Source: Promethearchaeota archaeon (GTDB lineage: Archaea; Asgardarchaeota; Lokiarchaeia; Sigyniarchaeales; SOKP01). Taken from it: 64,000 nucleotides of DNA. The notes under the pieces were generated by a model, which did no database searches, was not told the origin of the DNA, and saw nothing but the letters and a program-made list of their open reading frames with translations. The stretch is taken from contig JAHLWS010000056.1 of the NCBI GenBank assembly GCA_019057795.1, positions 17,582 to 81,581 on the forward strand, in the 5' to 3' direction. Below are positions 1 through 64,000 of this stretch, piece by piece. Made by a program: the position numbers and the translations under genes. Numbering within the stretch: the stretch's first letter is position 1; every line of letters begins with the position of its first letter.

Positions 1-1
1 T

Positions 2-214
2 CAGTATGCTGAGGGGAAAAAAAGTAAATATGGCTTTTTAATCGTTGCTGATGTAAGAGATGAGATAAAAAATCATTTAATTCGACGATCTCCGTGCCAT
101 AAGTGTATTGATATAAAATATGATAGTGAATATAAAATATGGATAGGTCTTTTTGTTTTTCAAGCCCTTAATGAACCACCATCTAAACTAAATCTTTTAA
201 AAACTAAAAAATGA
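2..214 (+). CDS. 3' end of a CDS truncated by the window edge (hypothetical)
   Basis: Open frame from nt 2 reading QYAEGKKSKYGFLIVADVRDEIK...FQALNEPPSKLNLLKTKK to TGA at 212-214. Confidence 0.6.
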   Translation, partial: QYAEGKKSKYGFLIVADVRDEIKNHLIRRSPCHKCIDIKYDSEYKIWIGLFVFQALNEPPSKLNLLKTKK

Positions 215-412
215 GGTAAAGATATTAGGAAATTGATGAAATTAGGACGAATCGGTAAGAAAGAAATTTGATGAAAATAAGCAATCTTATTCTACATTAG
301 AGTTTATAAAAGATTTAATGGGGCATACCCTTCTATGTACGACAATTAGAATTCCCGCGCACTACTTAAATTTAAATAAGATTTTTTCTTTTTTTTATTA
401 ATATATGGTGTT

Positions 413-940
413 TTGATTTTGAGGGTATTTGTATCAGATATTATCGCTAAAAAGGATAAACATGGTTTTGATTACTACTGGGTAGTTGGAAGGCTTCAGA
501 GCGGTGTGGAAGTTATTATCGATGATTATTACAACGATCTTAGGGAATATATAGGTCGCCACATTGACATGTTATTATCTTTTATGAGGTCTCCCTATTG
601 CGAGCAAAAGAGGGGAATTCGTAGCCAAATTTTTTTAGCAGAGAAATATTATTCAGTGGAGCTTATTGACGAGTTGTTAAGCAAGGAGGGGGTCGTTTCA
701 ACCAGCAATAAGAGAGTTATAAAATTGACCGGTAAATTTATTGATTCTTACACTATCCCTGAGAAATGGGCTCCCCTAACTCGGCGAAAATCATTTAAAG
801 TTTTTTTCAAGGAGCCATCTGCTCTTAAAACTGAAGATGGGACATACCTTCTAACCCCCTTCCATTTGCGAAGGCGAGTTCCAATTGAGAAAATTCCTCA
901 AGAAGTGACAATGGCGGGAGGTCTGGAATTAGAAGCTTGA
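413..940 (+). CDS. hypothetical protein
   Basis: 175-aa ORF, TTG start, no recognised motif. Confidence 0.6.
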   Translation: MILRVFVSDIIAKKDKHGFDYYWVVGRLQSGVEVIIDDYYNDLREYIGRHIDMLLSFMRSPYCEQKRGIRSQIFLAEKYYSVELIDELLSKEGVVSTSNKRVIKLTGKFIDSYTIPEKWAPLTRRKSFKVFFKEPSALKTEDGTYLLTPFHLRRRVPIEKIPQEVTMAGGLELEA

Positions 941-1059
941 ACTCCAAACGAACAAAGTTCTTTAATGGATAATTACAGAAATAGTACGAAAAAAAAGCAA
1001 CCTTAAACAATTTGATTGATTTATTTTTATAGATAATTTAATATTTTAGATAATAGCAC

Positions 1060-1842
1060 ATGGAATTCGTGAGTATTAAAGGCGTTGGAAAAAGATGTGT
1101 CAATCCTGAGAGATTGTCCCTTGATTTAAACGGGCTCGGAATAAAAAAAATTAAAGATATTAATGGACTTCAAGATCTTACTACGCTTCGTCGGCTTGAA
1201 CTCCAGGGGAATAAGCTCATTTCAATTGAGGGTCTTGAAAATCTTAAGGATCTTGAGGAATTATTCCTTAGCGGGAATAAGATTGTTAAGATTGAAAATC
1301 TAAATAAACTACCCCATTTAAAAAGATTAATTCTAAATAGTAATAATTTTTCTACAATTCATGGACTTGAAGGAATAACCAATTTAAGATGGCTAGGACT
1401 GAGTTTGAATAATATAGTCGATATTCAGGGACTTGACACACTATATAGCTTGCAGAGGTTGGATATTAGTATTAATCGAATTACTGAAATAAAGGGGCTT
1501 GATAATTTGGTTAACCTTCGTTTATTGAGCCTTCCTAGTAATAAGATAACTCACTTTCATGGACTGCAGAATTTAACTAACCTTGAATATTTAAATCTCA
1601 GTCGAAATCCCATCCAATCACTTAAAGGAATTGAAGCTCTTATTAAGCTTGAGGAACTGTTTCTTGATGATACTAACTTAACTTCTGTTGTGAACGAACT
1701 CGACAGATTACCGAATTTGAAATTTCTTGCAATTAAAGGAAGGCTTGGACATATCCCATTTGAAGAGATGAGGTACTTGATTGAAGAAAAGGGAATAGAT
1801 ATTCTTCCTTATGGGATCCCACCCTATGAATTAAAAAGATAG
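1060..1842 (+). CDS. leucine-rich repeat protein (SDS22/internalin-like 22-aa repeats)
   Basis: Repeated LxxLxxLxLxxNxIxxIxGL units. Confidence 0.9.
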   Translation: MEFVSIKGVGKRCVNPERLSLDLNGLGIKKIKDINGLQDLTTLRRLELQGNKLISIEGLENLKDLEELFLSGNKIVKIENLNKLPHLKRLILNSNNFSTIHGLEGITNLRWLGLSLNNIVDIQGLDTLYSLQRLDISINRITEIKGLDNLVNLRLLSLPSNKITHFHGLQNLTNLEYLNLSRNPIQSLKGIEALIKLEELFLDDTNLTSVVNELDRLPNLKFLAIKGRLGHIPFEEMRYLIEEKGIDILPYGIPPYELKR

Positions 1843-1944
1843 ATTTTTTTAGATAATTCAAAAAAACATTATGGCAAAATTTTAATCTTTTGTTGAATTA
1901 AGATTAAATTAACCCCATTTTAACTAACTTTACTGAGGGGCGTA

Positions 1945-2556
1945 GTGCAAAGAAGGATTTCTGAGATTTGGGGTTCATTTTATCAAGCTCAAGAAGAACT
2001 TTTTTCACCCGTTATGAAACGTCTTTTCTTTTTCATGTATGATGGAAATGATATTTACAATGCTTTCAAATTAAGTAGCGTAGCAAATAGTTATTTCTCA
2101 GCATGGATTTTAGGTAAGGTTACTCTTGATTTTTCTGAGGGATATAAAAAACTTTCAGATCAAAAAAAGTTAGCTCATTTAAAAACATTTGCGGAGAGAT
2201 GTTTTTTCGGTGTACCCGTGAGTCAGTGGAATGAGTGGGCAATAAGAGGTATGTCTGAGACCGACTTTAAAGCATTAGGGTTTACAAAACATGTTCACCA
2301 GACCGTCAGAGAACTTCTGTTTGAAGGCAAGTATGCCGAGATACAAATTAAATTACGTAAAGTGCGCACATTAGAACGTCTTACGAAAGGTTGGTCCTTT
2401 GAAAGAATTTATATGGAAGATTTTCAAAGGGCATATAACTTTGATAGACAAAGCGGGTTCAGGCTTAGGGAATTTTTCTCAAAACTTTTTCCAGGTTTAA
2501 ATTTCGAAGAAATTATATATCTTGCATATATGCAAGATAAATATAAAGTTTTTTAA
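1945..2556 (+). CDS. hypothetical protein
   Basis: 203-aa ORF, GTG start preceded by GAGGGG. Confidence 0.6.
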   Translation: MQRRISEIWGSFYQAQEELFSPVMKRLFFFMYDGNDIYNAFKLSSVANSYFSAWILGKVTLDFSEGYKKLSDQKKLAHLKTFAERCFFGVPVSQWNEWAIRGMSETDFKALGFTKHVHQTVRELLFEGKYAEIQIKLRKVRTLERLTKGWSFERIYMEDFQRAYNFDRQSGFRLREFFSKLFPGLNFEEIIYLAYMQDKYKVF

Positions 2557-2602
2557 ATTGAATTAGTTAAATTTAAATTCTATTTTTTTTATTTTTTTAT
2601 AG

Positions 2603-3850
2603 ATGAATGCCGTAAAGTTTAGTGTTGGTAAATATATAACACTTAAGTTAGAGGACGAAGGCACTGTTATTTATGTTAACGGTCAAAAATTTTTACAGTG
2701 TAAACATCTGCTATTAAGATTGACGCATGAAAAAAATAACCTAAATAACATTGTCTCAATAGATGATGCAGAAAGGGTCCTTAGAGGCAGTAAGGAAGGA
2801 AATGGTGTGGTAAAATTTAGAATTACCCCAGAGCAAGAGTTTTGGGGACATAGCTCTAATTTACAAGCGTGGTATGAGCATCATTATGATACGGTATTAC
2901 TTCATTCTAATTTAGCTTTTCCGTTACTTAGGAAATTATATGAAATAGGAGATCGTTATGCTCGGAAAGCGTTTAAGGAAGAGATTGCAAAAAGATTAGC
3001 AGAAAACTATGCCCCTATAAATGAAATGTTCATAGAAGAGAATTACTTGAGCTTTTTATCTAATGAGGAGTTAAAATCAAGTTATCCAAAAGAGATAAAA
3101 ATTAACAAACTCATATTAGCTAGCAGAAGACTCGTTAAAATTCCTCCCTTAATAAACACACTTCCAATTAAAGGTTTAAAAATTCTTAACCTCTTAAATA
3201 ATAATTTTACTATCCTACCCTCATTTATTTTAAAGCATAATACTCTTGAAGTTCTATTATTGAGAGAAAACCAGATAGAATGCCTTCCTGATTCTATAGA
3301 TAATTTAACAAGATTAAAGAAGCTTGATTTAAGCAATAATCAGCTTAAAGCTCTACCCAATAATATTGGGAAATTAAAATCACTTAATATTTTGAATTTA
3401 TATGACAATAATCTCTTAACTATCCCTGATTCTATAGGGAACCTTAATTCGCTTAAAAAATTAATATTAACAAGTAATAAATTGCAGAAACTGCCTGAAT
3501 CTATAGGAGGGCTTATAAATCTAGAGCAATTATCTTTACGATCAAACGAATTATCAAGTTTACCATCCACTCTTGTTAATCTGAAAAACCTTAAATCTTT
3601 AGATTTGTCTGACAACAAATTTCACGATTCATCTACATTTGAATTTGTTAAGATGTTAGGTCTAAGAATTGCAAGGAATAATGCATATTCTATGATACAA
3701 AATGCTAGACAATTATTAAGTAAGAATAATTCAATTCCCTCTGATCAGAAGTCTAAGATCTCAAGAAACATTAGAAGATTGGAAGAAGTAATAGATTCTG
3801 ACAATCTTAAGAAAATCGATTTTAGAACTCATGAATTATCATCATATTAA
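2603..3850 (+). CDS. Lokiarchaeal-type LRR protein with C-terminal DnaK-lid-like helical module
   Basis: N-terminal ITLKLE..IYVNG..F.QCK...EFWGH.SNLQAW domain; 23-aa LPxSIGxLxxLxxLxLxxNxL repeats; last ~57 aa align with the lid of the neighbouring DnaK. Confidence 0.85.
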   Translation: MNAVKFSVGKYITLKLEDEGTVIYVNGQKFLQCKHLLLRLTHEKNNLNNIVSIDDAERVLRGSKEGNGVVKFRITPEQEFWGHSSNLQAWYEHHYDTVLLHSNLAFPLLRKLYEIGDRYARKAFKEEIAKRLAENYAPINEMFIEENYLSFLSNEELKSSYPKEIKINKLILASRRLVKIPPLINTLPIKGLKILNLLNNNFTILPSFILKHNTLEVLLLRENQIECLPDSIDNLTRLKKLDLSNNQLKALPNNIGKLKSLNILNLYDNNLLTIPDSIGNLNSLKKLILTSNKLQKLPESIGGLINLEQLSLRSNELSSLPSTLVNLKNLKSLDLSDNKFHDSSTFEFVKMLGLRIARNNAYSMIQNARQLLSKNNSIPSDQKSKISRNIRRLEEVIDSDNLKKIDFRTHELSSY

Positions 3851-3940
3851 ATTGAAATAGAAAACTTTAATTTTTTTAACTAACTAAATAAAATACAGTA
3901 TTATGAATGCATTAAATAAAGTTTTGGTGCTGAAATTTAA

Positions 3941-5941
3941 ATGAGTGAGGAAAGCAAACCGAAGAAAAAAGAAAAAATCATTGGAATCGATTTGGGAACA
4001 TCAAACAGCGCATGCGCTATTTTAAGTGGAACGGGGCAACCAGAAATAGTCCCTGCTGCCGAAGGAAGGACGTTGGGTGGCAAAGCATTTCCCTCTTATG
4101 TTGCTTTTGATGATAACGGTAGGAAAATCGTAGGTGAACCCGCAAGACGCCAAGCTGTGTCTAATCCGGAGGGGACCGTTTACGCTATTAAAAGAAAAAT
4201 GGGAACTTCATATAAAGCAAAAGTTAAAGTTGGAAGCGAATGGAAGGAGTTTTCTCCAGAGGAAATTAGTGCGATGATTTTAAAAAAGATAAAGAATGAT
4301 GCGTCTGCTTATCTCGGGGAGGAAATAAAGAAGGCAGTTATTACCGTTCCAGCTTATTTTAACGACGCCCAGAGAACATCTACTAAGAATGCCGGTGAGA
4401 TTGCTGGACTTGAAGTTGTACGTATGATAAACGAACCTACAGCAGCATGCTTAGCTTACGGCCTTGATAGAGATACAAAAGACAAACTCCTAAAAATTTG
4501 CGTTTTAGACTTAGGAGGAGGAACTTTTGATATAACTTTAATGGAATATGGCGAAGGCGTGGTTGAAGTTTTATCTACAGCAGGAGATACTCAGCTTGGT
4601 GGAACCGATATGGACAATGCTATTATAGATTGGGTCGTCGATAACTTTCAAAAGAAAGAAGGGATCAATCTTAAAGGAGACAACAAAGCCATGATAAGAA
4701 TTAAAGATGCCGCAGAAAAAGCAAAAATCGAATTATCTACTACTTTAAGTACTCAAATTAACTTGCCTTACATTACTCAGAAAGAGGGAAATCCAGTTCA
4801 TATAGAAATTGAACTTACACGGGCAAGATTGGAACAACTAATTGAACCTACTTTAAGAAGATTAGATCCTATAATTAAAAGAGCCGTAGCCGACGCTAAA
4901 ATAGGAGTTAATACAATTGATAAAGTTATTTTAGTTGGTGGTCCAACGAGAATGCCCTCTGTTCAGAAAAGATTTAAGGACTTCTTTGGCAAAGAACCAG
5001 ACCACTCAGTTGATCCTATGGAATGCGTTGCGATTGGAGCTTCGATTCAGGGAGGCATCATTGCGGGTGATGTTCAAGATCTTCTTTTATTGGATGTTAC
5101 ACCTCTTTCCTTAGGAATTGAGACTTTGGGAGGCGTGTTTACAAAGCTAATAGAGCGAAATTCAACGATTCCAACGGAAAAAAAGCAAGTATTTAGCACT
5201 GCTGCCGATAATCAACCTGGCGTCGAGGTCAATGTTTTGCAAGGAGAAAGAACAATGGCAAAAGATAATATAACATTAGGAATGTTTCACTTGACTGGAA
5301 TTCCGCCTGCTAGACGTGGAATACCTCAAATTGAAGTGAAATTCTCGATTGATGCTGATGGCATTGTTCACGTTAATGCAAAAGATTTGGGAACTGGAAA
5401 GGAAACAGGTATTACGGTTACTGGTGCCAGGGGCTTAACAGCTGAGGAGATTGCGGAAAAGATTAGATCTGCTGATCAATTTGAAGAAGAAGATAAAAAG
5501 CTAAGGGAGTTAATCGAATCAAAAAATGCTGCAGACTCTATGATCTATCAGACAAAGAAACTGATAGAAGATAATAAAGATAAGATCGAAGAGAAAGAAC
5601 AAGGCGAAATAGAAGCAGCAATGAAATCTTTAGAAGAAGATATAAAAACAGATGATCTTCCAAGAATTAAAATGGGGCTTGAAAACTTGCAAAAGTCGAT
5701 ACATGGTTTCTCTCAAAGGATATATAGCCAACAAGCTCAAGATCAAGTATATCAGCAAGCAGCAGAACAAGCACAACAAGCAGCTAGTGGAATGGGTGGC
5801 GTTCCTCCAGGCGGCATGGGTGGAGCCCCTCCAGATGGAATGAGTGGTGCCGGTGCCGGTGGAGCAGCTTATAGTAAAGACAAAGAAGATAAGAAAAAGA
5901 AGGGCAAAGTAGTCGATGTAGACTGGGATGAGGAGGATTAA
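3941..5941 (+). CDS. dnaK: chaperone DnaK (Hsp70)
   Basis: [37 protein letters not shown] motifs; GGM-rich tail. Confidence 0.99.
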
Positions 5942-6078
5942 GCTTTAGCTTAATATGCTCCTTTATTTTATTGATTTATATTTCTTTTTATTTTTGGTTA
6001 TAAGTTTTTAAAATAATTTTAATTATAATATCAATTCAGCAAACCGATGATATAACTTTTAATGAATATTATTTTATG

Positions 6079-6576
6079 TTAAAATCCAATTTCAGCTTCC
6101 CAAAAATTGATTCGAAAATCTTTAAAAATTTGTGAATAAATGTACAATGTTAACCATGTTGCTCCAATTAATAGTAAAATGACGATAGCGAATCCCGTCA
6201 AGTCATTAAGTTTGATTGGCACGCTATATTTAGATTTTATTTTTGGAATCTGCTTTTTCATAAATGATTTATATTTTCTAACAAATTTTCCTTTTTCATT
6301 AAATGGGTTTAAACCAGTGTCTGCTTCAAATCCTTCTCGATTTTCTTTAGTATTTAAAGAAATAAATCTATTCTTTAATTCTTTTTGAGAAGAGTAAAAC
6401 ATTGTGCTTATAACTGTAAAAATTATTACTGGCACAGTTATAACCCAATAGTAAGCTAGAAACTTAATGATACTAAAGATAAATTGCATATTAATAATGA
6501 CTATCATAATAGTAATAGATACAACCAAAAAACAAAAGCAGATTACTACATCAGTATTATCCAATCTATAACTCAT
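6079..6576 (-). CDS. hypothetical membrane protein
   Basis: Three hydrophobic segments; start moved to ATG 6576 (MSYRLD, preceded by AGAGGT) rather than the AT-rich extension to 6726. Confidence 0.65.
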   Translation of the reverse strand: MSYRLDNTDVVICFCFLVVSITIMIVIINMQFIFSIIKFLAYYWVITVPVIIFTVISTMFYSSQKELKNRFISLNTKENREGFEADTGLNPFNEKGKFVRKYKSFMKKQIPKIKSKYSVPIKLNDLTGFAIVILLLIGATWLTLYIYSQIFKDFRINFWEAEIGF

Positions 6577-6785
6577 ACCTCTTTTCACAATAAACTGATA
6601 ATTAAAATGATTATTTCTAATTAAATTTAAATTATGTACATTAATATATTTTACTTTTAAAATTAATATTAAAAAGTTTATATAATTATTTTTAGATATC
6701 CTAATACCTAAAAAAATAAATTTCATAATAAATTTTTATAAATATAGTTTAAGCTCATAAGATATTATGAAGTGACTAAAAGATC

Positions 6786-7910
6786 ATGAGTACGAGCAAA
6801 AAAAGGGATTACTATGAAGTTTTAGGTGTGGGTAAAAATGCTACCGAGAATGATATAAAGTTAGCATATAGGCGATTGGCAAGAAAACTTCATCCTGATG
6901 TTAATAAGACGGATCCAAATGCAAAGGAGAAATTTATTGAACTCCAAGAAGCTTATGACGTATTAAGTGATTCTAATAAAAGACAAAATTATAATCGATT
7001 CGGATTTAGCGGTGTGGATGTTGATATGAGTAATTTTTTCAGAGGTGGAATCCCTGGTTTAGATGATTTACTCAGTTCGCTTTTTGGAGGGGGCATGTTT
7101 GGAGATAGCTTCGGGAGTATTTTTGGTTCTCGAGGTAGAGGCAGATCAGCACCACGTCGGGAAGTAGGGCAAGATATTGAGGACCATATCGAAATTACAT
7201 TCGAGGACGCTATGTTTGGTACGAAAAAAGATGTTATTATTAAAAGATACATACCATGCGACGATTGTGAGGGAACGGGAGCTGAAGATCCATCAAGTGT
7301 AAAAATTTGCCCTCAATGTAATGGATCGGGGCGGACGAGAAAGATGACCCAATCTGGTTTTGGAACAATCATACGCGAATCTGAATGCTATGGATGTAAT
7401 GGAACAGGCAAAGTAATTAAGAAAAAATGTCCAATATGCAATGGAATGAAAGTAGTCCTTGAAACTAAAAAAATACATGTAAGTATTCCACCTGGCGTAG
7501 AAAATGGCGTTCATTTAAAAGTTCAAGGGGCAGGACATATTCCTTCTTCTAGAGCAATTCCAGGCGATCTTTATTTAGGCATTAAAATTGAAGAAAACGA
7601 AAACTTTATACGCCGCAGAAACGATCTTTATACTCCAATTAATATAGATATTGTAACAGCAACTTTAGGAGGAGAAATTAAAGTCCCAACATTAGATTAC
7701 AAAACTGAAAAATTAACTGAGAAAGAGTTAAAAATACCCCCAGGAACCCAACATGGTACAGAATTTAGAATTAAAAATAGGGGCGCTACTTATTTAAGGG
7801 GGAGAGGTAAGGGAGATCAATACATTATAATTAATATTGAAATTCCTAAGAAAATTACTGAGGAACAAAAAGAATTATTACTAAAATTCAAAAAATCGAG
7901 CTCAAAATAA
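6786..7910 (+). CDS. dnaJ: chaperone DnaJ
   Basis: J domain with HPD, G/F-rich region, four CxxCxGxG-type repeats. Confidence 0.98.
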
Positions 7911-8022
7911 AAGAGTTAATAATTTAAAATCTTAAATATGGTTTTTTATCCCGTTACTAAGATTATTTAACTTATATAATTATATAAATACTTTTAATTA
8001 AATCATAATTGAAAACTGAATT

Positions 8023-8568
8023 ATGAGCGTCAAAATACTTATCACTGGTCCACCAAGATGTGGAAAATCGACATTAATTTCTAAATTGATTAATTTTTGC
8101 TCGCAAAAAGAACATAATATTTATGGTTTTATAACTCCAGAAGTAAAAAATGACGACCGGAGATTAGGGTTTGATGTTCAAGAGTTGGATACTAAAAAAA
8201 GATACAAATTGGCAAGGGTAGGAAGCTATACCACTCAATTCAAGCTAGGTAAATATCATGTATTCATTGAAGAATTTGAGAAAATAATATCACATCTTGA
8301 TTCTCTCGATTTCAAACCTGTCGATATAATCTTTCTCGATGAAATTGGAAAAATGGAATTATATTCAGAGAAATTTCAAAATTTCATCAGGAGGATTTTT
8401 CAGACTAATATTAACATAATAGCAACAATAGGACAAAAGTTGCATCATCCATTAAAGAAATTTGTTTTAAGCAATCCAAACATCAAGCTTTTCACAGTAA
8501 CTAGGGAAAATCAAGAATTTGTTTATCAAAATATTATCACTGCTTTAAAACAAGCAAACAAAATTTAA
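8023..8568 (+). CDS. nucleoside-triphosphatase, THEP1/NTPCR family
   Basis: ILITGPPRCGKST Walker A; DEIGKMEL motif. Confidence 0.92.
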   Translation: MSVKILITGPPRCGKSTLISKLINFCSQKEHNIYGFITPEVKNDDRRLGFDVQELDTKKRYKLARVGSYTTQFKLGKYHVFIEEFEKIISHLDSLDFKPVDIIFLDEIGKMELYSEKFQNFIRRIFQTNINIIATIGQKLHHPLKKFVLSNPNIKLFTVTRENQEFVYQNIITALKQANKI

Positions 8569-8738
8569 TTTAGCTGGAATTTATAGCTTTTATTTATATT
8601 ATATAAATTTCGATTGATGTTTAATCCTCTGGCCATTTCCGTTGATTGAATAAAAAAATTTTAATTGTACTTTTTATTTCAATAATAAATAATTTTATTA
8701 CTTTTTCTAAAAAAATAGTTACAAAAAGAAGAAGCTAA

Positions 8739-8843
8739 ATGTGGAAATGTGATGAGTGTGGAGCTATATTCGATTTAGAGGGAATCCCTGAAAAATGTCC
8801 CGAATGTGGTGCTGAAGATGGAACATTTAGCTTGGTTGATTAA
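8739..8843 (+). CDS. 34-aa rubredoxin-like metal-binding microprotein
   Basis: MWKCDECGAIFDLEGIPEKCPECGAEDGTFSLVD*: WxCxxCG...PxxCPxCG pattern; below the ORF-track cutoff. Confidence 0.8.
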   Translation: MWKCDECGAIFDLEGIPEKCPECGAEDGTFSLVD

Positions 8844-8860
8844 AATTTAAAAAAGAACCC

Positions 8861-9229
8861 TTATTTGGTTTCTGTTCCACAAAACGGGCAAAGTTTGAGC
8901 CCCTTAGATATATTTTCTCCGCAAAATGTACAGAATTGGGCATTCACGCCCGCATCACTTTTTTTCTTATCTACGTTATTTAGGGATTCTATTAAATGAA
9001 CTGAGGGTTCAGCAATTTTCTTATCTTTGTCTATCTTCTTAGATTTATCTTCGTTTACGTTCATTCTTAGCAATTTAAATACGATGAGAATAACAAGAAT
9101 AAGAAAGATAACGACCACAACGAAAACCACTACGAAAAATGAACGTATAAACTCAAATATTGATGAAGACATAATTAATACAACTATTTCTTGTTTTTTC
9201 GTACCATGAGAATATACAAAATAATACAT
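8861..9229 (-). CDS. membrane-anchored zinc-ribbon protein
   Basis: One TM helix plus C-terminal FCTFCG...LCPFCG; true start may be 9172. Confidence 0.75.
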   Translation of the reverse strand: MYYFVYSHGTKKQEIVVLIMSSSIFEFIRSFFVVVFVVVVIFLILVILIVFKLLRMNVNEDKSKKIDKDKKIAEPSVHLIESLNNVDKKKSDAGVNAQFCTFCGENISKGLKLCPFCGTETK

Positions 9230-9443
9230 TAATAAAATTATGGCATGATGTCAAGATTGGACATGTGAAAACTCCCAATCAGAATTAGTTCCTTAAGTAA
9301 TTAAAAGATACAGAAAAAAGTACAAATTTTTTTCGAATTACAATTTTTTGGACAAAAGAAGATAACTATTTATTAACATTTAAATATACTAAGTCACCAT
9401 ATATCTCTTGGAATCTAAATTAAAATATAATAAATGATGAAAT

Positions 9444-10217
9444 ATGTTATTACAAGGATTTGATTGGTTATTTTTAATTTTTCCTCTCGCAATTGGTCTA
9501 GCAATTTTTTTGGGATGCTGGCTGTTGGCGGGCATTAAGGTGGTTTTAGAATACGAAAGGCTCGTAATCTTTAGATTAGGTAAATTCAAGCGTACAATTG
9601 GCCCGGGTGTTGTATTTATCATCCCGCTTTTAGAAAAATCTCAAAAAGTTGACTTGAGAATCATCACGGCAGACATTCCTCGTCAAGAAGTAATGACAAG
9701 AGACAATATACCTGTCTTAGTAAATACAGTAGTGTATTATAAAGTTGAAAAGCCAGAAGATGCAATCATAAAAATTCAAAATTACGCTTATGCCGTGCGT
9801 CAGTACACGCAAGCCGCGTTGAGAGATGTTTTAGGTAACATGGAATTGGACAGCGTTTTAACCGATAGAGAAAGGGTTGCTACAGAAATTAGGAGTATCG
9901 TTGATAAAGAGACTAGCGATTGGGGTATCGATATTAAGAGCATTAATATTCAGGAGCTTGAACTTCCTGCTGAAATGAAGAGAGCTATGGCAAAACAAGC
10001 AGAAGCAGAGCGGGAAAAGCGTGCCGTAATAATTGCAAGTCAGGGCGAGCTAGGAGCGGCTGAAAATTTAGTAAAAGCAGCGACCATAATGGTAGCATAC
10101 CCAGCAGCGCTTCAATTAAGGACTCTTCAAACAATTCGAGATATTTCACAAGACCCCTCTGAGAAGATAGTTATTTTTATGCCAGGTGGAATTAGCGATT
10201 TATTGAAGAAATTGTAA
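9444..10217 (+). CDS. SPFH/band 7 (stomatin-like) protein
   Basis: EYERLVIFRLG, DIPRQEVMTRDN, AMAKQAEAERE, ALQLRTLQT. Confidence 0.96.
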   Translation: MLLQGFDWLFLIFPLAIGLAIFLGCWLLAGIKVVLEYERLVIFRLGKFKRTIGPGVVFIIPLLEKSQKVDLRIITADIPRQEVMTRDNIPVLVNTVVYYKVEKPEDAIIKIQNYAYAVRQYTQAALRDVLGNMELDSVLTDRERVATEIRSIVDKETSDWGIDIKSINIQELELPAEMKRAMAKQAEAEREKRAVIIASQGELGAAENLVKAATIMVAYPAALQLRTLQTIRDISQDPSEKIVIFMPGGISDLLKKL

Positions 10218-10236
10218 TTAACAGCGGTGAACATCA

Positions 10237-10914
10237 ATGAGTAGAACGTTCAATTCCAGCACGAGATACATCCAAATTGCATTTAATCACACCATTCACG
10301 ATGTTGTGCGAATATTACCTCAAATTCCTCTCGACCCGAGAATCATAATAGAAGCTGGGACGCCATACGTCAAAAGAGAGGGACAGAATGGCATCAGACT
10401 AATAAGAAGGTATTGGCGAGGATTAATCGTCGCTGATCTAAAAGTTATTGACGGCGCTCAAGAAGAGGTTGCGATGGCATATAATGCAGGAGCTAATGCC
10501 GTTACTGCCGCGGGTACTGCTCCAAAAGAAACCTTAGATTACTTTAGTAAGACATGCGATCAATATAATGTTTTTTCAATGATCGACATGTTAGGACAAG
10601 ATAATCCGTTAAAAAAACTTTTTGCGCTAAAAAACAAACCAAAAGGAGTAGTAATCCATAAGGGGCGAGACGAGGAAGCAAACCCAAGAACCATAATTAG
10701 GTACAAAGACATTAATAAAATTCGCTCTAAGTATGATGTTCTCATATCTGTTGCCGGTGGATTAAAAGAAGAAAGCGTGAGAAAAGCCTATTTTAATGGA
10801 GCGAGCATTGCAATCTTAAATATCGTAAAACCTACAGATGTCAATGAGGGTATAAGCGACATGTCGAACTTTCGAGTTATAATTCCCTCAATCTTGAAAG
10901 AGGTTGGACATTAA
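10237..10914 (+). CDS. 3-hexulose-6-phosphate synthase / OMPDC (HUMPS) family protein
   Basis: IEAGTP, IVADLKVIDG, IHKGRDEE, VAGGL motifs. Confidence 0.8.
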   Translation: MSRTFNSSTRYIQIAFNHTIHDVVRILPQIPLDPRIIIEAGTPYVKREGQNGIRLIRRYWRGLIVADLKVIDGAQEEVAMAYNAGANAVTAAGTAPKETLDYFSKTCDQYNVFSMIDMLGQDNPLKKLFALKNKPKGVVIHKGRDEEANPRTIIRYKDINKIRSKYDVLISVAGGLKEESVRKAYFNGASIAILNIVKPTDVNEGISDMSNFRVIIPSILKEVGH

Positions 10915-10934
10915 ACAAATATTCTTTTTTTTAT

Positions 10935-12468
10935 CAGTATCTAAGTATTTATTTTTTTTTATTATTATTTTCGATGGTCAACAAGCCGACATTATTTGTA
11001 ATTTATCCGACCACCCCACGTGATTTTTTCTCTGATGAAAGAAATGATTCCATCAAGTAGTCTTGATTTTGAACTAATGTCCAAACTGGTCCCTTACCTT
11101 GATTTCTACTAGAAATTTGAATTAGCTTTTTATTCATTTTCCATGAATTATAAAGGAGCATTCTTACCAACATATCCAAGTATCGGACATTATCATAGTT
11201 TGACTTCCAACGACGATTAATTCGATTTAAGTCGGAGAAACTCGTTTCGATCAACCATCGTCGACGATAAAATAGTGCCGTGCGGGACGCCCAAGAGCTT
11301 GTCTTGCCTCGAGGCTTCTCGGTAGTCATTATTAAGAATAAACGCTTTCGAGCATCGTCCAACGATATTCTTCCCGCTTTATAATCTCGCTTGACTCCTT
11401 GAAGAGTGAATTGATTTTTTGCTTTTATTATCACATAAACATGGTGAGAAAATCGACATTTTGCAGCCGTCTTGCTAGAAAACGTGTATTTCCGCACTCG
11501 AGCATGCGTTCCCTTGAGATAATCGGTAAGGAATTGCTTGATCTTTTTATATTTCTTGGCAGGAACGATGACCTCACCCCCCATTCCTTTAATCCTATCT
11601 AATAATTCAGCTCTATAGAATTCTCTATCCATCAACACGAAGCCTAACTTAAATCCTAGCTTAAGTAATTTTTCAAGAAACTTTAAGATGATGGGTATTT
11701 TAGACTGACCCGTTGCCACTTGTTCCAATCCTGCATAAAGATGTGTTTCTCGGGACAATATCGAGAAGCCGAGGTAATGACGCATTTTTAGCGTTCCTTT
11801 CTGCCGGTTCGTTCCCTTGATCATGTTATCCTCTCTCTTTCCAAAATAAGGATGCTCAGTGAAATCAATGAGCACATTTACCTTCTTTGAGATGAACCCT
11901 TGTTTTAAGGCATCCAAGAGCTGCCCATCCAAGCACCCACGTAAGATCTTCTGCGCTTTCCTAAATCCAATCTTGCGGAGATACTTGTTGACTTCTGTTT
12001 GGTGAGGTATCGCGCGCTTTCTCCGTCCATCCGCAAATATTTTTGGTCTTCCTCCTCTATGGCTCATTAATTGGGCGTTGAGCAATTCACTCGTGTCATG
12101 AATGGACCTACCTAGTAATTCTGAGAAGAAGAACACCTTCAAAAACTCCTCCTCTTCATATCTCGAATTCTTGCCCTTTTTAAAACGCCAGGTGCGAGAG
12201 GTAACTTCATCACAAAACTTTTTAAAAAAAGACAGCATATTATGATTTGAAAGAAGTGATTTTATGCCCGAGTTCCTAACCGAATTAGGAAATATATTGC
12301 CTGGTAGCATATATTAATAATATCACTTCTTTCTTAAAAGTTTTAAGGTAGATTTCCGATGGAAATCAATTTAAAGTTTGAATATAAGCATTTGTAAAAT
12401 TGAAATAAAATTTACGAAAGATAAGATTCAGTTCAAGGGGTTTCTAACATCTAAATCCTTTGATACTG
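10935..12468 (-). mobile_element. insertion sequence, ISH3-family-like (1534 bp)
   Basis: TIRs CAGTATCTAAGTATTT (10935-10950) and CAGTATCAAAGGATTT (reverse complement of 12453-12468), 14/16 identical, CAGTA end typical of the ISH3 family; flanks TTTAT/TTTTT give only an imperfect TSD in a T-tract. Confidence 0.88.
11003..12310 (-). CDS. DDE transposase (ISH3/IS4 superfamily)
   Basis: IDFT, LMDREFY, YRRRWLIETSF (Y-R-E) motifs; higher GC than flanks. Confidence 0.93.
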   Translation of the reverse strand: MLPGNIFPNSVRNSGIKSLLSNHNMLSFFKKFCDEVTSRTWRFKKGKNSRYEEEEFLKVFFFSELLGRSIHDTSELLNAQLMSHRGGRPKIFADGRRKRAIPHQTEVNKYLRKIGFRKAQKILRGCLDGQLLDALKQGFISKKVNVLIDFTEHPYFGKREDNMIKGTNRQKGTLKMRHYLGFSILSRETHLYAGLEQVATGQSKIPIILKFLEKLLKLGFKLGFVLMDREFYRAELLDRIKGMGGEVIVPAKKYKKIKQFLTDYLKGTHARVRKYTFSSKTAAKCRFSHHVYVIIKAKNQFTLQGVKRDYKAGRISLDDARKRLFLIMTTEKPRGKTSSWASRTALFYRRRWLIETSFSDLNRINRRWKSNYDNVRYLDMLVRMLLYNSWKMNKKLIQISSRNQGKGPVWTLVQNQDYLMESFLSSEKKSRGVVG

Positions 12469-12604
12469 TTTTTTTTTTATTTTAAAGGTAGATTGCTTTT
12501 TCTAAGAATGTTACACAATTAAACTTCAAAATTCTTATTTGGTGACATTAATTATTAAATTAAACTCCACAAAAAAAAAGCAAAATAGGATAAGTGTAAA
12601 TCGA

Positions 12605-13309
12605 ATGGCCGAGGAATTTGACTTTGAAAAGTATTGGCTAAATAAGTTTTCTAACTGTTTAGACGAGGTTGCTGGAGAAGAAGTAAGAAAAGATGTAATG
12701 ACCGGAAGTGAAAAGCTTTCAGATGCATCGTCCAGAGAAGAAGTTATTAACTGGTCTAATCAAGCTATGGAAAGATTAAGTTCTTTAGTTAACGACGAAA
12801 AACAAATTGGTGTCATGACGGGATGCGCTTGTAATTATTCTAAATCTCAATTACAAGAGATAAGAGAAAAGTACGAACAAACAAAGGATATTAACGTAGC
12901 ACATCGTATGCTACAGGAACAATTTGAATCTCTGCTCAAGGATACACTTAAATTAAATGAAGATCTTATCAAAAAAGTTATTAAAAAAGGATGGAGTACT
13001 GCTGGAGTTAAGGAAGGAAATGTAATTATAGCTACCAAGATTCCTAAAAGCGCTTATATTAAACAATATTTAGAAACAACTGATCCAGACGAAAAAAGGG
13101 CCATTTATTGCCATTGTCCTCGCGTTAGAGACGCTTTAAAATTGTCAATAGAGAATTTACCAGAAATTTATTGCTACTGTGGAGCAGGCTTTTTCAAAGG
13201 TATCTGGGAAGAAATCCTTCAAAAACCCGTAAAAGTTAAGGTTTTAGAATCTGTTATGAAAGGAGACGAAGTGTGCAAAATTGCAATATATCTTCCTCCG
13301 GATGCGTAA
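12605..13309 (+). CDS. DUF6144-like Cys-containing protein
   Basis: GCAC, YCHCP, YCYCGAGF, ESVMKGDEVC motifs; start moved to ATG 12605 (MAEEFDF). Confidence 0.7.
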   Translation: MAEEFDFEKYWLNKFSNCLDEVAGEEVRKDVMTGSEKLSDASSREEVINWSNQAMERLSSLVNDEKQIGVMTGCACNYSKSQLQEIREKYEQTKDINVAHRMLQEQFESLLKDTLKLNEDLIKKVIKKGWSTAGVKEGNVIIATKIPKSAYIKQYLETTDPDEKRAIYCHCPRVRDALKLSIENLPEIYCYCGAGFFKGIWEEILQKPVKVKVLESVMKGDEVCKIAIYLPPDA

Positions 13310-13330
13310 ATTTAGAAAGAATAAAAGCGA

Positions 13331-13654
13331 CACCTGAGATATATACCCACCTTTTTGTTCTATTTCTCGTCGCCAAGAAATAGGTGGGGCATCAAACTAA
13401 GCGGCCTACCTAAAACTCGTTCCAAATACTCATCGCTTTCATTTGGCCTTGCACCAAGGTTTTAGCTCGTTCCAACCGTTCCCGATTACAATTTCTCTGG
13501 CTTAAATCCAAGTCATTAATGTACGTAAAAGGGCAGTGCCGTTTCAGTTGCTAAAATACGATTTTCACCGTAGTAGTTATCTACTCCTTGCTTGGAAAGT
13601 GAGGTGAGGTTCCTCAGCAGTTCAATGACTACCGTCAGCCCCATATTTCATGTG
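13331..13654 (-). ncRNA. rnpB: archaeal RNase P RNA
   Basis: Minus strand: GAGGAACCUCACCU and AACAAAAAGGUGGGUAU form P4 with the conserved bulged U; GGGGC/GCCCC P2; GCAACUGAAAC and GCAAGGCCAA conserved segments; P1 CACAUGAAAUAU/AUAUCUCAGGUG; P19-like hairpin CUAUUUCU/AGAAAUAG. Confidence 0.93.
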
Positions 13655-13860
13655 ATTTTCTTTTTTTCGCTTTTTACTTTCCAATTAATACATAGTTCCA
13701 TAACTATTTATAATTTAAGGTTATCTTGCAACGGTGTTATTTACAAAATTAAAAATACTTTTGAATTTAAAGCTCAATCTATATATCACTGGGATTGTTT
13801 TTTATAGAGAATAAAAAAAAAGTTATTAATTATTTTATTTATTTGTTAGAATGTCTTGAA

Positions 13861-16045
13861 CTAGGATAGAGCAAGTAAGTTTCCAAGCAACCCAGCTCCG
13901 CCATTGAACATTAGAAGTAAACCCATGAAAATCGAAGCTGTCAACGACATCACTACTAACAGCGTGTTTATACTTGGTCCTGCGGTGTCCTTTCATCGAT
14001 AATTGGTTTTCAATACCAAAGACCTTAAATGGGTCACCGACCGTATCTCCCGTTATACTAGCTTTATGTACTTCAGTCCCTTTTCCTCCAAGGTTACCGT
14101 CCTCTATCCATTTCTTTGCGTTATCCCATGCCCCACTTATGCTTTTTGCTCGAAATAAGCTATAATCTGCATTGGACATAAACACTGCAAACACAAATCC
14201 GGATAAGATAGCTCCAGCTAAGAATGCTACTAAGGAAGCTACGCCAAAAAGAATTCCAACACCAATAGGAACAGTTATAGAAATAATGCTTGGTATAATT
14301 AACTCACGTAGTGAGCCTTTTGTTGCAATATCAATTGTTTTATGGAAATCAGCGGGTTCTTCACCAGTTAATATTTTTGGATTTTCTTCAAATTGCCTAC
14401 GAATTTCATCGACCATCTTCGCTGCGTTTCTTTGGACAGCTAAGACTAACAACGCTGAAAATAGCGCTGGGATAACAACTCCTATAAAGGCACCTACTAG
14501 AACATTGACGCTTAATAAATCCACAACAGTAATACCAGCCTCTTCTGCAAAGGAAAACATTAAAGCCATGACGGTTAAGTTCGCAGCTCCAATTGCGAAT
14601 CCCTTTGTAATTGCTTTGGCGGTGTTACCAGCAGAATCTAATTTATCAGCAGTTCTAATTACTTCATCACCTAATTCTCCTTGTTCTGCAATAGCTCTTG
14701 CATTGTCAACGATTGGGCCATACGCATCATTTGTTACTATTGTTCCTACAATTGCTAACATTCCAACAGCAGCCATTGCTACACCAAATACACCAGCTAA
14801 CCAAAATGCAATTGTCATAGCAAGTATAACTCCTATTGCAGGAGGAACTACACTTAGAAGTCCATATGAGAAACCAGAAAGAATTACAACTGCATGACCT
14901 TCTTTAGCAGCATGAGCTATGTTTTGTACTGGTTTCCTATCATCCCGAGTAAAATAATCACTCGTAAAACCTAAAACTATACCAGATATAAGTCCAATCA
15001 CTGATGTGCCCCATATTCGCCATAATAACCACATTTCATCGTCTCCTAATCCAATTGATAGGAAAATCGTTATTACAGCGGATAATGCAAAATAGATTAA
15101 AGTTGCTAAATAAGTTCCTGTGTTTAAAGCTTTTCCAGGTTCTTCAGAACCTTTATATTTTATTATGTATATTCCTATAAGCGAAGCAATTAGCCCTACG
15201 CCGCAAAAAACAACTGGAGCAACAATAAATACAGAGGTTCCTATAGTTGTTAATGTTACATTTGCGAAAGGTGCTTTAATAATACCTGCTACACCAAAGG
15301 CTGCTGCAAGCATCATTGCTGCAACAATGGATGCAACATAAGAATCGAATAGGTCACTGCCCATTCCAGCTATGTCACCAACATTATCACCTACATTATC
15401 AGCGATCGTTGCTGGATTTCTTGGATCATCTTCAGGTAGATTGTATTCAGCTTTTCCTACTAAATCAGCACCTACATCTGCTGTTTTCGTAAAAATTCCA
15501 CCGCCACACTTCATAAATAAAGCTATACTACTGGCACCGAAGCTAAACCCTAACACAACAAGAGGAGACTGAAAAATCCAATAGATTATTGATACGCCTA
15601 TTAAAGCAACTCCCACCACGGCTAAACCCATTACTGCTCCTCCAAAAAATGCTACATCGAAACCGGCTTTTGTGCCCTTGGTACAACCTTGTGCTGCTCT
15701 CGTATTTGCTTTAACACCAACATACATCCCTAACCAACCTGCGAGCATAGAACCCACACAACCAATTAAGTACGCTATCGCTTGTTCCCAATTTAATGTC
15801 CCAGGATTCGTCATATTAGGAAGTAAGAATAACATTACTAAAAAAAGTACTCCTACAAAGATTCCAAGAACTTTATATTGGACTTTTAAGTATGTTTTAG
15901 CCCCTTCTTCGATATATCCAGCGACTTCTTGCATTCTTTCGTTGCCAGGATCTTCTTTTAAAACTAAAGATCTAAAGTATACAGCAAGAACGATTGAAAT
16001 TATCCCTGCGATTAGTGCAACAATTAAAATTATTGGCACTGCCAT
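13861..16045 (-). CDS. hppA: membrane H+-translocating pyrophosphatase (K+-independent type), spliced: complement(join(13861..13991,14026..14136,14167..16045)), 706 aa
   Basis: GGGIFTKTADVGADLVGK, EDDPRN, DNVGDNVGD, GNTAKA (Lys indicates K+-independent); removing two inserts restores MSNAGGAWDNAKK and GDTVGDPFKDTAGPSIN plus a final TM helix ending at TAG 13861-13863; exon sum 2121 nt. Confidence 0.95.
13992..14025 (-). other. putative BHB mRNA intron 2 of hppA (34 nt, frame-disrupting)
   Basis: Intron AGGUCUUUGGUAUUGAAAACCAAUUAUCGAUGAA; central helix CAUU/GAUG, bulges UA^A and AA^A, exon helix CGGUG-A-CC/GG-A-CACCG, intron hairpin UUGGU/ACCAA; ligation gives UUU A|AG GAC (F-K-D). Confidence 0.88.
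14137..14166 (-). other. putative BHB mRNA intron 1 of hppA (30 nt, in frame)
   Basis: Intron AUUAUAGCUUAUUUCGAGCAAAAAGCAUAA; central helix AUGC/GCAU, bulges AG^A and AA^G, exon helix AUGUCCA/UGG(G)GCAU; ligation gives GCA G|GU GGG (A-G-G). Confidence 0.85.
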
Positions 16046-16207
16046 TTTTATTCACTTTTTATTTTTTTTTATTTAAATTTTTATATTAAGATATAATTAA
16101 TATTTATTCTATTAGCCTAATTCCTATAAATTTTTTGAATTTTGTAAAATTATTGAACAAAAATGACGAAAGAATAGCAAAATTTCAAAAAGATTTAAAG
16201 AATACCT

Positions 16208-16375
16208 TTATTTAATGAGATTCTTTTTATTTTTTCTTTTCATATACTCTGGTATATGAGTCTGCTCACATTTTCTACGGGAAGCCCAATTCTTCCAAGT
16301 TGACTCGAAAATCTCCTCTACTTTATCGTCGTCAAGTTTGGATTTTTCTTTTTTCTTATTCTTATCATTTTTCAT
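16208..16375 (-). CDS. small hypothetical protein (55 aa)
   Basis: MKNDKNKKKEKSKLDDDKVEEIFESTWKNWASRRKCEQTHIPEYMK...; follows the upstream gene on the same strand. Confidence 0.5.
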   Translation of the reverse strand: MKNDKNKKKEKSKLDDDKVEEIFESTWKNWASRRKCEQTHIPEYMKRKNKKNLIK

Positions 16376-16407
16376 GGCTTTAACCAACCTATAATTTAAT
16401 CCCTATA

Positions 16408-17298
16408 CTAAAGGCGAAGTGTATTGAATTCGTCATTATTAAATCCCCAAGATTGTAATATATTCTCTGCATTTTTAATCATTTCCTCGATTAAGGTTTT
16501 CACAGGGATAATTTCATTATGGTGTCCTATTGCGGTTGAAGGTGCCATAAAATTTTTTACATTGAAAGTGTATATTTTTTTATGAAATTGCTCGTCAAAT
16601 ACATCTAGATTTAGCCATTTTTCCTTAATTCTCTCTGGCACTGGACATTCTTTAGTAACCATTAAAGCCGTACCTAAGCACACCGCATCAGCACCCAATG
16701 CCAGAACACCTAAAAATCCTCTTGAATCTCCGATTCCTCCTGCTGCAATTATAGGAACTTTAAGCAATTTTTTTGCCATCGTTATGTTTACCAAAGTACT
16801 GTTTGTTAGGGGATTTTTGAATCCAGTTCCTTCTAAACCTACTATAGTAACGCCATCTGCACCCTCTTTTTCTGCTGAAATAGCATGCTTTACCAACACG
16901 CATTTATGAAACCATAAGCCACCTGCTTCGTGAACTCTTGTGCCGATGAACGAAGCTTTATATCCAGAAGTTGTAAAGATGGTACAGTTTTCATTGATTG
17001 CTATTTCCACATAATCTAAATATCTTTTTCTGGTTCTATTATCTTCACCATTTTCTTTTAAGCTACGATGCGGCAAAGAAAGGTTTATTCCAAAAGGTTT
17101 GTCAGTTAATTTTCTCATTTTTTGTAAATCTTTCTTAAAATCTTCTGGATTTGGAAAGTTTAACGCAGCTATTATTCCTAACCCACCTGAGTTTGAAAAA
17201 GATGATGCAAATTCGGCTTTACCCCAGCCCCCAAAAGCTCCCATTACGAGGGGGTACCTAATTCCAAAGATTTGAGTTATTTTAGTCTTCCACTTCAT
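16408..17298 (-). CDS. nitronate monooxygenase / FabK-like FMN oxidoreductase
   Basis: TDKPFGINL, PIIAAGGIGD, LGADAVCLGT; lacks the usual EAGGH His (has EGTGF). Confidence 0.88.
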   Translation of the reverse strand: MKWKTKITQIFGIRYPLVMGAFGGWGKAEFASSFSNSGGLGIIAALNFPNPEDFKKDLQKMRKLTDKPFGINLSLPHRSLKENGEDNRTRKRYLDYVEIAINENCTIFTTSGYKASFIGTRVHEAGGLWFHKCVLVKHAISAEKEGADGVTIVGLEGTGFKNPLTNSTLVNITMAKKLLKVPIIAAGGIGDSRGFLGVLALGADAVCLGTALMVTKECPVPERIKEKWLNLDVFDEQFHKKIYTFNVKNFMAPSTAIGHHNEIIPVKTLIEEMIKNAENILQSWGFNNDEFNTLRL

Positions 17299-17338
17299 TT
17301 TCTAATAAGATAAAAATTTAACCTCTTATCATTGATTT

Positions 17339-18870
17339 TTAGAATCCTGAATTTCTTTTAGGGAACCTAGTTCGAGTCATGGAATATTCGTGGAACATTT
17401 TGTCCAATAGTTTTAGTCTTAGCTCTTGATCTTTTTCCCATAAATTATTTAATTCTGCCTTGTCGTTCTTTCGATCGAAAAGGTCTCCGTACCCCGGCAA
17501 CTCAGCATATTTAGTTAATTTAAAATCTTTTGTTATTATATGAATTAGTCTCGTATATAAGGGTCCGCGCGGACCTACTTCTTCGTCTTCCGTGATTAGA
17601 ATGGAATCTCGTAATTCTATTGTAGGATCCTTCAAAACGGGCGTCATATCATAGCCTTGCATTCCCGGTGGTCTATATCTTTCCTTGATATTTAGTAACT
17701 CAAGAATAGTTTTAGGTATATCTACTGAACTGATTAACGCATCAGAAACTGCTGATTTAGTAACGCCAGGAACCCGCCAAATTAAAGGGACTTGCAAAGT
17801 TCCGTTAAAGGGAGAAATTCCTTTTAATATTAAACTGTGGTCTCCCATGTAATCTCCGTGATCTGATGTGAAAATCACCATCGTATTATCTGCTAATCCG
17901 AATTTTTCCAATGAAGCTAAAATTTGACCTACAGCGTGATCAATTAAAGAAACAGAACCGTAGCTGAGAGCAATAAACTTCCTTATATTTTCTTCTGTTT
18001 CTTCGTGTAATAATGATCCTCTTGCGGGGGGATGTTCTAAATGCTTTTTTAAATAAGGGTGTTTATATAAGTTCTTTATATTATGGAAATTCTCAGGAAG
18101 TACCATGGCTTCTGGTTTATACATCTCTCTATACTTTCCAGGTGGTGAGACTGGTTGATGGGGATCTGGAAATGAACAATGCAAAAAGAAAGGTTTTTCT
18201 CCGTAAATACCATTAGAATACTTTTCTAAAAACGCTATGGTATTATTTTGAATGTATGTAGTATTATAAAGTTCTAAAGGAACCCAATTATCATAAAAAA
18301 TCTCTTGTGTTGGTATTTTATTTGAATACTCCTCTACAATTTTTTTCGCAATTTTAGGATCTCTTTCTTCTATCCACTCAAGATAGTGTCCCAAACATGC
18401 GTTACCATGTCCTACAACTAAATCGACTTCCTCAAACCCATAATAGGGGAGTGGAAAATTCTCATGTGCTAGATGATTACCTTTAGGGTTTCTCGTTTTC
18501 CAGTCTTGAAAATCCTCTGCCGATTGTATTTTTGGGTCGTATCTTGGCGTCCAAGTGTTGTAATGAGTTTTACCTATAGTAATAGTATGGTACCCTCTTT
18601 TTACAAGCGTTTGAGTTATTGTGGCAGATCTTTTGGTAAATTTATACCGTTACTTCGCACGCCATGAACGTTAGGATAGTATCCAGTTAGCATCGTGGCT
18701 CTATTAGGCATACACATGGGACTTACACAGAAAGCGTTAGAAAACCTTATATTTTCTTTAGCAAACCTATCTAAATTGGGGGTTTTAACTATTTCATTGC
18801 CATAACAACCCAACATATCAGCACGCTGCTGATCTGTGATAATAAAAAGTACATTCATTTTTTTGCTCAT
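17339..18870 (-). pseudogene. sulfatase (choline/arylsulfatase-like) with a 1-nt frameshift near 18620-18624
   Basis: N-part ITDQQRAD and CMPNRATMLTG (CxPxR); adding 1 nt restores DLPTITQTLVKRGYHTITIGKTHY and joins the C-terminal ORF (FPDPH, FTSDHGD), about 510 aa. Confidence 0.85.
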
Positions 18871-18995
18871 AATAATATAAATCTCCTAAATAGTAATAAA
18901 AAGTAAATATTAACTTAGTTTAGAAAAACCAAAATCAGTAATAAAATTTTCAAATTTTTATTTAATTAGTAATAAATTAACAAAATGAAAGATAA

Positions 18996-19880
18996 TTACA
19001 AGTGAAAGTCACTAACCTTAGGTCGAGTTTCAATTTCGGGATAAATCTTTCCTACTATGGGCGGAGTACTATTATAAATTTCTTCAATCTCTATAACGCC
19101 AAACTTAATCCCTCTAAATTTCTTAAAACCCGTAAACGTTCCTTTTACGACTTGATTATAAAAATCAAAATTCATTCCAAAAACAGCCACTTTTGAGTTA
19201 ATGGGTATCTGGTATAAATCTTCTTTTAAAACAGAAGGAGGAAACACTAATCTGTTGTGATCGGCCGCTTGAAGTTGGATACAAGGAATCATAGTTGGAT
19301 AACCATCAGTGGGGTCTATATACGCAATTACTCTAACGGCGATTAAGTCCGCGAATAATTTGTGTCCAAGAACATTTAAACGCTTTTCTTCGAGTTTTGT
19401 TTTCGCTCCGCCTTTCCCAATCATATCTTTAATTATTCCTTTTACGACACCAAACAAGGGTAAATTTCTAACAGGCGTCACAGCTACTATGTTATTGTAG
19501 TACGCTGTATGAACTCTTACATAAGTAAAGTAGCGCATCAATTGCGACTGGTTAAAATGCTCTAAATCTTCTCCTTCACTGGTAGTATGAGTAAAATCTG
19601 CTTTAGCTTGGAGAAATTTAAATGGCATTTCAGCAGTCATAAAAAAGATTCCTTGTTTTGGTCTCTTTTTAACGTATTTCTTTGACGTACCTTCAGTAAA
19701 AGCCCCCCACACTATTTGTTTTTTATTAATAGCCCGATTACTCGAAATTAGAGTTATGTGGGGCCAACCTCGATCGTCTATAGTAGATATTAACTTCAAC
19801 ATAATATCTGGTTGCGTAAATTCTATTCCTTCCTCTGATATTTCGGACGACCACCTAACTATATTATTTTTCTTACCCAT
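18996..19880 (-). CDS. tandem pyridoxamine 5'-phosphate oxidase-like (split-barrel FMN-binding) protein
   Basis: Two repeats of the ST/AY-ID-xx-G-W/Y-P motif (STIDDRGWPH; AYIDPTDGYP). Confidence 0.7.
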   Translation of the reverse strand: MGKKNNIVRWSSEISEEGIEFTQPDIMLKLISTIDDRGWPHITLISSNRAINKKQIVWGAFTEGTSKKYVKKRPKQGIFFMTAEMPFKFLQAKADFTHTTSEGEDLEHFNQSQLMRYFTYVRVHTAYYNNIVAVTPVRNLPLFGVVKGIIKDMIGKGGAKTKLEEKRLNVLGHKLFADLIAVRVIAYIDPTDGYPTMIPCIQLQAADHNRLVFPPSVLKEDLYQIPINSKVAVFGMNFDFYNQVVKGTFTGFKKFRGIKFGVIEIEEIYNSTPPIVGKIYPEIETRPKVSDFHL

Positions 19881-20283
19881 TTTGTTTCAAATTTTAAAAT
19901 GTTATCTTAAATTAAAATATTTCTTCCTTAATTTTAATTTAGCAGTAAACAAAGTAGAATTAATAGTGATGCAAAAAAGAGTAAAAATCACTATGTTGGA
20001 TATAAATAGAGAGAAAAAAAGAGTGAGAGCGAAAAAAGCTTTAACGGCTTATAAACCCCAGCTACCTGATTTAATAATGGAATCAAATACATTTGAGCCC
20101 TCAAGATACTTAATTTTTCGATTTATTTTGCCCTATCTTGCATGAGACTTTGGATTTCTAATCTTTGAAAATAAAATATATCAGAACCAATAAAACATAT
20201 TCCGATATAGTAATAGGAAAAATAAAATCTCAATTTAAAAATTTATAGATGATTTTATATTTTAATTAAAACATTATGTTATT

Positions 20284-20679
20284 ATGGATAAAGATATTAA
20301 ACAATCAATTGAGGAATTTTTAGAATTAATAAAATAGGAAAAAATTTATCCCAGAATTGAATTTATCGTATTGTATGGTTCTTCTTTGAGTGATTATTTT
20401 TATAAAGATAGTGATATTGATATTTGTATATATATCGAAGATGAAAAAAAGGAATTGGCTAAAATACGCTTAAATTTATTGAAAAAATTAGATGAGAAAT
20501 TTGATATTCAAATATTTCAATTACTTCCTATTTATGTCCAAGTTGAAATACTTAAAGGTAAATTTCTTTATATGAGGGATGAATTTAAGGTATACAAAAT
20601 TGCGAATGATATTATTGAAGAATTTGAAGCTTTTTATCCCTTTTACTTAGATTATATTAATGAGGGAAAGAAGAGTTAA
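20284..20679 (+). pseudogene. minimal nucleotidyltransferase (MNT) with in-frame TAG at 20335-20337
   Basis: MDKDIKQSIEEFLELIK*EKIYPRIEFIVLYGS...SDIDICI; GS/DxD Pol-beta motif; no HEPN partner downstream. Confidence 0.75.
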
Positions 20680-20695
20680 TACGAATTTAAGTTTA

Positions 20696-20794
20696 TTAAG
20701 CTTCTTTTTTAGTTAAGCTTGACCACCGAACTTCCTTTACTCCGGTCTTCAATGCAATATTATTAAGTTTCTCTACTTCTTCTTTACTCATCAA
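20696..20794 (-). pseudogene. orphan C-terminal fragment of a glycyl-radical activase
   Basis: LMSKEEVEKLNNIALKTGVKEVRWSSLTKKEA* matches the activase tail LMTKDEMDDFVELAKKIGVKNAQWSGLTKKEV (21690-21785), 16/32 identical, no gaps. Confidence 0.75.
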
Positions 20795-20799
20795 AGCTA

Positions 20800-21624
20800 T
20801 TAATTCAAATGTTTCTTTAAAAAGTTCCACATGATTTCATTAGTTTTTTCTGGTGCTTCAATAATGAACGCATGTCCAATGCCCTCAAGCACTTCGAAAG
20901 TTGAGTTTGGAATTTTTTGATGCATAAATTCTGATTCTCTCAGATTATCTTTATCTCTGGATCCTACTATTATCAAAGTTGGCTGTGTAATTTTATGTAA
21001 TATCTCTCGTGTATCATAACCCTTCATTGCTGTCCATTGGTTGACATAATCTTGATACCGGGGAGGGTCCTTTACGTGAGCAAGTAAACCCATATCATTT
21101 TTATATAATTCAAATAATTCTTTGTCTGTCTTCAATTTTTTTCTAAAAGAGGGTGAGAACATATTACGAATCGCTATTTGGATTATCTCTTCTGGAGTAG
21201 CGTTCTTAAAAAATTGATCAAGTAATTTAAGTTGTTGATCGAATTCAACAGGAGGCATATAAGTAGCAGTTCCAAATAGCATTAAGCTTTTAACTAAATG
21301 GGGATATTTTAAGGCGAAAGATTGAGCAATAGCACCTCCATTACTAAAACCACATATATGGATCGGTTCTTGAATGTTTAGATACTTCAGTAAATCCTTA
21401 GTATCCTCCACGAAAGTGTCCACCGTATAAGGGTCATCTGGTCTTGAACTTTTTCCTACTCCTCGATTATCTAATGCAATAACGGTCATTTTTTGTCTAA
21501 AAAATGGTATCTGGAAGTTCCAACTTTCTAATTTACAACAGTATCCGTTGAATAATATGAGAGGTTCTCCTTCTCCTTCCTTTATGTAATTAATTTTGAT
21601 GTTTCCTTTCTCAAATATTGGAAT
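20800..21624 (-). CDS. alpha/beta hydrolase; frame opens at an ATT codon
   Basis: GEGEPLILFNG, DNRGVGKS, GFSNGG nucleophile elbow, GH; ATT at 21622-21624 after GAAGGTGG and an in-frame TAA. Confidence 0.85.
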   Translation of the reverse strand: MPIFEKGNIKINYIKEGEGEPLILFNGYCCKLESWNFQIPFFRQKMTVIALDNRGVGKSSRPDDPYTVDTFVEDTKDLLKYLNIQEPIHICGFSNGGAIAQSFALKYPHLVKSLMLFGTATYMPPVEFDQQLKLLDQFFKNATPEEIIQIAIRNMFSPSFRKKLKTDKELFELYKNDMGLLAHVKDPPRYQDYVNQWTAMKGYDTREILHKITQPTLIIVGSRDKDNLRESEFMHQKIPNSTFEVLEGIGHAFIIEAPEKTNEIMWNFLKKHLN

Positions 21625-21671
21625 TTAAAACCACCTTCACAATCTTTAATAAAATAATTAAGGAAAAATAT

Positions 21672-22637
21672 TTAACATTTTGGTCTGAAAACTTCTTTTT
21701 TTGTTAATCCAGACCACTGAGCGTTTTTAACGCCAATTTTCTTAGCAAGTTCAACAAAATCATCCATTTCGTCTTTTGTCATAAGCTGAAAGTCCTTTAG
21801 GGGCCAATCCATATCTAATCTTTCGTACTTTGCAGTACACAAGTTATTGAAACTTAATAAATCCCATCTTTCGGGAATGTTATGTAATTTATTTGCAATA
21901 AATTCTCCAATACCCTTAATATTTTCTTCTGTGGCGGTATAATTTGGGATAATTGGCGTTCGAACCCAAAGCTTTTTACCGTTATTTTTTACATAATTCG
22001 AAATCCAAATAGCATTTTCTAAAACGAGGTCGTTTGGAACTCCAGTAAATTCTTCATGCTTGTCAGAATTAATCTCTTTTATATCTAGAAGGACTAAGTC
22101 AACATGAGGAAGTAATTTTTCGTAAATTTTCTTGGAAGCGTATCCACACGTATCTAAAGCCGTTGATATCCCGTTTTCTTTGCATTTTTTCAAAAAATCT
22201 AAGATAAAATCTGATTGGAGCGTTGGTTCGCCGCCTGAAACCGTTATTCCGCCATGAGATTGTGTGTAGTAGACTTTATCTTTTTGTATTTCGTAATATA
22301 AATCCTCTAAAAGCCATAACTCTCCAAACATATGTAAAGCAGTGCTGGGGCATTCTTTTGAGCAATCTCCACAACTATTGCACTTTTCTCTATCAATATG
22401 CATCCCATCCTCATCGAGAAATAATGCCCCTTGCTGACATGTTTCAATACAGATTTTACATCCGATGCATTTATGTTTAAACCATTCCAATTGCGGCTTT
22501 TTTAGAATTGATTCGGGATTATGACACCAGATACATTTTAATGGACATTGTTTAAAGAAAACCGTTGTTCTAATACCGGGGCCATCTTCGGTACTCATTT
22601 TTTGTATCTGGAAAATTAGGGCTTCAGATTCTGCCAT
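21672..22637 (-). CDS. glycyl-radical enzyme activating protein (radical SAM with ferredoxin insert)
   Basis: DGPGIRTTVFFK, CPLKCIWCHNPE, two CxxCxxCxxxC, SGGEP. Confidence 0.96.
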   Translation of the reverse strand: MAESEALIFQIQKMSTEDGPGIRTTVFFKQCPLKCIWCHNPESILKKPQLEWFKHKCIGCKICIETCQQGALFLDEDGMHIDREKCNSCGDCSKECPSTALHMFGELWLLEDLYYEIQKDKVYYTQSHGGITVSGGEPTLQSDFILDFLKKCKENGISTALDTCGYASKKIYEKLLPHVDLVLLDIKEINSDKHEEFTGVPNDLVLENAIWISNYVKNNGKKLWVRTPIIPNYTATEENIKGIGEFIANKLHNIPERWDLLSFNNLCTAKYERLDMDWPLKDFQLMTKDEMDDFVELAKKIGVKNAQWSGLTKKEVFRPKC

Positions 22638-22778
22638 GATTATTAGGTTTTACAGCTAACTTTTAAATTATAGAAGCCTTGAAGCTACTTTAATTTTATT
22701 AAATGTAAAAAATATAAGAGATTTTAGGAATCATATGAATTAATTAAAACAGAGAAAAATTAAAAAAACAAAAGGATT

Positions 22779-23840
22779 TTATTTTAAATAGCCATAAGCG
22801 CTTTTAATCCGTTTTTCTGCGTCCTCTACAATTTCATCGACTATTTTCTTAACGGTTTTTAAACTGTTTATGACACCTATGCTCTGACCTAAAAGAACAG
22901 CCCCGGTATTAATATCTCCTAAATATGCCGCTTCATATTTCCTTCCTTCTTCTATTATGTCTTCCATCGACATTTCTGCTTCTTCGGCCATTTTTGTTTC
23001 CTTATCAGATACAAGACCGTGGTGTAATGAATATTCATTTCTCCAAAGCCGTATAGGTCCCAAAGCGCCAGTTGCTAGGATTGTATCCTGAGCTTTAGCG
23101 GAAGGAACAACACTTTTGTAGGTTCCATCGAATTCGCTCTCGTTAGAAGCAATAAACCTGGAACCCATTGCTACGGCTCCAGCTCCCATAGCCAAAGCGG
23201 AGGCTAACCCATCCCCAGTGGCAAATCCACCACAGGCCACTACAGGTACCTCTGGATGTTTTTGGAGAACCTGTTGTAATAATACTAAAGTGCTGACTTT
23301 TTCATAAGATTGATGACCTCCACCTTCCCCACCAGAAACTACTAGACCGTCGACATTTGAAGCAACACATTTATCTGCAAGCCATAACGCGGGAGCTACG
23401 TGAAAATGTTTGATCTGAGATCCGCTTTCTTTTAGTCTTTGGAAGGGTTTAGATTGCGGTAGAGTTTTTGAAGAACCAGCGCTGGTAATTGCGTACACAC
23501 ATTGTTCTCTTAATTTTGGGTTTTTCATAATGAATCTAGGAATATCTTTAGCGAGCCCTGAAGCAGCCATTTCTCTTCGCGAAGTCCTAATGTTAAAACC
23601 AAAAGGCTTATCTGTGTGTTCGACAACATATTCCATATTTTTTTTCATTATGCCGACTGGCTCTCTTCCAGCCTCATAATCTGAGATTAAAGCAGTATGG
23701 CTTAACACGCCCAGACCACCCGCCTCAGATAAGGCAATCGTCAATTCAGTTGTATAGAAGGGCCCCATCGGGGCAGCTATTATTGGATGCTTAATACCAA
23801 GCATCTTGGTTATGTTTGTTTCCAATACCATATACATCAC
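22779..23840 (-). CDS. nitronate monooxygenase / FabK-like FMN oxidoreductase
   Basis: TDKPFGFN, GGEGGGH, PVVACGG, MGSRF. Confidence 0.9.
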   Translation of the reverse strand: MMYMVLETNITKMLGIKHPIIAAPMGPFYTTELTIALSEAGGLGVLSHTALISDYEAGREPVGIMKKNMEYVVEHTDKPFGFNIRTSRREMAASGLAKDIPRFIMKNPKLREQCVYAITSAGSSKTLPQSKPFQRLKESGSQIKHFHVAPALWLADKCVASNVDGLVVSGGEGGGHQSYEKVSTLVLLQQVLQKHPEVPVVACGGFATGDGLASALAMGAGAVAMGSRFIASNESEFDGTYKSVVPSAKAQDTILATGALGPIRLWRNEYSLHHGLVSDKETKMAEEAEMSMEDIIEEGRKYEAAYLGDINTGAVLLGQSIGVINSLKTVKKIVDEIVEDAEKRIKSAYGYLK

Positions 23841-23899
23841 TTAGTATAAAATTTGAAATATTTTAATTTATTATTAATCTAAGTTATATATTAATATTC

Positions 23900-26215
23900 A
23901 TGAAATTTCTGGTTAACAATGATAAAACTATGAATGAAAATAGAATCGACAACTTTGGTAATGAGATAAAAGTCATAAAAACTGGTTGCTGTCATGATTG
24001 TGGAGGACGATGTGTCTTAAGAGCTCATGTAAAAGACGGAAAGATCATACGTTTTGAAACAGATAATGACGAAGAACCACAAATACGAGCATGCATGAGA
24101 GGAAGGGCATATAGACAGCGCGTTTATTCTCCTGATCGCCTTAAATATCCTCTTCAGCGAATTGGAAATAGAGGAGAAGGAAAATTTGAACGAATTAGTT
24201 GGGATAAAGCACTAAATATTGTTGCGGCTAAACTCAAAGAGACTAAACAAAAACACGGCAATTCTGCCATCCTTCTAGTTCCTGGAAGTGGAAATCAAGG
24301 TATGTTGCATGGATATTTGCCAGTAGGATTGATGTTGAATCTGTTTGGAGGATACACGCGGCTATGGGGCGCACCATCCTACGAAGGTGCTCTCTTTGGC
24401 TCTATGGCTACTTACGGAACGATAACAACTGGTAATGCTCGCGAGGATCTTTTAAACACGCATTTGCTGATCATGTGGGGCTGGAATCCAGCAAATACCA
24501 TATGGGACCCTGGAACAAGTTTAATGTTAGCAAGAGTTAAAGAAAAAGGCATCAAAATTATTGTTATCGACCCAATATTTACCGATTCAGCAGCCATTTT
24601 TGCTGATCAATGGATACCTATTAGGCCAGGCACAGATACTGCAATGCTCCTTGCGATGGGTTATACAATAATCAATGAAAATCTCCAAAATCACTCTTTT
24701 ATTAACAAATTTACTATTGGCTTTGATGAGTATAAAAAATACATTCTGGGGGAGGAAGATGGAATTGCAAAAACTCCAGAATGGGCAGAAATAATTACTA
24801 AAGTTCCAGCAGACATTATTAAGAGTTTGGCGAGAGAATATGCTAAGGCTAAACCCGCAACTCTTATAGCCGGATGGGGACCAGCTCGCACAGCTTTTGG
24901 AGAAATATATTCCAGAGCAGCAAATATATTATGTATAATAACAGGCAATATAGGAATTAATGGAGGATACGCCTCTGGTTTTATGAGAGCTTATTCTAGT
25001 CGGGAATCAGTTATGTCCAAGAACAAGAAAAAAATAGGACCTATTAAACCAGATCAAGAGAAACCAAAGAAACTACGACCTCAAGATAATCCAGTAGACT
25101 TTGGAGCTCCTCCAAGGAAGGATAGTCTCTATAAATTAAGAGGTGGTACAAATCCAGCAAGTACGCGAATTCATTATAACTATTATTACGATGCCATACT
25201 CAAAGGTAAGGAGGGGGGCTACCCCGCTGATTTAAAGTTTGCATATGTAGTAGCTTCAAATTGGTTAAATCAATATGGAAACATCAATAAGGGAGTCGAA
25301 GCTTTAAAAACCCTTGATTTTATAGTTGTTCAAGATCAATTTTTAACACCAACAGCTAAATTTGCTGATGTAGTTTTACCTGTAAATACATTTATGGAAC
25401 GAAATGATATTGCTGTTCCTTGGTTAGGATCGCCATATTATATTTATCTAAATAAAGCAATCGAATCCCTTTATGAAAGTAAATCTGATCTAGAAATAGC
25501 TCGAGAATTATCAAAGAAGTTAGGACTCGATCCTGGATTACTCAACTTCGAGGAGGATCAGTTTTTACGAGTACTTTCATCCCCTCGGAAAGATATTAAA
25601 AGTTATGCAAAGATGAAAAAAGATGGATATTATAAGGTAAAGGTTAAGGAGCCTTTTATTGCGTTTAAGAAACAAATTGAAGATTCTGAAAATAATCCGT
25701 TTCCTACATTGTCAGGTAAAATTGAAATTTTCTGTGAACATATTGCAGAAAAAAATAACCCCCTCATGCCGCCTATTCCAAAATATATGAGTCATGAAGA
25801 ACATTATGATTCACCAAAAGCTAAGAAATATCCTCTGCAACTTATTACACCTCATAATAAACGACGTACCCATTCAAGTCTACAGAACATACCTTGGCTA
25901 AAGGAAATAGAACCTCATTGTGTTTGGATCAACCCGATTGATGCCATGAAAAGAAATATCGAAGAGGAAGATATGGTTGATGTATATAATGATCGGGGGA
26001 GAGTTAGAATTATTACTAAGGTAACTGAGCGTATAATGCCTGGTGTTGTCTGTATTCATCAAGGCGAATGGTATAATCCTAATGAAGATGGAGTTGATAT
26101 TGGGGGTTCTGCCAATACATTAACTCAAGATGGTCATTCACCTGGAGGAGCTTTTCCACTAAATAGTTCTCTAGTAGAAATCGAATTATTTTCTAAAAAC
26201 CAAATGGAGGAATAA
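23900..26215 (+). CDS. DMSO-reductase-family molybdopterin oxidoreductase catalytic subunit (DmsA-like, no Tat signal)
   Basis: CCHDCGGRC, RACMRGR, IRPGTD, TPTAKFADVVLP, RTHS motifs. Confidence 0.92.
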   Translation: MKFLVNNDKTMNENRIDNFGNEIKVIKTGCCHDCGGRCVLRAHVKDGKIIRFETDNDEEPQIRACMRGRAYRQRVYSPDRLKYPLQRIGNRGEGKFERISWDKALNIVAAKLKETKQKHGNSAILLVPGSGNQGMLHGYLPVGLMLNLFGGYTRLWGAPSYEGALFGSMATYGTITTGNAREDLLNTHLLIMWGWNPANTIWDPGTSLMLARVKEKGIKIIVIDPIFTDSAAIFADQWIPIRPGTDTAMLLAMGYTIINENLQNHSFINKFTIGFDEYKKYILGEEDGIAKTPEWAEIITKVPADIIKSLAREYAKAKPATLIAGWGPARTAFGEIYSRAANILCIITGNIGINGGYASGFMRAYSSRESVMSKNKKKIGPIKPDQEKPKKLRPQDNPVDFGAPPRKDSLYKLRGGTNPASTRIHYNYYYDAILKGKEGGYPADLKFAYVVASNWLNQYGNINKGVEALKTLDFIVVQDQFLTPTAKFADVVLPVNTFMERNDIAVPWLGSPYYIYLNKAIESLYESKSDLEIARELSKKLGLDPGLLNFEEDQFLRVLSSPRKDIKSYAKMKKDGYYKVKVKEPFIAFKKQIEDSENNPFPTLSGKIEIFCEHIAEKNNPLMPPIPKYMSHEEHYDSPKAKKYPLQLITPHNKRRTHSSLQNIPWLKEIEPHCVWINPIDAMKRNIEEEDMVDVYNDRGRVRIITKVTERIMPGVVCIHQGEWYNPNEDGVDIGGSANTLTQDGHSPGGAFPLNSSLVEIELFSKNQMEE

Positions 26216-26217
26216 TT

Positions 26218-26781
26218 ATGACTCAATATGGATTTTATTTTGATCAAACAAGATGTATAGGATGTCACACCTGCGCGGTTGCTTGCAAAGATTGGTATGA
26301 TATTAACGCAGGACCGGTAAATTGGATACGAGTAAAGGAAATTCTTAAAGGGAAATATCCAGAATTAAAGATGGCATATATTTCGATTGCTTGTAATCAT
26401 TGTGCTGATCCTCCTTGTGTAAAAGCATGCCCAACAAATGCAATTAGTAAAAGAGAAAAGGATGGAATAGTAATCGTTAATTCAGAGAAATGTTTGGGAT
26501 ATAAAGAATGTGGTGCGAAATGCTTAAAAGTCTGTCCATGGAATGCCCCTCAATTTTTAAACCAAGAAAATGCTAAGATGGAGAAATGTAATCTTTGCTT
26601 TGAGAGGGTGGAAAAGGGAAAACAAGCTATTTGTGTAGAAGCTTGCCCCATGTTTGCTCTTGATGTGGGTCCAATTGAGGAACTAAAACAAAAATATATT
26701 TATAACAAGGAAGCTGAGGGTTTTAATTCTAATGACAAATATAAACCCTCAATAATATTTAACCCAAAAAAATTTTCCTAA
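26218..26781 (+). CDS. 4Fe-4S electron-transfer subunit (DmsB-like)
   Basis: CIGCHTCAVAC, CNHCADPPCVKACP, KCNLC, CVEACP. Confidence 0.93.
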   Translation: MTQYGFYFDQTRCIGCHTCAVACKDWYDINAGPVNWIRVKEILKGKYPELKMAYISIACNHCADPPCVKACPTNAISKREKDGIVIVNSEKCLGYKECGAKCLKVCPWNAPQFLNQENAKMEKCNLCFERVEKGKQAICVEACPMFALDVGPIEELKQKYIYNKEAEGFNSNDKYKPSIIFNPKKFS

Positions 26782-26865
26782 GGTCATACATGCGTAATTT
26801 AATTAACTAAATTACAATTCTTCAAATATCTAGTGTAATTCTTTATTATAAGATAATATTAAAAA

Positions 26866-28155
26866 TTGAATGGTGAATTGAAATTGAAAGAGGTTTGGTT
26901 AATTGATTATGCTCGTACTGCATTTTCTCGATCAAGACCAACTCAACCTGAGAGGGATGTTTTTGGTGAGATTAGAGGAGATGAACTCCTTGCTGAATTA
27001 CTAATAAAATTTTTTGATGGTAAATTAGCAGATAAAGGAATTGAAAAAAAAGATATGGATGAAGTATCAATAGGTGTTGCTGCTGGGGTATTGGAAAATT
27101 GGACTTATGGAGGCCGTGGCCCTCTTTTTTTAGCAGGATTTCCCTACGATGTTCCATCGTTCTTCATCGATAGACAATGTGCTTCTGCAGGTTCGGGAAT
27201 GCATGTGGGAATTATGGAAATTATGACAGGTCATAGTAAAAGCGTATTAGCTACTGGTTTTGAACACATGACGCGCGTTCGAGGTAAAGGTACAGATCCA
27301 AATTTATCAACAGCGAATAAGAAAAGTAAGTTTTATAGACCCGATTTAGACTTGGGAACTTTGTTTAACATGCTCCAAACAGCTCAAAAACTATACGAAG
27401 AAGAAGTTCCTACATTTACTAAAGAACACTTAGATAAGTTTGGCGTGAGAAGCCACAATTTAGCTGTCAAGAATCACGAAGAAGGATGGTTTAAAGGTGA
27501 AATCATACCAATAGAAGGGCATGCTCCTGGCAATGTTGAAGAGAAAATGATTATAGATAGAGATATGAACGCAAGAAAGTCTACATTAGAAGCAGTATCT
27601 CAATTACGTCGTATATCCCAACCTTTTTTCTTAGAAAAAAATGGGGGAAAACAAGGATATATAAAAAGAGAAGGCACAGAGGAAGGTGTAATAACTGCTG
27701 GAAATTCATCGCCCTTAAATGCGGGAGCTACAGCAGCCGTTCTTATGGAAGCTGAAGAGGCTAAGAAAAGGGGAATCGAACCAATGGCAAAAATTGTATC
27801 AATTGGATGGGCGGGCGTTGACCCTACAGTAATGGGGCGAGGGCCAGTTCCAGCAACTCAAAAAGCGTTAAAATATGCGGGAATGTCTGCTGATGATATT
27901 GAATACTGGGAAATTAACGAAGCTTTTTGTATCGTTGCGTTAAATTGTATGGATAAATTTGATATACCCGAAGAAAAAGTTAACATCATGGGAGGGTCTA
28001 CTGCTATTGGTCATCCACTAGGATCAACAATGGTACGATTAACAGGAACATTAGCGAGAATTTTAAAAGATAAAAAAGCTCAGTATGGTATTGCTAATGC
28101 TTGTGTCGGAGGCGGCCAAGGCGTTGCAACAATAATTGAGAATTTAGATGCTTAG
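26866..28155 (+). CDS. acetyl-CoA acyltransferase (thiolase)
   Basis: RQCASA, EINEAF, GHPLG, ACVGGGQG. Confidence 0.95.
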   Translation: MNGELKLKEVWLIDYARTAFSRSRPTQPERDVFGEIRGDELLAELLIKFFDGKLADKGIEKKDMDEVSIGVAAGVLENWTYGGRGPLFLAGFPYDVPSFFIDRQCASAGSGMHVGIMEIMTGHSKSVLATGFEHMTRVRGKGTDPNLSTANKKSKFYRPDLDLGTLFNMLQTAQKLYEEEVPTFTKEHLDKFGVRSHNLAVKNHEEGWFKGEIIPIEGHAPGNVEEKMIIDRDMNARKSTLEAVSQLRRISQPFFLEKNGGKQGYIKREGTEEGVITAGNSSPLNAGATAAVLMEAEEAKKRGIEPMAKIVSIGWAGVDPTVMGRGPVPATQKALKYAGMSADDIEYWEINEAFCIVALNCMDKFDIPEEKVNIMGGSTAIGHPLGSTMVRLTGTLARILKDKKAQYGIANACVGGGQGVATIIENLDA

Positions 28156-28175
28156 AATAAAGGGATGAAAGATAC

Positions 28176-29219
28176 ATGGCTAATCCAAATATTTTATTCT
28201 ACGGTGCAGGTGCTATTGGTAGTACTCTTAGCGGATGGCTAAGTGAACATTATGAAAACGTTTATGTTTTAGCCAGAGGAGAAAATGCTGAAGTCATAAA
28301 ATCAAAGGGATTGACTTTATATGAAATAGATAAAACAAAGTCAAAAACTATTCCATTAAAGATAATAACCAACGTAAATAACCTTAAGCAATTTGATATA
28401 ATAGTTATCACTGTAAAAAATTATGATCTTGAGGAAGTTGCTAAAGATATATATGAAAAGTTAGGTGATAAGCCTATAATTGTGGGTTTGCAAAATGGTA
28501 TTGAAAACCAAAAGATATTACCCAAGTATTTTTCAAAGATTATTTATGGAGTAATTGTATGTTCAGCTTGGTATGATGAACCAGGAATTTTTGGAAATCG
28601 AGGAAAAGGACAAATTCTATTGGGGACAACGAATAACGAAAATCAAGAAATATTGGAGCAAGTAAGGGATATTCTGGCTCTTGGCTTTCCTACTAAAATA
28701 ACGAGACGATATAATGATGCAGCCCACTCTAAACTAATCTTAAATATAATAAATTCAATTTTTACTATAATAAGTAAGGAGAATTTAACTATTGATGATA
28801 AATTTAAGATCTGGAAAATTTTTGTATCTTCCTTTTTAGAAGGAGTAGAAGTATTAAAAAAAGCAGGATATAGAGAACAAAAACTTAAAGGATTACCTTC
28901 ATGGAGAACAATTGAATTCGCACAAAATTTAGAAAAAAAAATGGCTCTCGATTCTTTTGAGGAAAGTATGAAATTTTCTTGGCTCAACAGTATGGCACAA
29001 GATATGGTTCTCCTAAAAAGACAGAAATCAGAAATTGATACATTAAATGGGTATTTTATAGAATTAGCAGATAAGTTTGAGTTAGAGGTTCCATTTAATC
29101 GTACTCTCTATGATCTTTGTAAAAAACAGTTTAAGAAAGTTCCTTTTAAGCCACTACATGTTGATATAGTATGGAATAAACTCAATGAAAATTTAAAAGA
29201 GAAATTAAAGTTAGATTAG
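28176..29219 (+). CDS. ketopantoate reductase (PanE/ApbA) family
   Basis: GAGAIG, TVKNYD, LQNGI, SMAQD, EIDTLNG. Confidence 0.88.
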   Translation: MANPNILFYGAGAIGSTLSGWLSEHYENVYVLARGENAEVIKSKGLTLYEIDKTKSKTIPLKIITNVNNLKQFDIIVITVKNYDLEEVAKDIYEKLGDKPIIVGLQNGIENQKILPKYFSKIIYGVIVCSAWYDEPGIFGNRGKGQILLGTTNNENQEILEQVRDILALGFPTKITRRYNDAAHSKLILNIINSIFTIISKENLTIDDKFKIWKIFVSSFLEGVEVLKKAGYREQKLKGLPSWRTIEFAQNLEKKMALDSFEESMKFSWLNSMAQDMVLLKRQKSEIDTLNGYFIELADKFELEVPFNRTLYDLCKKQFKKVPFKPLHVDIVWNKLNENLKEKLKLD

Positions 29220-29233
29220 TCAAAAAAACAATA

Positions 29234-31735
29234 TTAAATTTTATGAGATTCTCGAGCGATTATTTCGTCTTGTAATTCTTTTCCTATAGCATTGAAGTAA
29301 GCATTATAACCTGTAATTCGAACTAAGAGATTAGTATAGTTTTCTGGATGTTTTTGAGCGTCTTTTAGCATTTCTACATCAAGCATGTTTATTTGCAAGC
29401 ATGTACCACCATTTTCAACGTAACCTTTCAAATAAGATTTAAATTTTTCTTTATGTTCTGGGTCTTTAAGTATCGAAGGATTAAATGTAATCGTATGACT
29501 GCTTCCGTTAGGTAAATAATTAATATAGGCTCCATTTTCTGTTTTACCCCCCAGAACCACACCCACAGAATTTGTTACGGCGGTTGGTCCTTTAAGATCT
29601 GCCCCATTTGAAGGACAAATTGCGTTAGATAAAAATGTCGCCTTATTTCGGCCGTTTGGGGTAGCAACTGTAAAACCAGCGTCAGCACCCGCCCAATAAT
29701 TCCAAGACAACATACCTGGTCTAAATTGATAATTCGTAGATGTTTTGTACTTCCAAGTTTCGTCAGACCATACTTTCATTATTTTTCTTGCCAGCTCGTC
29801 AGCATCGTCAACATCATTTCCGTATTTAGGTGCTCTATTTTTTAACATCGTTTGGATAACAGCAAATTCTTCCCCCTCGAAATTGTTAATGAGAGCATCT
29901 TTAATTTGAGTAATGGAGTATTTATTATCATCGTAAACAAATTTCTTAATTGCTAGTAAAGAATCGACTGTTGTTGCGAATCCAACTCCCTCAACGGTTA
30001 TAAACCTTAATTCAGGACCGCCTCTTCTAATATCCAATCCTTTTTCAATACACCCTCGAACTAAAGTGGATAAATATGGCGTGGGCACGAATTCGGCTCT
30101 AATGTCTTCGGTTAAATTATATGTATCTACAGTATATTTAATAAGGAATTCAATTTGCTTTTTCCAAGCATTCCAAAAATCTTCCCAAGTCTGAAAACTT
30201 TCAGGATTTCCCGTTTTTGGTCCTATTTGTTGACCAGTTTTAGTAACGACATCATTGCCGGGCATATTCTTTCCGTTCCAAAGAGTCAATTCAATGCTTT
30301 TAGTTAAATTTGGGTTGCAATTTACAGTACCCGATCGATCGTTTCCTTGCATCGTATTTTCTAAGCACCCAACACAAGCGTAATCCCAAGCTTCTTCGGG
30401 CGAAATTCCTTCTGTTATCATTCCAGCGATGCTCCTTTCGTCGAAATTTATGAGGAATGGTGCTCCTTGCGATCGAGATACTATGTCTACTATAATATTC
30501 AATAACTTCTCGGGTGAATTTCGATGCAGCCGAACATTAGGTTTTGGTTCTAAAATAGGCGACCATTCGTCTACGACTTCCAAAATAGTATAAGTTAATT
30601 CGTTGGTTAAGTCTTCCCCATTAGGTCCGCACCCACTAAGCGTCATCAATTGTCCGAACGCTGAAGTTATACCTTGCTTTCCTACCATTATTTGTGCGTC
30701 ATAGGCAGTATTGCAATGAAACCAAAAACTTCCTAAAATGTCTTTTGCAAACTCCTTTGAGATAGTTTTCTCATCAACAACATCTTTTTTATACAAATGC
30801 CAAAGATGCAGATCTGTCCGACCAAAAGATATACCTGGGCCAGGATATGATTCTTCCGCCATGATTAACATATGAGTTAACCAAATTGCTTGAACGCCCT
30901 GCCAAAAGGTTTCTGCCGGCTCCCAAGGGACTTTTTCGAGATTTTTAGCCATTTGTTCGAGTTCTTCTACTCTCTCTGACGATGACGCAGTTTCTTTAAG
31001 CCTTCTACATTCTTCGGCGTACTTCATCGCTAATTTTCTTGGGACTTCCGCAGCTTCCATCATTGCTCTTAATTCTTGGCCTTTAGGACCTTTTTTCTCG
31101 CGTTCGTTCAATTGGTCGTATTGTGTTTCTGCTTTTTCGTAAATGTACTTGAAGCCTTTTTTAATTATTGTTTCGTGATCTGGGATGAGATGACCAGCTG
31201 TAGCTCCTACATTTCCAAATCCAGACTTATGAAATTTATAAAATTTTTGTCTGACATTCAGATTATTTTTCCAGTATCTTTTAGTTTCTTTTTTTGTTAA
31301 ACAGTTACTCAATTGAGTGTTAAATCTACCTCCTGCAATTAAATCGTTTTCAGAAATAATTTCTTGAGGAATATAATTAAGCATAACCTCCTCAAAAAAG
31401 CGTATTTTACGCTCGGGTAAGGATAACTCCCAGAAATTGTCGGGTAATTTAACAGGTAATGCCATGGATCTTAAAGCCCCCTCAAAAACTCCTTTTCCCT
31501 TATTACCAATGTAAAAGTGAACTTCAGGGGCAACATAATAATCTGTTTCTTTCCATATTATATCCCAATCTGTTCCAGTAGTAAACGGCATGTATTGATT
31601 GTTCCATTCACGTTTAACTCCCTTAAAGTAATATTCTCTTAACCATTTCGACCTTGAAGATAAATCATGAGGTTCAACTATATTATACTTTGGTACTTCT
31701 TTCTTAACTTCGGATTTATTATCTAAATCACTCAT
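29234..31735 (-). CDS. glycyl radical enzyme (PFL/GRE superfamily, substrate unknown)
   Basis: CVGCLE Cys loop; VRITGYNAYF glycyl loop; SFGRTD. Confidence 0.93.
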   Translation of the reverse strand: MSDLDNKSEVKKEVPKYNIVEPHDLSSRSKWLREYYFKGVKREWNNQYMPFTTGTDWDIIWKETDYYVAPEVHFYIGNKGKGVFEGALRSMALPVKLPDNFWELSLPERKIRFFEEVMLNYIPQEIISENDLIAGGRFNTQLSNCLTKKETKRYWKNNLNVRQKFYKFHKSGFGNVGATAGHLIPDHETIIKKGFKYIYEKAETQYDQLNEREKKGPKGQELRAMMEAAEVPRKLAMKYAEECRRLKETASSSERVEELEQMAKNLEKVPWEPAETFWQGVQAIWLTHMLIMAEESYPGPGISFGRTDLHLWHLYKKDVVDEKTISKEFAKDILGSFWFHCNTAYDAQIMVGKQGITSAFGQLMTLSGCGPNGEDLTNELTYTILEVVDEWSPILEPKPNVRLHRNSPEKLLNIIVDIVSRSQGAPFLINFDERSIAGMITEGISPEEAWDYACVGCLENTMQGNDRSGTVNCNPNLTKSIELTLWNGKNMPGNDVVTKTGQQIGPKTGNPESFQTWEDFWNAWKKQIEFLIKYTVDTYNLTEDIRAEFVPTPYLSTLVRGCIEKGLDIRRGGPELRFITVEGVGFATTVDSLLAIKKFVYDDNKYSITQIKDALINNFEGEEFAVIQTMLKNRAPKYGNDVDDADELARKIMKVWSDETWKYKTSTNYQFRPGMLSWNYWAGADAGFTVATPNGRNKATFLSNAICPSNGADLKGPTAVTNSVGVVLGGKTENGAYINYLPNGSSHTITFNPSILKDPEHKEKFKSYLKGYVENGGTCLQINMLDVEMLKDAQKHPENYTNLLVRITGYNAYFNAIGKELQDEIIARESHKI

Positions 31736-32082
31736 TTTAATGGCTCCTTAGAATTTTTTATAATTAAAAAATATAAAGTTTAACTTTTAGGTAATCCTTG
31801 TTTAAAGTTAATTCAAACTCAATTATAAATTTTCAAGTTATTTCATATAAGAGGGCATTTAAATTATTTCTTATACATTTCAATTTAGGTTATTTTTAAT
31901 TTCCTTTAGTAATTTCAATAAATTTATTAATTTATTTTACACAAATATCATTAAGACTCCAAAAGAATGAAATATTTATTTTGAATTTAAGATTGAAATT
32001 TTCTGTTCTAATATAAAATAGAAAAAAGTTTTAATTAAATTACAAACAATTAGAATATAAGAAAGGTATAAGGTTTTGTCAT

Positions 32083-33027
32083 ATGGAATTAAAAGAGTAC
32101 AAATGTGAGGTTTTAATAATAGGTTCAGGCCCAGCGGGATTAAGTGCGGGAGTTTATTGTGGTAGAGCAAACAGAAGTACTATTATATTAGACGGAAAAG
32201 AGCCTTCTGCTTTAGAGAAAACGAAAGAAATAAAAAATTGGTTGGGAGAGGCAGATATTGGAGGGTTAGAGCTTCTAAAAAAGTTTAGGAAACACGCTGA
32301 AAGCTTCGATAATGTCGAAATTATAAAAGGAGATGTCATCGCACTAATGTTAGGTATGGGTATGAATATGGTCTCAACTAGAAATGCAAATATTACTGCT
32401 GATGTTGTATTAATCGCCACTGGCACGGGAGTAAGGAAAGAAATAATTAAAGGAGAAAGTGGATTAATTGGTTTTGGCGTGTCTTATTGTGCGTTATGTG
32501 ATGGTCCATTATTTAAAGAGAGACATGTCTATTTATATGGTTCGGACGAAGAAGTTTTGGAAGACGCGCTTGTTCTTGATCAAATGGGTTGTATAACACA
32601 CATCATTACTAATGTAGGATTTAATGATTTACCTGAATTAGCTACTGAAGTTAAAGAAAAAGGAATCGAAATTATTGACAATATGGAAATCGTTGAAGCT
32701 ATCTCGGATTCCGATGGTATAATCCAGAAAATTTTGTGCAAAACAACAAAACCAGAGCAAGAAGATCAAGAAATAAAAGAGTACGAATTAGCTTGTCTAT
32801 TCATCTTATCGCACATACCTTCTAATTCGATATTTAAAAAAGCGGGAGTAGAATTGGATGAGAATGGTAATGTCGCTGCTGACGAGCATCAACAAACAAA
32901 TATTCAAGGAGTATATGCCGCCGGAGATGTAACTGGAGGCCTATTTCAAGTAGTTTTTGCTGCGGCAGAAGGCGCGCGTGCAGGGATAAACGCTTGTAAA
33001 TACCTACGAAAATCAAAGAAAGAATAA
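32083..33027 (+). CDS. trxB: thioredoxin reductase-like FAD oxidoreductase
   Basis: GSGPAGLSA, GVSYCALCDG, YAAGDV. Confidence 0.85.
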   Translation: MELKEYKCEVLIIGSGPAGLSAGVYCGRANRSTIILDGKEPSALEKTKEIKNWLGEADIGGLELLKKFRKHAESFDNVEIIKGDVIALMLGMGMNMVSTRNANITADVVLIATGTGVRKEIIKGESGLIGFGVSYCALCDGPLFKERHVYLYGSDEEVLEDALVLDQMGCITHIITNVGFNDLPELATEVKEKGIEIIDNMEIVEAISDSDGIIQKILCKTTKPEQEDQEIKEYELACLFILSHIPSNSIFKKAGVELDENGNVAADEHQQTNIQGVYAAGDVTGGLFQVVFAAAEGARAGINACKYLRKSKKE

Positions 33028-33121
33028 TTAAAATCTATTTTTTAATCTTCATAAATTAATTCTTCATAATACGGAGATATTATACCATATTATGTAATAT
33101 CACGATGCTATTTCTTTTATT

Positions 33122-34048
33122 ATGGTTAATTATAAGGTTTCAGATTTTATCGAAGATTTTTTGATTTCGAAAGAAGTAGAAGAAGGGTGTGCGCCATCTA
33201 CCATTAAAGCGTATCGATACGATCTTGAAAAGTTTATTAACCTTGTAGGAGATATTGACCTCGAATCGCCAGTTTTGAGACAAAGGATAAGACTCTTTTT
33301 AAAAAAACTGAAAGATTTAGATTATTCAAAAAAGGGTATAAGTAGAAAAATCGCGTCGTTAAGATCGTTTTTTAAGTTTTTAACTTTAAATGAATTTATC
33401 ACTAAAAACCCTATGGCAACAATTAAATCCCCAAAAATCAAACTAGAAGAGAGCCTCCCTAAATTTCTGGATGTTTCTGACATTGAAGTTATTTTTAACA
33501 AGCTGAACGATTGGAGGCTATTTAATTCAAGAAAGAGTCTAAGGTATTACTTAACTGTGAGATTGTTATATTCCACTATGGCTCGTGTAAGCGAATTGTG
33601 TGACATTAAAATTAGGGATATCGATTTCAAGAATGGATATATAAGGTTAAAAGGGAAAGGGGGTAAAGAAAGGATTGTTCCCGTCGATCAAAAGACTTTA
33701 GAGCTTTTTAAGGAACATTTGAATAATAGGATATCTTATAGTTCTGAAGATTATTTATTGGTTAATACAAGAAATCAAAAATTAAATCCTCGCGTTATTC
33801 AGGCTGATATAAAATTGATAAAAGAAAAGTGTGGATTTCCAGATTCAAAGATTATTACGCCCCACATATTTAGACATACTGGAGCGACGCATCTTAGGCG
33901 TTCTGGGATGGATATTAGTGAATTACAGGACATTTTAGGCCATAGCTCTCCAAATACTACCCGAATCTATGCTAAGAACGATATTACTAAATTAAAGCAA
34001 TCGTATTCAACGATGCATCCATTAAATAATAATGATTTGAAACTGTAA
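33122..34048 (+). CDS. xerA: tyrosine recombinase XerA
   Basis: SAM-like N-domain; R(VSEL), KGKGGKER, HIFRH, LGHSS, Y catalytic residues. Confidence 0.88.
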   Translation: MVNYKVSDFIEDFLISKEVEEGCAPSTIKAYRYDLEKFINLVGDIDLESPVLRQRIRLFLKKLKDLDYSKKGISRKIASLRSFFKFLTLNEFITKNPMATIKSPKIKLEESLPKFLDVSDIEVIFNKLNDWRLFNSRKSLRYYLTVRLLYSTMARVSELCDIKIRDIDFKNGYIRLKGKGGKERIVPVDQKTLELFKEHLNNRISYSSEDYLLVNTRNQKLNPRVIQADIKLIKEKCGFPDSKIITPHIFRHTGATHLRRSGMDISELQDILGHSSPNTTRIYAKNDITKLKQSYSTMHPLNNNDLKL

Positions 34049-34203
34049 AAACCAAGTTTTTAATAATATACTTTTTTATCATAGAAGTGATTATCTAATA
34101 ATCTTCTAATAAAAACTTAAAAGTATAAGAAAGTTTAAACTTAATTTGTTCTATATTTACTTATACATTATTAATAGTTAATCATAGACAAGGATAGTTA
34201 ATC

Positions 34204-35394
34204 ATGGACGAGGATGAATTTCGAAAACAATTCATGACGAAATCAGTGTTTAAGAAAGCAAGCTCGCTTGATATGAGTTATGTACCTGAAAAGTTATATT
34301 GTCGAGACGAGGTAATTAAAAGCTTAATATATAACTTTAGAAGAATTCTTGAAGAAAAAGTGCAGCCTACGATCAGTTGCTTGATTTTAGGAAAAGGTGG
34401 GGTTGGAAAAACGGTTACAGCAAGATATTTCGGTAGAAATTTTAAGACTATTGCCTTAGAAAAAGATGTTAATATTTTTGTTGAATATTTTAATTGTATA
34501 AATTTTCGCTCAAAAAGTAAAATTGTACGAGAACTTTTGGCTAAATATACTCACGGATCTGGGCGCGGTTTTAGCGACGACGAAGCACTCAAATTAATAT
34601 TAACACAGTTAATAAGAGAAAAAGGTTATATGTTATTAGTTATCGACGAAATTCACCTATTAAAATCCGAAGAAATTTTAGCTTTTTTAGATATTTCCGA
34701 AACTTATGGACATCAAAACGCTAAACTCTCGATTTTATTAATATCTCGTAATAGAGACTGGATGAGGATTGAGACGGAAAGGATTTTAAGTCGATTAAAC
34801 GAAAAGATTATTCTTAAACCCTACAATTATGACGAGGCAAAACAAATATTAGAATATAGAAGCGAGGAGGCGTTTAAAGAGTACGTTATCAGTGATGACA
34901 TTTTAAATATGGTGAGTCAAATTGTTGCTGATCACGAGAATATGCGTCATGGAATTGAGATTTTGAGAAAGAGTGGGCTCTACGCGGATAAAAATAGCTT
35001 ATCTAGCGTAAATGCTGAGATTATTAGAGAAGCTTCAAATGAAGTTTACCCCACTTTTAGAGCAGATATTATTGATCAATTAAACGATCAAGAGCTTCTG
35101 GCGCTATATGGGATAGCTAGGTCTTTAATTAACCATAAGGAACCCTTCTCTTTAGTTGATGATGCTTTCGAAGAGTATCAAATAATATGCGAAACTTATT
35201 CAATAGAACCACACGTAAAAATGAGTTTTAGGAAATATATACGGCAACTAAATCAATTAGAAATTATTTCTTCGAAAACTGTAAGAATTGAGGAAGCAGA
35301 GCGAGGTCGACATCTTGAAATTACTTTGTTAGATATTCCAGCAGTTAAATTGGAAGAATTTTTAATAGATATTTTTAACAGAAAGTTTGATTAA
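34204..35394 (+). CDS. cdc6: Orc1/Cdc6 replication initiator
   Basis: YVPEKLYCR, GKGGVGKT, IDE, ILSRL, PY; winged-helix C-terminus. Confidence 0.93.
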   Translation: MDEDEFRKQFMTKSVFKKASSLDMSYVPEKLYCRDEVIKSLIYNFRRILEEKVQPTISCLILGKGGVGKTVTARYFGRNFKTIALEKDVNIFVEYFNCINFRSKSKIVRELLAKYTHGSGRGFSDDEALKLILTQLIREKGYMLLVIDEIHLLKSEEILAFLDISETYGHQNAKLSILLISRNRDWMRIETERILSRLNEKIILKPYNYDEAKQILEYRSEEAFKEYVISDDILNMVSQIVADHENMRHGIEILRKSGLYADKNSLSSVNAEIIREASNEVYPTFRADIIDQLNDQELLALYGIARSLINHKEPFSLVDDAFEEYQIICETYSIEPHVKMSFRKYIRQLNQLEIISSKTVRIEEAERGRHLEITLLDIPAVKLEEFLIDIFNRKFD

Positions 35395-35553
35395 TAAGTC
35401 TTTATATTTGTAAAAGTTGGACTATAATAATAAGTCCTTTCGCTTTTTTGAGCTAAAAAATATACTCTAGAATTAATTAAATAAGAAATATTAATCTTGG
35501 AGAATTTGAACTTACTCAAAGGATTTTTAATATTGGTTAAATTAATCAATTAA

Positions 35554-35784
35554 TTAATAGTTTTTTTTTTCTTCCTTTGACTTTGAGTACCAGTCCAACC
35601 AATCCTTGCGTCGGTTTTTTGCTTTCTGTACTTCATCAGTTTCTAATCCCCGTTCATTTCGTATCTTATGCCAAAATTGATCTAATTCGTAACGAGATAA
35701 TGACAATCCACATGAACTACATACCATAAGACGATTGTCGGGATTGTATTTCATGTTACCAGCGCATTCTGGACAACGAGCCAT
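35554..35784 (-). CDS. small zinc-ribbon protein
   Basis: CPEC...CSSC. Confidence 0.75.
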   Translation of the reverse strand: MARCPECAGNMKYNPDNRLMVCSSCGLSLSRYELDQFWHKIRNERGLETDEVQKAKNRRKDWLDWYSKSKEEKKNY

Positions 35785-35940
35785 ATTCTTTTCTTTCTAT
35801 TTTTTTTTCTCTTGTAATATTAGAATTAAACACCGTTAAAATAATTATTGTTAACCTTAAACTCCAAATTTATTTTTAATGTTGTATTAATCTAATAAAA
35901 ATCATTAAATTAGTCATTTATTAGCATAATATTTGTAAAA

Positions 35941-37185
35941 GTGGTATTATTGAGATCAGATGTCTATTACATTACAGCACGAACACACACTCATGAAGAG
36001 AGTTTAAGTAAAGTTAAAGGTCCTTTAGCGCTAGATAAAATCGGATTTAAGAACAAAGTGAATAAAGGAGATAAAGTAGTAATCAAAACTCACTTCGGAG
36101 CTTTAGAGAATGTTAGATATTTACGTCCTAGTTATTTAAGATTCCTATGTGATTATGTAAAGGGTTTAAAAGCAATTCCATCTGTAGCAGAATCGTGCGG
36201 TTGGGGTGCTCCAGAGGCGTTTACAGGGACCCATACGGAATACAGTGGTCGAGCAACAGAAAAGGAATACTTAGAAATAGCTAAAATGCATGGTTTTACC
36301 GATGAAACCATGGGAGCAAAAATTTTAATGCTTGATGGTAGCGTTGGTACCGATATAGCGATACAAAAAATTAATGGTAAGCGATTTAAAGAAATATTAG
36401 TTGCCGGGAGATTGAGAGAATTTGACCACATGATTTTAGCTACACATTTTAAAGGGCACGCTGGAGCTGGGTTTGGTGGGGCTATAAAGAATTTAGGCAT
36501 TGGGTGCGTAAGCAAAGGAGGTAAAGTTCAAGCGCATGTTGGTAAAAAATTTGAATTTAATTACGACGCACCAATTTCTGATTACGAAGATTGTTTGAAA
36601 ATTTGTCCTACAAATGCCTTAACGGAAAGAACAGACGGTAAATTAAAGCGTGATGAGAATAAATGTAGATACTGTTATATGTGTAAATCAGTCTGTAAAA
36701 ATAATGTAATAGATACTGGAGCATCAACACGAGAGGAATTTATAACTCAGATGGTAGATAACGCTGCGGGTGTTGTTGATTATTTTGGAAAGGATAAAAT
36801 ATTTTATATCAATTATGTTATAGATGTTACATGGCAATGTGATTGTACAGGTGGTTCCGATATTCCATTTGTGAGCGATATTGGTGTTTTATCCTCACTG
36901 GATCCCGTTGCAATAGATCAAGTTGCCATTGATTTAATTCATTCTTCTTTAATGAACCCTCATTCAATTTTAGGTGATGTTAAAAATATATCTAAAGATA
37001 ACACACATGAATGGTTTTCTTACGTACCTAGATTTGATCCGAAAACACATGAATTGGACTTAAATCTCAATGGGAAAGAATCCAAACACTGGGAATTACA
37101 ATTGAAAGCAGCAGAAGATATCGGATTGGGGTCGAAGGACTATAATTTAGTTGAAGTGAAAGTAGAAAGTAAGAAGAAGAATTAA
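35941..37185 (+). CDS. DUF362 Fe-S protein
   Basis: KTHFG, HFKGH, GGAIKNLG, ferredoxin CRYCYMCKSVC, CDC, DPVAID. Confidence 0.88.
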   Translation: MVLLRSDVYYITARTHTHEESLSKVKGPLALDKIGFKNKVNKGDKVVIKTHFGALENVRYLRPSYLRFLCDYVKGLKAIPSVAESCGWGAPEAFTGTHTEYSGRATEKEYLEIAKMHGFTDETMGAKILMLDGSVGTDIAIQKINGKRFKEILVAGRLREFDHMILATHFKGHAGAGFGGAIKNLGIGCVSKGGKVQAHVGKKFEFNYDAPISDYEDCLKICPTNALTERTDGKLKRDENKCRYCYMCKSVCKNNVIDTGASTREEFITQMVDNAAGVVDYFGKDKIFYINYVIDVTWQCDCTGGSDIPFVSDIGVLSSLDPVAIDQVAIDLIHSSLMNPHSILGDVKNISKDNTHEWFSYVPRFDPKTHELDLNLNGKESKHWELQLKAAEDIGLGSKDYNLVEVKVESKKKN

Positions 37186-37257
37186 AAAGCATTCTATACT
37201 TTAATCATTAATAGAATTATCTTAAATTTAATACAGATAACAGATGGGTGAAATTAT

Positions 37258-37887
37258 ATGTCTAAACAAACTAAAGAAAGGATAAATTGGAATATAAAAG
37301 GAGTATGGTACGAAGCATGTGCTGCGGAAGGTCATTGTCCGATGTATTTCGGTAGAAACATGGAATCTCCTTGTAAATCATTTCAATTATTTCAAATTAA
37401 TGAAGGTAAATTTCAAGATGTTGATGTCGGGGGAATATTAGCAATTAATATAATTGATTTATTTTCCCCAAAGGCTGCCGATTTAGTGGCGAAAGGTGGA
37501 GAAGGGGGAATATACATTAGTAAAGATGCATCTGAAGAACAGAGAAAGTATTTAGAACCTTTTTTCGTTAATAATATTCCTGGTGGCTTATTAGTGAGAA
37601 AAGTTTTGGGAATTAAATATGTCGATATAACTTTAGAACAAGAAGGCAATATTTATAAAATTAAGATGCCCTATGGAGAAATGAATCTCTCGTTGGCACC
37701 AGGAGGGGATGGAAAGAATCCTCAACGTATCGAAAACTCATTATTTAGTATGATGTTTTCTGATATTAAGATTTGTAACACTCACTCTTGGAAATTCAAC
37801 GATTTTGGAAAGAATTGGGAATTTACAAATAGAAGTGGTGCAATAGCAGCCTTTAATCTACAAGGCAAATCCAGAAAATTTTTTTAA
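37258..37887 (+). CDS. DUF1326-like protein
   Basis: W.IKG.W.EAC....CP N-terminus; GGIYIS.DASEEQR. Confidence 0.7.
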   Translation: MSKQTKERINWNIKGVWYEACAAEGHCPMYFGRNMESPCKSFQLFQINEGKFQDVDVGGILAINIIDLFSPKAADLVAKGGEGGIYISKDASEEQRKYLEPFFVNNIPGGLLVRKVLGIKYVDITLEQEGNIYKIKMPYGEMNLSLAPGGDGKNPQRIENSLFSMMFSDIKICNTHSWKFNDFGKNWEFTNRSGAIAAFNLQGKSRKFF

Positions 37888-37945
37888 TAAATCGTTTAAA
37901 TTAAAGATATGATTAATCTTTCTCGTTAAATTTAAAGGTGAGATA

Positions 37946-39673
37946 ATGAAACCATTTTTAACCCTTGAAGAAGTAAGAAATGCTATTATAGGTCGGAATT
38001 TTATTTTCCAGACGCCTTATGGAATGCGTCTTCTCACATATGCAGACTACACTGCATCTGGTAGATCTCTCAAATTTATTGAACAATTTTTAATCAAAAT
38101 TCAACGAGAATATGCCAATACTCACACAGAAGACGATGTAACTGGGCGTCAAATGACGGAAATCTTACATCAAGCGGAAACTATAATAAAAAAGGCTTTT
38201 AATGCAGAGAAAAATTGCAAAATTATAGCCACGGGTACAGGTGCAACGGGAGCGATATCCAAGTTCCATGAAATTATAGGTATACGTCTACCTCCAGCAA
38301 CGAGAAATCTTGTTCTTTCAATATTAGACAATTCATCTGAGGAAAATGTTATAGATCAAAATTTGAGAAAGAAACTTGAACTAGAAATTAATCGATTGAA
38401 ACCCGTTGTTTTTATTGGTCCTTATGAACATCATTCTAACGATATAATGTGGCGAGAAGCTATTGCAGAAGTTGTAACCATTCAACTTACCCCCGATGGT
38501 TATCTTGACTTAAAGGATTTAGAAAGTCAAGTTTCAGATCAAAAGTATAAAAAAAGGCTAAAAATCGGCTCTTTTTCAGCAGCATCGAATGTTACTGGTT
38601 TAAAATCTCCAGTTTATGAAATTGCTCGTATAATGCATAAATATAATGCTTTAGTTTGTTTTGATTTTGCCGCTAGTGCTCCCTATGTAAAAATTAATAT
38701 GAACAATGATTCTGATACTTTTTTTGATGCAATTTTTATATCGCCTCACAAATTCGTGGGAGGTCCAGGGTCGTCAGGAATCTTAGTCTTTAATGAACGA
38801 GTTTACAATCTCGCACTCTCTCCAACTTCTGCTGGAGGTGGAACCGTTGATTTTGTTAGCTCAACCACAGTGGATTATTCAAAAGATATTGAAACCAGAG
38901 AAAGAGCGGGCACTCCAGGGGTCTTGCAAACAATTAAAGCGGCATTAGTTATTGATCTAAAGGATGCTATTGGAATTGATAATATTGAATCGAAAGAACT
39001 AGAGTATTCAACCCGAGCTTTAAAGCGATTATCCAAACATTCAAAAATCAAAGTTCTCGGTCCAATCGACCCAGAAAATCGCATCCCAATTGTGTCATTT
39101 ATGATTAAACATGGAAATAAAGATTTACACCCAAAATTCGTCACTAAATTGCTCAACGATTTGTTTGGAATTCAAAGTCGGGCAGGTTGCATGTGTTCTG
39201 GACCATATGGGAACTTATTGCTCAAAATCGATGAAGAACAATCTCAAAAATTCCGAAAAATTGGTCAACAAGGGAAATTCGGAATTAGACCAGGATGGTG
39301 CCGCGTTAATTTCCATTATCTCTTTTCCGAGATAGAGTTCAAATTTATCTGTCAGGCGATTGAATTTATCGCAGATTATGGGTATCTATTTCTTAGAGAA
39401 TACTCTTTTAACATTAATTCGGGAGTATGGACACATCTCAATTTCAAAGATACTCTCTTATACAACAAACCAGACATTAAATCGGTGCTCACAACAAATT
39501 TAAAAGATTGTTTTGACGAGGAATTAATTGATAGAGATGTGGAATTTACTAAATATTTGAATGATGCTAGGAAACTAGTCAAAACATTCGGAGATGAAAT
39601 TGAATATCATCAGTTTGATGATCCTGAGGCCGAAGAACTAAGATGGTTTAATTTTATACATATAAATAAATAA
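37946..39673 (+). CDS. class V PLP aminotransferase / cysteine desulfurase-like
   Basis: YADYTASG, EHHSN, SPHKFVGGPG, QSRAGCMC. Confidence 0.9.
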   Translation: MKPFLTLEEVRNAIIGRNFIFQTPYGMRLLTYADYTASGRSLKFIEQFLIKIQREYANTHTEDDVTGRQMTEILHQAETIIKKAFNAEKNCKIIATGTGATGAISKFHEIIGIRLPPATRNLVLSILDNSSEENVIDQNLRKKLELEINRLKPVVFIGPYEHHSNDIMWREAIAEVVTIQLTPDGYLDLKDLESQVSDQKYKKRLKIGSFSAASNVTGLKSPVYEIARIMHKYNALVCFDFAASAPYVKINMNNDSDTFFDAIFISPHKFVGGPGSSGILVFNERVYNLALSPTSAGGGTVDFVSSTTVDYSKDIETRERAGTPGVLQTIKAALVIDLKDAIGIDNIESKELEYSTRALKRLSKHSKIKVLGPIDPENRIPIVSFMIKHGNKDLHPKFVTKLLNDLFGIQSRAGCMCSGPYGNLLLKIDEEQSQKFRKIGQQGKFGIRPGWCRVNFHYLFSEIEFKFICQAIEFIADYGYLFLREYSFNINSGVWTHLNFKDTLLYNKPDIKSVLTTNLKDCFDEELIDRDVEFTKYLNDARKLVKTFGDEIEYHQFDDPEAEELRWFNFIHINK

Positions 39674-39829
39674 AAGCTGGGTTTATAGGAAAAGATTTTA
39701 TTCTTTATACTTCTTGCGACTATATAAATAATTCTTTATAAAAAACAGATATATTTAAAAAAAGATTTTATCTATAAATCATATAAAAAAAACCAATAGA
39801 GATAATAAATGGTAAATAGGTAAAATAAA

Positions 39830-40729
39830 TTGATTATAGATTCACATTGCCATATTTGGGATAAATCCATCATAAGTGGAAGTTTTAAGAAGTTAATTGA
39901 TGATGGAGCTAAGCAAATGGGTTTATCAGATCCTTCAACGTTATATGATGGATCAGTAGAAAGATTAATTAGAGAGATGGAAGAAGCAGGAATTGATAAA
40001 ACGGTTATATTAGCATTAGATGGTCATATTGCTTTTACGGCTAATTTAACTTATAAAGATTACAACGATTACGTTGCAAATATCATTAATGAATATCCAG
40101 ATAAATTAATAGGATTTGCGGGAATTGATCCTAGAAGAGGTAAAGAAGCTATTCAAGAACTTGAAAGGTGCGTGGAATTGGGATTGAGAGGTCTAAAACT
40201 TTGGCCGTTAACTGGATTTTATCCAGATGATCTAAATTTTTACCCCTTTTATAAGCGCGTACAAGAATTGGAGATTCCTGTTCTGATGCATACAGGGTCA
40301 GGACCGCCAGGTACATACATAAAATATTGCCAACCAATTTATGTTGATAAAGTAGCTATAGATTTTCCCGATATGAAAATAATTATGGCTCATATGGGAG
40401 ACCCTTTTACAAATCAAGCTATATCGGTTGCTAGCAAGAATTTTAACGTTTATCTTGACATCTCTGCTTGGGAACCGGTCTTAAAAAGGGTTCCTGCCGC
40501 CTTTATTCAAACGCTTTTTCAAGCGAAATCAGCGTGTGGTATTGATAAGATACTTTTCGGTTCAGATTGGCCTCTTTTTGTTTCGTTCTTATCTCTTAAA
40601 GATTGGGTAAAAGGTATTAGAAAATTAAAAATACCTCCTCCTCTCAAACTAATGGGATTAACGGACTTTACTGAAGAAGACAAAGACAAAATTCTAGGAA
40701 TAAATGCTGCTAAAGTGCTGGGATTATAA
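39830..40729 (+). CDS. amidohydrolase_2 family metallohydrolase
   Basis: IDSHCH, MHTG, AHMG, FGSDWP. Confidence 0.9.
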   Translation: MIIDSHCHIWDKSIISGSFKKLIDDGAKQMGLSDPSTLYDGSVERLIREMEEAGIDKTVILALDGHIAFTANLTYKDYNDYVANIINEYPDKLIGFAGIDPRRGKEAIQELERCVELGLRGLKLWPLTGFYPDDLNFYPFYKRVQELEIPVLMHTGSGPPGTYIKYCQPIYVDKVAIDFPDMKIIMAHMGDPFTNQAISVASKNFNVYLDISAWEPVLKRVPAAFIQTLFQAKSACGIDKILFGSDWPLFVSFLSLKDWVKGIRKLKIPPPLKLMGLTDFTEEDKDKILGINAAKVLGL

Positions 40730-40766
40730 AAAAAGTAATAATAATAAAAATTTTATTTTTTTGTTT

Positions 40767-42107
40767 TTAAGAAGAAACATTCAAATTATTAAACGCCATA
40801 TATGGAAAAAGAACATTTTCGGAAAACTCCCGCTCTTTAGATATATATAAGCAGTTTTTTACCATTTCAAGTACATTGCCACTAACATTTCCTAGTTTAA
40901 TTGGATTTTGAAACTCGCCGTTTTTAATGTAATATCCATTTCTAATTTCCGCTCCAAAATTACCTGATATATCGTCCGGAGATAGCCAAGAAAACTGTTC
41001 GATGTAATACCCCTCCTTAACATTTGAAATCATCTCCTTTAAGGAAATATCTCCTGGTAATATTTTTAAATTACTGATGCCATTAACTACCGTCCCACTT
41101 TCTGCTCTTCTGGCATTTCCTGTTGAATGTACATTATCTAAAATTGCATATTTCTGATTGTACAACCTATTTCGAAAGACTCCGTTCTTTAAGACTTCTG
41201 TTTCCTGATGAGGATTTCCTTCTGAGTCCCATGAACTCGAATTAAGTCCTCCCTCTAGCAATCCGTCGTCGATTAATGTGATGTTATCGCTTGCAACTTT
41301 GTCTCCAAGATTATAGCGAGAAATTTTTTCAAAATGAGCTTCAGCGAGCACATGGAATCCAATCACGGTATTAATTGCCGCTCTTAAGACAGATGGAGAA
41401 AATATTACAATGGCGTCATTGGCTGGTTTAGGTTCTTCTGCTCTTAATGTATCTTTTGCTCTTCTTGCCCAATTGTTCACTCTTTCGTTAAATTTTAAAT
41501 GTTCTTTCTCTTTATAATATCCAACATCCCAAAACTCAGATAACTCCCCATTTTCTTGTGCCTTTAACGCAAATTCAACAAAGAAGAAGGTTTTCTTAGA
41601 ATCTAAATTTAAGGCATTACTATTTCTTAAGGAGCTGTGATAACTATGAATTCTAAAGCGTCCAAAAGTAGTCTTTACATCTTTTTGCTGGGACGCCTCT
41701 GATATTAACTCCTCTGCTAAATCTTTCTTAATTGCTATGGGATCGTCTAAGATTTTTTTATCTGCAGTATTTAGTTCCGATATATGTTTCTTTTCTGGAA
41801 AAAAATACTTGGTATTTGAATTAAATTTAGATAACATAGCACAAATATCAATATTTTTATCAATTTGTCCTTTATCCAGAGAATTTCCCTTAATTACACC
41901 TATACCAGTTTCATCTTTCTTTTGGGAAAGAATCCGTATAAAATATTCAAAGTCTTTTATTTCTCGCTCATTATCTGCTTGATTTTTCAAGAAAATAGTC
42001 TCGTAAATATTCTTCTCCACAAGATATATCTCGTATTCTTCGATGTTCTTTGATTTCAATCCTTTTTCAATTAAATCTAATCTTTCGTTTGACATTTTTT
42101 CTCTCAC
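40767..42107 (-). CDS. pmbA: TldE/PmbA family protein
   Basis: WDSEG, STGNA, SGNF; paired with tldD. Confidence 0.85.
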   Translation of the reverse strand: MREKMSNERLDLIEKGLKSKNIEEYEIYLVEKNIYETIFLKNQADNEREIKDFEYFIRILSQKKDETGIGVIKGNSLDKGQIDKNIDICAMLSKFNSNTKYFFPEKKHISELNTADKKILDDPIAIKKDLAEELISEASQQKDVKTTFGRFRIHSYHSSLRNSNALNLDSKKTFFFVEFALKAQENGELSEFWDVGYYKEKEHLKFNERVNNWARRAKDTLRAEEPKPANDAIVIFSPSVLRAAINTVIGFHVLAEAHFEKISRYNLGDKVASDNITLIDDGLLEGGLNSSSWDSEGNPHQETEVLKNGVFRNRLYNQKYAILDNVHSTGNARRAESGTVVNGISNLKILPGDISLKEMISNVKEGYYIEQFSWLSPDDISGNFGAEIRNGYYIKNGEFQNPIKLGNVSGNVLEMVKNCLYISKEREFSENVLFPYMAFNNLNVSS

Positions 42108-43498
42108 CCCGGACTCACCAATGCGTTTTTAACTCTAATATAACTACCACCAGAAGTAACGGGAACGAAATCTTCACTACCTTTTCCACATGTCCCGCCA
42201 TCAAGTTTCGTAGGGTCCTTACTTACAGCATCGATATTCTTTAATAATTCAAGAACATCTCCACTTAGAGCTGTAGCCTTCAAAATTTTTGTTTTTTCCC
42301 CATTTTCAATTAGATACGCTTTTTTTGATGTGCATTGCATGCCTCCGCCTAGAGGGTCTTCCATTCCAAAAAACCCATGAACCAACATTATTCCTTCGTT
42401 GATTTCTGAGATAATTTCATTCAGATCATAATCACCAGAACCGAAATAAGTATTTGACATTCTAACATTGATAGGATGGGCGAAACTTTCTCGTCTTCCA
42501 TTTCCTTGAGGGATGGCACTTAAATCTGAGGCAGATCTCCTGTCATATATGTAATTTTTCAATATACCATTTTCTACTAAAACATTGCTACCTGCTTTTA
42601 TTCCTTCGTCATCAAAAAAGTAAGAACCTAATTTTTTCTCTAACGATGGTGTGTCGTAGATCGAGCAGATATTGGAAGCAACTTGCTTATTTAGGTGTTG
42701 TTTTAAATAGCTTCGATCTCTTAATATTTGATCTGCTTCCAAACCATGCCCAAAACTTTCATGAGCAATCAATCCCGCCATTGGGGGGTCTAAAATGATT
42801 GTTCGTCTTCCTGAGGGGGGTAATTCAGCTTTTAACATTTCAAGAGAGTTTTTAACCGTTTTTTCTAATAATTCATAATCAAATAAATCAAAAATTTCAT
42901 ATCCAATCTCTCCAGAAATAATCGAATAATCATAATCAACAACAGATCCTTCTTTAGCAATAGGTAAAACCATAATTCGTACACGTGGAATTACTTGTCT
43001 CAATTTGCATCCTTCATTATTGACGAAGATTCGCTCAATTATAAATTCCATGTACTTTACTTGAACATTAATAATTCTCTCGTCGTAATTCTTGATATAA
43101 CCATATATTTCCCTTACTTTCTTGATTTTATCCTCTATAGGTATGTTCGCAGGATCGATTTTAGGCTTAATCTCTTTGTTTAATTCCCAGCCTTCGAATT
43201 CCGCTATTGCATCTCCCTTTTTGGTCAATTTTGGGATCTTATTTTTAATAACGCCAATATCAGAACTCTCTTCAATTGCTATTTCTTTCCATATTCCTGA
43301 AAATGTACGAGCAACTATACCCGATTTTTTAGTATTAACTGAAAAGTTTTCAGAGGAGCGGGTTTTTGCTATGGTTGTGGACGAAACCGAATCGTATAAG
43401 ATGTCAAAATATTGATCGCGACGATTATAGTGGTTCGTTATTTCTTCAAATTCAGAAAAAATTTCTTCGTAAGATTTGTCACTCACATATTTCACCAA
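42104..43498 (-). CDS. tldD: TldD metalloprotease
   Basis: HESFGHGLEAD, DDEG, GNGRRE, RMSNT, CGK. Confidence 0.92.
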   Translation of the reverse strand: MVKYVSDKSYEEIFSEFEEITNHYNRRDQYFDILYDSVSSTTIAKTRSSENFSVNTKKSGIVARTFSGIWKEIAIEESSDIGVIKNKIPKLTKKGDAIAEFEGWELNKEIKPKIDPANIPIEDKIKKVREIYGYIKNYDERIINVQVKYMEFIIERIFVNNEGCKLRQVIPRVRIMVLPIAKEGSVVDYDYSIISGEIGYEIFDLFDYELLEKTVKNSLEMLKAELPPSGRRTIILDPPMAGLIAHESFGHGLEADQILRDRSYLKQHLNKQVASNICSIYDTPSLEKKLGSYFFDDEGIKAGSNVLVENGILKNYIYDRRSASDLSAIPQGNGRRESFAHPINVRMSNTYFGSGDYDLNEIISEINEGIMLVHGFFGMEDPLGGGMQCTSKKAYLIENGEKTKILKATALSGDVLELLKNIDAVSKDPTKLDGGTCGKGSEDFVPVTSGGSYIRVKNALVSPG

Positions 43499-43605
43499 AG
43501 TTTTAAAATTTAAGTTAGAACTAAGTTAGTTTTATAACAAAAATTATAGTAAAATAATATGTCTAATAATATATAGGTTTAGATGTAAATTCTATTAAGG
43601 TTATC

Positions 43606-45051
43606 TCATTCAATATCCAAAATATCTTTGATTAACTCTTTTTTATTTTCCAAATTAGCTTGTCTTGATATCATAATCCTTTGCGCTTGTGGACTTCCTG
43701 CTCCGTGCATTGATTCCGTCCTATAACTAACAGAAGCCACGCCCATTGTTAAATTTTCAATAAATCTTAGAACTTTATATCTATCCTCAGCGCATGTTTC
43801 TTCACATGTATTAAGATATTTCGCAATTAAACGCCCAATTTCCTCCGATTTAAAGTCTGCTTCAGAGGGCATTGTACAGATTAGCCCCCCAGCTAAATCC
43901 TCAGCAAGCCGCCCTATTTCGTATGGAAAACGAGTAACATTTAGTTTACATACATTTGCCAAAAGCATATCCATTTCAAAGTTTCCTGCTTCCCGCTGGA
44001 ACCCTAACGAACTGCAAGCAATACCACAACAATATAGTGTTTCGTTTAAGTGAACCATTTCCACAATTTTATCTCGTATATGAGATGACTTTTCGGTTCC
44101 ATTGTATTCAGTAATCAAGGATGACGCACCGATGAGTACATCACCTACACCAACTTTACATCCGCCATAGGACTGCCGATGGAAACCAGCGAACCTATTA
44201 ACTAATTTACCTGCAAACTCTATTTCTCCCCTCATAAATATTTGATCATTTGGTATAAACACATTATCAAATATTACAAATATTTCTTGGCCGCCATACT
44301 TGAAGTTTCCAATGTCTAATTTACCAGGTTCCATTTTTCTAGTGTCACACGACTGCCTTCCATATACCAATGTTATTCCCTTTTCATTCGTATTAACGCC
44401 AAAACTTACAGCGTACTGTTCTTCACCGGGTCGTAAAGAAAGAGTGGGCATAATAATTGCTCTATGTGAGTTCAAATATCCAGTTTGGTGGATTTTTGCA
44501 CCGCGAACAATTATTCCGTCATCAATTTCCTCGACAATATGTAAAAAAGCGTCTGGATCAGGTTGGTCTTTAGGTCTTTTGCTTCTATCTCCTTTAGTAT
44601 CTGTCATGGCACCACCCACCATCAAATCTTGCGACTGTACTTCAATCCAATACTTTTTGAAGCGGTTATGGTAATCAGTACCATTTTTTTTGTCCATTTC
44701 ATAGGTTACACTATATAAAGCATTAGCGGTGTCAAAACCTACGCACCTTTGGAAGCAACACGCTGTTTGTTGACCCAATAACCTCTGCATCTTTACCTTT
44801 TTAATTAAATCGTCAACAGATTGGTGAATATGCGTAAATCTGTTAATAGTTTCACCTGTTAAATGTGATGTGGCGGTCATAAGATCTTCATACTCGTCCA
44901 TCTGAGCTAATTCGTAAATCTTCATAACCGTATTGATTGAGGGTCTTATAATAGGGTGATTCCAAAATTCCTTAACTTTTTCACCAAAAATATACAAATT
45001 TACAGGTCGTTTTATGCTTTCTAAATACTGTTCTGGGGTTTTTAAAGGCAT
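43606..45051 (-). CDS. abfD: 4-hydroxybutyryl-CoA dehydratase
   Basis: CFQRCVG, MTDTKGDR, HRQSYGGCK, ESMHGAGSPQAQ. Confidence 0.93.
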   Translation of the reverse strand: MPLKTPEQYLESIKRPVNLYIFGEKVKEFWNHPIIRPSINTVMKIYELAQMDEYEDLMTATSHLTGETINRFTHIHQSVDDLIKKVKMQRLLGQQTACCFQRCVGFDTANALYSVTYEMDKKNGTDYHNRFKKYWIEVQSQDLMVGGAMTDTKGDRSKRPKDQPDPDAFLHIVEEIDDGIIVRGAKIHQTGYLNSHRAIIMPTLSLRPGEEQYAVSFGVNTNEKGITLVYGRQSCDTRKMEPGKLDIGNFKYGGQEIFVIFDNVFIPNDQIFMRGEIEFAGKLVNRFAGFHRQSYGGCKVGVGDVLIGASSLITEYNGTEKSSHIRDKIVEMVHLNETLYCCGIACSSLGFQREAGNFEMDMLLANVCKLNVTRFPYEIGRLAEDLAGGLICTMPSEADFKSEEIGRLIAKYLNTCEETCAEDRYKVLRFIENLTMGVASVSYRTESMHGAGSPQAQRIMISRQANLENKKELIKDILDIE

Positions 45052-45184
45052 TTTTCTATTCTCTTAGATTTTTAATTTATTATTTTAAATAAAACAAGTA
45101 ATGTAATTAAAAATTTCTTTAATATCTCTAAAACAATAAAGTGAAAAAATTAAAGTTTTAAATCGAATGTTCTTTTTGATGGTA

Positions 45185-46066
45185 TTAATGACTATCTTGA
45201 TTCGCTTCTAAATGACGTAGCCTTTTTTCCAAAATACTCATTGTTTCAATTACATTATTCATTGTTTTATGGATTTCTTTGACGCTGTTTTGAACTTGTC
45301 CAATTTGATCTAAGATGAAAGACATTACATCTGATTTTTTTACAGGTTCAGTCAACCAGGTAAAAATTTTATGTAAGAACTTCTGATTATCAAGAGTATT
45401 AATACCTATATTATCATCACTGCAAAAAATATCGATATCGCCAAAAGCAACGACCTTACCTTGCCCAAATTCAGAATAAGCGGCTACTATATGTTGTTGC
45501 TCTTTATCTCTTATCCATTTTTCAGAAGAGGTATTAAAAATTTCTGACCAGAAATTATTTTGATTTGTTTGTAAAAGTGGTTTTGCACCTTTATTTAAGA
45601 AGAGGGAACAAGTTCCACCTATTACAACTTCCCTTAATCCATTAATAATATTATTTTTAGGAAAATTTTGAATATGTAATATACTTGAACGATTATGATT
45701 ATTGGAATTTTGTTCTTTTATAAGATTCTTCTCAAATAGGATACCAAAATTAGGAGCTATATCATTCAAATTAGTTTTTTGAAGATAATCGGCTCCATAT
45801 TCACTTACAAGAATTAAATTCCCTCCAGTTCTAACGTAATTAACAATGTCCTTGATCTCGATGTTTGAAAAGTAATCGTCAATAGGATTGCCCAGAACTA
45901 AAACATCAACATTTTCCAAAAGCTTTTTCGTTACATCTTTATTCTCGTTTTTCTTAATCTTGAGATTTAGATTTTGAAGAAGTTTTAAAAGATCTGAAAA
46001 ATCTGAAAAATCAATATCGAGCATCTCGTTATGATTTAAGTCAAAAAGAATCGTTTTTCTCAGCAT
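45185..46066 (-). CDS. GIFT (GldG/IFT52-like) domain protein with C-terminal coiled coil
   Basis: ILFDxxHNE, VLVLGNP..FS..EI..I..YV..GGNL, NLN....FGI, GKVVAFGD. Confidence 0.65.
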   Translation of the reverse strand: MLRKTILFDLNHNEMLDIDFSDFSDLLKLLQNLNLKIKKNENKDVTKKLLENVDVLVLGNPIDDYFSNIEIKDIVNYVRTGGNLILVSEYGADYLQKTNLNDIAPNFGILFEKNLIKEQNSNNHNRSSILHIQNFPKNNIINGLREVVIGGTCSLFLNKGAKPLLQTNQNNFWSEIFNTSSEKWIRDKEQQHIVAAYSEFGQGKVVAFGDIDIFCSDDNIGINTLDNQKFLHKIFTWLTEPVKKSDVMSFILDQIGQVQNSVKEIHKTMNNVIETMSILEKRLRHLEANQDSH

Positions 46067-46249
46067 TTTTACTTATAAATGTGATAAAAATAAGCCTATA
46101 AAAATTATTGCATAACTAAATCTTTAACAGAAAAATTTTATAACTATTAAAGAATAATCCTTTTTGGAACATATTTTAGATATAAATATCAAATATTAAT
46201 ACCTTATCAACTAAAAAAACAAATGGTTAACACACTTAACGGAATGTGA

Positions 46250-47563
<1,314 letters not shown>

Positions 47564-47606
47564 ACTAATATTTATTTTTTTTACTTTTTTTATTCGTTGT
47601 TGAGGA

Positions 47607-48080
47607 TTATAGAATTTTTTCTAATTCTATTTCATCTCGTATTTCAATATCGTTTGATCCTAAAAAAGGAATTTCGGGTTTTAATCTCCGAGATTGTACT
47701 AGAGCATCTAAATGTATTGCTGCAATTTTAAAACCTCTTTTTTGATAAAAATGAAGTGCATTGATATTATCGTTAGTGATTATAACCCATAATCTCTTAC
47801 AGCCTTTTAAAGTAGAAATTCTCTCAATTTCTTTTAGTAATGCGGTACCAATTCCAACATTTTCTTTCAAACTATTCAATGAAACTATTTCACATTCATT
47901 GCCAATAATGTTATAAATTAGCAAACCTACTCTATGATTTTTATGTATAGCGATTATTCCAGGAAGTTCATTAGCATTATGGACCCTTCCTTTAGAAATA
48001 ATCTTTGTAGATATCCACACTTCTTTTATTAAGTCCATTGCCCACTTACGATTAGATTGATTTAATGGTCTAACTTGCAC
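47607..48080 (-). CDS. GNAT acetyltransferase
   Basis: GIGTALL, TNDNINALHFYQKRGF. Confidence 0.9.
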   Translation of the reverse strand: MQVRPLNQSNRKWAMDLIKEVWISTKIISKGRVHNANELPGIIAIHKNHRVGLLIYNIIGNECEIVSLNSLKENVGIGTALLKEIERISTLKGCKRLWVIITNDNINALHFYQKRGFKIAAIHLDALVQSRRLKPEIPFLGSNDIEIRDEIELEKIL

Positions 48081-48221
48081 ATGTTTTTTTATATCAAAAA
48101 TAGTAAGTTCTCACCTAAAATATGTTCTCTTTGATATACAAACATTATTTACAAGATTTTCACAGATAAATATTATTGAATTTAACTTTACAGAAAAATA
48201 AATTTTCTCTTATACTTCTTT

Positions 48222-48710
48222 TTAAAGTATTACATCTATTAACTCTTTCCAAGACCAAATTGATAGAAATTTAGTTTCTGGAACATTTTTTAATATATCT
48301 TTTAAGAGGATATCTTCAGTTAAAAGAATCCCGTTTAGGGCCGCAGCGCTAGCTGCGATCCAACAATCCATCATGTCAGAATGACCAGCGTGTCGGATTT
48401 TTATAGCAATTTGACTTGCTGTGGAATCGATATAAGAATTAAAAATCTTAACATTCTGAGATGTTGTTATTGTAGGAATTGTCAAAGGATATCTTTTTAA
48501 AATTTTATAATCATTATTTTTTTTATATTCATGAATTAATTTATAGAGGCTTTCAATGAGACAAATGGATGGTAGGTAAACTTCAAAATCATCTAATCCC
48601 TCCTTCCAAATAAGTTTTAATCCTTCATTTATTTTTGTTAGACTCTTTAATTTTATTCCAAACAATGGAAGAATAAAAGAGGTATCCAAAATAAGTCTCT
48701 GGGTTTTCAT
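48222..48710 (-). CDS. vapC: PIN-domain (VapC-like) toxin
   Basis: ILDTS, E, DMMDCWIAASA, LLTED. Confidence 0.85.
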   Translation of the reverse strand: MKTQRLILDTSFILPLFGIKLKSLTKINEGLKLIWKEGLDDFEVYLPSICLIESLYKLIHEYKKNNDYKILKRYPLTIPTITTSQNVKIFNSYIDSTASQIAIKIRHAGHSDMMDCWIAASAAALNGILLTEDILLKDILKNVPETKFLSIWSWKELIDVIL

Positions 48711-48961
48711 TAATCCGTCATCTTTTCTTGTTGCTTACCTTCTTCTTCAATCTCTCTTTCTATTTCTTCCACTGTTCCTTCAGCAATAATAGGCATCTCT
48801 AATAAATCTTCAACAGAATAAATTTTTTTAATTATTAATTCGCCAGGATGGGCTTCTATTAAGATCTCATCTCCAGCTTTAATACCAGATATTTCTCTTA
48901 GTGGTTTTTTAGGAAGGATTTCTCCTTTTTTTCCAACAATAGACTTATCTTGTGTTGTCAT
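48710..48961 (-). CDS. vapB: AbrB/MazE-type antitoxin
   Basis: VGKKGEIL.KK.LRE.SGIKAGD; stop/start overlap with the PIN gene. Confidence 0.85.
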   Translation of the reverse strand: MTTQDKSIVGKKGEILPKKPLREISGIKAGDEILIEAHPGELIIKKIYSVEDLLEMPIIAEGTVEEIEREIEEEGKQQEKMTD

Positions 48962-49041
48962 AAGTTATTTATGTTTCTCGGAATATTTAAATCTTTTCGG
49001 AAAATCCATATTTTTTCATCTAATTAGAAAAATTATATATT

Positions 49042-49599
49042 TTATTTAAAGCAAATTAATCCAAATCGGTAGGCAAAATTAACGGGAGGCCATTCTATTT
49101 CAATATCGACCCTTTTAACTGTTTTGTCGACATCTATCCCTACTGCTTCCATCGAAAATCTTTTTTTATCTGGATAACGACAAGGTATGCCATCATCATA
49201 AGTGCAGTTCTTCCCTTCTTTAAAGCAAATTCTGCAATAACCGTCCCATAAAATAAGCTTTTCGTTGTAAGATTCACTATAATTTTGTAAAAAAGTATTT
49301 ATCTCTTTTCCTAAATAATCTCTGACAATGTCTTTATGGTAAAATGAATTTCTTATCTTTTCTTCGCTGCGTTTTGGAAATTCTAATTTGATTCTTTCTA
49401 CATACTCTTTTAAATTGAATTCGTAATATATTAGAAAGAATTTTTCGTAATGGGAAACCTTTTCTTCAAGATAAGGTGCCTCTGGCGGGCATGCCCACGA
49501 ATGCCCATAGTTAGGGCACTTAAATTTGGGATTATTGCAATAAGTTTGAACTTTGGAATCAAATGTAATATCTTCCAAATATATTTCGACAGCGGGCAC
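49042..49599 (-). CDS. DUF2284 metal-binding protein
   Basis: CPNYGHSWACPP, CRIC, C...CRYP, SMEAVGIDV. Confidence 0.85.
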   Translation of the reverse strand: MPAVEIYLEDITFDSKVQTYCNNPKFKCPNYGHSWACPPEAPYLEEKVSHYEKFFLIYYEFNLKEYVERIKLEFPKRSEEKIRNSFYHKDIVRDYLGKEINTFLQNYSESYNEKLILWDGYCRICFKEGKNCTYDDGIPCRYPDKKRFSMEAVGIDVDKTVKRVDIEIEWPPVNFAYRFGLICFK

Positions 49600-49792
49600 T
49601 TATACTCACTTTAAAATTTACAAAAACTCGTTCAATCTTAATTTGAAAGAATTGTTTAAACAAAAAAAGGTTTATTTTTATCTTTTACAATCAAGTATAA
49701 CTTTAACGAAAGGTATAAGCTTTTTTATTGAATAAAAAATAAATAGAATATAAATTAATTTAATTATTTCTTAAGAAGAGATTCAATAAATA

Positions 49793-50452
49793 TTGGATGT
49801 GAATAAAATGAAATTGTTTAAAGAAAAGATAAACGAGTTGGACGAGGTTAACGGAGAATTTTTATCGCAATCACTAACTAATATTATAACTTTGCATGAA
49901 ATAGTCAACCAATTCATTAATAAAAAGTTTAATAAAGAGGATTTAGAAAAGGTAATTCAAGGAGAAAAAAAGTGCGATAGAATTAAAGAAAAATACGTTC
50001 AAGTCCTTTTTAGAGACAAACGAGCTCTTCCTTTTTTGGTAGAAGACCGATATAATATTTTAATGATGCTCGATGAGACAAACGATAAAATAGAATTTTT
50101 CGCCAGATTTTTTGCTGTCTATCCATTTGATCTTTATGAAGATGTAAAAAAAGAATTTAGTGATTTGAACGATTTTACAGTGGAAACTGTAGAAGAACTA
50201 TTGAATTGTGCTACTCTCATTGAAACAGATTTTAAGGCAGCATATGATAAGACATTTGAAATTGAAGCAGCAAGAAGAAAAGCGCGCAAAGCTAAATTCG
50301 ATTTATTAGAAGTTGTATTCAAAAAGACAGATAACCCAACAAAAATCTACCTAACTTCAAAATTGGTGACATACATATACGAAATAGCACAGTGGGCTGA
50401 AGAAGTCTCTGATTATTTAAGAGGATTAATTATTAAATATCCAAGCAGATAA
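49793..50452 (+). CDS. DUF47 / PhoU-like phosphate transport regulator
   Basis: EKKCD, LPF..EDR, E..SD motifs; directly upstream of a PiT gene. Confidence 0.8.
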   Translation: MDVNKMKLFKEKINELDEVNGEFLSQSLTNIITLHEIVNQFINKKFNKEDLEKVIQGEKKCDRIKEKYVQVLFRDKRALPFLVEDRYNILMMLDETNDKIEFFARFFAVYPFDLYEDVKKEFSDLNDFTVETVEELLNCATLIETDFKAAYDKTFEIEAARRKARKAKFDLLEVVFKKTDNPTKIYLTSKLVTYIYEIAQWAEEVSDYLRGLIIKYPSR

Positions 50453-50462
50453 AAAGGGAAGG

Positions 50463-51446
50463 TTGGACAAAATGGCATTAGAATATATAATAATTCTTTT
50501 TGTGATAATTTCTATAATAATCAGTTTTGGAATTGGTGCTAACGATGAGACAATGGCAACTATATACGGTTCTAAAACTTTAAAGATGAAAGAACTACTT
50601 ATTCTGGCCACTATTCTCTCAATTCTTGGAGCTGTATTGTTAGGCAGCGCAGTAAGTAAGACAGTTGGGAAGGACTTGTTTTCATCTACCATCGAAATAT
50701 CTCACTCCATGGTTTTGACAGTATTGATTTCTACGGCAATATGGTTGATTTTGTCATCTGCGTTTGGATTACCTATTTCTACTACTCATGCTACAATTGG
50801 TGCGATAATTGGAGTAGGTTTATTATTGGGTGGTCCTATTGGTGTAAACTGGCCAACAATTTTAGAATTGGGAATGTGGTGGTTATTATCTCCCATAATA
50901 GGATACATTGTAACATATTATGCTTATAAATTAATCCATAAAACTATAACACCCAAACTTACCGGGTTTAAAAGCTACGAAAGGTCTGAAAAGTTTTTTT
51001 CGTATATGTTATTAGCAGTCATCTGCTGGACGGCTTTTTCTAGAGCAGGTAATGATTGCTCAAACGCCGTAGGAATTGTGGTAGGTGTGGGAATTGGTGT
51101 TGATCTCAATATACTGTTAATTATAACTGGATTTAGTCTTGCAAGCGGTCTAGTGATACTGGGGCGAGGTGTTATAAAAAGCGTAGGAACTATTACAGAA
51201 TTACATCCAAGCACGGCTTTTGCAGCTCAAATCCCTATCGCTGTCATTTTATTTTTTGGAACAATATTAGGTATTCCATTATCTGGATCGCATATGTTAG
51301 TCGCATCATTAGTCGGTTTAGCAAAAGCTAGACGTGCTCCAACGCGTAAAGGTATGTGGAAAATTGTTTCAATATGGCTTTTAACATTTCCTATAGCGGC
51401 AATTCTCGCGATCTTGCTATACTTTCCTATCAATGCTGTAATTTAA
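50463..51446 (+). CDS. pit: inorganic phosphate transporter (PiT family)
   Basis: GAND, GLPISTTH, GND, GIPLS motifs. Confidence 0.92.
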   Translation: MDKMALEYIIILFVIISIIISFGIGANDETMATIYGSKTLKMKELLILATILSILGAVLLGSAVSKTVGKDLFSSTIEISHSMVLTVLISTAIWLILSSAFGLPISTTHATIGAIIGVGLLLGGPIGVNWPTILELGMWWLLSPIIGYIVTYYAYKLIHKTITPKLTGFKSYERSEKFFSYMLLAVICWTAFSRAGNDCSNAVGIVVGVGIGVDLNILLIITGFSLASGLVILGRGVIKSVGTITELHPSTAFAAQIPIAVILFFGTILGIPLSGSHMLVASLVGLAKARRAPTRKGMWKIVSIWLLTFPIAAILAILLYFPINAVI

Positions 51447-51561
51447 AAATATCTTGAATATATTAAAAAATAAGTTTTTCTAAAGTTATTTATTCTAACT
51501 TTGCTTGAAAAAACATGGTATGATAGAAATCTATAGTATATAATAATGCATTTATTTTTAT

Positions 51562-53016
<1,455 letters not shown>

Positions 53017-53096
53017 TCAATTTCCCATTCAAGTGTAAATATAGAAGATTTATTATTTTCGGAGAAAGAAATTAAAATAAAAGTAAGTATAAAGAA

Positions 53097-53924
53097 TCAA
53101 TCCTTCTTTTTATGTGCTTTTATCGAAAAAATCATCGGAACTGAATGCTTTAAAGTTTGAAATTCCCAATATTTCGTTTCTTTGTTTTGTTTCATATCGG
53201 GATGAATCTGAAAAAAACTAAATGGAAATTCGTGGAGAAATTCTAACTCAAAATTAACTTTCAATAATGAATTAATAACATCTCCCATTGGATGAAACCA
53301 ATCGTATGTTTCAAAATTTTGTAATTTAATATTGGGATCGGCGTATGCTTCATCATCTTCATCAAATAGATAAGGTTTTCCTTCGTTAAAGTAATCGTAG
53401 CCAACCTGAAAAGCACTATCGTACTTTTCGTCGATTAAATTACCAAAAGGATGATTTTCAGTAATATAAAAAGTACCACCGGGTTTCAGACAATAATCGA
53501 TTATATCTGCCCATTTATATAAATCTGGCAACCAGCCAATAACTCCATTAGATGTGAAAACGATATCAAATTTTTCGTGTAATATGTCTGGTATATCGTA
53601 AATATTTGCCTTAATAAACTTAGCAGGGATATTTAATTCTTCGCTTAATTCACGAGCAAGCTTAATGGCTTTATCTGAGAAATCAACGCCGGTGACCTTC
53701 GCCCCGAGTCGCGCAAAAGAAAGGGTGTCCATTCCAAAATGGCATTGTAGGTGTAAGAGCGTTTTATCATCCACAATTCCTATTTCTTCTCTTTCGATTG
53801 GAAAAAGCGAAGATTCACCCGATTTGAATCCATCTAAGTCGTAAAATTTGGATTTAGCATTAATCTCAACTAATTCGTTCCATCTTCTTAAATTTGTTTT
53901 GAAATATTTTTCATTATCTTTCAT
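53097..53924 (-). CDS. class I SAM-dependent methyltransferase
   Basis: LLHLQCHFG, VTGVDFS, LKPGG. Confidence 0.9.
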   Translation of the reverse strand: MKDNEKYFKTNLRRWNELVEINAKSKFYDLDGFKSGESSLFPIEREEIGIVDDKTLLHLQCHFGMDTLSFARLGAKVTGVDFSDKAIKLARELSEELNIPAKFIKANIYDIPDILHEKFDIVFTSNGVIGWLPDLYKWADIIDYCLKPGGTFYITENHPFGNLIDEKYDSAFQVGYDYFNEGKPYLFDEDDEAYADPNIKLQNFETYDWFHPMGDVINSLLKVNFELEFLHEFPFSFFQIHPDMKQNKETKYWEFQTLKHSVPMIFSIKAHKKKD

Positions 53925-53992
53925 TTAGCAGCAACAATTTATATTCTAACAATTAACATAGAGTTTATTAATGATTACATTAGTGATATTAT

Positions 53993-54412
53993 TTAAAATC
54001 CAATAGTCTGTAATTCATTTTTTAAATTGGCAACTCCCTTTAATACGCTATTTTTCACTTTAAGATTTTTAAAATTAAAAGAGCTATTTTTAGCAACGAT
54101 ACAATTTTCCAATCTAAAGTTCTCTCCAATTTTTACGTTATCAAAAATGATCGTGTTTGATATTTCAACATAATCTGGGATTTCTGAATTGGCGCCGACA
54201 TATACATTTGGTCCTAAAAGAACATCGTCTCCAATTTTAACGTTGTCTTCTAAATAAACGGGTTCAATAAAAGTTGGGTAATCTCCAATATAATTGTCAA
54301 CCCGATTCTTTAATTTAACAAAGAACCTTTCCATTAATTCTTGAATGGTTGATATTTTGATTTCTTTAGGATTTACAATAATTTCTTCAATTTTATTTAA
54401 TTCTTCTTTCAT
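53993..54412 (-). CDS. stand-alone left-handed beta-helix (hexapeptide repeat) protein
   Basis: PVYLEDNVKIGDDVLLGPNVYVG repeats, like an NDP-sugar pyrophosphorylase C-terminus. Confidence 0.75.
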   Translation of the reverse strand: MKEELNKIEEIIVNPKEIKISTIQELMERFFVKLKNRVDNYIGDYPTFIEPVYLEDNVKIGDDVLLGPNVYVGANSEIPDYVEISNTIIFDNVKIGENFRLENCIVAKNSSFNFKNLKVKNSVLKGVANLKNELQTIGF

Positions 54413-54467
54413 ATTCCCTCATCTAAGGTTTTACTTTTAATATATTTCACTTTTAAACTTTTAAACT

Positions 54468-55193
54468 TTAAAATCCTAATAATTCAAGTAATTTATCAAT
54501 GTTCTCCCCAGTTTTCGCACTTGTTGTAATGACCTCTATTTCCGGGTTAATTTTTTTAGCGTCAGCGATCATTTTCTCAACATTAGTTCCTAAGCGTTCT
54601 TTTAGATCGATCTTATTAATTACCGCTATATCTGACATTTTAAATAGCATAGGATGCTTTTCAACCACCCATTCGCCCTCTGTGATGGAAACTACGATTA
54701 TTCTTTTATCAGTTCCTAAGACAAACTCCGATGGGCATATTAAATTTCCTACATTTTCGATAAAGATAACATCGTAATTCTGCAAATCCTTGTTTTTAAT
54801 TATTTGGTGTATGTGATACGCGTTTAATGCGCATTCTCGGCCCGTGTTGATCTGAATAGTTTCAGCGTTATATTTTTCTATGCGATCGGCATCTACACGA
54901 GTAGTAATATCTCCACAAATGACTAACATTCGAAATTTTGTTGCTAACTTTTCCGCTATCTTTTCTAACAGAGCAGTTTTTCCAGCCCCTATAGCCCCAA
55001 CGATATCAAAGGATTTGATGTTATTATCTAAAAAATTTCGATGAACTCTATTAGCTAATAAATCGTTATCTTTTTCAACCGCTTTTTTAGTTTCAATAAC
55101 TAACTCTCTTATATCATCTCGAGCTAAATTGGTACTTTCGACTTCTTTAATTCTTGAGATTTCCCTTTCTTCCTTATCTGACATGGAGAACAC
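54468..55193 (-). CDS. hypB: HypB/UreG-family metallochaperone GTPase
   Basis: GAIGAGKT, ENVGNLICP, SITEG, KHP, NKID, SAKTGE. Confidence 0.88.
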   Translation of the reverse strand: MFSMSDKEEREISRIKEVESTNLARDDIRELVIETKKAVEKDNDLLANRVHRNFLDNNIKSFDIVGAIGAGKTALLEKIAEKLATKFRMLVICGDITTRVDADRIEKYNAETIQINTGRECALNAYHIHQIIKNKDLQNYDVIFIENVGNLICPSEFVLGTDKRIIVVSITEGEWVVEKHPMLFKMSDIAVINKIDLKERLGTNVEKMIADAKKINPEIEVITTSAKTGENIDKLLELLGF

Positions 55194-55275
55194 GTATTTG
55201 TTTTTGTTTTATTAATATTTGAAGGAATTTCAATTTTTCGATAATTCCTTACTCTTTCCATATTTTGTGCTTCTC

Positions 55276-56199
55276 TTACTTTGAATATTTTAGCGTAATA
55301 TAATTAGCTAATAGAACAAAAAAACCTCCTATGATGGTGAAAATAGAGAGATTCTTTAAAAAAATAGCTGTATTAATAGTTGCCATAACAGGTTCAAAAT
55401 AAGATAAAATTATAATGTTACCTCCTTTATCTTTTTTCACTCCAACATTATAAAATGTAAACGCTAAAGCAGTAGGGATAAGCCCTAGCCCTAAAATAAA
55501 TATTAAATCCAAAAATGTGATTCTAAATAAATCTGTAATACTAAATGGTAGAAATGGAAAAATTAAGAATAAAGTTGACCATAAAGTTAAAAATGCATCA
55601 AAATTTCCATCCGAATTAATTTTTAACTGAACTTTTCCTCTAATTTTATAAATTTTTTTTTTAGAAAAAATCAAAATACCTAAGCAAAAACCTGAAAAAA
55701 TCCCAATAACTATCCCCAATATTAAAATTTGACCGGTCCAAAATTCCATTATAATGGATATCCCCACGATTGCTAAAATGAAACTAATAAAGTTGATTTT
55801 TGATACTTTATCTTCTTTCGTTATTACTAAAAAGATTAATAAAAAAACACCACTAGTATATAATAAAAAAGCTGCAAAAGCATAACCAGTGAGCGTTATA
55901 TTCCAAAAATAAAGAAATACCACCAATGGGTTAGAAATTGCTATTATAATTAAATATTTCCAGTGCATCTTGAAACACTCTTTAAAGAAAGTAATAGAAA
56001 AAGATCTTGTTATTAACATAAATAAAATTAGAAAAGCAGCTCCAAAAATACCTCTGAACAAGACTATTGTATAAATTGGATACCCACTTAATAATGAGAT
56101 AAATATCCCCACATTACCCATAAAAATTCCAGATAAGAACATGCTTATTTTGGAAACTGTTGGATTAAAATGAGCTTCATTTAATTCCTCTATGGTCAT
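55276..56199 (-). CDS. EamA/DMT family transporter
   Basis: About ten hydrophobic helices, LLYT, YFEPV. Confidence 0.85.
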   Translation of the reverse strand: MTIEELNEAHFNPTVSKISMFLSGIFMGNVGIFISLLSGYPIYTIVLFRGIFGAAFLILFMLITRSFSITFFKECFKMHWKYLIIIAISNPLVVFLYFWNITLTGYAFAAFLLYTSGVFLLIFLVITKEDKVSKINFISFILAIVGISIIMEFWTGQILILGIVIGIFSGFCLGILIFSKKKIYKIRGKVQLKINSDGNFDAFLTLWSTLFLIFPFLPFSITDLFRITFLDLIFILGLGLIPTALAFTFYNVGVKKDKGGNIIILSYFEPVMATINTAIFLKNLSIFTIIGGFFVLLANYITLKYSK

Positions 56200-56366
56200 T
56201 GAATTGTAGAAGTTATCATTGTTTTAATTTTATTGTAATTAAATTATTCACAAACAAAATTAGTGTAAATCTAAAAATTGTTTGGTATTAAAACTCTACT
56301 TATCAATTTCATATCAACCAGGAACATAAGGAATAAAATACCCATAAAAACTAATCTATTAATTGA

Positions 56367-57800
56367 TTAATTTTTAAATCCACATTTAGGACAAACAGAA
56401 GTAGCTCTTAGAGTAAATCCGCAAATTTGACAAAATTTAATTGTGCTCCTTCTAGGGGGTTGCAACGAAGTAATCGAGATTTTTTCTTTCACTTGTATGG
56501 TTCCTTCAGAATCACTTACGATTGTTTCTGTCGCTGGCGGAACAAGATCATTATTTAATCCATTGGTTTTTAAAGTTATTTCTACACCAAAATATCCTCC
56601 AACTTTAACTTTTTTAGTAGGGGTTAAATCGGGTGGAGGTTTAGCTAATCTGGGTGGAGGTTTAACTAATCGGGGTGGAGGTCCAAGCTTTTCTGGACCA
56701 AATATCTCTTTTCCAATTACTAATTCTTCTTCATCCTCCTCAATTGATTGTTCTTCAATTTGTTCTTCTTCAATAAGTTCATCTTCAATAAGTTCTTCTT
56801 CAATATGTTCTTCTTCAAAGAGTTCTTCTTCAATGATCTCATCCGTAATCCCTAATTCCATTAATTCAGCCTCAAATTCTTCTTCGTGTTCTTCCCTATA
56901 TATCATTTCTACATATTCTTCGTCTAACTTTAATAAAGTATCGCATTGTATGCATCTGAACAAATGATTGAATCCTATAGGGTTAGCAATCGCATAATTC
57001 GCGGCGCAACAAGCATGATATTTTGCGTTACAATTAAAACATTTGTGAATCTCGTCTGAATGAGCGTCACAGATGGGACAAATCTCTCTTTCGCAAAGAT
57101 CACACTTTTCCTCCTCTTCAGAATCTAAAGATATTAAATCTACAGCGAGTTTTTCGTAGAATATCTTATCTTCTTCGAAAATGTCATCGTCTTCTTCAGG
57201 TTGTACCACAATAAATTCAGATTTACTCTGAATTAAAGACCTTAGAATATTTAAGAATAGTTTTGCCTCTGTACAATAAAATACGCCTCCGTGTGTTTCG
57301 CTCGCGACTACTTTTAGCTTTACATCATCAGCATAAAATTTCTGATCCCCTAGGCGAATTATATCGATAAAAGCGTCAAACTTCTTAGCTTTGATTAAAA
57401 GATCGTAAAGGGCGTTATGATAATCTTCAGATAATAGACTGGGCGTGTCTGAAATTATTATTACCCGATAATTTTTTCTGGCTTCTCTACTCTTTCTAAA
57501 GATGTAAGCCAGGATCTCAAATAAACCGTTTTCAAAAAGGCTTTTCTCAGATTCTCTAGTTTCCCATTTTTCATCTATAACATCAGAGAGAGCCTCAAAA
57601 TCTTTCTCGTCATAGACAGTTATCGGGTTATCGTCTTCTTGAAAAAGCAAAATACCATAAGAAGTTAATGTGTTAAATTTTTCCTTGTCTTTAACAAAAC
57701 TACTAATACTCTTAATAAGGCTTTTTTTCTTCAAAAAATCTGTCGTAAGGTCAATATAAAAGATAAATTCCTCTGTGTTCACTGATGTTTTGCGAAACAT
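56367..57800 (-). CDS. vWA-like + C4HC3 zinc finger + acidic/Pro repeats + C-terminal zinc ribbon protein
   Basis: EEFIFYIDLT, RVIIISDTP, FIDIIRL, ASETHGG; CDLC..CFNC...HACC..CIQC; terminal CQIC..CPKC. Confidence 0.75.
   Translation of the reverse strand: MFRKTSVNTEEFIFYIDLTTDFLKKKSLIKSISSFVKDKEKFNTLTSYGILLFQEDDNPITVYDEKDFEALSDVIDEKWETRESEKSLFENGLFEILAYIFRKSREARKNYRVIIISDTPSLLSEDYHNALYDLLIKAKKFDAFIDIIRLGDQKFYADDVKLKVVASETHGGVFYCTEAKLFLNILRSLIQSKSEFIVVQPEEDDDIFEEDKIFYEKLAVDLISLDSEEEEKCDLCEREICPICDAHSDEIHKCFNCNAKYHACCAANYAIANPIGFNHLFRCIQCDTLLKLDEEYVEMIYREEHEEEFEAELMELGITDEIIEEELFEEEHIEEELIEDELIEEEQIEEQSIEEDEEELVIGKEIFGPEKLGPPPRLVKPPPRLAKPPPDLTPTKKVKVGGYFGVEITLKTNGLNNDLVPPATETIVSDSEGTIQVKEKISITSLQPPRRSTIKFCQICGFTLRATSVCPKCGFKN
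56629..56835 (-). repeat. intragenic tandem repeats (21-nt x3 encoding PPPRLxK-type units; 15-nt EExxI acidic units)
   Basis: GGGTGGAGGT at 21-nt spacing (56631, 56652, 56673); repeated TCTTCTTCAAT units at 56760-56835. Confidence 0.8.
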
Positions 57801-57950
57801 ATTCTTATTAAAATATAGTCTAAATTTTATCCTAAAATAATGTAAAGATATATAAAATAATAATAGAATTTTTATTTATTTTTATTGATATTTCTCAATT
57901 AATCAATTTTTATTTCTTTAAAAAACTCTTGTAGATTAAGATTTAAAAAT

Positions 57951-59300
57951 TCAATCAATTAATTTAAAACCACAATTTGGACATGAATGTCGATCCTTAT
58001 CCTTATCTTTAATGTGTATTCCGCATCCGGGGCAAACAAAAAAGCTGGGCCTTCCTTTATTAGTACCGCTTCTATCTTGTTTTTCTAACGGTTTCCAATA
58101 TTGTGGTATTTCAACTTTTTTAAGTTTGGGTTCTGTAATAATTCTTGAGTTTTTTGTAACTTTTTGACTATCATTTATTGAGTTATTGGGTTTAGTTGTT
58201 TTTTGGTAGACGAGTTTATATCCCTCTTTTTTAACTTCATAGTAACTTCCAAAAAAACCACCTATCCTGATTGCTTTTTTTTCTTCCAACGATTCTTCAA
58301 TTTCTAAGTAATCAGAAGCCGTGATACTTTCTTCTTCTAATTGGTCTGGCTGTATTTCTTCTGTTTTTATATATTCTTCAGCAGAATCCATCTTCACATC
58401 ATAAGGAGAAACGATATCGTCTTGATTTATTTTTAATAGGATATCACATTTAGGGCATCGAAAAATATGCGGTATTCCTATATTATTTTGAATTGTATAA
58501 TTCGTAACGCAACATTTATGAAACTTAGTACCACAATCTTCGCAAATTAACAGTTTATCATTTACATCGGCACAACAAGGGCAGATTTCTTCTTGACAGA
58601 AGTGGCATTTTAACCCTACATCGCTGAGATGTGCGGGTTTTAAACTTTTTGCTAGATGATCATAGAAGAAGTAATCGTCTTTCTTAATTTTTATTCTATC
58701 GTGTTGATTTTCAAATGTGCTTACTAATTGCTTTCTTTTAACTAATTTTTTTATTGTAGGTATAAAATCTTTTTTATTAAAAATGTAAAAGATCCCGCCT
58801 TTAGTATCGCTTGCTAAAATGTTTAGTTTAACATCATCTTTAAAAAATCGCTCTTCTTTTTCGGATACTCTTATGATATCTATAAAAGTAGGAAAAACTT
58901 TTATTTTTGAAACTAAATTAAACAAAGCTTCGGTATATTCATCAGATAGATCGCTAGGAGTATCTGTGATAATGATTATTCTATTGTATTTTGACTTTTT
59001 TTTTATAGTCTCTGCTATGTACGAAAATATATAAAATAATCCATTTTCGAAAAAGGATTGCTTCTTAGGACGAGTTTTCCAATTTTCTTGGATAGCATTT
59101 TCTATAATGTCTGAATCTTTTTTACCTGTAATGAAGATAGGGTTGCCTTCTTCTTGAAAGATCAATAATCCGTAATGTCCTTTAATGTTAATTTTATTTT
59201 TTTCAGCGATATAATATTTAACTGCTTTAATTACTTCTTTCACTTTTACGAAGTCCTTAGTTAAATCTAAATAGAAAAAAACATCCTCATATGAGCTCAT
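57951..59300 (-). CDS. paralogous vWA-like + C4HC3 zinc finger + zinc ribbon protein
   Basis: EDVFFYLDLT, FENGLF, RIIIITDTP, DDVKL, CHFC..CEDC...HKCC..CPKC, IGGFFG; collinear with 56367..57800. Confidence 0.75.
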   Translation of the reverse strand: MSSYEDVFFYLDLTKDFVKVKEVIKAVKYYIAEKNKINIKGHYGLLIFQEEGNPIFITGKKDSDIIENAIQENWKTRPKKQSFFENGLFYIFSYIAETIKKKSKYNRIIIITDTPSDLSDEYTEALFNLVSKIKVFPTFIDIIRVSEKEERFFKDDVKLNILASDTKGGIFYIFNKKDFIPTIKKLVKRKQLVSTFENQHDRIKIKKDDYFFYDHLAKSLKPAHLSDVGLKCHFCQEEICPCCADVNDKLLICEDCGTKFHKCCVTNYTIQNNIGIPHIFRCPKCDILLKINQDDIVSPYDVKMDSAEEYIKTEEIQPDQLEEESITASDYLEIEESLEEKKAIRIGGFFGSYYEVKKEGYKLVYQKTTKPNNSINDSQKVTKNSRIITEPKLKKVEIPQYWKPLEKQDRSGTNKGRPSFFVCPGCGIHIKDKDKDRHSCPNCGFKLID

Positions 59301-59403
59301 AATACTACTGATAACTTTAATGTTTTATAATTAAGTTAAAGAAAAATATTCTTTAAATATGTTTATCTAACAAAATTTAAAAAATAAATACTTATATTAC
59401 AGT

Positions 59404-61359
59404 ATGGAAGAATTTTTAAAAAAATTACAAATTTCAGATAATGCGATGAAACTTTATTTACAAAGCGTTGGTAGAAAACCCTTGTCATCGTTCGAACTAT
59501 ATTCTATTTTACCTAATATCTCTGAAGAAGAATATGCAAAATATTTAAATGAACTTATAGATGCTGGTTTGTTAATACCTATCATTCCTCAAAGCCCAGA
59601 TTTATTACTTCAATACCTAACCATTCCTCCAATTAACCCCATTATAAATTACTACGATAATATAAATGCTAACCTGGACGTCATTAAAAACCAAATACAC
59701 CAATTACTTTCAAATTCTTCAAAGAAAATATTTCAAGAAAATACGATAATTGAATTAGACACCACTTTTAACGCAACCCAAGAATTAAGAAAAGACTTCG
59801 AAGAGGACGTAATTATCCAAAAACAGGATATAGATGATGTTGTTCAGGGAATGGAGAACTTGAAAATAATAAAAAATGTTTTGGATGAGCTACATAAAAC
59901 AATTAAAGGTATAACCCAAAATCAATTTTCTTATTTAATAAAGCTAATTACCACAATTAAAAAGGATTTAAACAAAAAAATCGAAACTTTAGAATTGAAA
60001 AAATCCGAGAACGCCATTAAGAGCGTAATTGAAGACGTGTTTCAAGAAAATTTTGAAAAAATACTTGAAGATTTTACTGATAACTTACATAAATTAATTG
60101 AAGACGAATTTGATAATACAATCGAATCTCTTAATAATATTATTGACTCAACCTTTCAATTTCGGGACGACTTTCAGATGTTATTGTTAAACATGTTAAA
60201 TAGTTATGAATCGAAAATTAATAAAACAATCGAAATGATAAAAAAAAAGCGAAATAATTTATCTAGTGATCTTAAAGATTTCGAAAACATTATTATCGAC
60301 AGTCTTAATGCGATAATTAGTAGTTCAGTCGATTCCGTGGCAGCTTTAAATAATCCTATTAATAAAGCAATGGTAAGTTATTACAAGATTATTACTTCTT
60401 CTGAAAAAGCGAAACTAGATAATTTTTGGCACATTAACAGCGTTTCTAGAGTTAATGAAGAAATATTAAGTAAAATTACCCATGCTAAAGAGAATTTGTT
60501 ATTAGTTGTTCCTAAACTTGGAGATCATTTATCGATAGAAGAATTTAAAAATATCTCGGGAACTCGTAAAATTAAAATTGCTTCTTCGGAGGCACATACT
60601 AATAGCAATGTTAAACAGTTTAAAGAAATTAAAAACTTGGAATATAGAACTCTCAAAAATGAGAGCGTTATCGTTATTAATAGCGACGATAATTACATAC
60701 TTATGGGAATAATACAGAAATATTCACAGGATTCGTTAAAAGATTTTGTCGGATTTGCTACTGATCACGCACCTTTAATTAAACTTATTCTTTCTGTTAT
60801 CAATACAGTGTGGGATAAAGCAAGTTCGAGTCTACACGAAACTCCAAGATCTCTGGGGATAACGACAATTCCAAGAGAAATTACTACTTCCAAAACAAGA
60901 GCAACTATTAAACCGATTACTCCTAGTAGTTTTAAAGCGTCCCAAAAAAAAACAAGTATCTCTCAAACACAAGATATAGTTACGGAATTAACTCAAAAGA
61001 TTCAAGACAAGGTTAAAGAAACTTCACAACAAAAAACTTTAAAACAAGCTCCTAAAGCAACAGATCAGATTCTTAAGGAATCAAAACAGATTCCTAAAGC
61101 TGGCGATGAGGTAGGAATGTTAATCGATACTGCTTTTAAATCGTTAGTTCAAAAGCTACAAAACCTTAATGGAAAGGAATTTAGTACTGAATTAGAAAAT
61201 ATTGCGGAGCTAATTTTGGAGAAAAAAGGATTTAGCGTAACTTTACACAAGTTAAGAAGTAAAATCAACCAATATAAAACCCATTTGGGTCATTTAAGCG
61301 AAGTGGATATTAAACATATTGTTGAAAGTATAGAAGAATGGAAAAAACATCTAATATAA
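59404..61359 (+). CDS. hypothetical protein: TrmB-like wHTH, long coiled coil, PLD/TrmB-effector-like domain
   Basis: N-terminal FLKKLQIS....LY...L..L.D.GLL pattern; heptad-rich middle; AKENLLLVVP / VINSDDNYILMG. Confidence 0.55.
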   Translation: MEEFLKKLQISDNAMKLYLQSVGRKPLSSFELYSILPNISEEEYAKYLNELIDAGLLIPIIPQSPDLLLQYLTIPPINPIINYYDNINANLDVIKNQIHQLLSNSSKKIFQENTIIELDTTFNATQELRKDFEEDVIIQKQDIDDVVQGMENLKIIKNVLDELHKTIKGITQNQFSYLIKLITTIKKDLNKKIETLELKKSENAIKSVIEDVFQENFEKILEDFTDNLHKLIEDEFDNTIESLNNIIDSTFQFRDDFQMLLLNMLNSYESKINKTIEMIKKKRNNLSSDLKDFENIIIDSLNAIISSSVDSVAALNNPINKAMVSYYKIITSSEKAKLDNFWHINSVSRVNEEILSKITHAKENLLLVVPKLGDHLSIEEFKNISGTRKIKIASSEAHTNSNVKQFKEIKNLEYRTLKNESVIVINSDDNYILMGIIQKYSQDSLKDFVGFATDHAPLIKLILSVINTVWDKASSSLHETPRSLGITTIPREITTSKTRATIKPITPSSFKASQKKTSISQTQDIVTELTQKIQDKVKETSQQKTLKQAPKATDQILKESKQIPKAGDEVGMLIDTAFKSLVQKLQNLNGKEFSTELENIAELILEKKGFSVTLHKLRSKINQYKTHLGHLSEVDIKHIVESIEEWKKHLI

Positions 61360-61411
61360 CAAATTTATAGTATAGTTTTAAGTAAATATGACTCTTTTTC
61401 TTTAACTTGTT

Positions 61412-62197
61412 CTAGCTTGACCCTTTTTCCTTTTTTATCGATAATTGTTTAATAACAGAGTTAAGAAGCACCCAACTAAGCGAAAATAAAAAGAAACCTA
61501 AAAATATCAGAGAAATGGTTATAGATACTATAAAATTAGGGTTTAAAATACCAATAATGCCAAATATCGGAGAACATGGAGCTAAAATGATGAATAAGTA
61601 ATAAATGCTTTTACCTTTTTCTCCAAATTTAATGTAAGTAGTAATGTTTAACCATCCAGAGAAAATTAAAAGGAATGGAGTAATAAAATAAGCAATTTCA
61701 AGGAAAGGATAGTTCAACCCACCAAACGCAAACGCGTAAAAATAATTAGCGTAAAAGTAGACGAGGATTACTAAAGTGGTTACTGGTGTTGGCACACCTG
61801 TATACCCGGCACTTGTTGAAATATTGAACCTAGCTAATCTTAATATAGCCCCTAGTGCGAAACAAATACACCCAATTGCTAGAATGTAATCGTAAAACGT
61901 CCCTGTTTTAAACGCCTGAAAACATAGCACGGCAGGTACTATACCAAATGTGAGAGAATCGCTCAAAGAATCGAGTTCTCTGCCGATTTCGTTTACTGTT
62001 CTTGTCTTTCTCGCGATATATCCATCAATTAAATCCGTTCCAAAAGTTATTGAGATTAAAAAAAAACCTAAAGAGATGGCGTCTCGGGTTCCAAATGAAC
62101 CAAAAATTAAAGCAACTAAACCTATTGTCGTCCCAGTTAGAGTAATGTAATCCTTTAGTTTGAGCAAACTTGGTATTGTTGACATTTTTTTTCTCAC
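61412..62197 (-). CDS. pssA: CDP-alcohol phosphatidyltransferase (archaetidylserine synthase-like)
   Basis: DLIDGYIAR..GRELDSLSD..FG, LRLARFN, GVPTP. Confidence 0.88.
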   Translation of the reverse strand: MRKKMSTIPSLLKLKDYITLTGTTIGLVALIFGSFGTRDAISLGFFLISITFGTDLIDGYIARKTRTVNEIGRELDSLSDSLTFGIVPAVLCFQAFKTGTFYDYILAIGCICFALGAILRLARFNISTSAGYTGVPTPVTTLVILVYFYANYFYAFAFGGLNYPFLEIAYFITPFLLIFSGWLNITTYIKFGEKGKSIYYLFIILAPCSPIFGIIGILNPNFIVSITISLIFLGFFLFSLSWVLLNSVIKQLSIKKEKGSS

Positions 62198-62760
62198 TTC
62201 TTTGTTATTCTATATTTAAAAGTTTAGTTTAGTTAAAAAATTTCTTTAAAATCTAAGTATATTTTCTCTCCCATCCTTAAATTTATTAGACTAAATTGAC
62301 TATTGATGATTAAAAACTGAATTTTATTTATAAAGTAGATAATAAGGCTGATATAATGAAATTTTGTCCTAATTGTGGAGATGAAGCTGGAATAGTTCTC
62401 TGAATTTCTTAGCCTTCTCTGGAGAAAGGTGTTGCTCTATTATGGGAAACCGCGATCCGTGAAAAGAAAACTTGTAGATTTTAAACGCTTTTCCTTAGAA
62501 ACGATATTTTTAATTATTTGACCACCTTCACTTTTTATGATCACTCCATGCCTTATAAATAACGCCTAACCGTCATTTTTCTAATTTTCAACAATATATT
62601 AAAAATATATTTAAGTTATCATTCAGTTAGCATTTTAGTTAGCATTATAAAAAATAAAGTTGTAGTGCCCTATCTTTTTTTGTTTAAATTCGGTGAGGAT
62701 AAGAAAACTGAAATAGAGTCTCGATTTAAAATCGCAAGAAAATAAGTGTAATTGAACGTT

Positions 62761-62922
62761 ATGATTAGTCCAAAAAAACGATTTACGGGCGCGTTGACTC
62801 CTAACTACTTCCTAAAAAAGATGGAGTGTTACGAATGCGACGCAAAACGGCATAAGTTGTTCCTAAAAGAAAGCGAAAACTACTTAGAATTGCTCTGTAG
62901 AGATTGTAAAGAAAAGAAATAA
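62761..62922 (+). CDS. small C2C2 zinc-finger protein (53 aa)
   Basis: MISPKK...MECYECDAKRHKLFLKESENYLELLCRDCKEKK*. Confidence 0.45.
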   Translation: MISPKKRFTGALTPNYFLKKMECYECDAKRHKLFLKESENYLELLCRDCKEKK

Positions 62923-63314
62923 TTAAAGTTTAAATGGTCCATATAAAAAGGAAAAATTCTGGCGATACGTTAAACCGGCTACGGGAAAAGATTTAAATAC
63001 TGCGAAATAATTTCTATCCATAGAAAGATAAAATTCGAACAAAACAATCCTTTTGGATTTTTATCTGTCAGTTTTGAAATTGAAACAAGAATAATTGAAA
63101 AAATAGAAATAAGATAGGGAAAACATAACCATGACTCCTGCGTCACCCTGGATTTTTGTCTTTTGGTAGTGCGGTAAGCACTCATCTAATACTCCCCCTA
63201 TTTTGTTTTTGACCTTTTTATTAGGTCGCGACAGCAGGAGTCGTCCTTTCTTTTTACTCTCCTCTCCTTTCCTTCTCTTGTTCTTGCTTAATTAGATTTC
63301 CATTTTTGGCGAGC

Positions 63315-63382
63315 TCGATAATTTTAGCTGTTTTTATCGGTGTGTAGCAAAGTGGTACGGACCGAACGATATACCAAAAAAT
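63315..63382. repeat. 68-bp direct repeat, copy 1
   Basis: TCGATAATTTTAGCTGTTTTTATCGGTGTGTAGCAAAGTGGTACGGACCGAACGATATACCAAAAAAT; 64/68 identical to copy 2. Confidence 0.9.
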
Positions 63383-63436
63383 TAATTTTATAAAAATAAA
63401 AAAAAGAGTTTAAGTGGACCTGCTTAACTCTTATAA

Positions 63437-63808
63437 CTAAGCGTTAACTACGACTATAATCGCAATAACGATAACTATTACGATTCCTACAAAAAATCCA
63501 ATAATGACATCGGGAATGAAATTCGATATGAAAAATGTTCCAAATAGCAAATCTGAGTCTATATAAGAAGTTATAAACCAGTAATGAACGCCCATTACGA
63601 TCGCCGTTCCGAGACCTGTGATCCCTATTAATACTATTACCATGATTATCAAAAACCTTTTGTACTGCTGACTTTCCTCAGTCTTCTTCGCAGCTTTCTT
63701 TTGAGTTCGGGCTGCTTTTTCGAGTCTTACGCAATTTGGGCACATTTTATTGAACTTCTTAAATTGATCGTCCGAAATCTCTTCTCCACATTTACCGCAA
63801 AATGGCAT
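63437..63808 (-). CDS. zinc-ribbon membrane protein
   Basis: MPFCGKCG...MCPNC then two TM helices. Confidence 0.75.
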   Translation of the reverse strand: MPFCGKCGEEISDDQFKKFNKMCPNCVRLEKAARTQKKAAKKTEESQQYKRFLIIMVIVLIGITGLGTAIVMGVHYWFITSYIDSDLLFGTFFISNFIPDVIIGFFVGIVIVIVIAIIVVVNA

Positions 63809-63919
63809 GAATTATTATTATCTAGAATTATATTTAAAATTTATATTGTAATTTCTGTCATGATTTTTAGAATCTCATATTTCAATTCGTTGAATTCGAA
63901 ATTTTCACATTTGTTGAAT

Positions 63920-63987
63920 TCGATGTTTTTAGCTGTTTTTATCGGTGGGTAGCAAAGTGGTACGGACCGAACGATATGCCAAAAAAT
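63920..63987. repeat. 68-bp direct repeat, copy 2
   Basis: Same sequence 605 bp downstream of copy 1. Confidence 0.9.
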
Positions 63988-64000
63988 AGTTAATCAAGAA

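What the first reader, a model, noticed from the sequence alone, without database searches (positions are those of the whole stretch)
13861..14166. Two bulge-helix-bulge mini-introns in the H+-PPase mRNA of a probable Asgard archaeon
Seen: hppA is intact except for two short insertions 111 nt apart, each inside a near-invariant catalytic motif (MSNA^GGAWDNAKK and GDPF^KDTAGP). Both fold with their exon flanks into a canonical hBHBh' motif: a 4-bp helix between two 3-nt bulges, closed by an exon-exon and an intron-intron helix. Cutting after the 2nd nt of each bulge gives exactly the junctions that restore the conserved protein (706 aa). Established: BHB motifs are the substrate of the archaeal splicing endonuclease EndA, with RtcB ligation, and are typical of tRNA/rRNA. 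In protein-coding genes the classic case is the cbf5 intron of crenarchaeotes. Inference: this lineage splices a multi-exon mRNA for a bioenergetic enzyme using tRNA-splicing machinery, and such genes would be mis-annotated as frameshifted. I cannot verify novelty without a literature and database search.
Basis: partly seen in the sequence, partly recalled or inferred. Interest (0 to 1): 0.95.

Follow-up and report, generated by a model that had tools for sequence, protein, structure and literature searches.

The report
tRNA-type mini-introns in Asgard hppA
The only pyrophosphatase pump gene of this Loki-type Asgard archaeon is broken by two tiny inserts shaped like tRNA introns. Comparison with related strains shows that evolution has kept the reading frame that exists only after both are cut out, so the mRNA is very probably spliced by the tRNA-splicing enzymes, which papers report for only one other archaeal protein gene (cbf5).

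Summary
hppA (minus strand, 16045-13861) carries a 30-nt insert (14166-14137) and a 34-nt insert (14025-13992). Removing them gives a 706-aa protein with both catalytic motifs intact.

In this allele both inserts meet a strict bulge-helix-bulge (BHB) rule exactly at the boundaries that restore the protein. About 1.3 in 1000 random placements do; 0 of 141 ordinary short indels did.

About 95 Asgard hppA genes, and every other species representative of the genus with a match, lack the inserts. Five distinct intron-bearing alleles exist in independent metagenomes, including a distant lineage (79% protein identity).

Main findings:
- Downstream of the frameshifting intron 2, substitutions are 8:0 synonymous:nonsynonymous in the spliced frame and 0:8 in the unspliced frame.
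- The introns are more conserved than synonymous sites.
- Two base pairs of the intron-1 BHB changed on both sides and still pair.
- The genome encodes a two-subunit EndA and RtcB.

Weak points:
- No RNA evidence was obtainable.
- Intron 1's central helix has only 3 of 4 pairs in four of five alleles, and its BHB is not the minimum-energy fold.

Verdict: EndA-type pre-mRNA introns (confidence 0.8), a new member of a kind published only for cbf5. This scan had already noted similar inserts in other genes of this genome.

The parts
14167..16045 (-). hppA exon 1 (codons 1-626 plus the first base of the Gly codon G|GT)
   Evidence: Translation and Pfam PF03030. About 95 Asgard hppA genes align with it.
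14137..14166 (-). Intron 1: 30 nt, in frame, no stop codon, inside the MSNA^GGAWDNAKK motif
   Evidence: Absent from all intron-less relatives, and its boundary is unambiguous. Strict BHB at shift 0 only. Present at the same site in four other alleles.
14132..14176 (-). BHB motif 1. Exon-exon helix 14176-14173 with 14135-14132. Central helix 14172-14169 (AUGC) with 14142-14139 (GCAU). Bulges 14168-14166 (AG|A) and 14138-14136 (AA|G). Intron hairpin 14165-14157 with 14151-14143.
   Evidence: On five alleles 93% of cells pair and two pairs changed on both sides; slid controls give 33-53%.
14026..14136 (-). hppA exon 2 (111 nt)
   Evidence: Window against L186: 12 synonymous and 1 nonsynonymous change.
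13992..14025 (-). Intron 2: 34 nt, shifts the frame, inside GDPF^KDTAGP. An AAGG repeat allows five equivalent placements.
   Evidence: Identical in four alleles. Replaced by a 31-nt, sequence-divergent intron at the same site in L197/L200.
13984..14038 (-). BHB motif 2. Exon-exon helix 14038-14032 with 13990-13984 (one A.A mismatch). Central helix 14031-14028 (CAUU) with 13997-13994 (GAUG). Bulges 14027-14025 (UA|A) and 13993-13991 (AA|A). Intron stems 14024-14022/14000-13998 and 14019-14015/14007-14003.
   Evidence: For the divergent L197 allele the minimum-energy fold itself gives outer helix, central helix, 3' bulge and intron hairpin.
13861..13991 (-). hppA exon 3 (last 43 codons including the final transmembrane helix, with the stop codon)
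   Evidence: Substitutions between intron-bearing alleles are synonymous only in the spliced frame.

Best explanation
Both inserts are archaeal bulge-helix-bulge (EndA-type) introns in a pre-mRNA.

Proposed mechanism, by analogy with tRNA and cbf5 splicing (not shown here): the hppA transcript folds locally so that each intron-exon pair forms two 3-nt bulges on opposite strands of a short central helix. That helix is made of 5'-exon and intron bases. It is closed by an exon-exon helix on one side and an intron hairpin on the other. The heterotetrameric (alpha-beta)2 splicing endonuclease cuts after the second base of each bulge. RtcB joins the exons and probably circularises the 30- and 34-nt introns.

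Only the doubly spliced mRNA encodes an intact 706-aa membrane pyrophosphatase.

The introns are old and patchy. They occur in two distant hppA lineages. They seem to move between strains with the 3' part of the gene by homologous recombination, and they are absent from most relatives.
For: SHOWN:
1. Strict BHB exactly at the junctions that restore the protein, for both inserts. The per-placement chance is about 1.3e-3. Counting the five equivalent placements of intron 2, the joint chance is roughly 1e-5. None of 141 ordinary indels passes.
2. The inserts are not an assembly artefact. A Logan contig is identical. Two samples hold 99-100% of the 31-mers. An independent study holds 19 nt of intron 2 without mismatch. 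Four further alleles come from JGI metagenomes: L186/L187, L188, L198 and L197/L200.
3. Frame of selection. The spliced coding sequences of window and L186 are both 706 aa, with dN/dS 0.16 and dS 0.21. In exon 3 the spliced frame shows 9 synonymous: 2 nonsynonymous changes and the unspliced frame 0: 10, P = 1.5e-4. Four allele pairs give 8:0, 5:0, 8:0 and 5:0 spliced against 0:8, 0:5, 0:7 and 0:5 unspliced.
4. The three close intron-bearing alleles in that tree share 5 strict and 6 near synapomorphies around the introns, which fits one origin.
5. The introns show 2 differences in 64 nt, where synonymous divergence predicts about 12 (P = 2.8e-4). Fisher test against local third positions gives p = 2.9e-4.
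6. Covariation in intron 1 across five alleles: U-A to C-G in the central helix (an exon synonymous site paired with an intron base) and G-C to C-G in the intron stem. 93% of cells pair, against 33-53% when partners are slid.
7. The distant allele L197/L200 has introns at both sites, 30 and 31 nt, so the same frame shift. Spliced, it gives an intact ORF. Its intron 2 has a different sequence, yet its MFE fold is the BHB.
8. Exon synonymous sites next to intron 2 (GGT, AAG, ACC) make outer-helix pairs. The intron-less close relatives aligned there (L003, L031) have GGA, AAA, ACA at these sites, which leaves 3 of 7 pairs.
9. Machinery. Two EndA paralogues are present. One is closest to the chain B sequences of the Aeropyrum (3p1z, 3ajv) and Pyrobaculum (2zyz) EndA structures; that these are the catalytic alpha subunits is from my knowledge. 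The other appears by eye to lack the catalytic His. RtcB is present. Asgard EndA is reported as (alpha-beta)2 with the L1 loop linked to broad specificity (PMC5829648).

INFERRED: the cleavage and ligation steps themselves.
Against: No RNA contig of this strain spans either intron, so splicing is not observed.

Intron 1 is weaker than intron 2:
- The first central-helix pair is A-U only in the window allele and A.A or A.G in the four others.
- Its BHB is 4 kcal/mol above a competing fold.
- It is in frame and stop-free in all alleles, so it could also be read through.

On the whole-gene tree the intron-bearing alleles are not one clade. The single-origin argument therefore relies on local synapomorphies and on recombination.

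Intron 2 is 34/34 identical in four alleles. Besides constraint, this could mean spread more recent than the exon divergence.
Confidence: 0.8

Rival explanations
1. Translational recoding instead of RNA splicing. Intron 1 is translated as a 10-residue insertion. Intron 2 is passed by a ribosomal hop (AAG take-off, AAG landing) or is read through and corrected by a +1 frameshift at AAA-G.
For: Both inserts lack in-frame stop codons in both lineages. Intron 1 is 30 nt in all alleles. Intron 2 is flanked by an AAGG repeat and ends ...AUG AAA GG in both lineages. Selection on the exon-3 frame is also compatible with recoding.
Against: The intron-1 junction splits a codon (G|GT), so hopping cannot restore the invariant Gly-Gly.

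Read-through would put 10-11 unrelated residues into two near-invariant catalytic motifs.

The inserted 'peptides' of intron 2 differ completely between lineages, and their lengths differ (34 against 31 nt).

Recoding does not explain the BHB geometry at both sites, the compensatory changes, or the exon synonymous sites that pair across the intron.
Confidence: 0.08
2. Intron 2 is a spliced BHB intron, but intron 1 is an ordinary in-frame insertion, or is only partly or alternatively spliced.
For: Intron 1's central helix is 3 of 4 in four of five alleles. Its BHB is not the MFE fold in either lineage. It is in frame and stop-free.
Against: Its position inside GGAWDNAKK replaces an invariant Gly. 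Two pairs of its BHB covary. The only placement that restores Gly-Gly is the one the BHB rule predicts. All three nucleotide changes among the close alleles alter the hypothetical peptide, although three changes give no statistical power.
Confidence: 0.1
3. hppA is a recently broken pseudogene, or the inserts are assembly errors, and the hairpins are chance.
For: The inserts are absent from about 95 related genes and from all other species representatives of the genus. The window's gene is a mosaic that could in principle be a chimeric assembly.
Against: Five alleles come from independent metagenomes. dN/dS is 0.16 between intron-bearing alleles, and selection acts on the spliced frame. The introns are conserved beyond synonymous sites. 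The joint chance of two strict BHBs is about 1e-5.
Confidence: 0.02

Closest known systems
BHB intron in the cbf5 (pseudouridine synthase) pre-mRNA of Crenarchaeota (Watanabe 2002; Yoshinari 2006; Yokobori 2009, PMC2738675)
   Same: A protein-coding gene is interrupted by a short intron whose exon-intron boundaries form a BHB motif. Removal is attributed to the hetero-oligomeric splicing endonuclease. Distribution among relatives is patchy through gain and loss.
   Different: The gene differs (a membrane pyrophosphatase) and so does the phylum (Asgard/Promethearchaeota). There are two introns in one gene, 111 nt apart, of 30 and 34 nt. They are polymorphic among close strains and linked to recombination of the gene's 3' end. 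Splicing is shown experimentally for cbf5 but only inferred here.
Non-canonical and multiple BHB introns of archaeal tRNA genes, very abundant in some Asgard archaea (PMC11291895; bioRxiv 10.64898/2026.10.13.758758)
   Same: [quoted passage not shown]
   Different: The host RNA is an mRNA with no tRNA body to help recognition, and the reading frame adds a constraint. No sequence copy of either intron exists elsewhere in the genome.
BHB processing sites in rRNA precursors and an mRNA leader found as EndA substrates in Haloferax (PMC7714728)
   Same: EndA acts on BHB motifs outside tRNA.
   Different: Those events process ends or leaders and do not rejoin a coding frame. I took only the abstract of that paper.
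Unconventional cytoplasmic splicing of HAC1/XBP1 mRNA in eukaryotes (from my knowledge; RtcB-HAC1 link cited in the reference list of PMC5829648)
   Same: This is protein-only mRNA splicing: two stem-loop cleavage sites, RtcB-type or tRNA-ligase joining, and a frame change that alters the C-terminus.
   Different: The nuclease is Ire1, not EndA/TSEN. That splicing is regulatory, and no regulation is shown here.

Membership tests
Archaeal BHB (EndA-type) intron | [quoted passage not shown] | tested here: met
   Intron 2 has 4/4 central pairs in all five alleles. Intron 1 has 4/4 in the window allele and 3/4 (relaxed) in the four others.
Archaeal BHB (EndA-type) intron | Flanking helices h (exon-exon) and h' (intron-intron) | tested here: met
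   Outer helices: 4 bp for intron 1, and 2 + 5 bp for intron 2. Intron hairpins are present. In L197 intron 2 the hairpin is set off by a 2x3 internal loop.
Archaeal BHB (EndA-type) intron | Predicted cuts give a functional mature RNA | tested here: met
   The window, L186, L197/L200 and L198 alleles, once spliced, align to the 706-aa protein without stops (692-706 residues covered) and keep both motifs.
Archaeal BHB (EndA-type) intron | Helices supported by compensatory change | tested here: met
   Two pairs of the intron-1 BHB changed on both sides. The helices of intron 2 are invariant or not alignable, so they say nothing.
Archaeal BHB (EndA-type) intron | Splicing endonuclease and RNA ligase encoded by the organism | tested here: met
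   PF01974 twice, in 200- and 201-aa ORFs. One is alpha-like by PDB matches. The other lacks the catalytic His by eye. PF01139 RtcB is present.
Archaeal BHB (EndA-type) intron | Excision at RNA level (spliced transcript, circular intron) | not testable with these tools
   The RNA runs held only short contigs of intron-less relatives. None spans the sites.
cbf5-type pre-mRNA intron (as a homologous intron family) | Located in cbf5 at the conserved crenarchaeal position | tested here: not met
   The host gene is hppA. The resemblance is in mechanism, not homology.
Self-splicing group I / group II intron | Ribozyme core of hundreds of nucleotides | tested here: not met
   The inserts are 30 and 34 nt. 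Rfam finds only RNase P RNA in the window.
Translational bypass (T4 gene 60 type) | Matching take-off and landing codons that give the conserved protein | tested here: not met
   This is possible for intron 2 (AAG/AAG) but impossible for intron 1, whose junction splits the Gly codon.

The most novel reading that the evidence does not exclude
Loki-type Asgard archaea maintain an evolving population of protein-only (EndA/RtcB) mRNA introns. These are gained, lost and passed between strains by recombination, sit in the most conserved catalytic motifs, and recruit exon synonymous sites into the splice signal. Under this reading hppA is a two-intron, three-exon gene. Intron 1 is in frame, stop-free and has a competing fold, so it may be spliced conditionally. 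That would be a primitive form of regulated or alternative mRNA splicing in the closest prokaryotic relatives of eukaryotes.
Probability: 0.35. Interest if true: 0.92.

Novelty: new member of a known kind. Interest (0 to 1): 0.78.

Why it matters
In the papers I could search, splicing of a protein-coding mRNA by the archaeal tRNA-splicing machinery is documented only for cbf5 in Crenarchaeota. This is a multi-exon bioenergetic gene in an Asgard archaeon, and the evidence for splicing is evolutionary rather than only structural.

Practical consequences:
- Such genes are called as frameshifted or as aberrant 736-740-aa proteins. Public collections hold the unspliced ORFs. Metabolic reconstructions of Asgard MAGs can therefore mis-score them.
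- Exon synonymous sites are constrained by the splice motif.
- Intron presence varies between strains, which gives natural material for studying intron gain, loss and spread without a spliceosome.
- The finding gives concrete, cheap experiments (junction RT-PCR, EndA minihelix assays) on whether mRNA splicing was already routine in the archaeal relatives of eukaryotes.

Tried and rejected
1. ORF-based genome-wide scan for other frame-restoring BHB introns. True geometry gave 5094 hits against 4739-5020 for decoy geometries. Filters for no start codon and for coding potential did not help. The scan has no power, and it even misses hppA intron 2 because exon 3 is short.

2. Motif-free census against relative G005 (1.09 Mb fetched, about 750 kb aligned, 87% identity). 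It found no further G000-specific coding BHB insert. There were 83 clean indels, 6 with a strict BHB within +/-4 nt, against 0-4 for decoys. Introns shared by both genomes are invisible to this test. My strict rule also misses real-looking cases such as rpl11 intron b.

3. Sequence copies of the introns elsewhere in the genome: none, so there is no sign of a repeated mobile family.

4. RNA evidence. Logan contigs of three RNA or RNA-labelled runs and one DNA run were laid on the gene. There were no joints. The loose ends at 14177 in X18 (RNA) and X5 (DNA) belong to intron-less relatives with different codons, so they say nothing about splicing.

5. A search of 5.8 billion proteins with the frameshifted tail found nothing beyond the query's own cluster.

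6. Plain MFE folding does not give the BHB for the window allele. My first constrained fold did not enforce the central helix and was replaced by explicit energies.

7. The exon-3 comparison with L197 is unusable beyond about 85 nt because of an indel.

8. Rejected readings: intein or group I/II intron (too short, no ribozyme), and a processed cDNA copy in L200 (the fragment is only about 81% identical to the main copy).
Full report
**What is there.**
The window's minus strand carries one membrane pyrophosphatase gene from 16045 to 13861. It matches Pfam PF03030 (E 1e-196). Sources name its cluster relatives 'K(+)-stimulated pyrophosphate-energized sodium pump'. It is the only copy in the 4.95-Mb, 87-contig genome. 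Its closest public relatives are Promethearchaeota (Loki-type Asgard) MAGs.

The gene reads normally to ...FMSNA and is then interrupted by 30 nt (14166-14137). It continues for 111 nt and is interrupted again by 34 nt (14025-13992). The first insert keeps the frame. The second shifts it, so gene callers report a 736-aa protein with a nonsense tail. Deleting both gives 706 aa with MSNAGGAWDNAKK and GDPFKDTAGPSINTL restored.

The intron-1 boundary is unambiguous. Intron 2 has five equivalent placements because of an AAGG repeat.

I coded the canonical rule: 3-nt bulges cut after the second base, a 4-bp central helix, and at least 2 bp of exon-exon and of intron-intron helix. I applied it to every placement around both inserts.
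- Only the placements that restore the protein pass. Intron 1 scores H4/h4/h'2 and intron 2 scores H4/h2/h'3.
- Genome-wide the rule is met by about 1.3 in 1000 placements. With five placements for intron 2, the joint chance is about 1e-5.
- As an empirical null, none of 141 ordinary 14-120-nt indels between this genome and relative G005 has the motif at its aligned boundaries.
- Thermodynamics is less kind. The explicit BHB costs -5.1 against an MFE of -9.3 kcal/mol for intron 1, and -15.1 against -16.9 for intron 2. An alternative pairing of the exon AUGC with a downstream exon GCAU competes at intron 1.

**Distribution.**
About 95 Asgard hppA loci lack both inserts, including genes with 94-96% protein identity. 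Of the 41 other species representatives of the genus, 30 match; every complete match stops at GDPFK and lacks the ten intron-1 codons.

The inserts are nevertheless real DNA:
- A Logan contig is identical over the whole gene.
- Two samples hold 99-100% of the 31-mers.
- A run of another study holds part of intron 2 without mismatch.

The unspliced ORF's 90% cluster contains two more intron-bearing proteins. Their contigs are L186/L187 and L188, from three JGI metagenomes. A pattern scan of metagenome contigs added L198 and the distant pair L197/L200. That makes five distinct alleles with introns at exactly the same two sites.

**Evolutionary test of splicing.**
The spliced coding sequences of window and L186 are both 706 aa, with dS 0.21 and dN/dS 0.16.

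Exon 3 lies behind the frameshifting intron. Its 11 differences are 9 synonymous and 2 nonsynonymous in the spliced frame, but 0 and 10 in the frame a ribosome would use without splicing (P = 1.5e-4). Over the first 110 nt, four allele pairs give 8:0, 5:0, 8:0 and 5:0 in the spliced frame against 0:8, 0:5, 0:7 and 0:5 in the unspliced frame. Exons 2 and 3 together give 21:3.

The three close intron-bearing alleles in that tree (window, L186, L188) share 5 strict and 6 near synapomorphies around the introns. Several of these lie 20-55 nt from any BHB helix. The alleles therefore descend locally from one intron-bearing ancestor, and this divergence happened with the introns in place. Selection has therefore preserved the spliced product.

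**Constraint on the introns themselves.**
Window and L186 differ at 2 of 64 intron positions, where synonymous divergence predicts about 12 (P = 2.8e-4). A Fisher test against local third positions gives p = 2.9e-4.

Across five alleles the intron-1 BHB keeps 93% of cells paired, against 33-53% when partners are slid. Two pairs changed on both sides:
- U-A to C-G in the central helix, which couples a synonymous exon site (AAT/AAC) to an intron base.
- G-C to C-G in the intron stem.

The distant L197/L200 allele (79% protein identity) has a 30-nt intron 1 with about half its bases changed. Its intron 2 is 31 nt, of different sequence but with the same frame shift. Spliced, the gene is intact. 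For its intron 2 the MFE fold itself is the BHB.

Next to intron 2, the synonymous choices GGT, AAG and ACC complete the outer helix in the intron-bearing alleles. The intron-less close relatives aligned there (L003, L031) carry GGA, AAA and ACA, which would leave 3 of 7 pairs.

**Weak points.**
- The first pair of intron 1's central helix is Watson-Crick only in the window allele. The other four have A.A or A.G, so 'canonical' applies to this allele and 'relaxed' to the rest.
- Intron 1 is in frame and stop-free everywhere, so partial read-through cannot be excluded.
- Intron 2 is 34/34 identical in four alleles whose exon 2 differs at about 11% of sites. This fits strong constraint. It would also fit spread more recent than the exon divergence.
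- On whole-gene trees the intron-bearing alleles are not one clade.
- The window's gene is a mosaic. Its first 1800 nt are nearly identical to intron-less Loki_b31 (2 differences in 379 nt just before the break). Its last 370 nt are about 10-13% divergent from it. Homologous recombination of the intron-bearing 3' segment is the simplest account. A chimeric assembly of two strains cannot be excluded, but it would not affect the introns.

**Machinery.**
The genome has two EndA paralogues of 200 and 201 aa. One is closest to the chain B sequences of the Aeropyrum and Pyrobaculum EndA structures; that these are the catalytic alpha subunits is my recollection. By eye, the other has lost the catalytic His, which fits an (alpha-beta)2 enzyme. 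Asgard EndA is reported to carry the L1 loop linked to broad substrate range (PMC5829648). RtcB is present.

ARAGORN finds only 18 tRNAs in a genome scored 100% complete, 10 of them with introns. This fits the heavily interrupted tRNA genes described for other Asgard archaea (PMC11291895; bioRxiv 2026.10.13.758758).

**Context in this genome.**
Earlier notes of this scan report similar 28-33-nt inserts in at least 11 protein genes here, including rpl11. These are leads, not evidence. I checked rpl11 only partly:
- Its coding sequence is visibly in three pieces.
- The 28-nt second insert has a 4/4 central helix GCAU/AUGC, AA|A bulges, a 2-bp outer helix and a 6-bp hairpin after one mismatch.

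My own genome-wide attempts had no power or found nothing new.

**Comparison and novelty.**
The mechanism proposed is the known one: BHB recognition by EndA, then ligation by RtcB. The only published protein-coding precedent I could find is cbf5 of Crenarchaeota (PMC2738675). No searchable paper reports BHB introns in Asgard protein genes.

I therefore file this as a new member of a known kind. It has unusual features: two introns in one gene, placement in catalytic motifs, strain polymorphism, recombinational spread, and exon sites drafted into the splice signal.

Confidence that both inserts are removed from the mRNA by the tRNA-splicing pathway is 0.8. It is higher for intron 2 than for intron 1. 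RNA-level proof is the missing step.

Noticed in passing
window 13331-13654 (-): An archaeal RNase P RNA gene (Rfam RF00373, 123.5 bits) lies about 200 nt downstream of hppA on the same strand. It explains the very high contig depth at 13500-13590 in the RNA runs.
   Followed up: partly
window 13861-16045 (-): hppA is a mosaic. Its first 1800 nt or so are almost identical to the intron-less allele of MAG Loki_b31 (L031). Its last 370 nt or so, which carry both introns, are 10-13% divergent from it. This means either recombination or a chimeric strain assembly.
   Followed up: partly
whole genome G000: ARAGORN finds only 18 tRNA genes (10 with introns) in a genome scored 100% complete, and none in the 64-kb window. 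Most tRNA genes are probably hidden by multiple or non-canonical introns.
   Followed up: no
G000:C73:108350-109150 (-): The only rpl11 gene is in three pieces in two frames. The 28-nt second insert has a good BHB core (GCAU/AUGC, AA|A bulges). I could not fit a strict BHB to the first insert.
   Followed up: partly
L163:8905-8939, L181:8249-8279, L115:771-801 (relative G005): Relative G005 has 35-, 31- and 31-nt hairpin-bearing inserts that G000 lacks. The first two shift the frame inside ORFs that are 261 and 205 codons long in G000 and have near-BHB boundaries. The third has a very strong BHB (4/6/9) in a short-ORF region and may be an RNA gene.
   Followed up: no
L200:1590-1802 (-): The contig with the distant intron-bearing hppA also holds a second, partial hppA 3' fragment of 72 codons, from DNAKK to the stop. 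It has no intron 2 and is about 81% identical in DNA to the main copy. It sits directly behind a stop codon that ends a long ORF (over 880 codons) with a LAGLIDADG-like motif.
   Followed up: partly
L028 / L084 (G003:C128): This relative's hppA matches residues 1-41 and 222-616 with only about 100 nt between them, so about 180 codons are missing. It is a deletion, a pseudogene or a misassembly.
   Followed up: no
window 13992-14025 and 14137-14166; L197:627-828: Neither insert contains an in-frame stop codon in either lineage, and intron 1 is exactly 30 nt in both. This could be chance, or selection to soften the cost of unspliced transcripts.
   Followed up: no

What the first reader, a model, noticed from the sequence alone, without database searches (positions are those of the whole stretch)
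13992..14025. Intron 2 (34 nt) shifts the frame, so splicing is obligatory for a functional pump
Seen: unspliced, the frame reads GDPFK-VFGIENQLSMK-GHRRTKYKH..., losing DTAGPSIN and the last TM helix. Spliced, it reads DTAGPSINTLLVVMSLTASIFMGLLLMFNGGAGLLGNLLALS*. The downstream exon is still a clean hydrophobic helix, which argues against pseudogene decay. The insert is bounded by an AAGG direct repeat, so the protein alone allows several registers; the BHB (CAUU/GAUG helix, UA^A and AA^A bulges, 7-bp exon helix) picks one of them. Inference: EndA activity could gate PPase expression.
Basis: partly seen in the sequence, partly recalled or inferred. Interest (0 to 1): 0.85.

Follow-up and report, generated by a model that had tools for sequence, protein, structure and literature searches.

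The report
tRNA-type intron in Asgard pyrophosphatase gene
The only pyrophosphatase gene of this Loki-type Asgard archaeon is interrupted near its end by a 34-base insert shaped like a tRNA intron, and comparison with relatives shows that the insert must be removed from the mRNA to make a working pump, a kind of splicing that the papers I could search document for only one archaeal coding sequence (cbf5).

Summary
hppA lies on the minus strand at 16045-13861. It carries a 34-nt insert (14025-13992) between GDPFK and DTAGPSIN, which shifts the frame.

I found no RNA data, but the comparative evidence is strong:
- An insert sits at the same site in four other lineages of the genus, from independent assemblies. 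It is always 31 or 34 nt and always frame-shifting.
- The intron interior has diverged, but the central helix CAUU/GAUG is invariant and the intron helix shows compensatory changes.
- Two metagenome contigs carry the identical 34 nt.
- Among the three alleles sharing that intron, exon 3 has dS 0.30-0.35 and dN 0-0.02 in the spliced frame. The unspliced frame takes 8-9 amino-acid changes and a stop.
- The genome has two EndA paralogues, RtcB and no other pyrophosphatase.
- Seventeen intronless hppA alleles from the same genus show a patchy distribution, meaning loss or lateral spread.

The idea that EndA "gates" expression is untested.

This scan has already noted similar mRNA mini-introns elsewhere in this genome and in other Asgard genomes, so this is a well-supported further case, not a first.

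The parts
14167..16045 (-). hppA exon 1 (start ATG at 16045)
   Evidence: ORF list. Pfam H_PPase E 1.9e-217. The start aligns with relatives.
14137..14166 (-). Intron 1: 30 nt, in frame, inside the motif SNA|GGAWDNAKK
   Evidence: Appears as a 10-residue gap in the alignment to solved PPase 8B37. Absent from 28 relatives. BHB paired in 87.5% of cells with covariation, including an exon/intron compensatory change in the central helix.
14026..14136 (-). hppA exon 2 (111 nt), ending at the Lys that aligns with K730 of Vigna radiata H+-PPase
13992..14025 (-). Intron 2: 34 nt, frame-shifting (the finding)
13861..13991 (-). hppA exon 3: the last two bases of the Lys codon, 42 codons (DTAGPSIN plus the last membrane helix) and the stop at 13863-13861
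   Evidence: The spliced tail aligns end to end with intronless relatives. dN 0-0.022 against dS 0.30-0.35.
13984..14038 (-). Full BHB motif of intron 2, from the outer exon helix on one side to the other
   Evidence: Hand pairing, constrained fold and pair counts.
14028..14031 (-). Central helix, exon strand CAUU (codons Pro-Phe)
   Evidence: Invariant in all 7 intron-bearing alleles. Pro is CCA in 7/7 intron-bearing alleles against 5/17 intronless alleles.
13994..13997 (-). Central helix, intron strand GAUG
   Evidence: Invariant in all lineages, although the rest of the intron has diverged.

Best explanation
The 34-nt insert is a genuine archaeal bulge-helix-bulge intron inside the coding sequence of the membrane pyrophosphatase gene hppA. 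It is one of two such introns, 111 nt apart.

Inferred mechanism: in the pre-mRNA, exon bases (codons Gly-Asp-Pro-Phe and Asp-Thr) pair with each other and with the 3' end of the intron. This presents two 3-nt bulges separated by a 4-bp helix. The two-subunit splicing endonuclease EndA cuts after the second base of each bulge, between 14026/14025 and between 13992/13991. RtcB then joins the exons, restoring Lys-Asp and the frame for DTAGPSIN and the last membrane helix.

Shown here: the structure, its conservation and covariation, selection on the spliced frame, and the presence of the enzymes. Inferred: the cleavage and ligation themselves. Without splicing, the product lacks the last catalytic motif and helix 16 and is presumably inactive. 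Splicing is most simply constitutive.
For: 1. Same-site inserts occur in four other lineages of the genus, from independent sources: a JGI metagenome contig (L033), Logan assemblies (L034/L035), an NCBI genome assembly (L036) and JGI contigs (L038/L042). L039 and L040 carry the identical 34 nt. Lengths are 31 or 34, always 1 mod 3.
2. BHB pair counts: 87.4% of cells are paired, against 27-55% when partners are slid. Five pairs change on both sides, all in the intron helix. The central helix is invariant.
3. Spliced ORFs are intact in all intron-bearing alleles, at 697-710 aa.
4. For exon 3 among own, L039 and L040, dS is 0.30-0.35 and dN 0-0.022. There are 0-2 amino-acid changes in the spliced frame against 8-9 plus a stop in the unspliced frame.
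5. Synonymous exon sites that pair in the BHB are fixed in intron-bearing alleles and free in intronless ones: GGT 7/7 vs 4/17, CCA 7/7 vs 5/17. Related alleles are not independent, so these ratios overstate the signal somewhat.
6. Both introns are far more conserved than four-fold sites: 0-2 differences in 64 nt against 15-16%.
7. Enzymes: two EndA paralogues of 200 and 201 aa. By eye, and from my memory of the motif, one keeps the Tyr/His/Lys pattern and the other lacks the His. There is one RtcB. PMC5829648 reports two-subunit EndA with the broad-specificity L1 loop in Asgard.
8. hppA is the only pyrophosphatase found in an assembly estimated 100% complete: no PF00719, no DHHA2, one H_PPase.
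9. The only rpl11 gene of the assembly also needs two short inserts removed to encode its conserved N-domain.
Against: No RNA, circular-intron or peptide evidence could be obtained. No spliced copy turned up among database proteins.

The free minimum-energy fold is not the BHB; it is 1 kcal/mol better. In two lineages the motif is relaxed. L038 has no intron helix next to the bulge, and L036 has a C.A mismatch closing the exon helix.

All 17 intronless same-genus alleles, including two at 94-95% protein identity, lack both introns. The distribution therefore needs either about five precise losses or lateral spread.

My ab initio genome-wide BHB scans gave no enrichment over controls.
Confidence: 0.85

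Rival explanations
1. Recent pseudogene: the 30- and 34-nt inserts are insertion scars that killed hppA, and the BHB shape is coincidental.
For: The closest species representatives lack both inserts. No RNA evidence exists.
Against: The same two sites are occupied in five lineages with diverged insert sequences. No other lesion occurs in any intron-bearing allele. There is strong purifying selection on exon 3 in the spliced frame after the intron was already present. The structure shows covariation. This is the only pyrophosphatase in the genome.
Confidence: 0.02
2. Translational bypass or programmed frameshifting: ribosomes hop over the 34 nt from the AAG take-off codon to the matching AAG landing codon, as in phage T4 gene 60, without any RNA cutting.
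For: In the own sequence the AAGG repeat gives matching take-off and landing Lys codons.
Against: In L033 the codon before GAC in the exon-3 frame is TAG. In L038 the codon after Phe is AAT, and no matching landing codon exists. Intron 1 has no repeat at all. The conserved features are base pairs of a BHB, not hop signals. No stop codon follows the take-off site.
Confidence: 0.03
3. Regulated switch: the intron is a real BHB intron, but splicing is conditional, so EndA/RtcB activity sets how much functional pump is made.
For: Removal of the frame-shifting intron changes the C-terminus, as in XBP1. Both introns are more conserved than synonymous sites, even at unpaired positions, which might reflect an extra function.
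Against: There is no evidence of condition dependence. The unspliced tail is not conserved, with a stop in L039 and 8-9 changes, so no alternative isoform is maintained. Close relatives do well without the introns.
Confidence: 0.1
4. Assembly or sequencing artefact in this metagenome-assembled genome.
For: The assembly has an estimated 7.5% contamination. Reads could not be inspected.
Against: The identical 34 nt occurs in two independent metagenome contigs whose exons differ from the own sequence by about 6%. Homologous inserts occur in four further assemblies.
Confidence: 0.005

Closest known systems
BHB intron in the cbf5 pre-mRNA of Crenarchaeota (Watanabe 2002; Yoshinari 2006; Yokobori 2009, PMC2738675)
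   Same: A short BHB intron inside a coding sequence. It occurs in an archaeon with a two-subunit EndA and shows patchy gain and loss among relatives.
   Different: A different gene (a membrane pyrophosphatase) and a different phylum (Asgard). There are two introns in one gene. cbf5 splicing was shown experimentally; here it is inferred. cbf5 of this genome lies in one open frame.
Archaeal tRNA and rRNA BHB introns (Marck and Grosjean 2003)
   Same: The same hBHBh' geometry (3-nt bulges, 4-bp helix), the same size range and the same presumed enzymes.
   Different: The host is an mRNA. The exon half of the motif is built from codons, so synonymous sites are constrained.
BHB intron in the 5' UTR of Haloferax volcanii HVO_1309 (PMC7714728)
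   Same: An mRNA processed by EndA.
   Different: That intron lies in an untranslated leader and does not affect the reading frame. That paper states cbf5 is the only other mRNA case reported.
HAC1/XBP1 unconventional mRNA splicing in eukaryotes (my own knowledge)
   Same: A spliceosome-independent, very short intron whose removal shifts the frame of the C-terminus. Exons are joined by RtcB in animals.
   Different: The nuclease is IRE1 acting on paired stem-loops, not EndA on a BHB, and the splice is stress-regulated. No regulation is shown here.
Translational bypass of phage T4 gene 60 (my own knowledge)
   Same: A short untranslated gap in a coding sequence, bounded by matching codons in the own allele.
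   Different: Matching codons are missing in L033 and L038. No stop follows the take-off site. The conserved features are base pairs.

Membership tests
Archaeal BHB intron (EndA substrate) | [quoted passage not shown] | tested here: met
   CAUU/GAUG lies between UA|A and AA|A. The constrained fold is -18.0 kcal/mol. The central helix is paired in 7/7 alleles.
Archaeal BHB intron (EndA substrate) | Flanking exon helix (h) and intron helix (h') | tested here: met
   In the own allele h is 2 bp, an A.A mismatch, then 4 bp, and h' is 3 bp plus a 5-bp hairpin. The motif is relaxed in L038 (h' missing) and L036 (first h pair missing).
Archaeal BHB intron (EndA substrate) | Cuts after the second bulge base give a functional product | tested here: met
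   The predicted junction restores Lys-Asp and the frame. The spliced tail aligns with intronless relatives.
Archaeal BHB intron (EndA substrate) | Structure maintained in evolution | tested here: met
   Five pairs change on both sides. 87.4% of cells are paired against 27-55% when slid.
Archaeal BHB intron (EndA substrate) | Splicing enzymes present (EndA, RtcB) | tested here: met
   Two EndA paralogues and one RtcB in the own genome.
Archaeal BHB intron (EndA substrate) | Excision observed in RNA, or cleavage by EndA in vitro | not testable with these tools
No spliced copy was found among database proteins.
cbf5-type pre-mRNA intron | Located in the cbf5/TruB gene | tested here: not met
   The host gene is hppA. 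TruB_N of this genome lies in one 417-aa open frame.
Translational bypass (gene 60 type) | Matching take-off and landing codons flanking the gap | tested here: not met
   They match in the own allele. In L033 the landing codon is TAG, and L038 has none.
Membrane-bound pyrophosphatase (PF03030) | Full-length match to the family profile, including the C-terminal motif and helix | tested here: met
   Unspliced, the match covers profile positions 1-624 of 645. The spliced tail, DTAGPSIN and onward, aligns with 28 relatives. Exon 2 ends at K730 of structure 4A01.

The most novel reading that the evidence does not exclude
The hppA introns belong to a heritable, turning-over population of tRNA-type mini-introns in protein-coding genes of Loki-type Asgard archaea. 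They are spliced by EndA and RtcB. They are inherited for long periods and removed precisely, and here two neighbouring introns near the 3' end were lost together, as expected for recombination with a spliced RNA copy. That would make these archaea, the closest prokaryotic relatives of eukaryotes, organisms with routine spliceosome-independent mRNA splicing and eukaryote-like intron loss.
Probability: 0.45. Interest if true: 0.85.

Novelty: new member of a known kind. Interest (0 to 1): 0.66.

Why it matters
In the papers I could search, BHB splicing of an archaeal coding sequence is documented only for cbf5 of Crenarchaeota (PMC2738675; stated again in PMC7714728). Here an Asgard archaeon depends on it for its only pyrophosphatase, with two introns in one gene.

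The case comes with a ready natural experiment: intron-bearing and intronless alleles differ by only about 6%. That makes several things directly testable:
- how translation-coupled archaeal mRNAs get spliced;
- how exon codon choice is constrained by an RNA motif;
- how such introns are gained and lost in the lineage nearest to eukaryotes.

It also matters for annotation. Gene callers report these genes as frameshifted or with false C-termini (P0001-P0003).

Tried and rejected
- Search for a spliced RNA copy through the protein collection, using an intronless relative's C-terminus as query. The best hit is another intronless relative at 95-96% identity, and none equals the own spliced protein.
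- Copies of either insert elsewhere in the genome: none beyond chance 11-17-mers, so this is not a repeated element.
- Pattern scans of the species-representative genome collection: no true hit, and one chance match in Anabaena.
- Two ab initio genome-wide scans (strict BHB plus open frames and codon scores). Counts were 210 against 196-216, and 304 against 243-296, for shifted-cut controls. Top candidates were gene junctions, and the strict rule missed the target itself. The method is too weak to count introns.
- Exon 3 alone against solved structures: no match, because the query is too short and hydrophobic.
- Rejected explanations: pseudogene, translational bypass and assembly artefact (see rival explanations), and a group I/II or intein-type element (the insert is too small and shifts the frame).
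- A recent import of the 3' end from a distant lineage. The nearest neighbours of the own 3' segment are still the five close alleles.

Full report
**What is there.** The window is archaeal: an RNase P RNA of the archaeal type lies at 13331-13654. On the minus strand, 16045-13835 is an open frame of 736 codons that matches the membrane pyrophosphatase family (PF03030, E 1.9e-217). The match stops at profile position 624 of 645. On that strand GDPFK ends with AAG at 14026-14024. Then come 34 nt, and then the codons for DTAGPSIN and a hydrophobic helix in another frame, ending at the stop 13863-13861. The alignment to solved pumps ends exactly at the Lys equivalent to K730 of the Vigna radiata enzyme (4A01). 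The same alignment shows a second insert, of 10 residues, as a gap inside SNA|GGAWDNAKK; this is intron 1 (14166-14137, 30 nt).

**The structure.** With the flanks, the insert forms an hBHBh' motif:
- the exon helix is GGUG/CACC, then an A.A mismatch, then CC/GG;
- the central helix is CAUU/GAUG, with one U.G pair;
- the bulges are UA|A and AA|A;
- the intron helix is GGU/AUC followed by a 5-bp hairpin.

Cutting after the second base of each bulge gives intron 14025-13992. This is one of the five registers that the AAGG redundancy allows. The exon helix is thus six pairs with a mismatch, not seven clean pairs. The unconstrained minimum-energy fold (-19.0 kcal/mol, z -1.29) pairs slightly differently, and the BHB costs -18.0. 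A shuffled insert at this site gives a full central helix and at least 3 bp of intron helix in 0.16% of trials. On its own this is suggestive, not decisive.

**Relatives without the insert.** In 28 species representatives, GDPFK is followed directly by DTAGPS, and none has intron 1. Seventeen are from the same genus (77-95% protein identity over the query) and eleven from the same order. Neither insert has another copy in the genome.

**Relatives with the insert.** I searched the large protein collection with the frameshifted C-terminus. Three clusters have inserts at the same two sites, and I fetched their DNA. A DNA pattern spanning the intron found four more metagenome contigs. In total:
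- L039 and L040 carry the identical 34-nt intron 2, and an intron 1 differing at 1-2 bases. Their exons differ from the own sequence by about 6%.
- L033, L036 and L038/L042 carry a 31-nt intron 2 and a 30-nt intron 1.
- L034/L035 carry the 31-nt intron 2 only.

All lengths are 1 mod 3. After removal of the inserts, all these genes are intact, at 697-710 codons. The identical intron in independent assemblies rules out an assembly artefact.

**Conservation of the motif.** The intron interiors are diverged almost beyond alignment, yet GAUG at the 3' end is invariant and pairs with the exon's CAUU. Counted on the alignment, 87.4% of cells are paired, against 27-55% when partners are slid by 1-3 columns. 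Five pairs, all in the intron helix, change on both sides (AU/GC, UA/CG and so on). Intron 1 behaves the same way: 87.5% against 37-50%, with four pairs changing on both sides. One of these is a UA-to-CG change in its central helix, where the exon base is a synonymous Asn position and the partner is intronic.

Two lineages have relaxed motifs. L038 lacks an intron helix next to the bulge, and L036 has a C.A mismatch closing the exon helix. That is within what broad-specificity two-subunit EndA is reported to accept (PMC5829648).

Exon synonymous sites that pair in the BHB are fixed in intron-bearing alleles and variable in intronless ones: Gly GGT 7/7 against 4/17, and Pro CCA 7/7 against 5/17. 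Related alleles are not independent, so these ratios overstate the signal somewhat.

Among the three alleles that share the 34-nt intron, exon 3 has dS 0.30-0.35 and dN 0-0.022; for the whole gene, dN/dS is 0.14-0.17. The 9-11 nucleotide differences in exon 3 cause 0-2 amino-acid changes in the spliced frame. In the unspliced frame they cause 8-9 changes, and L039 has a premature stop there. Selection has therefore acted on the spliced frame while the intron was present. This excludes neutral decay. It also shows that the long unspliced tail of this allele is not a maintained isoform.

**Rival mechanisms.** Translational bypass fits the own allele, which has matching AAG codons. It fails in L033, where TAG precedes GAC, and in L038, which has no matching codon. 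It also cannot explain intron 1. The insert is far too small for a self-splicing intron, and it shifts the frame, so it is not an intein.

**Machinery and need.** The genome (4.95 Mb, estimated 100% complete) has two EndA paralogues of 200 and 201 residues. By eye, one has the Tyr/His/Lys pattern and one lacks the His, which fits the catalytic and structural subunits. That motif reading is from my own knowledge. The genome has one RtcB. It has a single H_PPase gene, no family I pyrophosphatase and no DHHA2 domain, so the interrupted gene is the only pyrophosphatase found.

As a partial check of earlier notes from this scan, I looked at rpl11. Its Pfam N-domain match covers only positions 26-58. 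Direct reading shows the conserved GGPP / IGPAVGPTGIN / IKDVVDAVNEKT pieces separated by a 30-nt insert carrying a stop and by a second insert of about 28 nt that shifts the frame. An essential single-copy gene in the same state supports routine mRNA splicing in this organism. cbf5, the classic host of such an intron, lies in one open frame here.

**History.** In the protein tree, all intron-bearing alleles fall inside the genus clade (100/100) but are scattered among intronless ones:
- L033 and L034 branch near the base.
- L036 sits beside L012.
- L038 sits beside L015, with weak support.
- A tight five-allele group mixes three intron-bearing alleles (own, L039, L040) with two intronless ones (L004, L005).

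The body of the gene in that group is star-like and mosaic, at about 6% divergence. In the last 330 nt, however, the intron-bearing three group together and the intronless two group together. The 3' ends of the introns resemble each other across four lineages, which argues for one origin. The simplest account is presence early in the genus followed by about five precise losses. One of these losses removed both neighbouring introns at once. Lateral spread by recombination is the alternative, and I cannot separate the two.

Both introns are much more conserved than four-fold sites in the close trio: 0-2 differences in 64 nt against 15-16% (P about 0.0002-0.002). This holds even at unpaired positions, and I cannot fully explain it.

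**What is known.** In the library I could search, BHB splicing inside an archaeal coding sequence is documented only for cbf5 of Crenarchaeota (PMC2738675). A 2020 study of EndA substrates in Haloferax added one 5' UTR intron and stated that cbf5 was the only other mRNA case (PMC7714728). A 2026 preprint on Asgard tRNA introns does not deal with mRNAs, and two further searches found no report for Asgard protein genes. Within this scan, similar mini-introns have already been noted in this genome and in many other Asgard genomes. I treated those notes as leads only.

**Verdict.** The reading as an obligatory BHB intron is supported by comparative evidence (confidence 0.85) but not yet by RNA. 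The gating idea is untested. This is a new member of a known kind. Its value is raised by the organism, by the paired introns, and by very close intronless alleles that make experiments straightforward.

Noticed in passing
window 14137-14166 (minus): Intron 1 of hppA: 30 nt, in frame, no stop, inside SNA|GGAWDNAKK. Its BHB is canonical in the own allele, L033 and L036. The first pair of the central helix is lost in L039/L040 (A.A) and L038 (A.G).
   Followed up: yes
introns of window, L039:6467-6641, L040:3255-3429: Both introns are far more conserved than four-fold degenerate sites among the three close alleles: 0-2 differences in 64 nt against 15-16%. This holds even in loops, while the adjacent exon 3 has dS 0.30-0.35. 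Structural constraint alone does not obviously explain it.
   Followed up: partly
L004, L005 versus window, L039, L040: In a group of five alleles about 6% apart, two lack both introns. In the last 330 nt the intronless pair and the intron-bearing trio form separate haplotype groups, as if both neighbouring 3' introns were lost in one event. L034 lacks intron 1 only.
   Followed up: partly
G000 C73:108700-108970 (minus); L046: The only rpl11 gene has its conserved N-domain split by a 30-nt insert carrying a stop and by a second frame-shifting insert of about 28 nt. The Pfam N-domain match covers only positions 26-58.
   Followed up: partly
window 13331-13654 (minus): An archaeal RNase P RNA gene (123.5 bits) lies about 200 nt downstream of the hppA stop, on the same strand.
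   Followed up: no
window 11003-12310 (minus): A 435-codon ORF with a DDE transposase domain (PF01609), probably an insertion sequence.
   Followed up: no
window 12539-13309 (plus): A 256-codon ORF with a DUF6144 domain and a weak V4R-like C-terminus rich in Cys. It sits between the transposase and the RNase P RNA.
   Followed up: no
window 13864-13989 and about 14700 (minus): The pump has the GNTAKAITKG signature that earlier notes link to K+-independence. In exon 3 it reads GPSINTLLVVM, with Val where many pumps have the helix-16 gate Lys (lead from earlier notes; seen directly in the ORF, not analysed).
   Followed up: no
window 42113-42153 (minus): My ab initio scan flagged a 41-nt strict-BHB candidate joining two long open frames. 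It looks like a gene junction and was not verified.
   Followed up: no
P0001, P0002, P0003: Public gene calls for intron-bearing hppA alleles carry false frameshifted C-termini (for example ...GDPFK then GHRRTKYQH...), so these introns are currently annotated as protein sequence.
   Followed up: yes

Follow-up and report, generated by a model that had tools for sequence, protein, structure and literature searches.

The hppA gene analysed here contains, close to its 3' end, a 30-nt insert (intron 1) that is very probably a BHB intron spliced out of the mRNA. The BHB nature of intron 1 and its origin from a homing cassette, taken jointly, are likely: judged from the sequences, intron 1 and a second, frameshifting insert (intron 2) would both belong to one selfish cassette that exchanges the end of the gene. 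A BHB intron pair carried by a LAGLIDADG gene-end cassette appears to be new, and it would provide a concrete entry route of introns into archaeal protein genes. Positions are those of the window, the whole 64,000-nt stretch of DNA that was analysed, and the features of the locus are collected in Table 1.

Table 1. Features of the hppA locus, in window positions.
Feature	Positions	Strand	Remarks
hppA, membrane pyrophosphatase (PF03030)	13861..16045	-	both introns included; start 16045, true stop 13863-13861
Intron 1, 30 nt, in frame, stop-free	14137..14166	-	phase 1 in Gly627 codon; adds 10 codons
Intron 1 central helix, exon strand AUGC	14169..14172	-	followed by bulge 14168-14166 (AG^A)
Intron 1 central helix, intron strand GCAU	14139..14142	-	followed by bulge 14138-14136 (AA^G)
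Complete hBHBh' motif of intron 1	14128..14179	-	exon-exon helix 14179-14173 with 14135-14128
Intron 2, 34 nt, frameshifting	13992..14025	-	splits Lys664 codon before catalytic Asp665
Swapped hppA 3' end plus ~39 nt of cassette-type tail	13822..14174	-	synonymous-rich divergence from intron-less sister allele begins at 14174
T-run, change from cassette-type to host/stump-type tail	13813..13821	-	probable junction of the nuclease and stump deletion
Equivalent of stump starts in five nuclease-bearing relatives	14113..14125	-	11-23 nt past intron-1 site

The hppA gene and its product

In a Pfam search, hppA was matched by PF03030 with an E-value of 2e-217, and this was the sole PF03030 match found in the genome. 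Promethearchaeota MAGs are the closest relatives that bear a name, which makes the host an Asgard archaeon of the Loki type. As called, the gene is a read-through ORF of 736 aa that ends at 13835. Removal of both introns yields a product of 706 aa ending at 13861, which is 98.7% identical to the intact relative P0132; the conserved protein of the intron-less orthologues is thereby restored, one of the features by which introns of the cbf5 type (see below) are recognised. Assembly error was excluded as the source of the insert by the presence of the same gene in an independent Logan assembly, and near-identical inserts in JGI and ENA contigs also argue against it.

In helix 16 of the spliced protein (13950-13990, minus strand), a Val occupies the position where the gate Lys is usual, as in the Asgard orthologues seen. 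Directly downstream of hppA lies an archaeal RNase P RNA gene (RF00373, 123.5 bits; 13331-13654, minus strand). A DDE transposase gene (PF01609; 11003-12310, minus strand) is located 1.5 kb downstream of hppA, and no connection between it and the introns was found.

Intron 1, its BHB fold and its relation to intron 2

The insert at 14166-14137 on the minus strand adds ten codons, contains no stop and keeps the frame, which can be seen directly in the sequence and had been pointed out in the preliminary description. That gene callers would overlook intron 1 is borne out by the unspliced 736-aa product, which is present in both NCBI and Logan, and public proteins of this lineage can include translated introns. 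The same description had placed the insert in a single register lying on the BHB cut sites, and this also holds: among the 21 possible 30-nt deletions in the region, one alone (14166-14137) regains the NAGGAW motif (conserved NAGGAWD), and it coincides with a BHB whose 4-bp helix stands between bulges of 3 nt, the cut site in either bulge following its second base. The exon-exon helix of this fold has 7 bp and one bulged G, and the intron-intron helix is short. An equal BHB score was reached by 29 of 139,800 random 30-nt windows (0.02%) from the ORFs of this genome. A stop-free insert is unremarkable by itself, because shuffled versions of intron 1 were stop-free in 38-52% of cases, a chance of about 45% per allele. 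A group I or group II self-splicing intron was ruled out by the size of 30 nt, as the ribozyme core takes up hundreds of bases; Rfam gave no intron match in the window interval 13200-14400.

Intron 2 can be placed in five equivalent registers, of which the BHB fold singles out one. The two introns show no sequence relationship (alignment z from -2.3 to 1.4), as had been observed earlier, and because their sequences differ, their first origins may be separate. The earlier suggestion that they arrived independently did not stand up: both introns occur together in all nine distinct intron-bearing alleles, on one replacement gene end of a LAGLIDADG cassette, and independent arrival is therefore unsupported. 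A donor for intron 1 or intron 2 was not found elsewhere in the genome, and a protein search with the shifted frame beyond intron 2 returned no match.

Probable replacement of the gene end in this genome

Compared with its closest intron-less relative, hppA has 4 differences in the 600 nt upstream of the swapped end, and its last 79 codons carry 30 synonymous changes and 1 non-synonymous change, starting 8 nt before intron 1. The 5' and 3' hppA trees are discordant within the closest clade. A sharp drop in identity together with such discordance at the break is how a WHO-type replacement (see below) is recognised. Intron 2 is located some 90-100 nt into the swapped segment, and no part in immunity is evident for it. 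Neither a stump nor a nuclease gene was found downstream of hppA in this genome, where the replaced end alone remains. The switch of tail at the T-run near 13815 fits a deletion between two repeated ends; in the locus L119 the tail switches earlier, at about the stop codon.

The intron-bearing alleles do not form one clade in the 5' tree (p-AU 1e-5) or in the 3' tree (p-AU 0.005), and the replacement ends cluster with local host alleles. Because these alleles are not monophyletic in either tree, the cassette appears to be old, and to track or recombine with local host alleles, rather than to stem from a single recent sweep. At present it is rare: among the 400 and the 135 genomes searched, many of which are incomplete, this genome alone (1 of 400 and 1 of 135) matched the intron patterns.

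The putative homing cassette in relatives

The complete cassette is preserved in relatives, in the order intron-bearing hppA with both introns, free-standing LAGLIDADG nuclease gene, and old intron-less hppA 3' stump. This layout, again a mark of WHO-type elements, was seen in L266, L112, L121 and L278/L279. In L266, the order is intron-bearing hppA, a gene for a 539-aa LAGLIDADG protein (P0137), and a duplicate hppA 3' end that lacks introns. The arrangement recurs in L112, where the nuclease is internally deleted, and in L121, where cargo genes intervene, while L278/L279 carry the allele type of the present genome, followed by the nuclease, the stump and the usual downstream gene. Wherever the site can be seen in a cassette locus, in five of five cases, intron 1 is present; three nuclease contigs do not extend to the intron sites. 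The replacement ends differ from their own stumps at 18-23% of bases, and we infer that the stretch in which the stumps begin (14113-14125) corresponds to the nuclease cut or lies just downstream of it.

Several loci depart from this plan or extend it. The cargo of L121 (4577-10330) amounts to about 5.8 kb between the replacement hppA end and the nuclease, with ORFs of 987 and 206 aa among it. In L273, the nuclease gene points towards the intron-bearing hppA end in convergent orientation instead of following it in tandem, and a stump cannot be seen. In L022 (4637-4690), L057 (5302-5376) and L028 (4223-4252), the very 3' end of hppA is repeated as a short additional copy behind intron-less genes, and these copies are possibly the stumps of other insertions.

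The five closest homologues of the nuclease that were looked up all adjoin hppA or its stump. The hppA-linked nucleases fall into one supported clade, together with three proteins of unknown context. Homologues were detected in 49 of 134 genomes of the host's family and in 0 of 14 genomes of a sister family, and no relatives of the nuclease were found in viral contigs. The Pfam scan of the nuclease gave LAGLIDADG_3 only; structure prediction returned a confident two-motif LAGLIDADG enzyme, whose fold matches are generic LAGLIDADG enzymes. Both acidic (catalytic) LAGLIDADG motifs are present in most copies.

Proposed homing cycle and the role of intron 1

In the proposed cycle, the free-standing LAGLIDADG endonuclease encoded 3' of hppA would cut intron-less hppA near the GGAWDN codons. 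Repair off a cassette-bearing copy would install the replacement 3' end, with both introns and the recoded codons, followed by the nuclease gene, and would push the old hppA 3' end downstream as a stump, which is the anatomy seen in relatives. Intron 1, at the left edge of the swapped tract, would break the nuclease target and protect the carrier, and this immunity role is slightly favoured over its absence. In the present genome, the nuclease and stump would later have been lost, apparently via recombination at the shared T-run past the stop, leaving the intron-bearing end in place. Stated for the Loki-type Asgard class as a whole, the proposal is that a LAGLIDADG nuclease homes by gene-end replacement with a spliced 30-nt BHB intron as its immunity mark, and that mRNA introns stay behind permanently in essential genes once the nuclease is lost, so that such cassettes would generally supply protein genes with introns; for this wider statement the balance is even.

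A serious though less probable alternative accepts both splicing and homing and regards the spliced BHB intron as a passenger of the cassette, with resistance arising from synonymous recoding. Recoding alone could be enough, by analogy with the yeast WHO elements, in which resistance exists without introns (PMC7282813), and the divergence of the replacement ends from the stumps (18-23%) fits this explanation, as does the distance of intron 2 from the break. The stumps also start downstream of the intron-1 site and not at the site; because they start 11-23 nt beyond it, a target of 20-24 bp may include intron 1 at its margin only. Against a passenger stand the presence of intron 1 in five of five cassette loci with a visible site and the onset of divergence from the sister allele at most 8 nt from intron 1. 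A mannosidase-like gene elsewhere in this genome (G000, C65 68150-69722) speaks in the same direction: it comprises an old 5' stump, an antisense LAGLIDADG gene for a related nuclease and a replacement 5' end that bears a BHB insert of 30 nt containing a stop, and the 5' stump ends exactly at the insert site.

It is improbable that the introns are old, vertically inherited and lost many times, with the nuclease a mere neighbour that never moved them. Such a history is compatible with the scattering of the intron alleles over both trees (p-AU 1e-5 for 5' and 0.005 for 3'), with the local grouping of the replacement ends, and with the homology of intron 1 between lineages, where 12-27 of 30 positions are identical. 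However, it requires the joint loss of both introns in nearly all genomes, the patterns having been found in 1 of 400 and 1 of 135, and it leaves the intron-less stumps behind the nuclease and the sharp recombination boundary unexplained.

Probable splicing of the introns

Both sites are intact in 97 of 111 loci scored, the rest comprising copies from this genome itself, truncated loci, or variants of the motif that the pattern missed; among proteins, both sites were intact in 127 of 132 scored. Both introns are found at the same positions in five diverged allele types, and in all five intron 1 is 30 nt long, stop-free and homologous across lineages. Over seven alleles, pairing was kept in 95.8% of cells as against 35-52% in slid controls, figures that are descriptive only, because the structure was derived from these same, related sequences. 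Four pairs have changed on both sides, one of them being an Asn third position matched by an intron base. In 4 of 7 alleles the central helix opens with a mismatched pair, which makes the motif a relaxed one. Structure is thus kept while the sequence diverges, another recognised feature of cbf5-type introns. In five lineages, synonymous codons were invariant at 7 of the 14 positions that adjoin the introns, compared with 0 of 48 at other positions, and the frozen codons are limited to positions that pair. This invariance is a more independent sign of an intron than the pairing figures. A spliced hppA contig was not found: the single candidate, P0014, a short Logan contig of 2.2 kb, was rejected on its host-type codons.

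The genome contains two EndA genes (G000 C69 and C74), one with and the other without the catalytic His, and it also encodes RtcB. The tRNA-splicing endonuclease (two-subunit EndA) would excise the intron from the hppA mRNA and RtcB would rejoin the exons, restoring helix 15 of the pump. In the predicted model, the site of intron 1 lies mid-way in a continuous helix (residues 602-641), and in the alignment to solved structures intron 1 appears as a clean 10-residue gap. By the numbering of the structure alignment, the insertion point is four residues ahead of the equivalent of Thermotoga Asp660, which we take to be a substrate-site residue. Intron 2 falls before the equivalent of Asp696, which coordinates the nucleophilic water (PMC5336470). 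We strongly infer that the hppA introns are spliced, because of the register, the pairing, the frozen codons, the presence of EndA and RtcB, and the split helix. Retention of intron 1 would plausibly give an inactive isoform, as the modelled insertion is mid-helix and next to the active site; a transcript that keeps intron 2 is frameshifted in any case.

It is very unlikely that the insert stays unspliced as a tolerated 10-residue protein loop. The length of 30 nt and freedom from stops in five of five allele types, together with a preserved Lys-Ser pair, would suit a loop, but the peptides vary widely where RNA pairing is kept, and the site is mid-helix within an invariant motif. Freedom from stops has a chance of about 45% per allele, and the allele set consists of relatives that were in part picked by protein search. 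Moreover, other 30-nt BHB inserts of this genus have stops, and the gene requires splicing of intron 2 anyway. Least probable of all is a dead gene broken by two insertions: intron 2 does shift the frame ahead of helix 16, but this is the single hppA copy found in the genome, its downstream exons show 30 synonymous to 1 non-synonymous changes, and the protein is nearly identical in five lineages.

Relation to known systems

Yokobori et al. (2009; PMC2738675) described a BHB intron of 16-44 nt in the cbf5 pre-mRNA of Desulfurococcales and Sulfolobales and showed its splicing; in-frame BHB mRNA introns of 33, 36 and 39 nt were already published there for cbf5, and the origin of the intron was stated to be unclear (PMC2738675). 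The hppA introns are likewise short and ORF-less and interrupt a protein gene within a conserved functional motif; in both systems the cut sites follow the second bulge base, EndA has two subunits, and some copies are in frame. They differ in gene and phylum, in occurring two per gene, in their patchy distribution among close relatives, and in being physically linked to a free-standing homing nuclease; splicing has been demonstrated for cbf5, whereas for hppA it is predicted. In the searchable literature, archaeal mRNA BHB introns comprise only cbf5 and one Haloferax 5' UTR (PMC2738675, PMC7714728). Archaeal rRNA BHB introns encode LAGLIDADG nucleases (as summarised in PMC2738675) and share with hppA the association of a BHB intron with a homing nuclease, but the hppA nuclease lies outside the intron and its host gene is protein-coding.

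Coughlan et al. (2020; PMC7282813) reported the WHO elements of Torulaspora and Lachancea yeasts, in which allele identity drops from 99% to 85%. The two systems share a LAGLIDADG nuclease 3' of the host gene, a replacement 3' end upstream and the old 3' fragment downstream, an abrupt drop in identity (for hppA, 99% to about 87%), discordant 5' and 3' trees, and later decay or deletion of nuclease and fragment. Unlike WHO elements, the hppA system is archaeal, its replacement end holds mini-introns, which are presumably spliced, and Pfam scans of its nuclease gave no intein-like or WHO-type zinc-finger domain; cutting by the hppA nuclease is a prediction. The hppA nuclease is not filed here as a WHO member.

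Collaborative homing has been described for the psbA intron and F-CphI of cyanophage S-PM2 (PMC6083498, PMC2988022). An ORF-less intron in a conserved gene lies there too beside a free-standing nuclease, and for hppA such a nuclease is predicted to cut the intron-less allele. S-PM2 is a phage whose intron is of the self-splicing group I type and whose nuclease is of the Endo VII type, and the accessible text describes no duplicated gene end. The hppA gene lies on a cellular chromosome, its nuclease is a LAGLIDADG enzyme, and its 30-nt intron would be spliced by enzymes and may be protective. By analogy, the hppA system would work like yeast WHO elements and phage collaborative homing combined, with an intron of the cbf5 type. 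Literature on this combination of cassette and intron, or on such introns in Asgard protein genes, was not found in a search that left subscription journals mostly outside.

A 2026 preprint on Asgard tRNA introns names their route of arrival as the central open problem (10.64898/2026.10.13.758758). The hppA locus gives a traceable series from empty allele to full cassette, decayed nuclease and lost nuclease, and it supplies a nuclease, a short candidate target and a 60-nt RNA substrate that can be tested in vitro without culture. If the proposal is true, nuclease loss leaves permanent introns in essential genes of the closest prokaryotic relatives of eukaryotes. Its scope is that of tRNA-endonuclease introns, with nothing direct on spliceosomal introns.

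Other inserts and cassettes

It had been expected that more in-frame BHB introns would be hidden in apparently intact genes. None that convinces came from either a motif-free comparison or a motif scan, both of which have low power. The motif-free comparison covered 1.6 Mb of G044 and 1 Mb of G028 (comparison genomes), locus flanks and paralogues, and yielded no other convincing in-frame BHB insert. The motif-only scan with coding scores gave mostly noise. A stricter scan gave 3 in-frame matches of 30 nt, namely intron 1, one normal AAA P-loop and one further candidate, where other lengths gave about 2 each; several of its frameshift matches were rejected because they lie inside intact ORFs. 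At most about one in-frame case is to be expected, because only about five convincing disrupting inserts were found in this genome (G000).

In a phosphofructokinase-like gene (G000 C70 27462 and 27778, plus strand), two inserts occupy conserved motifs, one of 31 nt that shifts the frame and one of 30 nt with stops and a relaxed central helix; no nuclease or stump was found within 7 kb. Two 29-nt inserts were seen in a cold-shock-like gene and a small HEL-motif gene (G000 C79 71925 and C49 81154, respectively, both minus strand). In both, a palindromic 4-mer (CTAG and CATG) that occurs at either border forms the central helix, which suggests that a short duplication can create a BHB. Two further BHB-like inserts of G028 are absent from G000. 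One, of 30 nt with a stop, lies in an AAA-type gene (L170 8619, plus strand). The other, of 29 nt, lies in the P-loop of an eIF2-gamma-like gene (L157 7244, minus strand), with a related LAGLIDADG gene about 470 nt away.

Follow-up and report, generated by a model that had tools for sequence, protein, structure and literature searches.

The window analysed here is a stretch of 64,000 nucleotides, corresponding to positions 17582-81581 of contig C56 in the source genome (G000), and its final base is the final base of that contig. Its right end carries, from left to right, a copy of a structured small-RNA gene (X), the left copy (H1) of a conserved repeat element that we named H, an orphan gene on the opposite strand, and the right copy (H2), with the contig stopping 13 nt past H2. 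A repeat search of the 64-kb window returned a single direct-repeat family at this place, with two units of 87 nt on the plus strand, 63296..63382 (H1) and 63901..63987 (H2), which are 87% identical at a spacing of 605 nt. The original prediction had described a two-copy repeat with a 68-bp core, identical at 64 of 68 positions and with a period of 605 bp, and both the repeat search and a pattern scan confirmed it. The 51-nt cores (63322-63372 and 63927-63977) differ at 1 position, and the 51-nt pattern with up to 3 mismatches occurred at 2 sites in the whole window and had 0 matches in 100 shuffles. Covariance model R1 matched H1 at 63312-63377 with 82.6 bits and H2 at 63917-63982 with 87.2 bits. 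In H1 the core is preceded by a diverged left arm and followed by the right-flank stretch ATATACCAAAAAAT, and in H2 it stands between the left arm GTTGAATTCGAT and the right flank ATATGCCAAAAAATAGTTAATCAAGAA.

Each core contains a 29-nt imperfect palindrome or hairpin, here given without a strand, which is TCGGT-GT-GTAGCA-AAG-TGGTAC-GG-ACCGA in H1 (63337..63365) and TCGGT-GG-GTAGCA-AAG-TGGTAC-GG-ACCGA in H2 (63942..63970). A TTTTTA tract on the plus strand lies immediately 5' of the palindrome (63331..63336 in H1, alignment columns 20-25; 63936-63941 in H2). Folding agreed with the imperfect hairpin that had been proposed for the core, namely TCGGT, a 2x2 internal loop, GTAGCA-AAG-TGGTAC and ACCGA, and the plus-strand folds of the two window copies reached -10.2 and -13.8 kcal/mol (z -0.67 and -3.0). 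Part of the left arm of H is duplicated in tandem (ATTCGTTGAATTCGAAATTTT / ATTTGTTGAATTCGATGTTTT; repeat family D7, 86% identity, spacing 24) at 63885..63929 on the plus strand, where the promoter side of the orphan gene meets H2. A CRISPR-like repeat was rejected, as in the original prediction: the spacing is 605 nt against 25-50 nt, and the CRISPR arrays on contigs C3 and C19 use an unrelated 30-nt repeat. The window contains no tRNA or tRNA-like gene.

The repeats had been said to enclose a single gene, and the ORF at 63437..63808 on the minus strand fits that description. It encodes 123 aa, with a zinc-ribbon-like N-terminus (CxxC...CxxC) and a hydrophobic C-terminal half. All Pfam hits of the product were sub-threshold, NCBIfam gave none, and a search for a viral relative of the gene found none. 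Among 42 genomes of the genus, a full-length match was present only in G000, on C56 and C63. The two copies show 12 nonsynonymous and 4 synonymous codon differences, and there is therefore no sign of purifying selection on the gene. A terminator-like hairpin (AAGAGTTAAG...CTTAAACTCTT) followed by T8 lies just past the stop codon (63398..63432, minus strand) and is common to the C56 and C63 copies. On the promoter side, a TATA-like box, TTTAAATA (63831..63838, minus strand), ends 22 nt before the ATG; we take it to be the promoter from the usual archaeal promoter geometry. With its own TATA-like box and terminator-like hairpin, the orphan gene looks self-contained and is probably leaderless.

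To the left of H1, the interval from 62.3 to 63.3 kb had been called gene-poor, and this stood only in part, as the segment 63131..63255 on the plus strand is a copy of X. X is a family of structured small-RNA genes of about 120 nt in Lokiarchaeia. Its closing stem is GACTCCTGC...GCAGGAGTC, its loops are U-rich, and a conserved motif, ATAGGGAAAA, lies upstream at about 63113-63123. This 125-nt block of X, which folds with z -4.57, lies about 60 nt left of H1. BLASTN found 7 copies of X in G000, and an X-containing query matched 33 of the 42 genus genomes.

H was searched for by BLAST of 60 relatives and with covariance model R1, which was built from 12 copies (alignment A2). The element occurred in 5 of 135 family genomes, in 15 copies, all within one Lokiarchaeial genus (5 of its 42 genomes). 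G000 has 4 copies, G008 has 6, G020 and G028 have 2 each and G004 has 1; in G000, H1 and H2 are joined by a copy at the end of C63 and another in the interior of C55. An exact-pattern scan of the species-genome collection gave the same four further MAGs, titled Promethearchaeota or Promethearchaeia, and a scan of metagenome contigs added six more copies. The viral contigs searched for the H pattern gave 0 matches. The expectation that more copies would exist elsewhere thus proved right, with copies on C55 and at the end of C63 in G000, in the genomes of four further species and on six contigs from metagenomes, and this search among the genome and its relatives established that the repeat is neither a chance similarity nor a purely local duplication. 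Three borderline model hits in an order-wide search of 151 genomes (G103, G029 and G044; E 0.06-0.09) were rejected; those in G103 and G044 lie inside coding sequence, and the alignment of the G029 hit is without the outer stem. Searching 60000-64000 on both strands against Rfam 15, with E up to 10, gave no family match for H. The only Rfam hit in this interval was a chance lncRNA match (E 3.8) elsewhere in it.

An alignment of 18 copies (A3) has 20 invariant and 10 nearly invariant columns, which read TTTWAGCYG, the TTTTTA tract, TCGGT, GG, GTAnnA, AAA, nnnTAC, GG, ACCGA and AC. Columns T21-A25 are invariant in 18 of the 18 copies. The core of H is 80-95% identical across five species and six metagenome contigs; orthologous proteins of the H-bearing genomes are 75-90% identical, and these genomes are not near-identical strains. 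The flanks on both sides of H are not alignable between species. Conserved core columns within unalignable flanks indicate that H is under selection. The conserved cis element measures about 50 nt and is composed of TTTWAGCYG, a T5 tract, the 29-nt imperfect palindrome and an invariant GGACCGAA(C) tail.

Within a small group of Lokiarchaeial species, H is typically single per locus and lies 35-100 nt downstream of one lineage of X in the same orientation. X stands in the left flank of 15 of the 22 H copies, always in the same orientation, and upstream of 5 of the 6 metagenome copies, while the right flanks of H fall into 13 classes. A syntenic, or primary, locus has the order dus, X, H, a small ORF and NTase-like genes on the other strand; its members are G028 C65, G020 C35 and G008 C9/C10, with relatives at G004 C200 and G008 C39. 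In the primary loci, an A-run and a TATA-like stretch follow directly after H, and both were seen behind H in the G000, G028, G008 type-B and M066/M068 loci. To the right of H, a converging gene was found in 6 of 11 genome contexts and a small co-oriented ORF in 5 of 11. In G008 and G004, a membrane-anchored protein of winged-helix-like type is encoded beside H. Two neighbouring genes, p94 and p342, are limited to the small set of genomes that have H, and G150 has a relative of p342 with no H nearby. At least 3 different ORFs occupy the X-H spacer across loci, including foreign ORFs of 56 aa in G008 C9 and 765 aa in G008 C10.

H and X are nevertheless separable. Among the 7 X copies of G000, H follows directly behind X only in C56, and the copies on C62, C49, C66, C71 and C80 are without H. 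Conversely, H occurs without an adjacent X on C55, on C63 and on M063 (in which X has been replaced), and as a half copy on G008 C38. The copies on C55 (about 52 nt) and G008 C38 (the half copy) are short and solo. The diverged copy on G028 C77 has X in its left flank and hence is not solo. H did not behave as a constant part of the X gene unit: separate searches of the 42 genus genomes found X-like sequences in 33 and H in 5. Since H is retained at a distance from X, and X in loci that lack H, H is not a required part of X. Overall, H emerges as a conserved element that is new, has a narrow distribution and stands beside a small-RNA family.

The alignment was further used to examine the palindrome. 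The 11 proposed pairs of H are formed in 89.9% of cells, compared with 12-38% when the partner is slid by 1-3 columns. A test for covariation, which the original prediction had suggested, revealed two double, pair-preserving substitutions in the upper stem: C-G is replaced by A-U at pair 36-44 in one row (G028) and by U-A at pair 37-43 in four related rows. The observed covariation was reached by 0 of 500 shuffles. The pair-preserving double changes, found in 5 rows, represent two events, and the same two pairs are unpaired in 6 rows. Variation clusters at the centre-proximal positions 36, 37 and 41-44, with GTA/TAC and the outer arms fixed. All copies agree in the AAA of the loop, in the 3' arm and in the tail, and the 5' arm varies in 9 cells. 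Folding of the H copies overall ranged from -6.7 to -14.3 kcal/mol (z -0.5 to -3.5), a modest and ordinary stability. A 7:1 excess of A.C over G.U on the plus strand seemed to point to the minus strand as the folding one, but this argument was rejected: every outer-stem change lies on the 5' side, and of the 5 transitions possible there, 4 yield the A.C pattern by chance, so that the excess favours neither strand. An upstream helix (GCYG/CGGU) and an extended TATCG/CGATA pairing were also discarded, being not kept across copies. The sequence suits a stem-loop and a duplex site equally well; in the latter, two arms of 11-12 bp would enclose a centre of 5-7 bp. The GGACCGAAC tail lies about 22 nt past the T5A tract. 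Presumably the spacing of an archaeal TATA box, -10 region and start site (22 nt from the tract to G) is also matched by the T5A tract, the AAA that never varies and the C/G step ahead of GGACCGAA, which we take as a lead only.

Three paralogous loci of G000 bear on the origin of the repeat pair. C56, in the window, has the arrangement X, short spacer, H1, gene and H2. C63 has X, a long spacer, the gene and H, without H1, at the end of its contig, and C80 has X and the short spacer followed by the same right flank with no H. In C80 the shared end of the short spacer (TTAATTAGA) passes directly into ATATGCCAAAAAATA, the right flank of H, and the 72-nt H block is missing. Alleles lacking a copy, the existence of which had been in question, are therefore present among the paralogs, with C63 lacking the first copy and C80 lacking H between the same flanks. 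Over its final 617 nt, C63 matches the window end at 96.3% identity. Between C56 and C63, identity increases from 80.6% in the upstream module to 90.4% in X, 96.3% in the gene and 100% in the last 141 nt. In the place of H1, C63 has 30 unrelated-looking nt against 87 nt of the window. By eye, the long spacer of C63 resembles the X-H spacer of G020 C122, spacers that align only partly in MAFFT rows. As C63 keeps this longer, ancestral-looking spacer, it is probably not a deletion product of the bracketed form, and this argues against a simple site-specific insertion of a circle of gene plus site.

A G at alignment column 36 is present in H1 and H2 only and absent from the other 16 aligned copies, and H1 and H2 are therefore each other's closest relatives. 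The left arm GTTGAATTCGAT of H2 and its right flank, ATAT.CCAAAAAAT...TTAATCAAGAA, match H in G028 and in metagenome contigs, and H2 is probably the resident copy. Runs X1 and X2 contained 94% of the sampled words, and X2 may itself be the source sample of the window. Logan unitigs of run X2 had depths of 10-17.6x for C56-specific sequence, 14.7-21.1x for C63-specific sequence, 31.3x for the piece shared by both and 16.9x for a 46-kb flank. The shared unitig starts at 63819 and extends 465 nt past the window end (base 64000). These depths fit two loci in one genome that merge into a two-copy repeat, which explains both contig ends. A difference-free unitig of 300 nt runs across X, H1 and the gene end, which rules out a scaffolding artefact. 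When the continuation of C56 was sought by synteny, the ortholog of the downstream genes of G028 was located at the end of C69, which shows no overlap. An empty-site ortholog was also sought for the solo copy on C55, but synteny with the single close ortholog, G020 C215, breaks off some 60 nt to the left of H, so that no boundaries can be drawn. A search for an empty site corresponding to G008 C39 found flanking genes without orthologs and matched X only.

From these comparisons, the simplest course of events would be the following. The orphan gene would have landed between X and H, the state seen in C63, and the gene-bearing X-H locus would then have been duplicated. Recombination or gene conversion with an ordinary X-H paralog could have produced the H1-gene-H2 arrangement, with the joint in A/T-rich microhomology to the right of H1. 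We infer from sequence comparison that the bracketed form is a rearrangement among paralogous X-H loci, not an integron-like capture.

We tentatively favour a joint explanation, to which we give somewhat less than an even chance, in which H is a conserved cis element beside X, the bracketing arose by recombination between paralogs, and H is a duplex binding site. The last part, that H is a palindrome of double-stranded DNA bound by a dimeric protein, is a reasonable candidate but short of probable. With the X gene ending on one side of it and the promoter-like stretch running rightward on the other, H would be placed to act in regulation, as an operator or an upstream site. The joint explanation draws on the selection on H, its narrow, low-copy distribution, with 1-6 copies per H-bearing genome, its link to X, the three paralogs, the close relation of H1 and H2 and the orphan state of the gene. 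For the DNA site in particular, the clustering of variation near the centre between fixed outer arms and the A-run and TATA-like stretch after H were counted. The unpaired single changes (6 rows) exceed the pair-preserving doubles (5 rows, two events), and with the modest stability of the fold they were counted for it as well. However, a stem-loop explains the two complementary double substitutions more directly than a protein-bound duplex does. The conservation of H is also asymmetric, with an invariant right arm and tail and 9 variable cells in the left arm, which is unusual for a symmetric operator. In the 6 of 11 contexts with a converging gene to the right of H, there is no co-oriented gene to regulate. 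No DNA-binding protein shares the occurrence of H, and the short solo copies on C55 and G008 C38 need a copying mechanism that the DNA-site explanation does not supply.

The double substitutions bring in the next explanation, in which H acts as an RNA stem-loop, either as a small independent transcript or as a 3' module of the X transcription unit. We rate this only slightly below the duplex site, as possible but less than probable. The duplicated leader or ncRNA of the original prediction may also hold. Such an RNA might consist of a U-rich single-stranded tract followed by a protein-bound terminal hairpin, a layout loosely resembling a Sm site plus 3' stem-loop. Besides the covariation and the high proportion of paired cells, the invariance of the loop AAA and of the adjacent U5 tract agrees with this, and in 15 of the 22 copies H also keeps one orientation relative to X and stays close to it. 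A U5 tract next to the hairpin need pose no obstacle, as X itself holds internal U5 tracts and U5 thus need not stop transcription in these organisms. Against a transcript, the stability of the hairpin is ordinary, the A.C over G.U excess is as expected when only the 5' half varies and gives no strand, Rfam holds no match, and H and X are separable, both at the level of single loci and in their distribution through the genus. A look-up of sequencing runs with 61400-64000 gave no RNA run, and X20, a run presumed to be RNA, matched nothing here, results that bear in neither direction on expression.

The original prediction had placed a recombination site of a cassette array first among its proposals. 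In this explanation, a circular unit of gene plus H joined a resident H and left one copy at each junction, catalysed by a XerA-like host recombinase or another enzyme, and the X-H spacer would be a hot spot for gene insertion. We regard it as unlikely, and the cassette-array interpretation is not supported. Several observations do accord with a recombination site. H1 and H2 are direct repeats with identical centres, and the layout of H fits the search definition for tyrosine-recombinase sites that was applied to archaeal dif (PMC2958812). Foreign ORFs are present in the X-H spacer of G008 C9 and C10, X has been replaced in M063, the G008 C38 copy breaks within the core beside the centre as a hybrid site would, and C80 and C56 differ by the absence and presence of the 72-nt H block between identical flanks. 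However, the 22 copies include a single bracketed gene, and two is the largest number of copies on any contig. The two sites in the window are 605 bp apart, whereas all other contigs (in 5 genomes and 6 metagenome records) have one site each; no further pair was found in any genome or metagenome record searched. Break points are scattered over columns -25 to +10 on the left and 58 to 125 on the right, not fixed; the long, ancestral-looking spacer of C63, read by eye, does not suit a deletion product; and the inserted gene has its own promoter and terminator.

A recombinase partner and an excised form had also been looked for. G000 has 4 tyrosine recombinases (PF00589 hits), of which the only one in the window, at 33122-34048, is a XerA equivalog (239 bits, cut-off 220), that is, a housekeeping equivalog, 30 kb away from the repeats. 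This hit, the only one of the 4 scanned for integron integrase, scored 99 bits with TIGR02249, far below the cut-off of 265. No H was found near any recombinase or transposase gene of G000 (the 4 tyrosine-recombinase and 2 Y1-transposase hits), and two integrase types traced through the genus do not share the distribution of H. An excised 605-bp form found no support, as there was no joint skipping 63315-63920 in the contigs of three DNA runs (X2, X3 and X5), contigs from which rare forms are dropped. An attC identity of H was rejected on motifs and length. The palindrome ends read TATCGGT...ACCGAAC on the plus strand and GTTCGGT...ACCGATA on the minus strand, and a RYYYAAC...GTTRRRY pair surrounds the hairpin on neither, in agreement with the original prediction. 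A viral or plasmid att site was likewise rejected: the H pattern occurs on 0 of the viral contigs, and the orphan gene has no relative found in viruses. A more specific proposal appears quite doubtful to us. In it, Lokiarchaeia would have a small gene-capture system whose crossover site, H, stands behind a small-RNA gene, takes up self-contained orphan genes through a host recombinase such as XerA or a hairpin-dependent mechanism, and leaves a copy at each junction. If true, this could form part of a general, integrase-poor route of gene gain in Asgard archaea.

It is very improbable that H is the end of a small transposable element, either an IS200/IS605- or PATE-like subterminal hairpin or a MITE/REP-like palindrome mobilised in trans. 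The direct-repeat hairpins around a passenger gene in C56, the solo short copies, the presence or absence of H among paralogs and the 2 Y1-transposase hits of G000 would suit such an element. However, covariance-model searches with E up to 10 found no H within the loci of the 2 Y1_Tnp hits, the solo copies show no terminal inverted repeats or target duplications, and boundaries vary from copy to copy. A mobile-element end had also been raised originally. The C55 copy keeps 5 nt of the G000-type right flank, which speaks for copying of a segment and not for transposition, the copy number is very low, and C63 carries the same gene with one H. Finally, that H is functionless and the repeat a neutral local duplication is hardly credible, since the core is conserved in five species and six metagenome contigs between flanks beyond alignment, although the H1-gene-H2 arrangement itself is unique to this contig.

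Should H prove to be no more than a palindromic regulatory site or a short stem-loop, it would add only modestly, and in one restricted lineage, to the non-coding elements of Asgard archaea, which are poorly known, and would serve chiefly as a marker for one lineage of X loci. If the X-H spacer is a preferred landing place, it offers a concrete, testable site for the acquisition of orphan genes in these archaea. The locus also illustrates that structured direct repeats around one gene can result from rearrangement among paralogs without cassette machinery.

Several known systems resemble parts of this arrangement. The short units of IS200/IS605 elements and PATEs are bounded on either side by similar imperfect hairpins that point the same way, and REP elements are solo extragenic palindromes, often behind the 3' ends of genes. 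H shares with them direct-orientation hairpins at unit ends and solo palindromes in extragenic DNA, but differs in having no association with a transposase, a very low copy number and inconsistent boundaries. In integrons, attC sites are about 55-140 nt long and have the core sites R'' (RYYYAAC) and R' (GTTRRRY). Unlike these, H has no R''/R' motifs, its palindrome is 29 nt, only two sites are present, and there is no IntI; the orphan gene, unlike integron cassettes, has its own promoter and terminator, and H is normally single and beside an RNA gene. The likeness lies in direct repeats of an imperfect palindrome around a single small ORF, in a group of archaea that do carry integrons: according to Ghaly et al. 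(2022; PMC9668308), archaeal integrons exist, mostly as attC clusters without integrase (CALINs), Asgard MAGs included.

A further comparison is with the dif/Xer system and with IMEX, elements that use the Xer of the host to integrate at dif. Cortez et al. (2010; PMC2958812) give imperfect inverted repeats of 11-15 bp with a spacer of 4-10 bp for the tyrosine-recombinase site search, and describe archaeal dif as 11-bp inverted arms around a 6-bp spacer. The dif site is single-copy and conserved among related genomes. Set against the 11-6-11 definition, H can be read as 11-7-11 or 12-5-12. Similar, in a comparison of layout alone, are the short centre between arms of about 11 bp, the XerA gene in the window and a unit between two like sites. 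H does not behave as a single-copy chromosomal dif, with 4 H in G000 and 6 in G008. Unlike dif, H occurs in 1-6 copies and is restricted to 5 of the 42 genus genomes. Archaeal transcription factors bind palindromic operators or upstream sites. H differs from such operators in its asymmetric conservation, its length of 47 nt, the two symmetric double changes and the lack of an identified cognate factor, but like them it is a conserved intergenic dyad near a TATA-like sequence, present in few copies per genome.

The element H, a conserved stretch of approximately 50 nt built around a 29-nt imperfect palindrome, lies on both sides of the 123-aa orphan gene (63437–63808, minus strand), within the 87-nt repeat units H1 (63296–63382) and H2 (63901–63987). 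Exactly where the promoter side of this gene meets H2, the repeat search detected a tandem partial duplication of the H left arm (21 nt; 63885–63929; family D7). This duplication may be the footprint of an insertion or of replication slippage. Another contig of the source genome (C75:2150–2330) carries, without H, what is left of a right flank of "type B" together with its promoter; in the relatives' genomes G008 and G004, this flank and promoter follow H. The relic is preceded by a degenerate 3′ stem resembling that of X (GGCAGGAATCGCC), a structured small-RNA gene that lies just upstream of most H copies, and is followed by a short ORF similar to the start of the neighbour gene in G008.

The X family (~120 nt) has 7 copies in the source genome. 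The copy in the window is located at 63131–63255 on the plus strand, with a motif upstream at approximately 63113–63123. A conserved module of approximately 160 nt with TATA-like boxes (62906–63066) precedes it and is common to 3 of the 7 copies, those on C56, C63, and C80. Further left, a truncated zinc-ribbon ORF (62357–62404) stops after 15 codons. DNA sequencing runs X3 and X5 both cover 62300–62413. The segment 62414–62926 looks strain-specific or rearranged, because a contig of X3 diverges from the window sequence from 62395 on and both runs leave this segment nearly uncovered.

Two CRISPR arrays of the source genome (C3:4741–5948 and C19:37–243) share a 30-nt repeat ending in ATTGAAAC, which is unrelated to H. 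In the relative G028, a 499-aa ORF located 6 kb to the right of the H copy (contig C65, 16180–17679) looks like a putative group II intron reverse transcriptase/maturase, judged by eye from its translation. The window encodes a XerA-type tyrosine recombinase (33122–34048, plus strand), whose score exceeds the cut-off of the NCBIfam equivalog. Contig C82 (121511–121690 and 124003–124914) carries a tyrosine recombinase of 304 aa together with a partial copy of its own C-terminal part. The partial copy, 2.3 kb downstream, corresponds to the last 60 residues at 80% identity and is interrupted by 2 stops. Such an arrangement may be the sign of an integrated element with its attachment site within the integrase gene.
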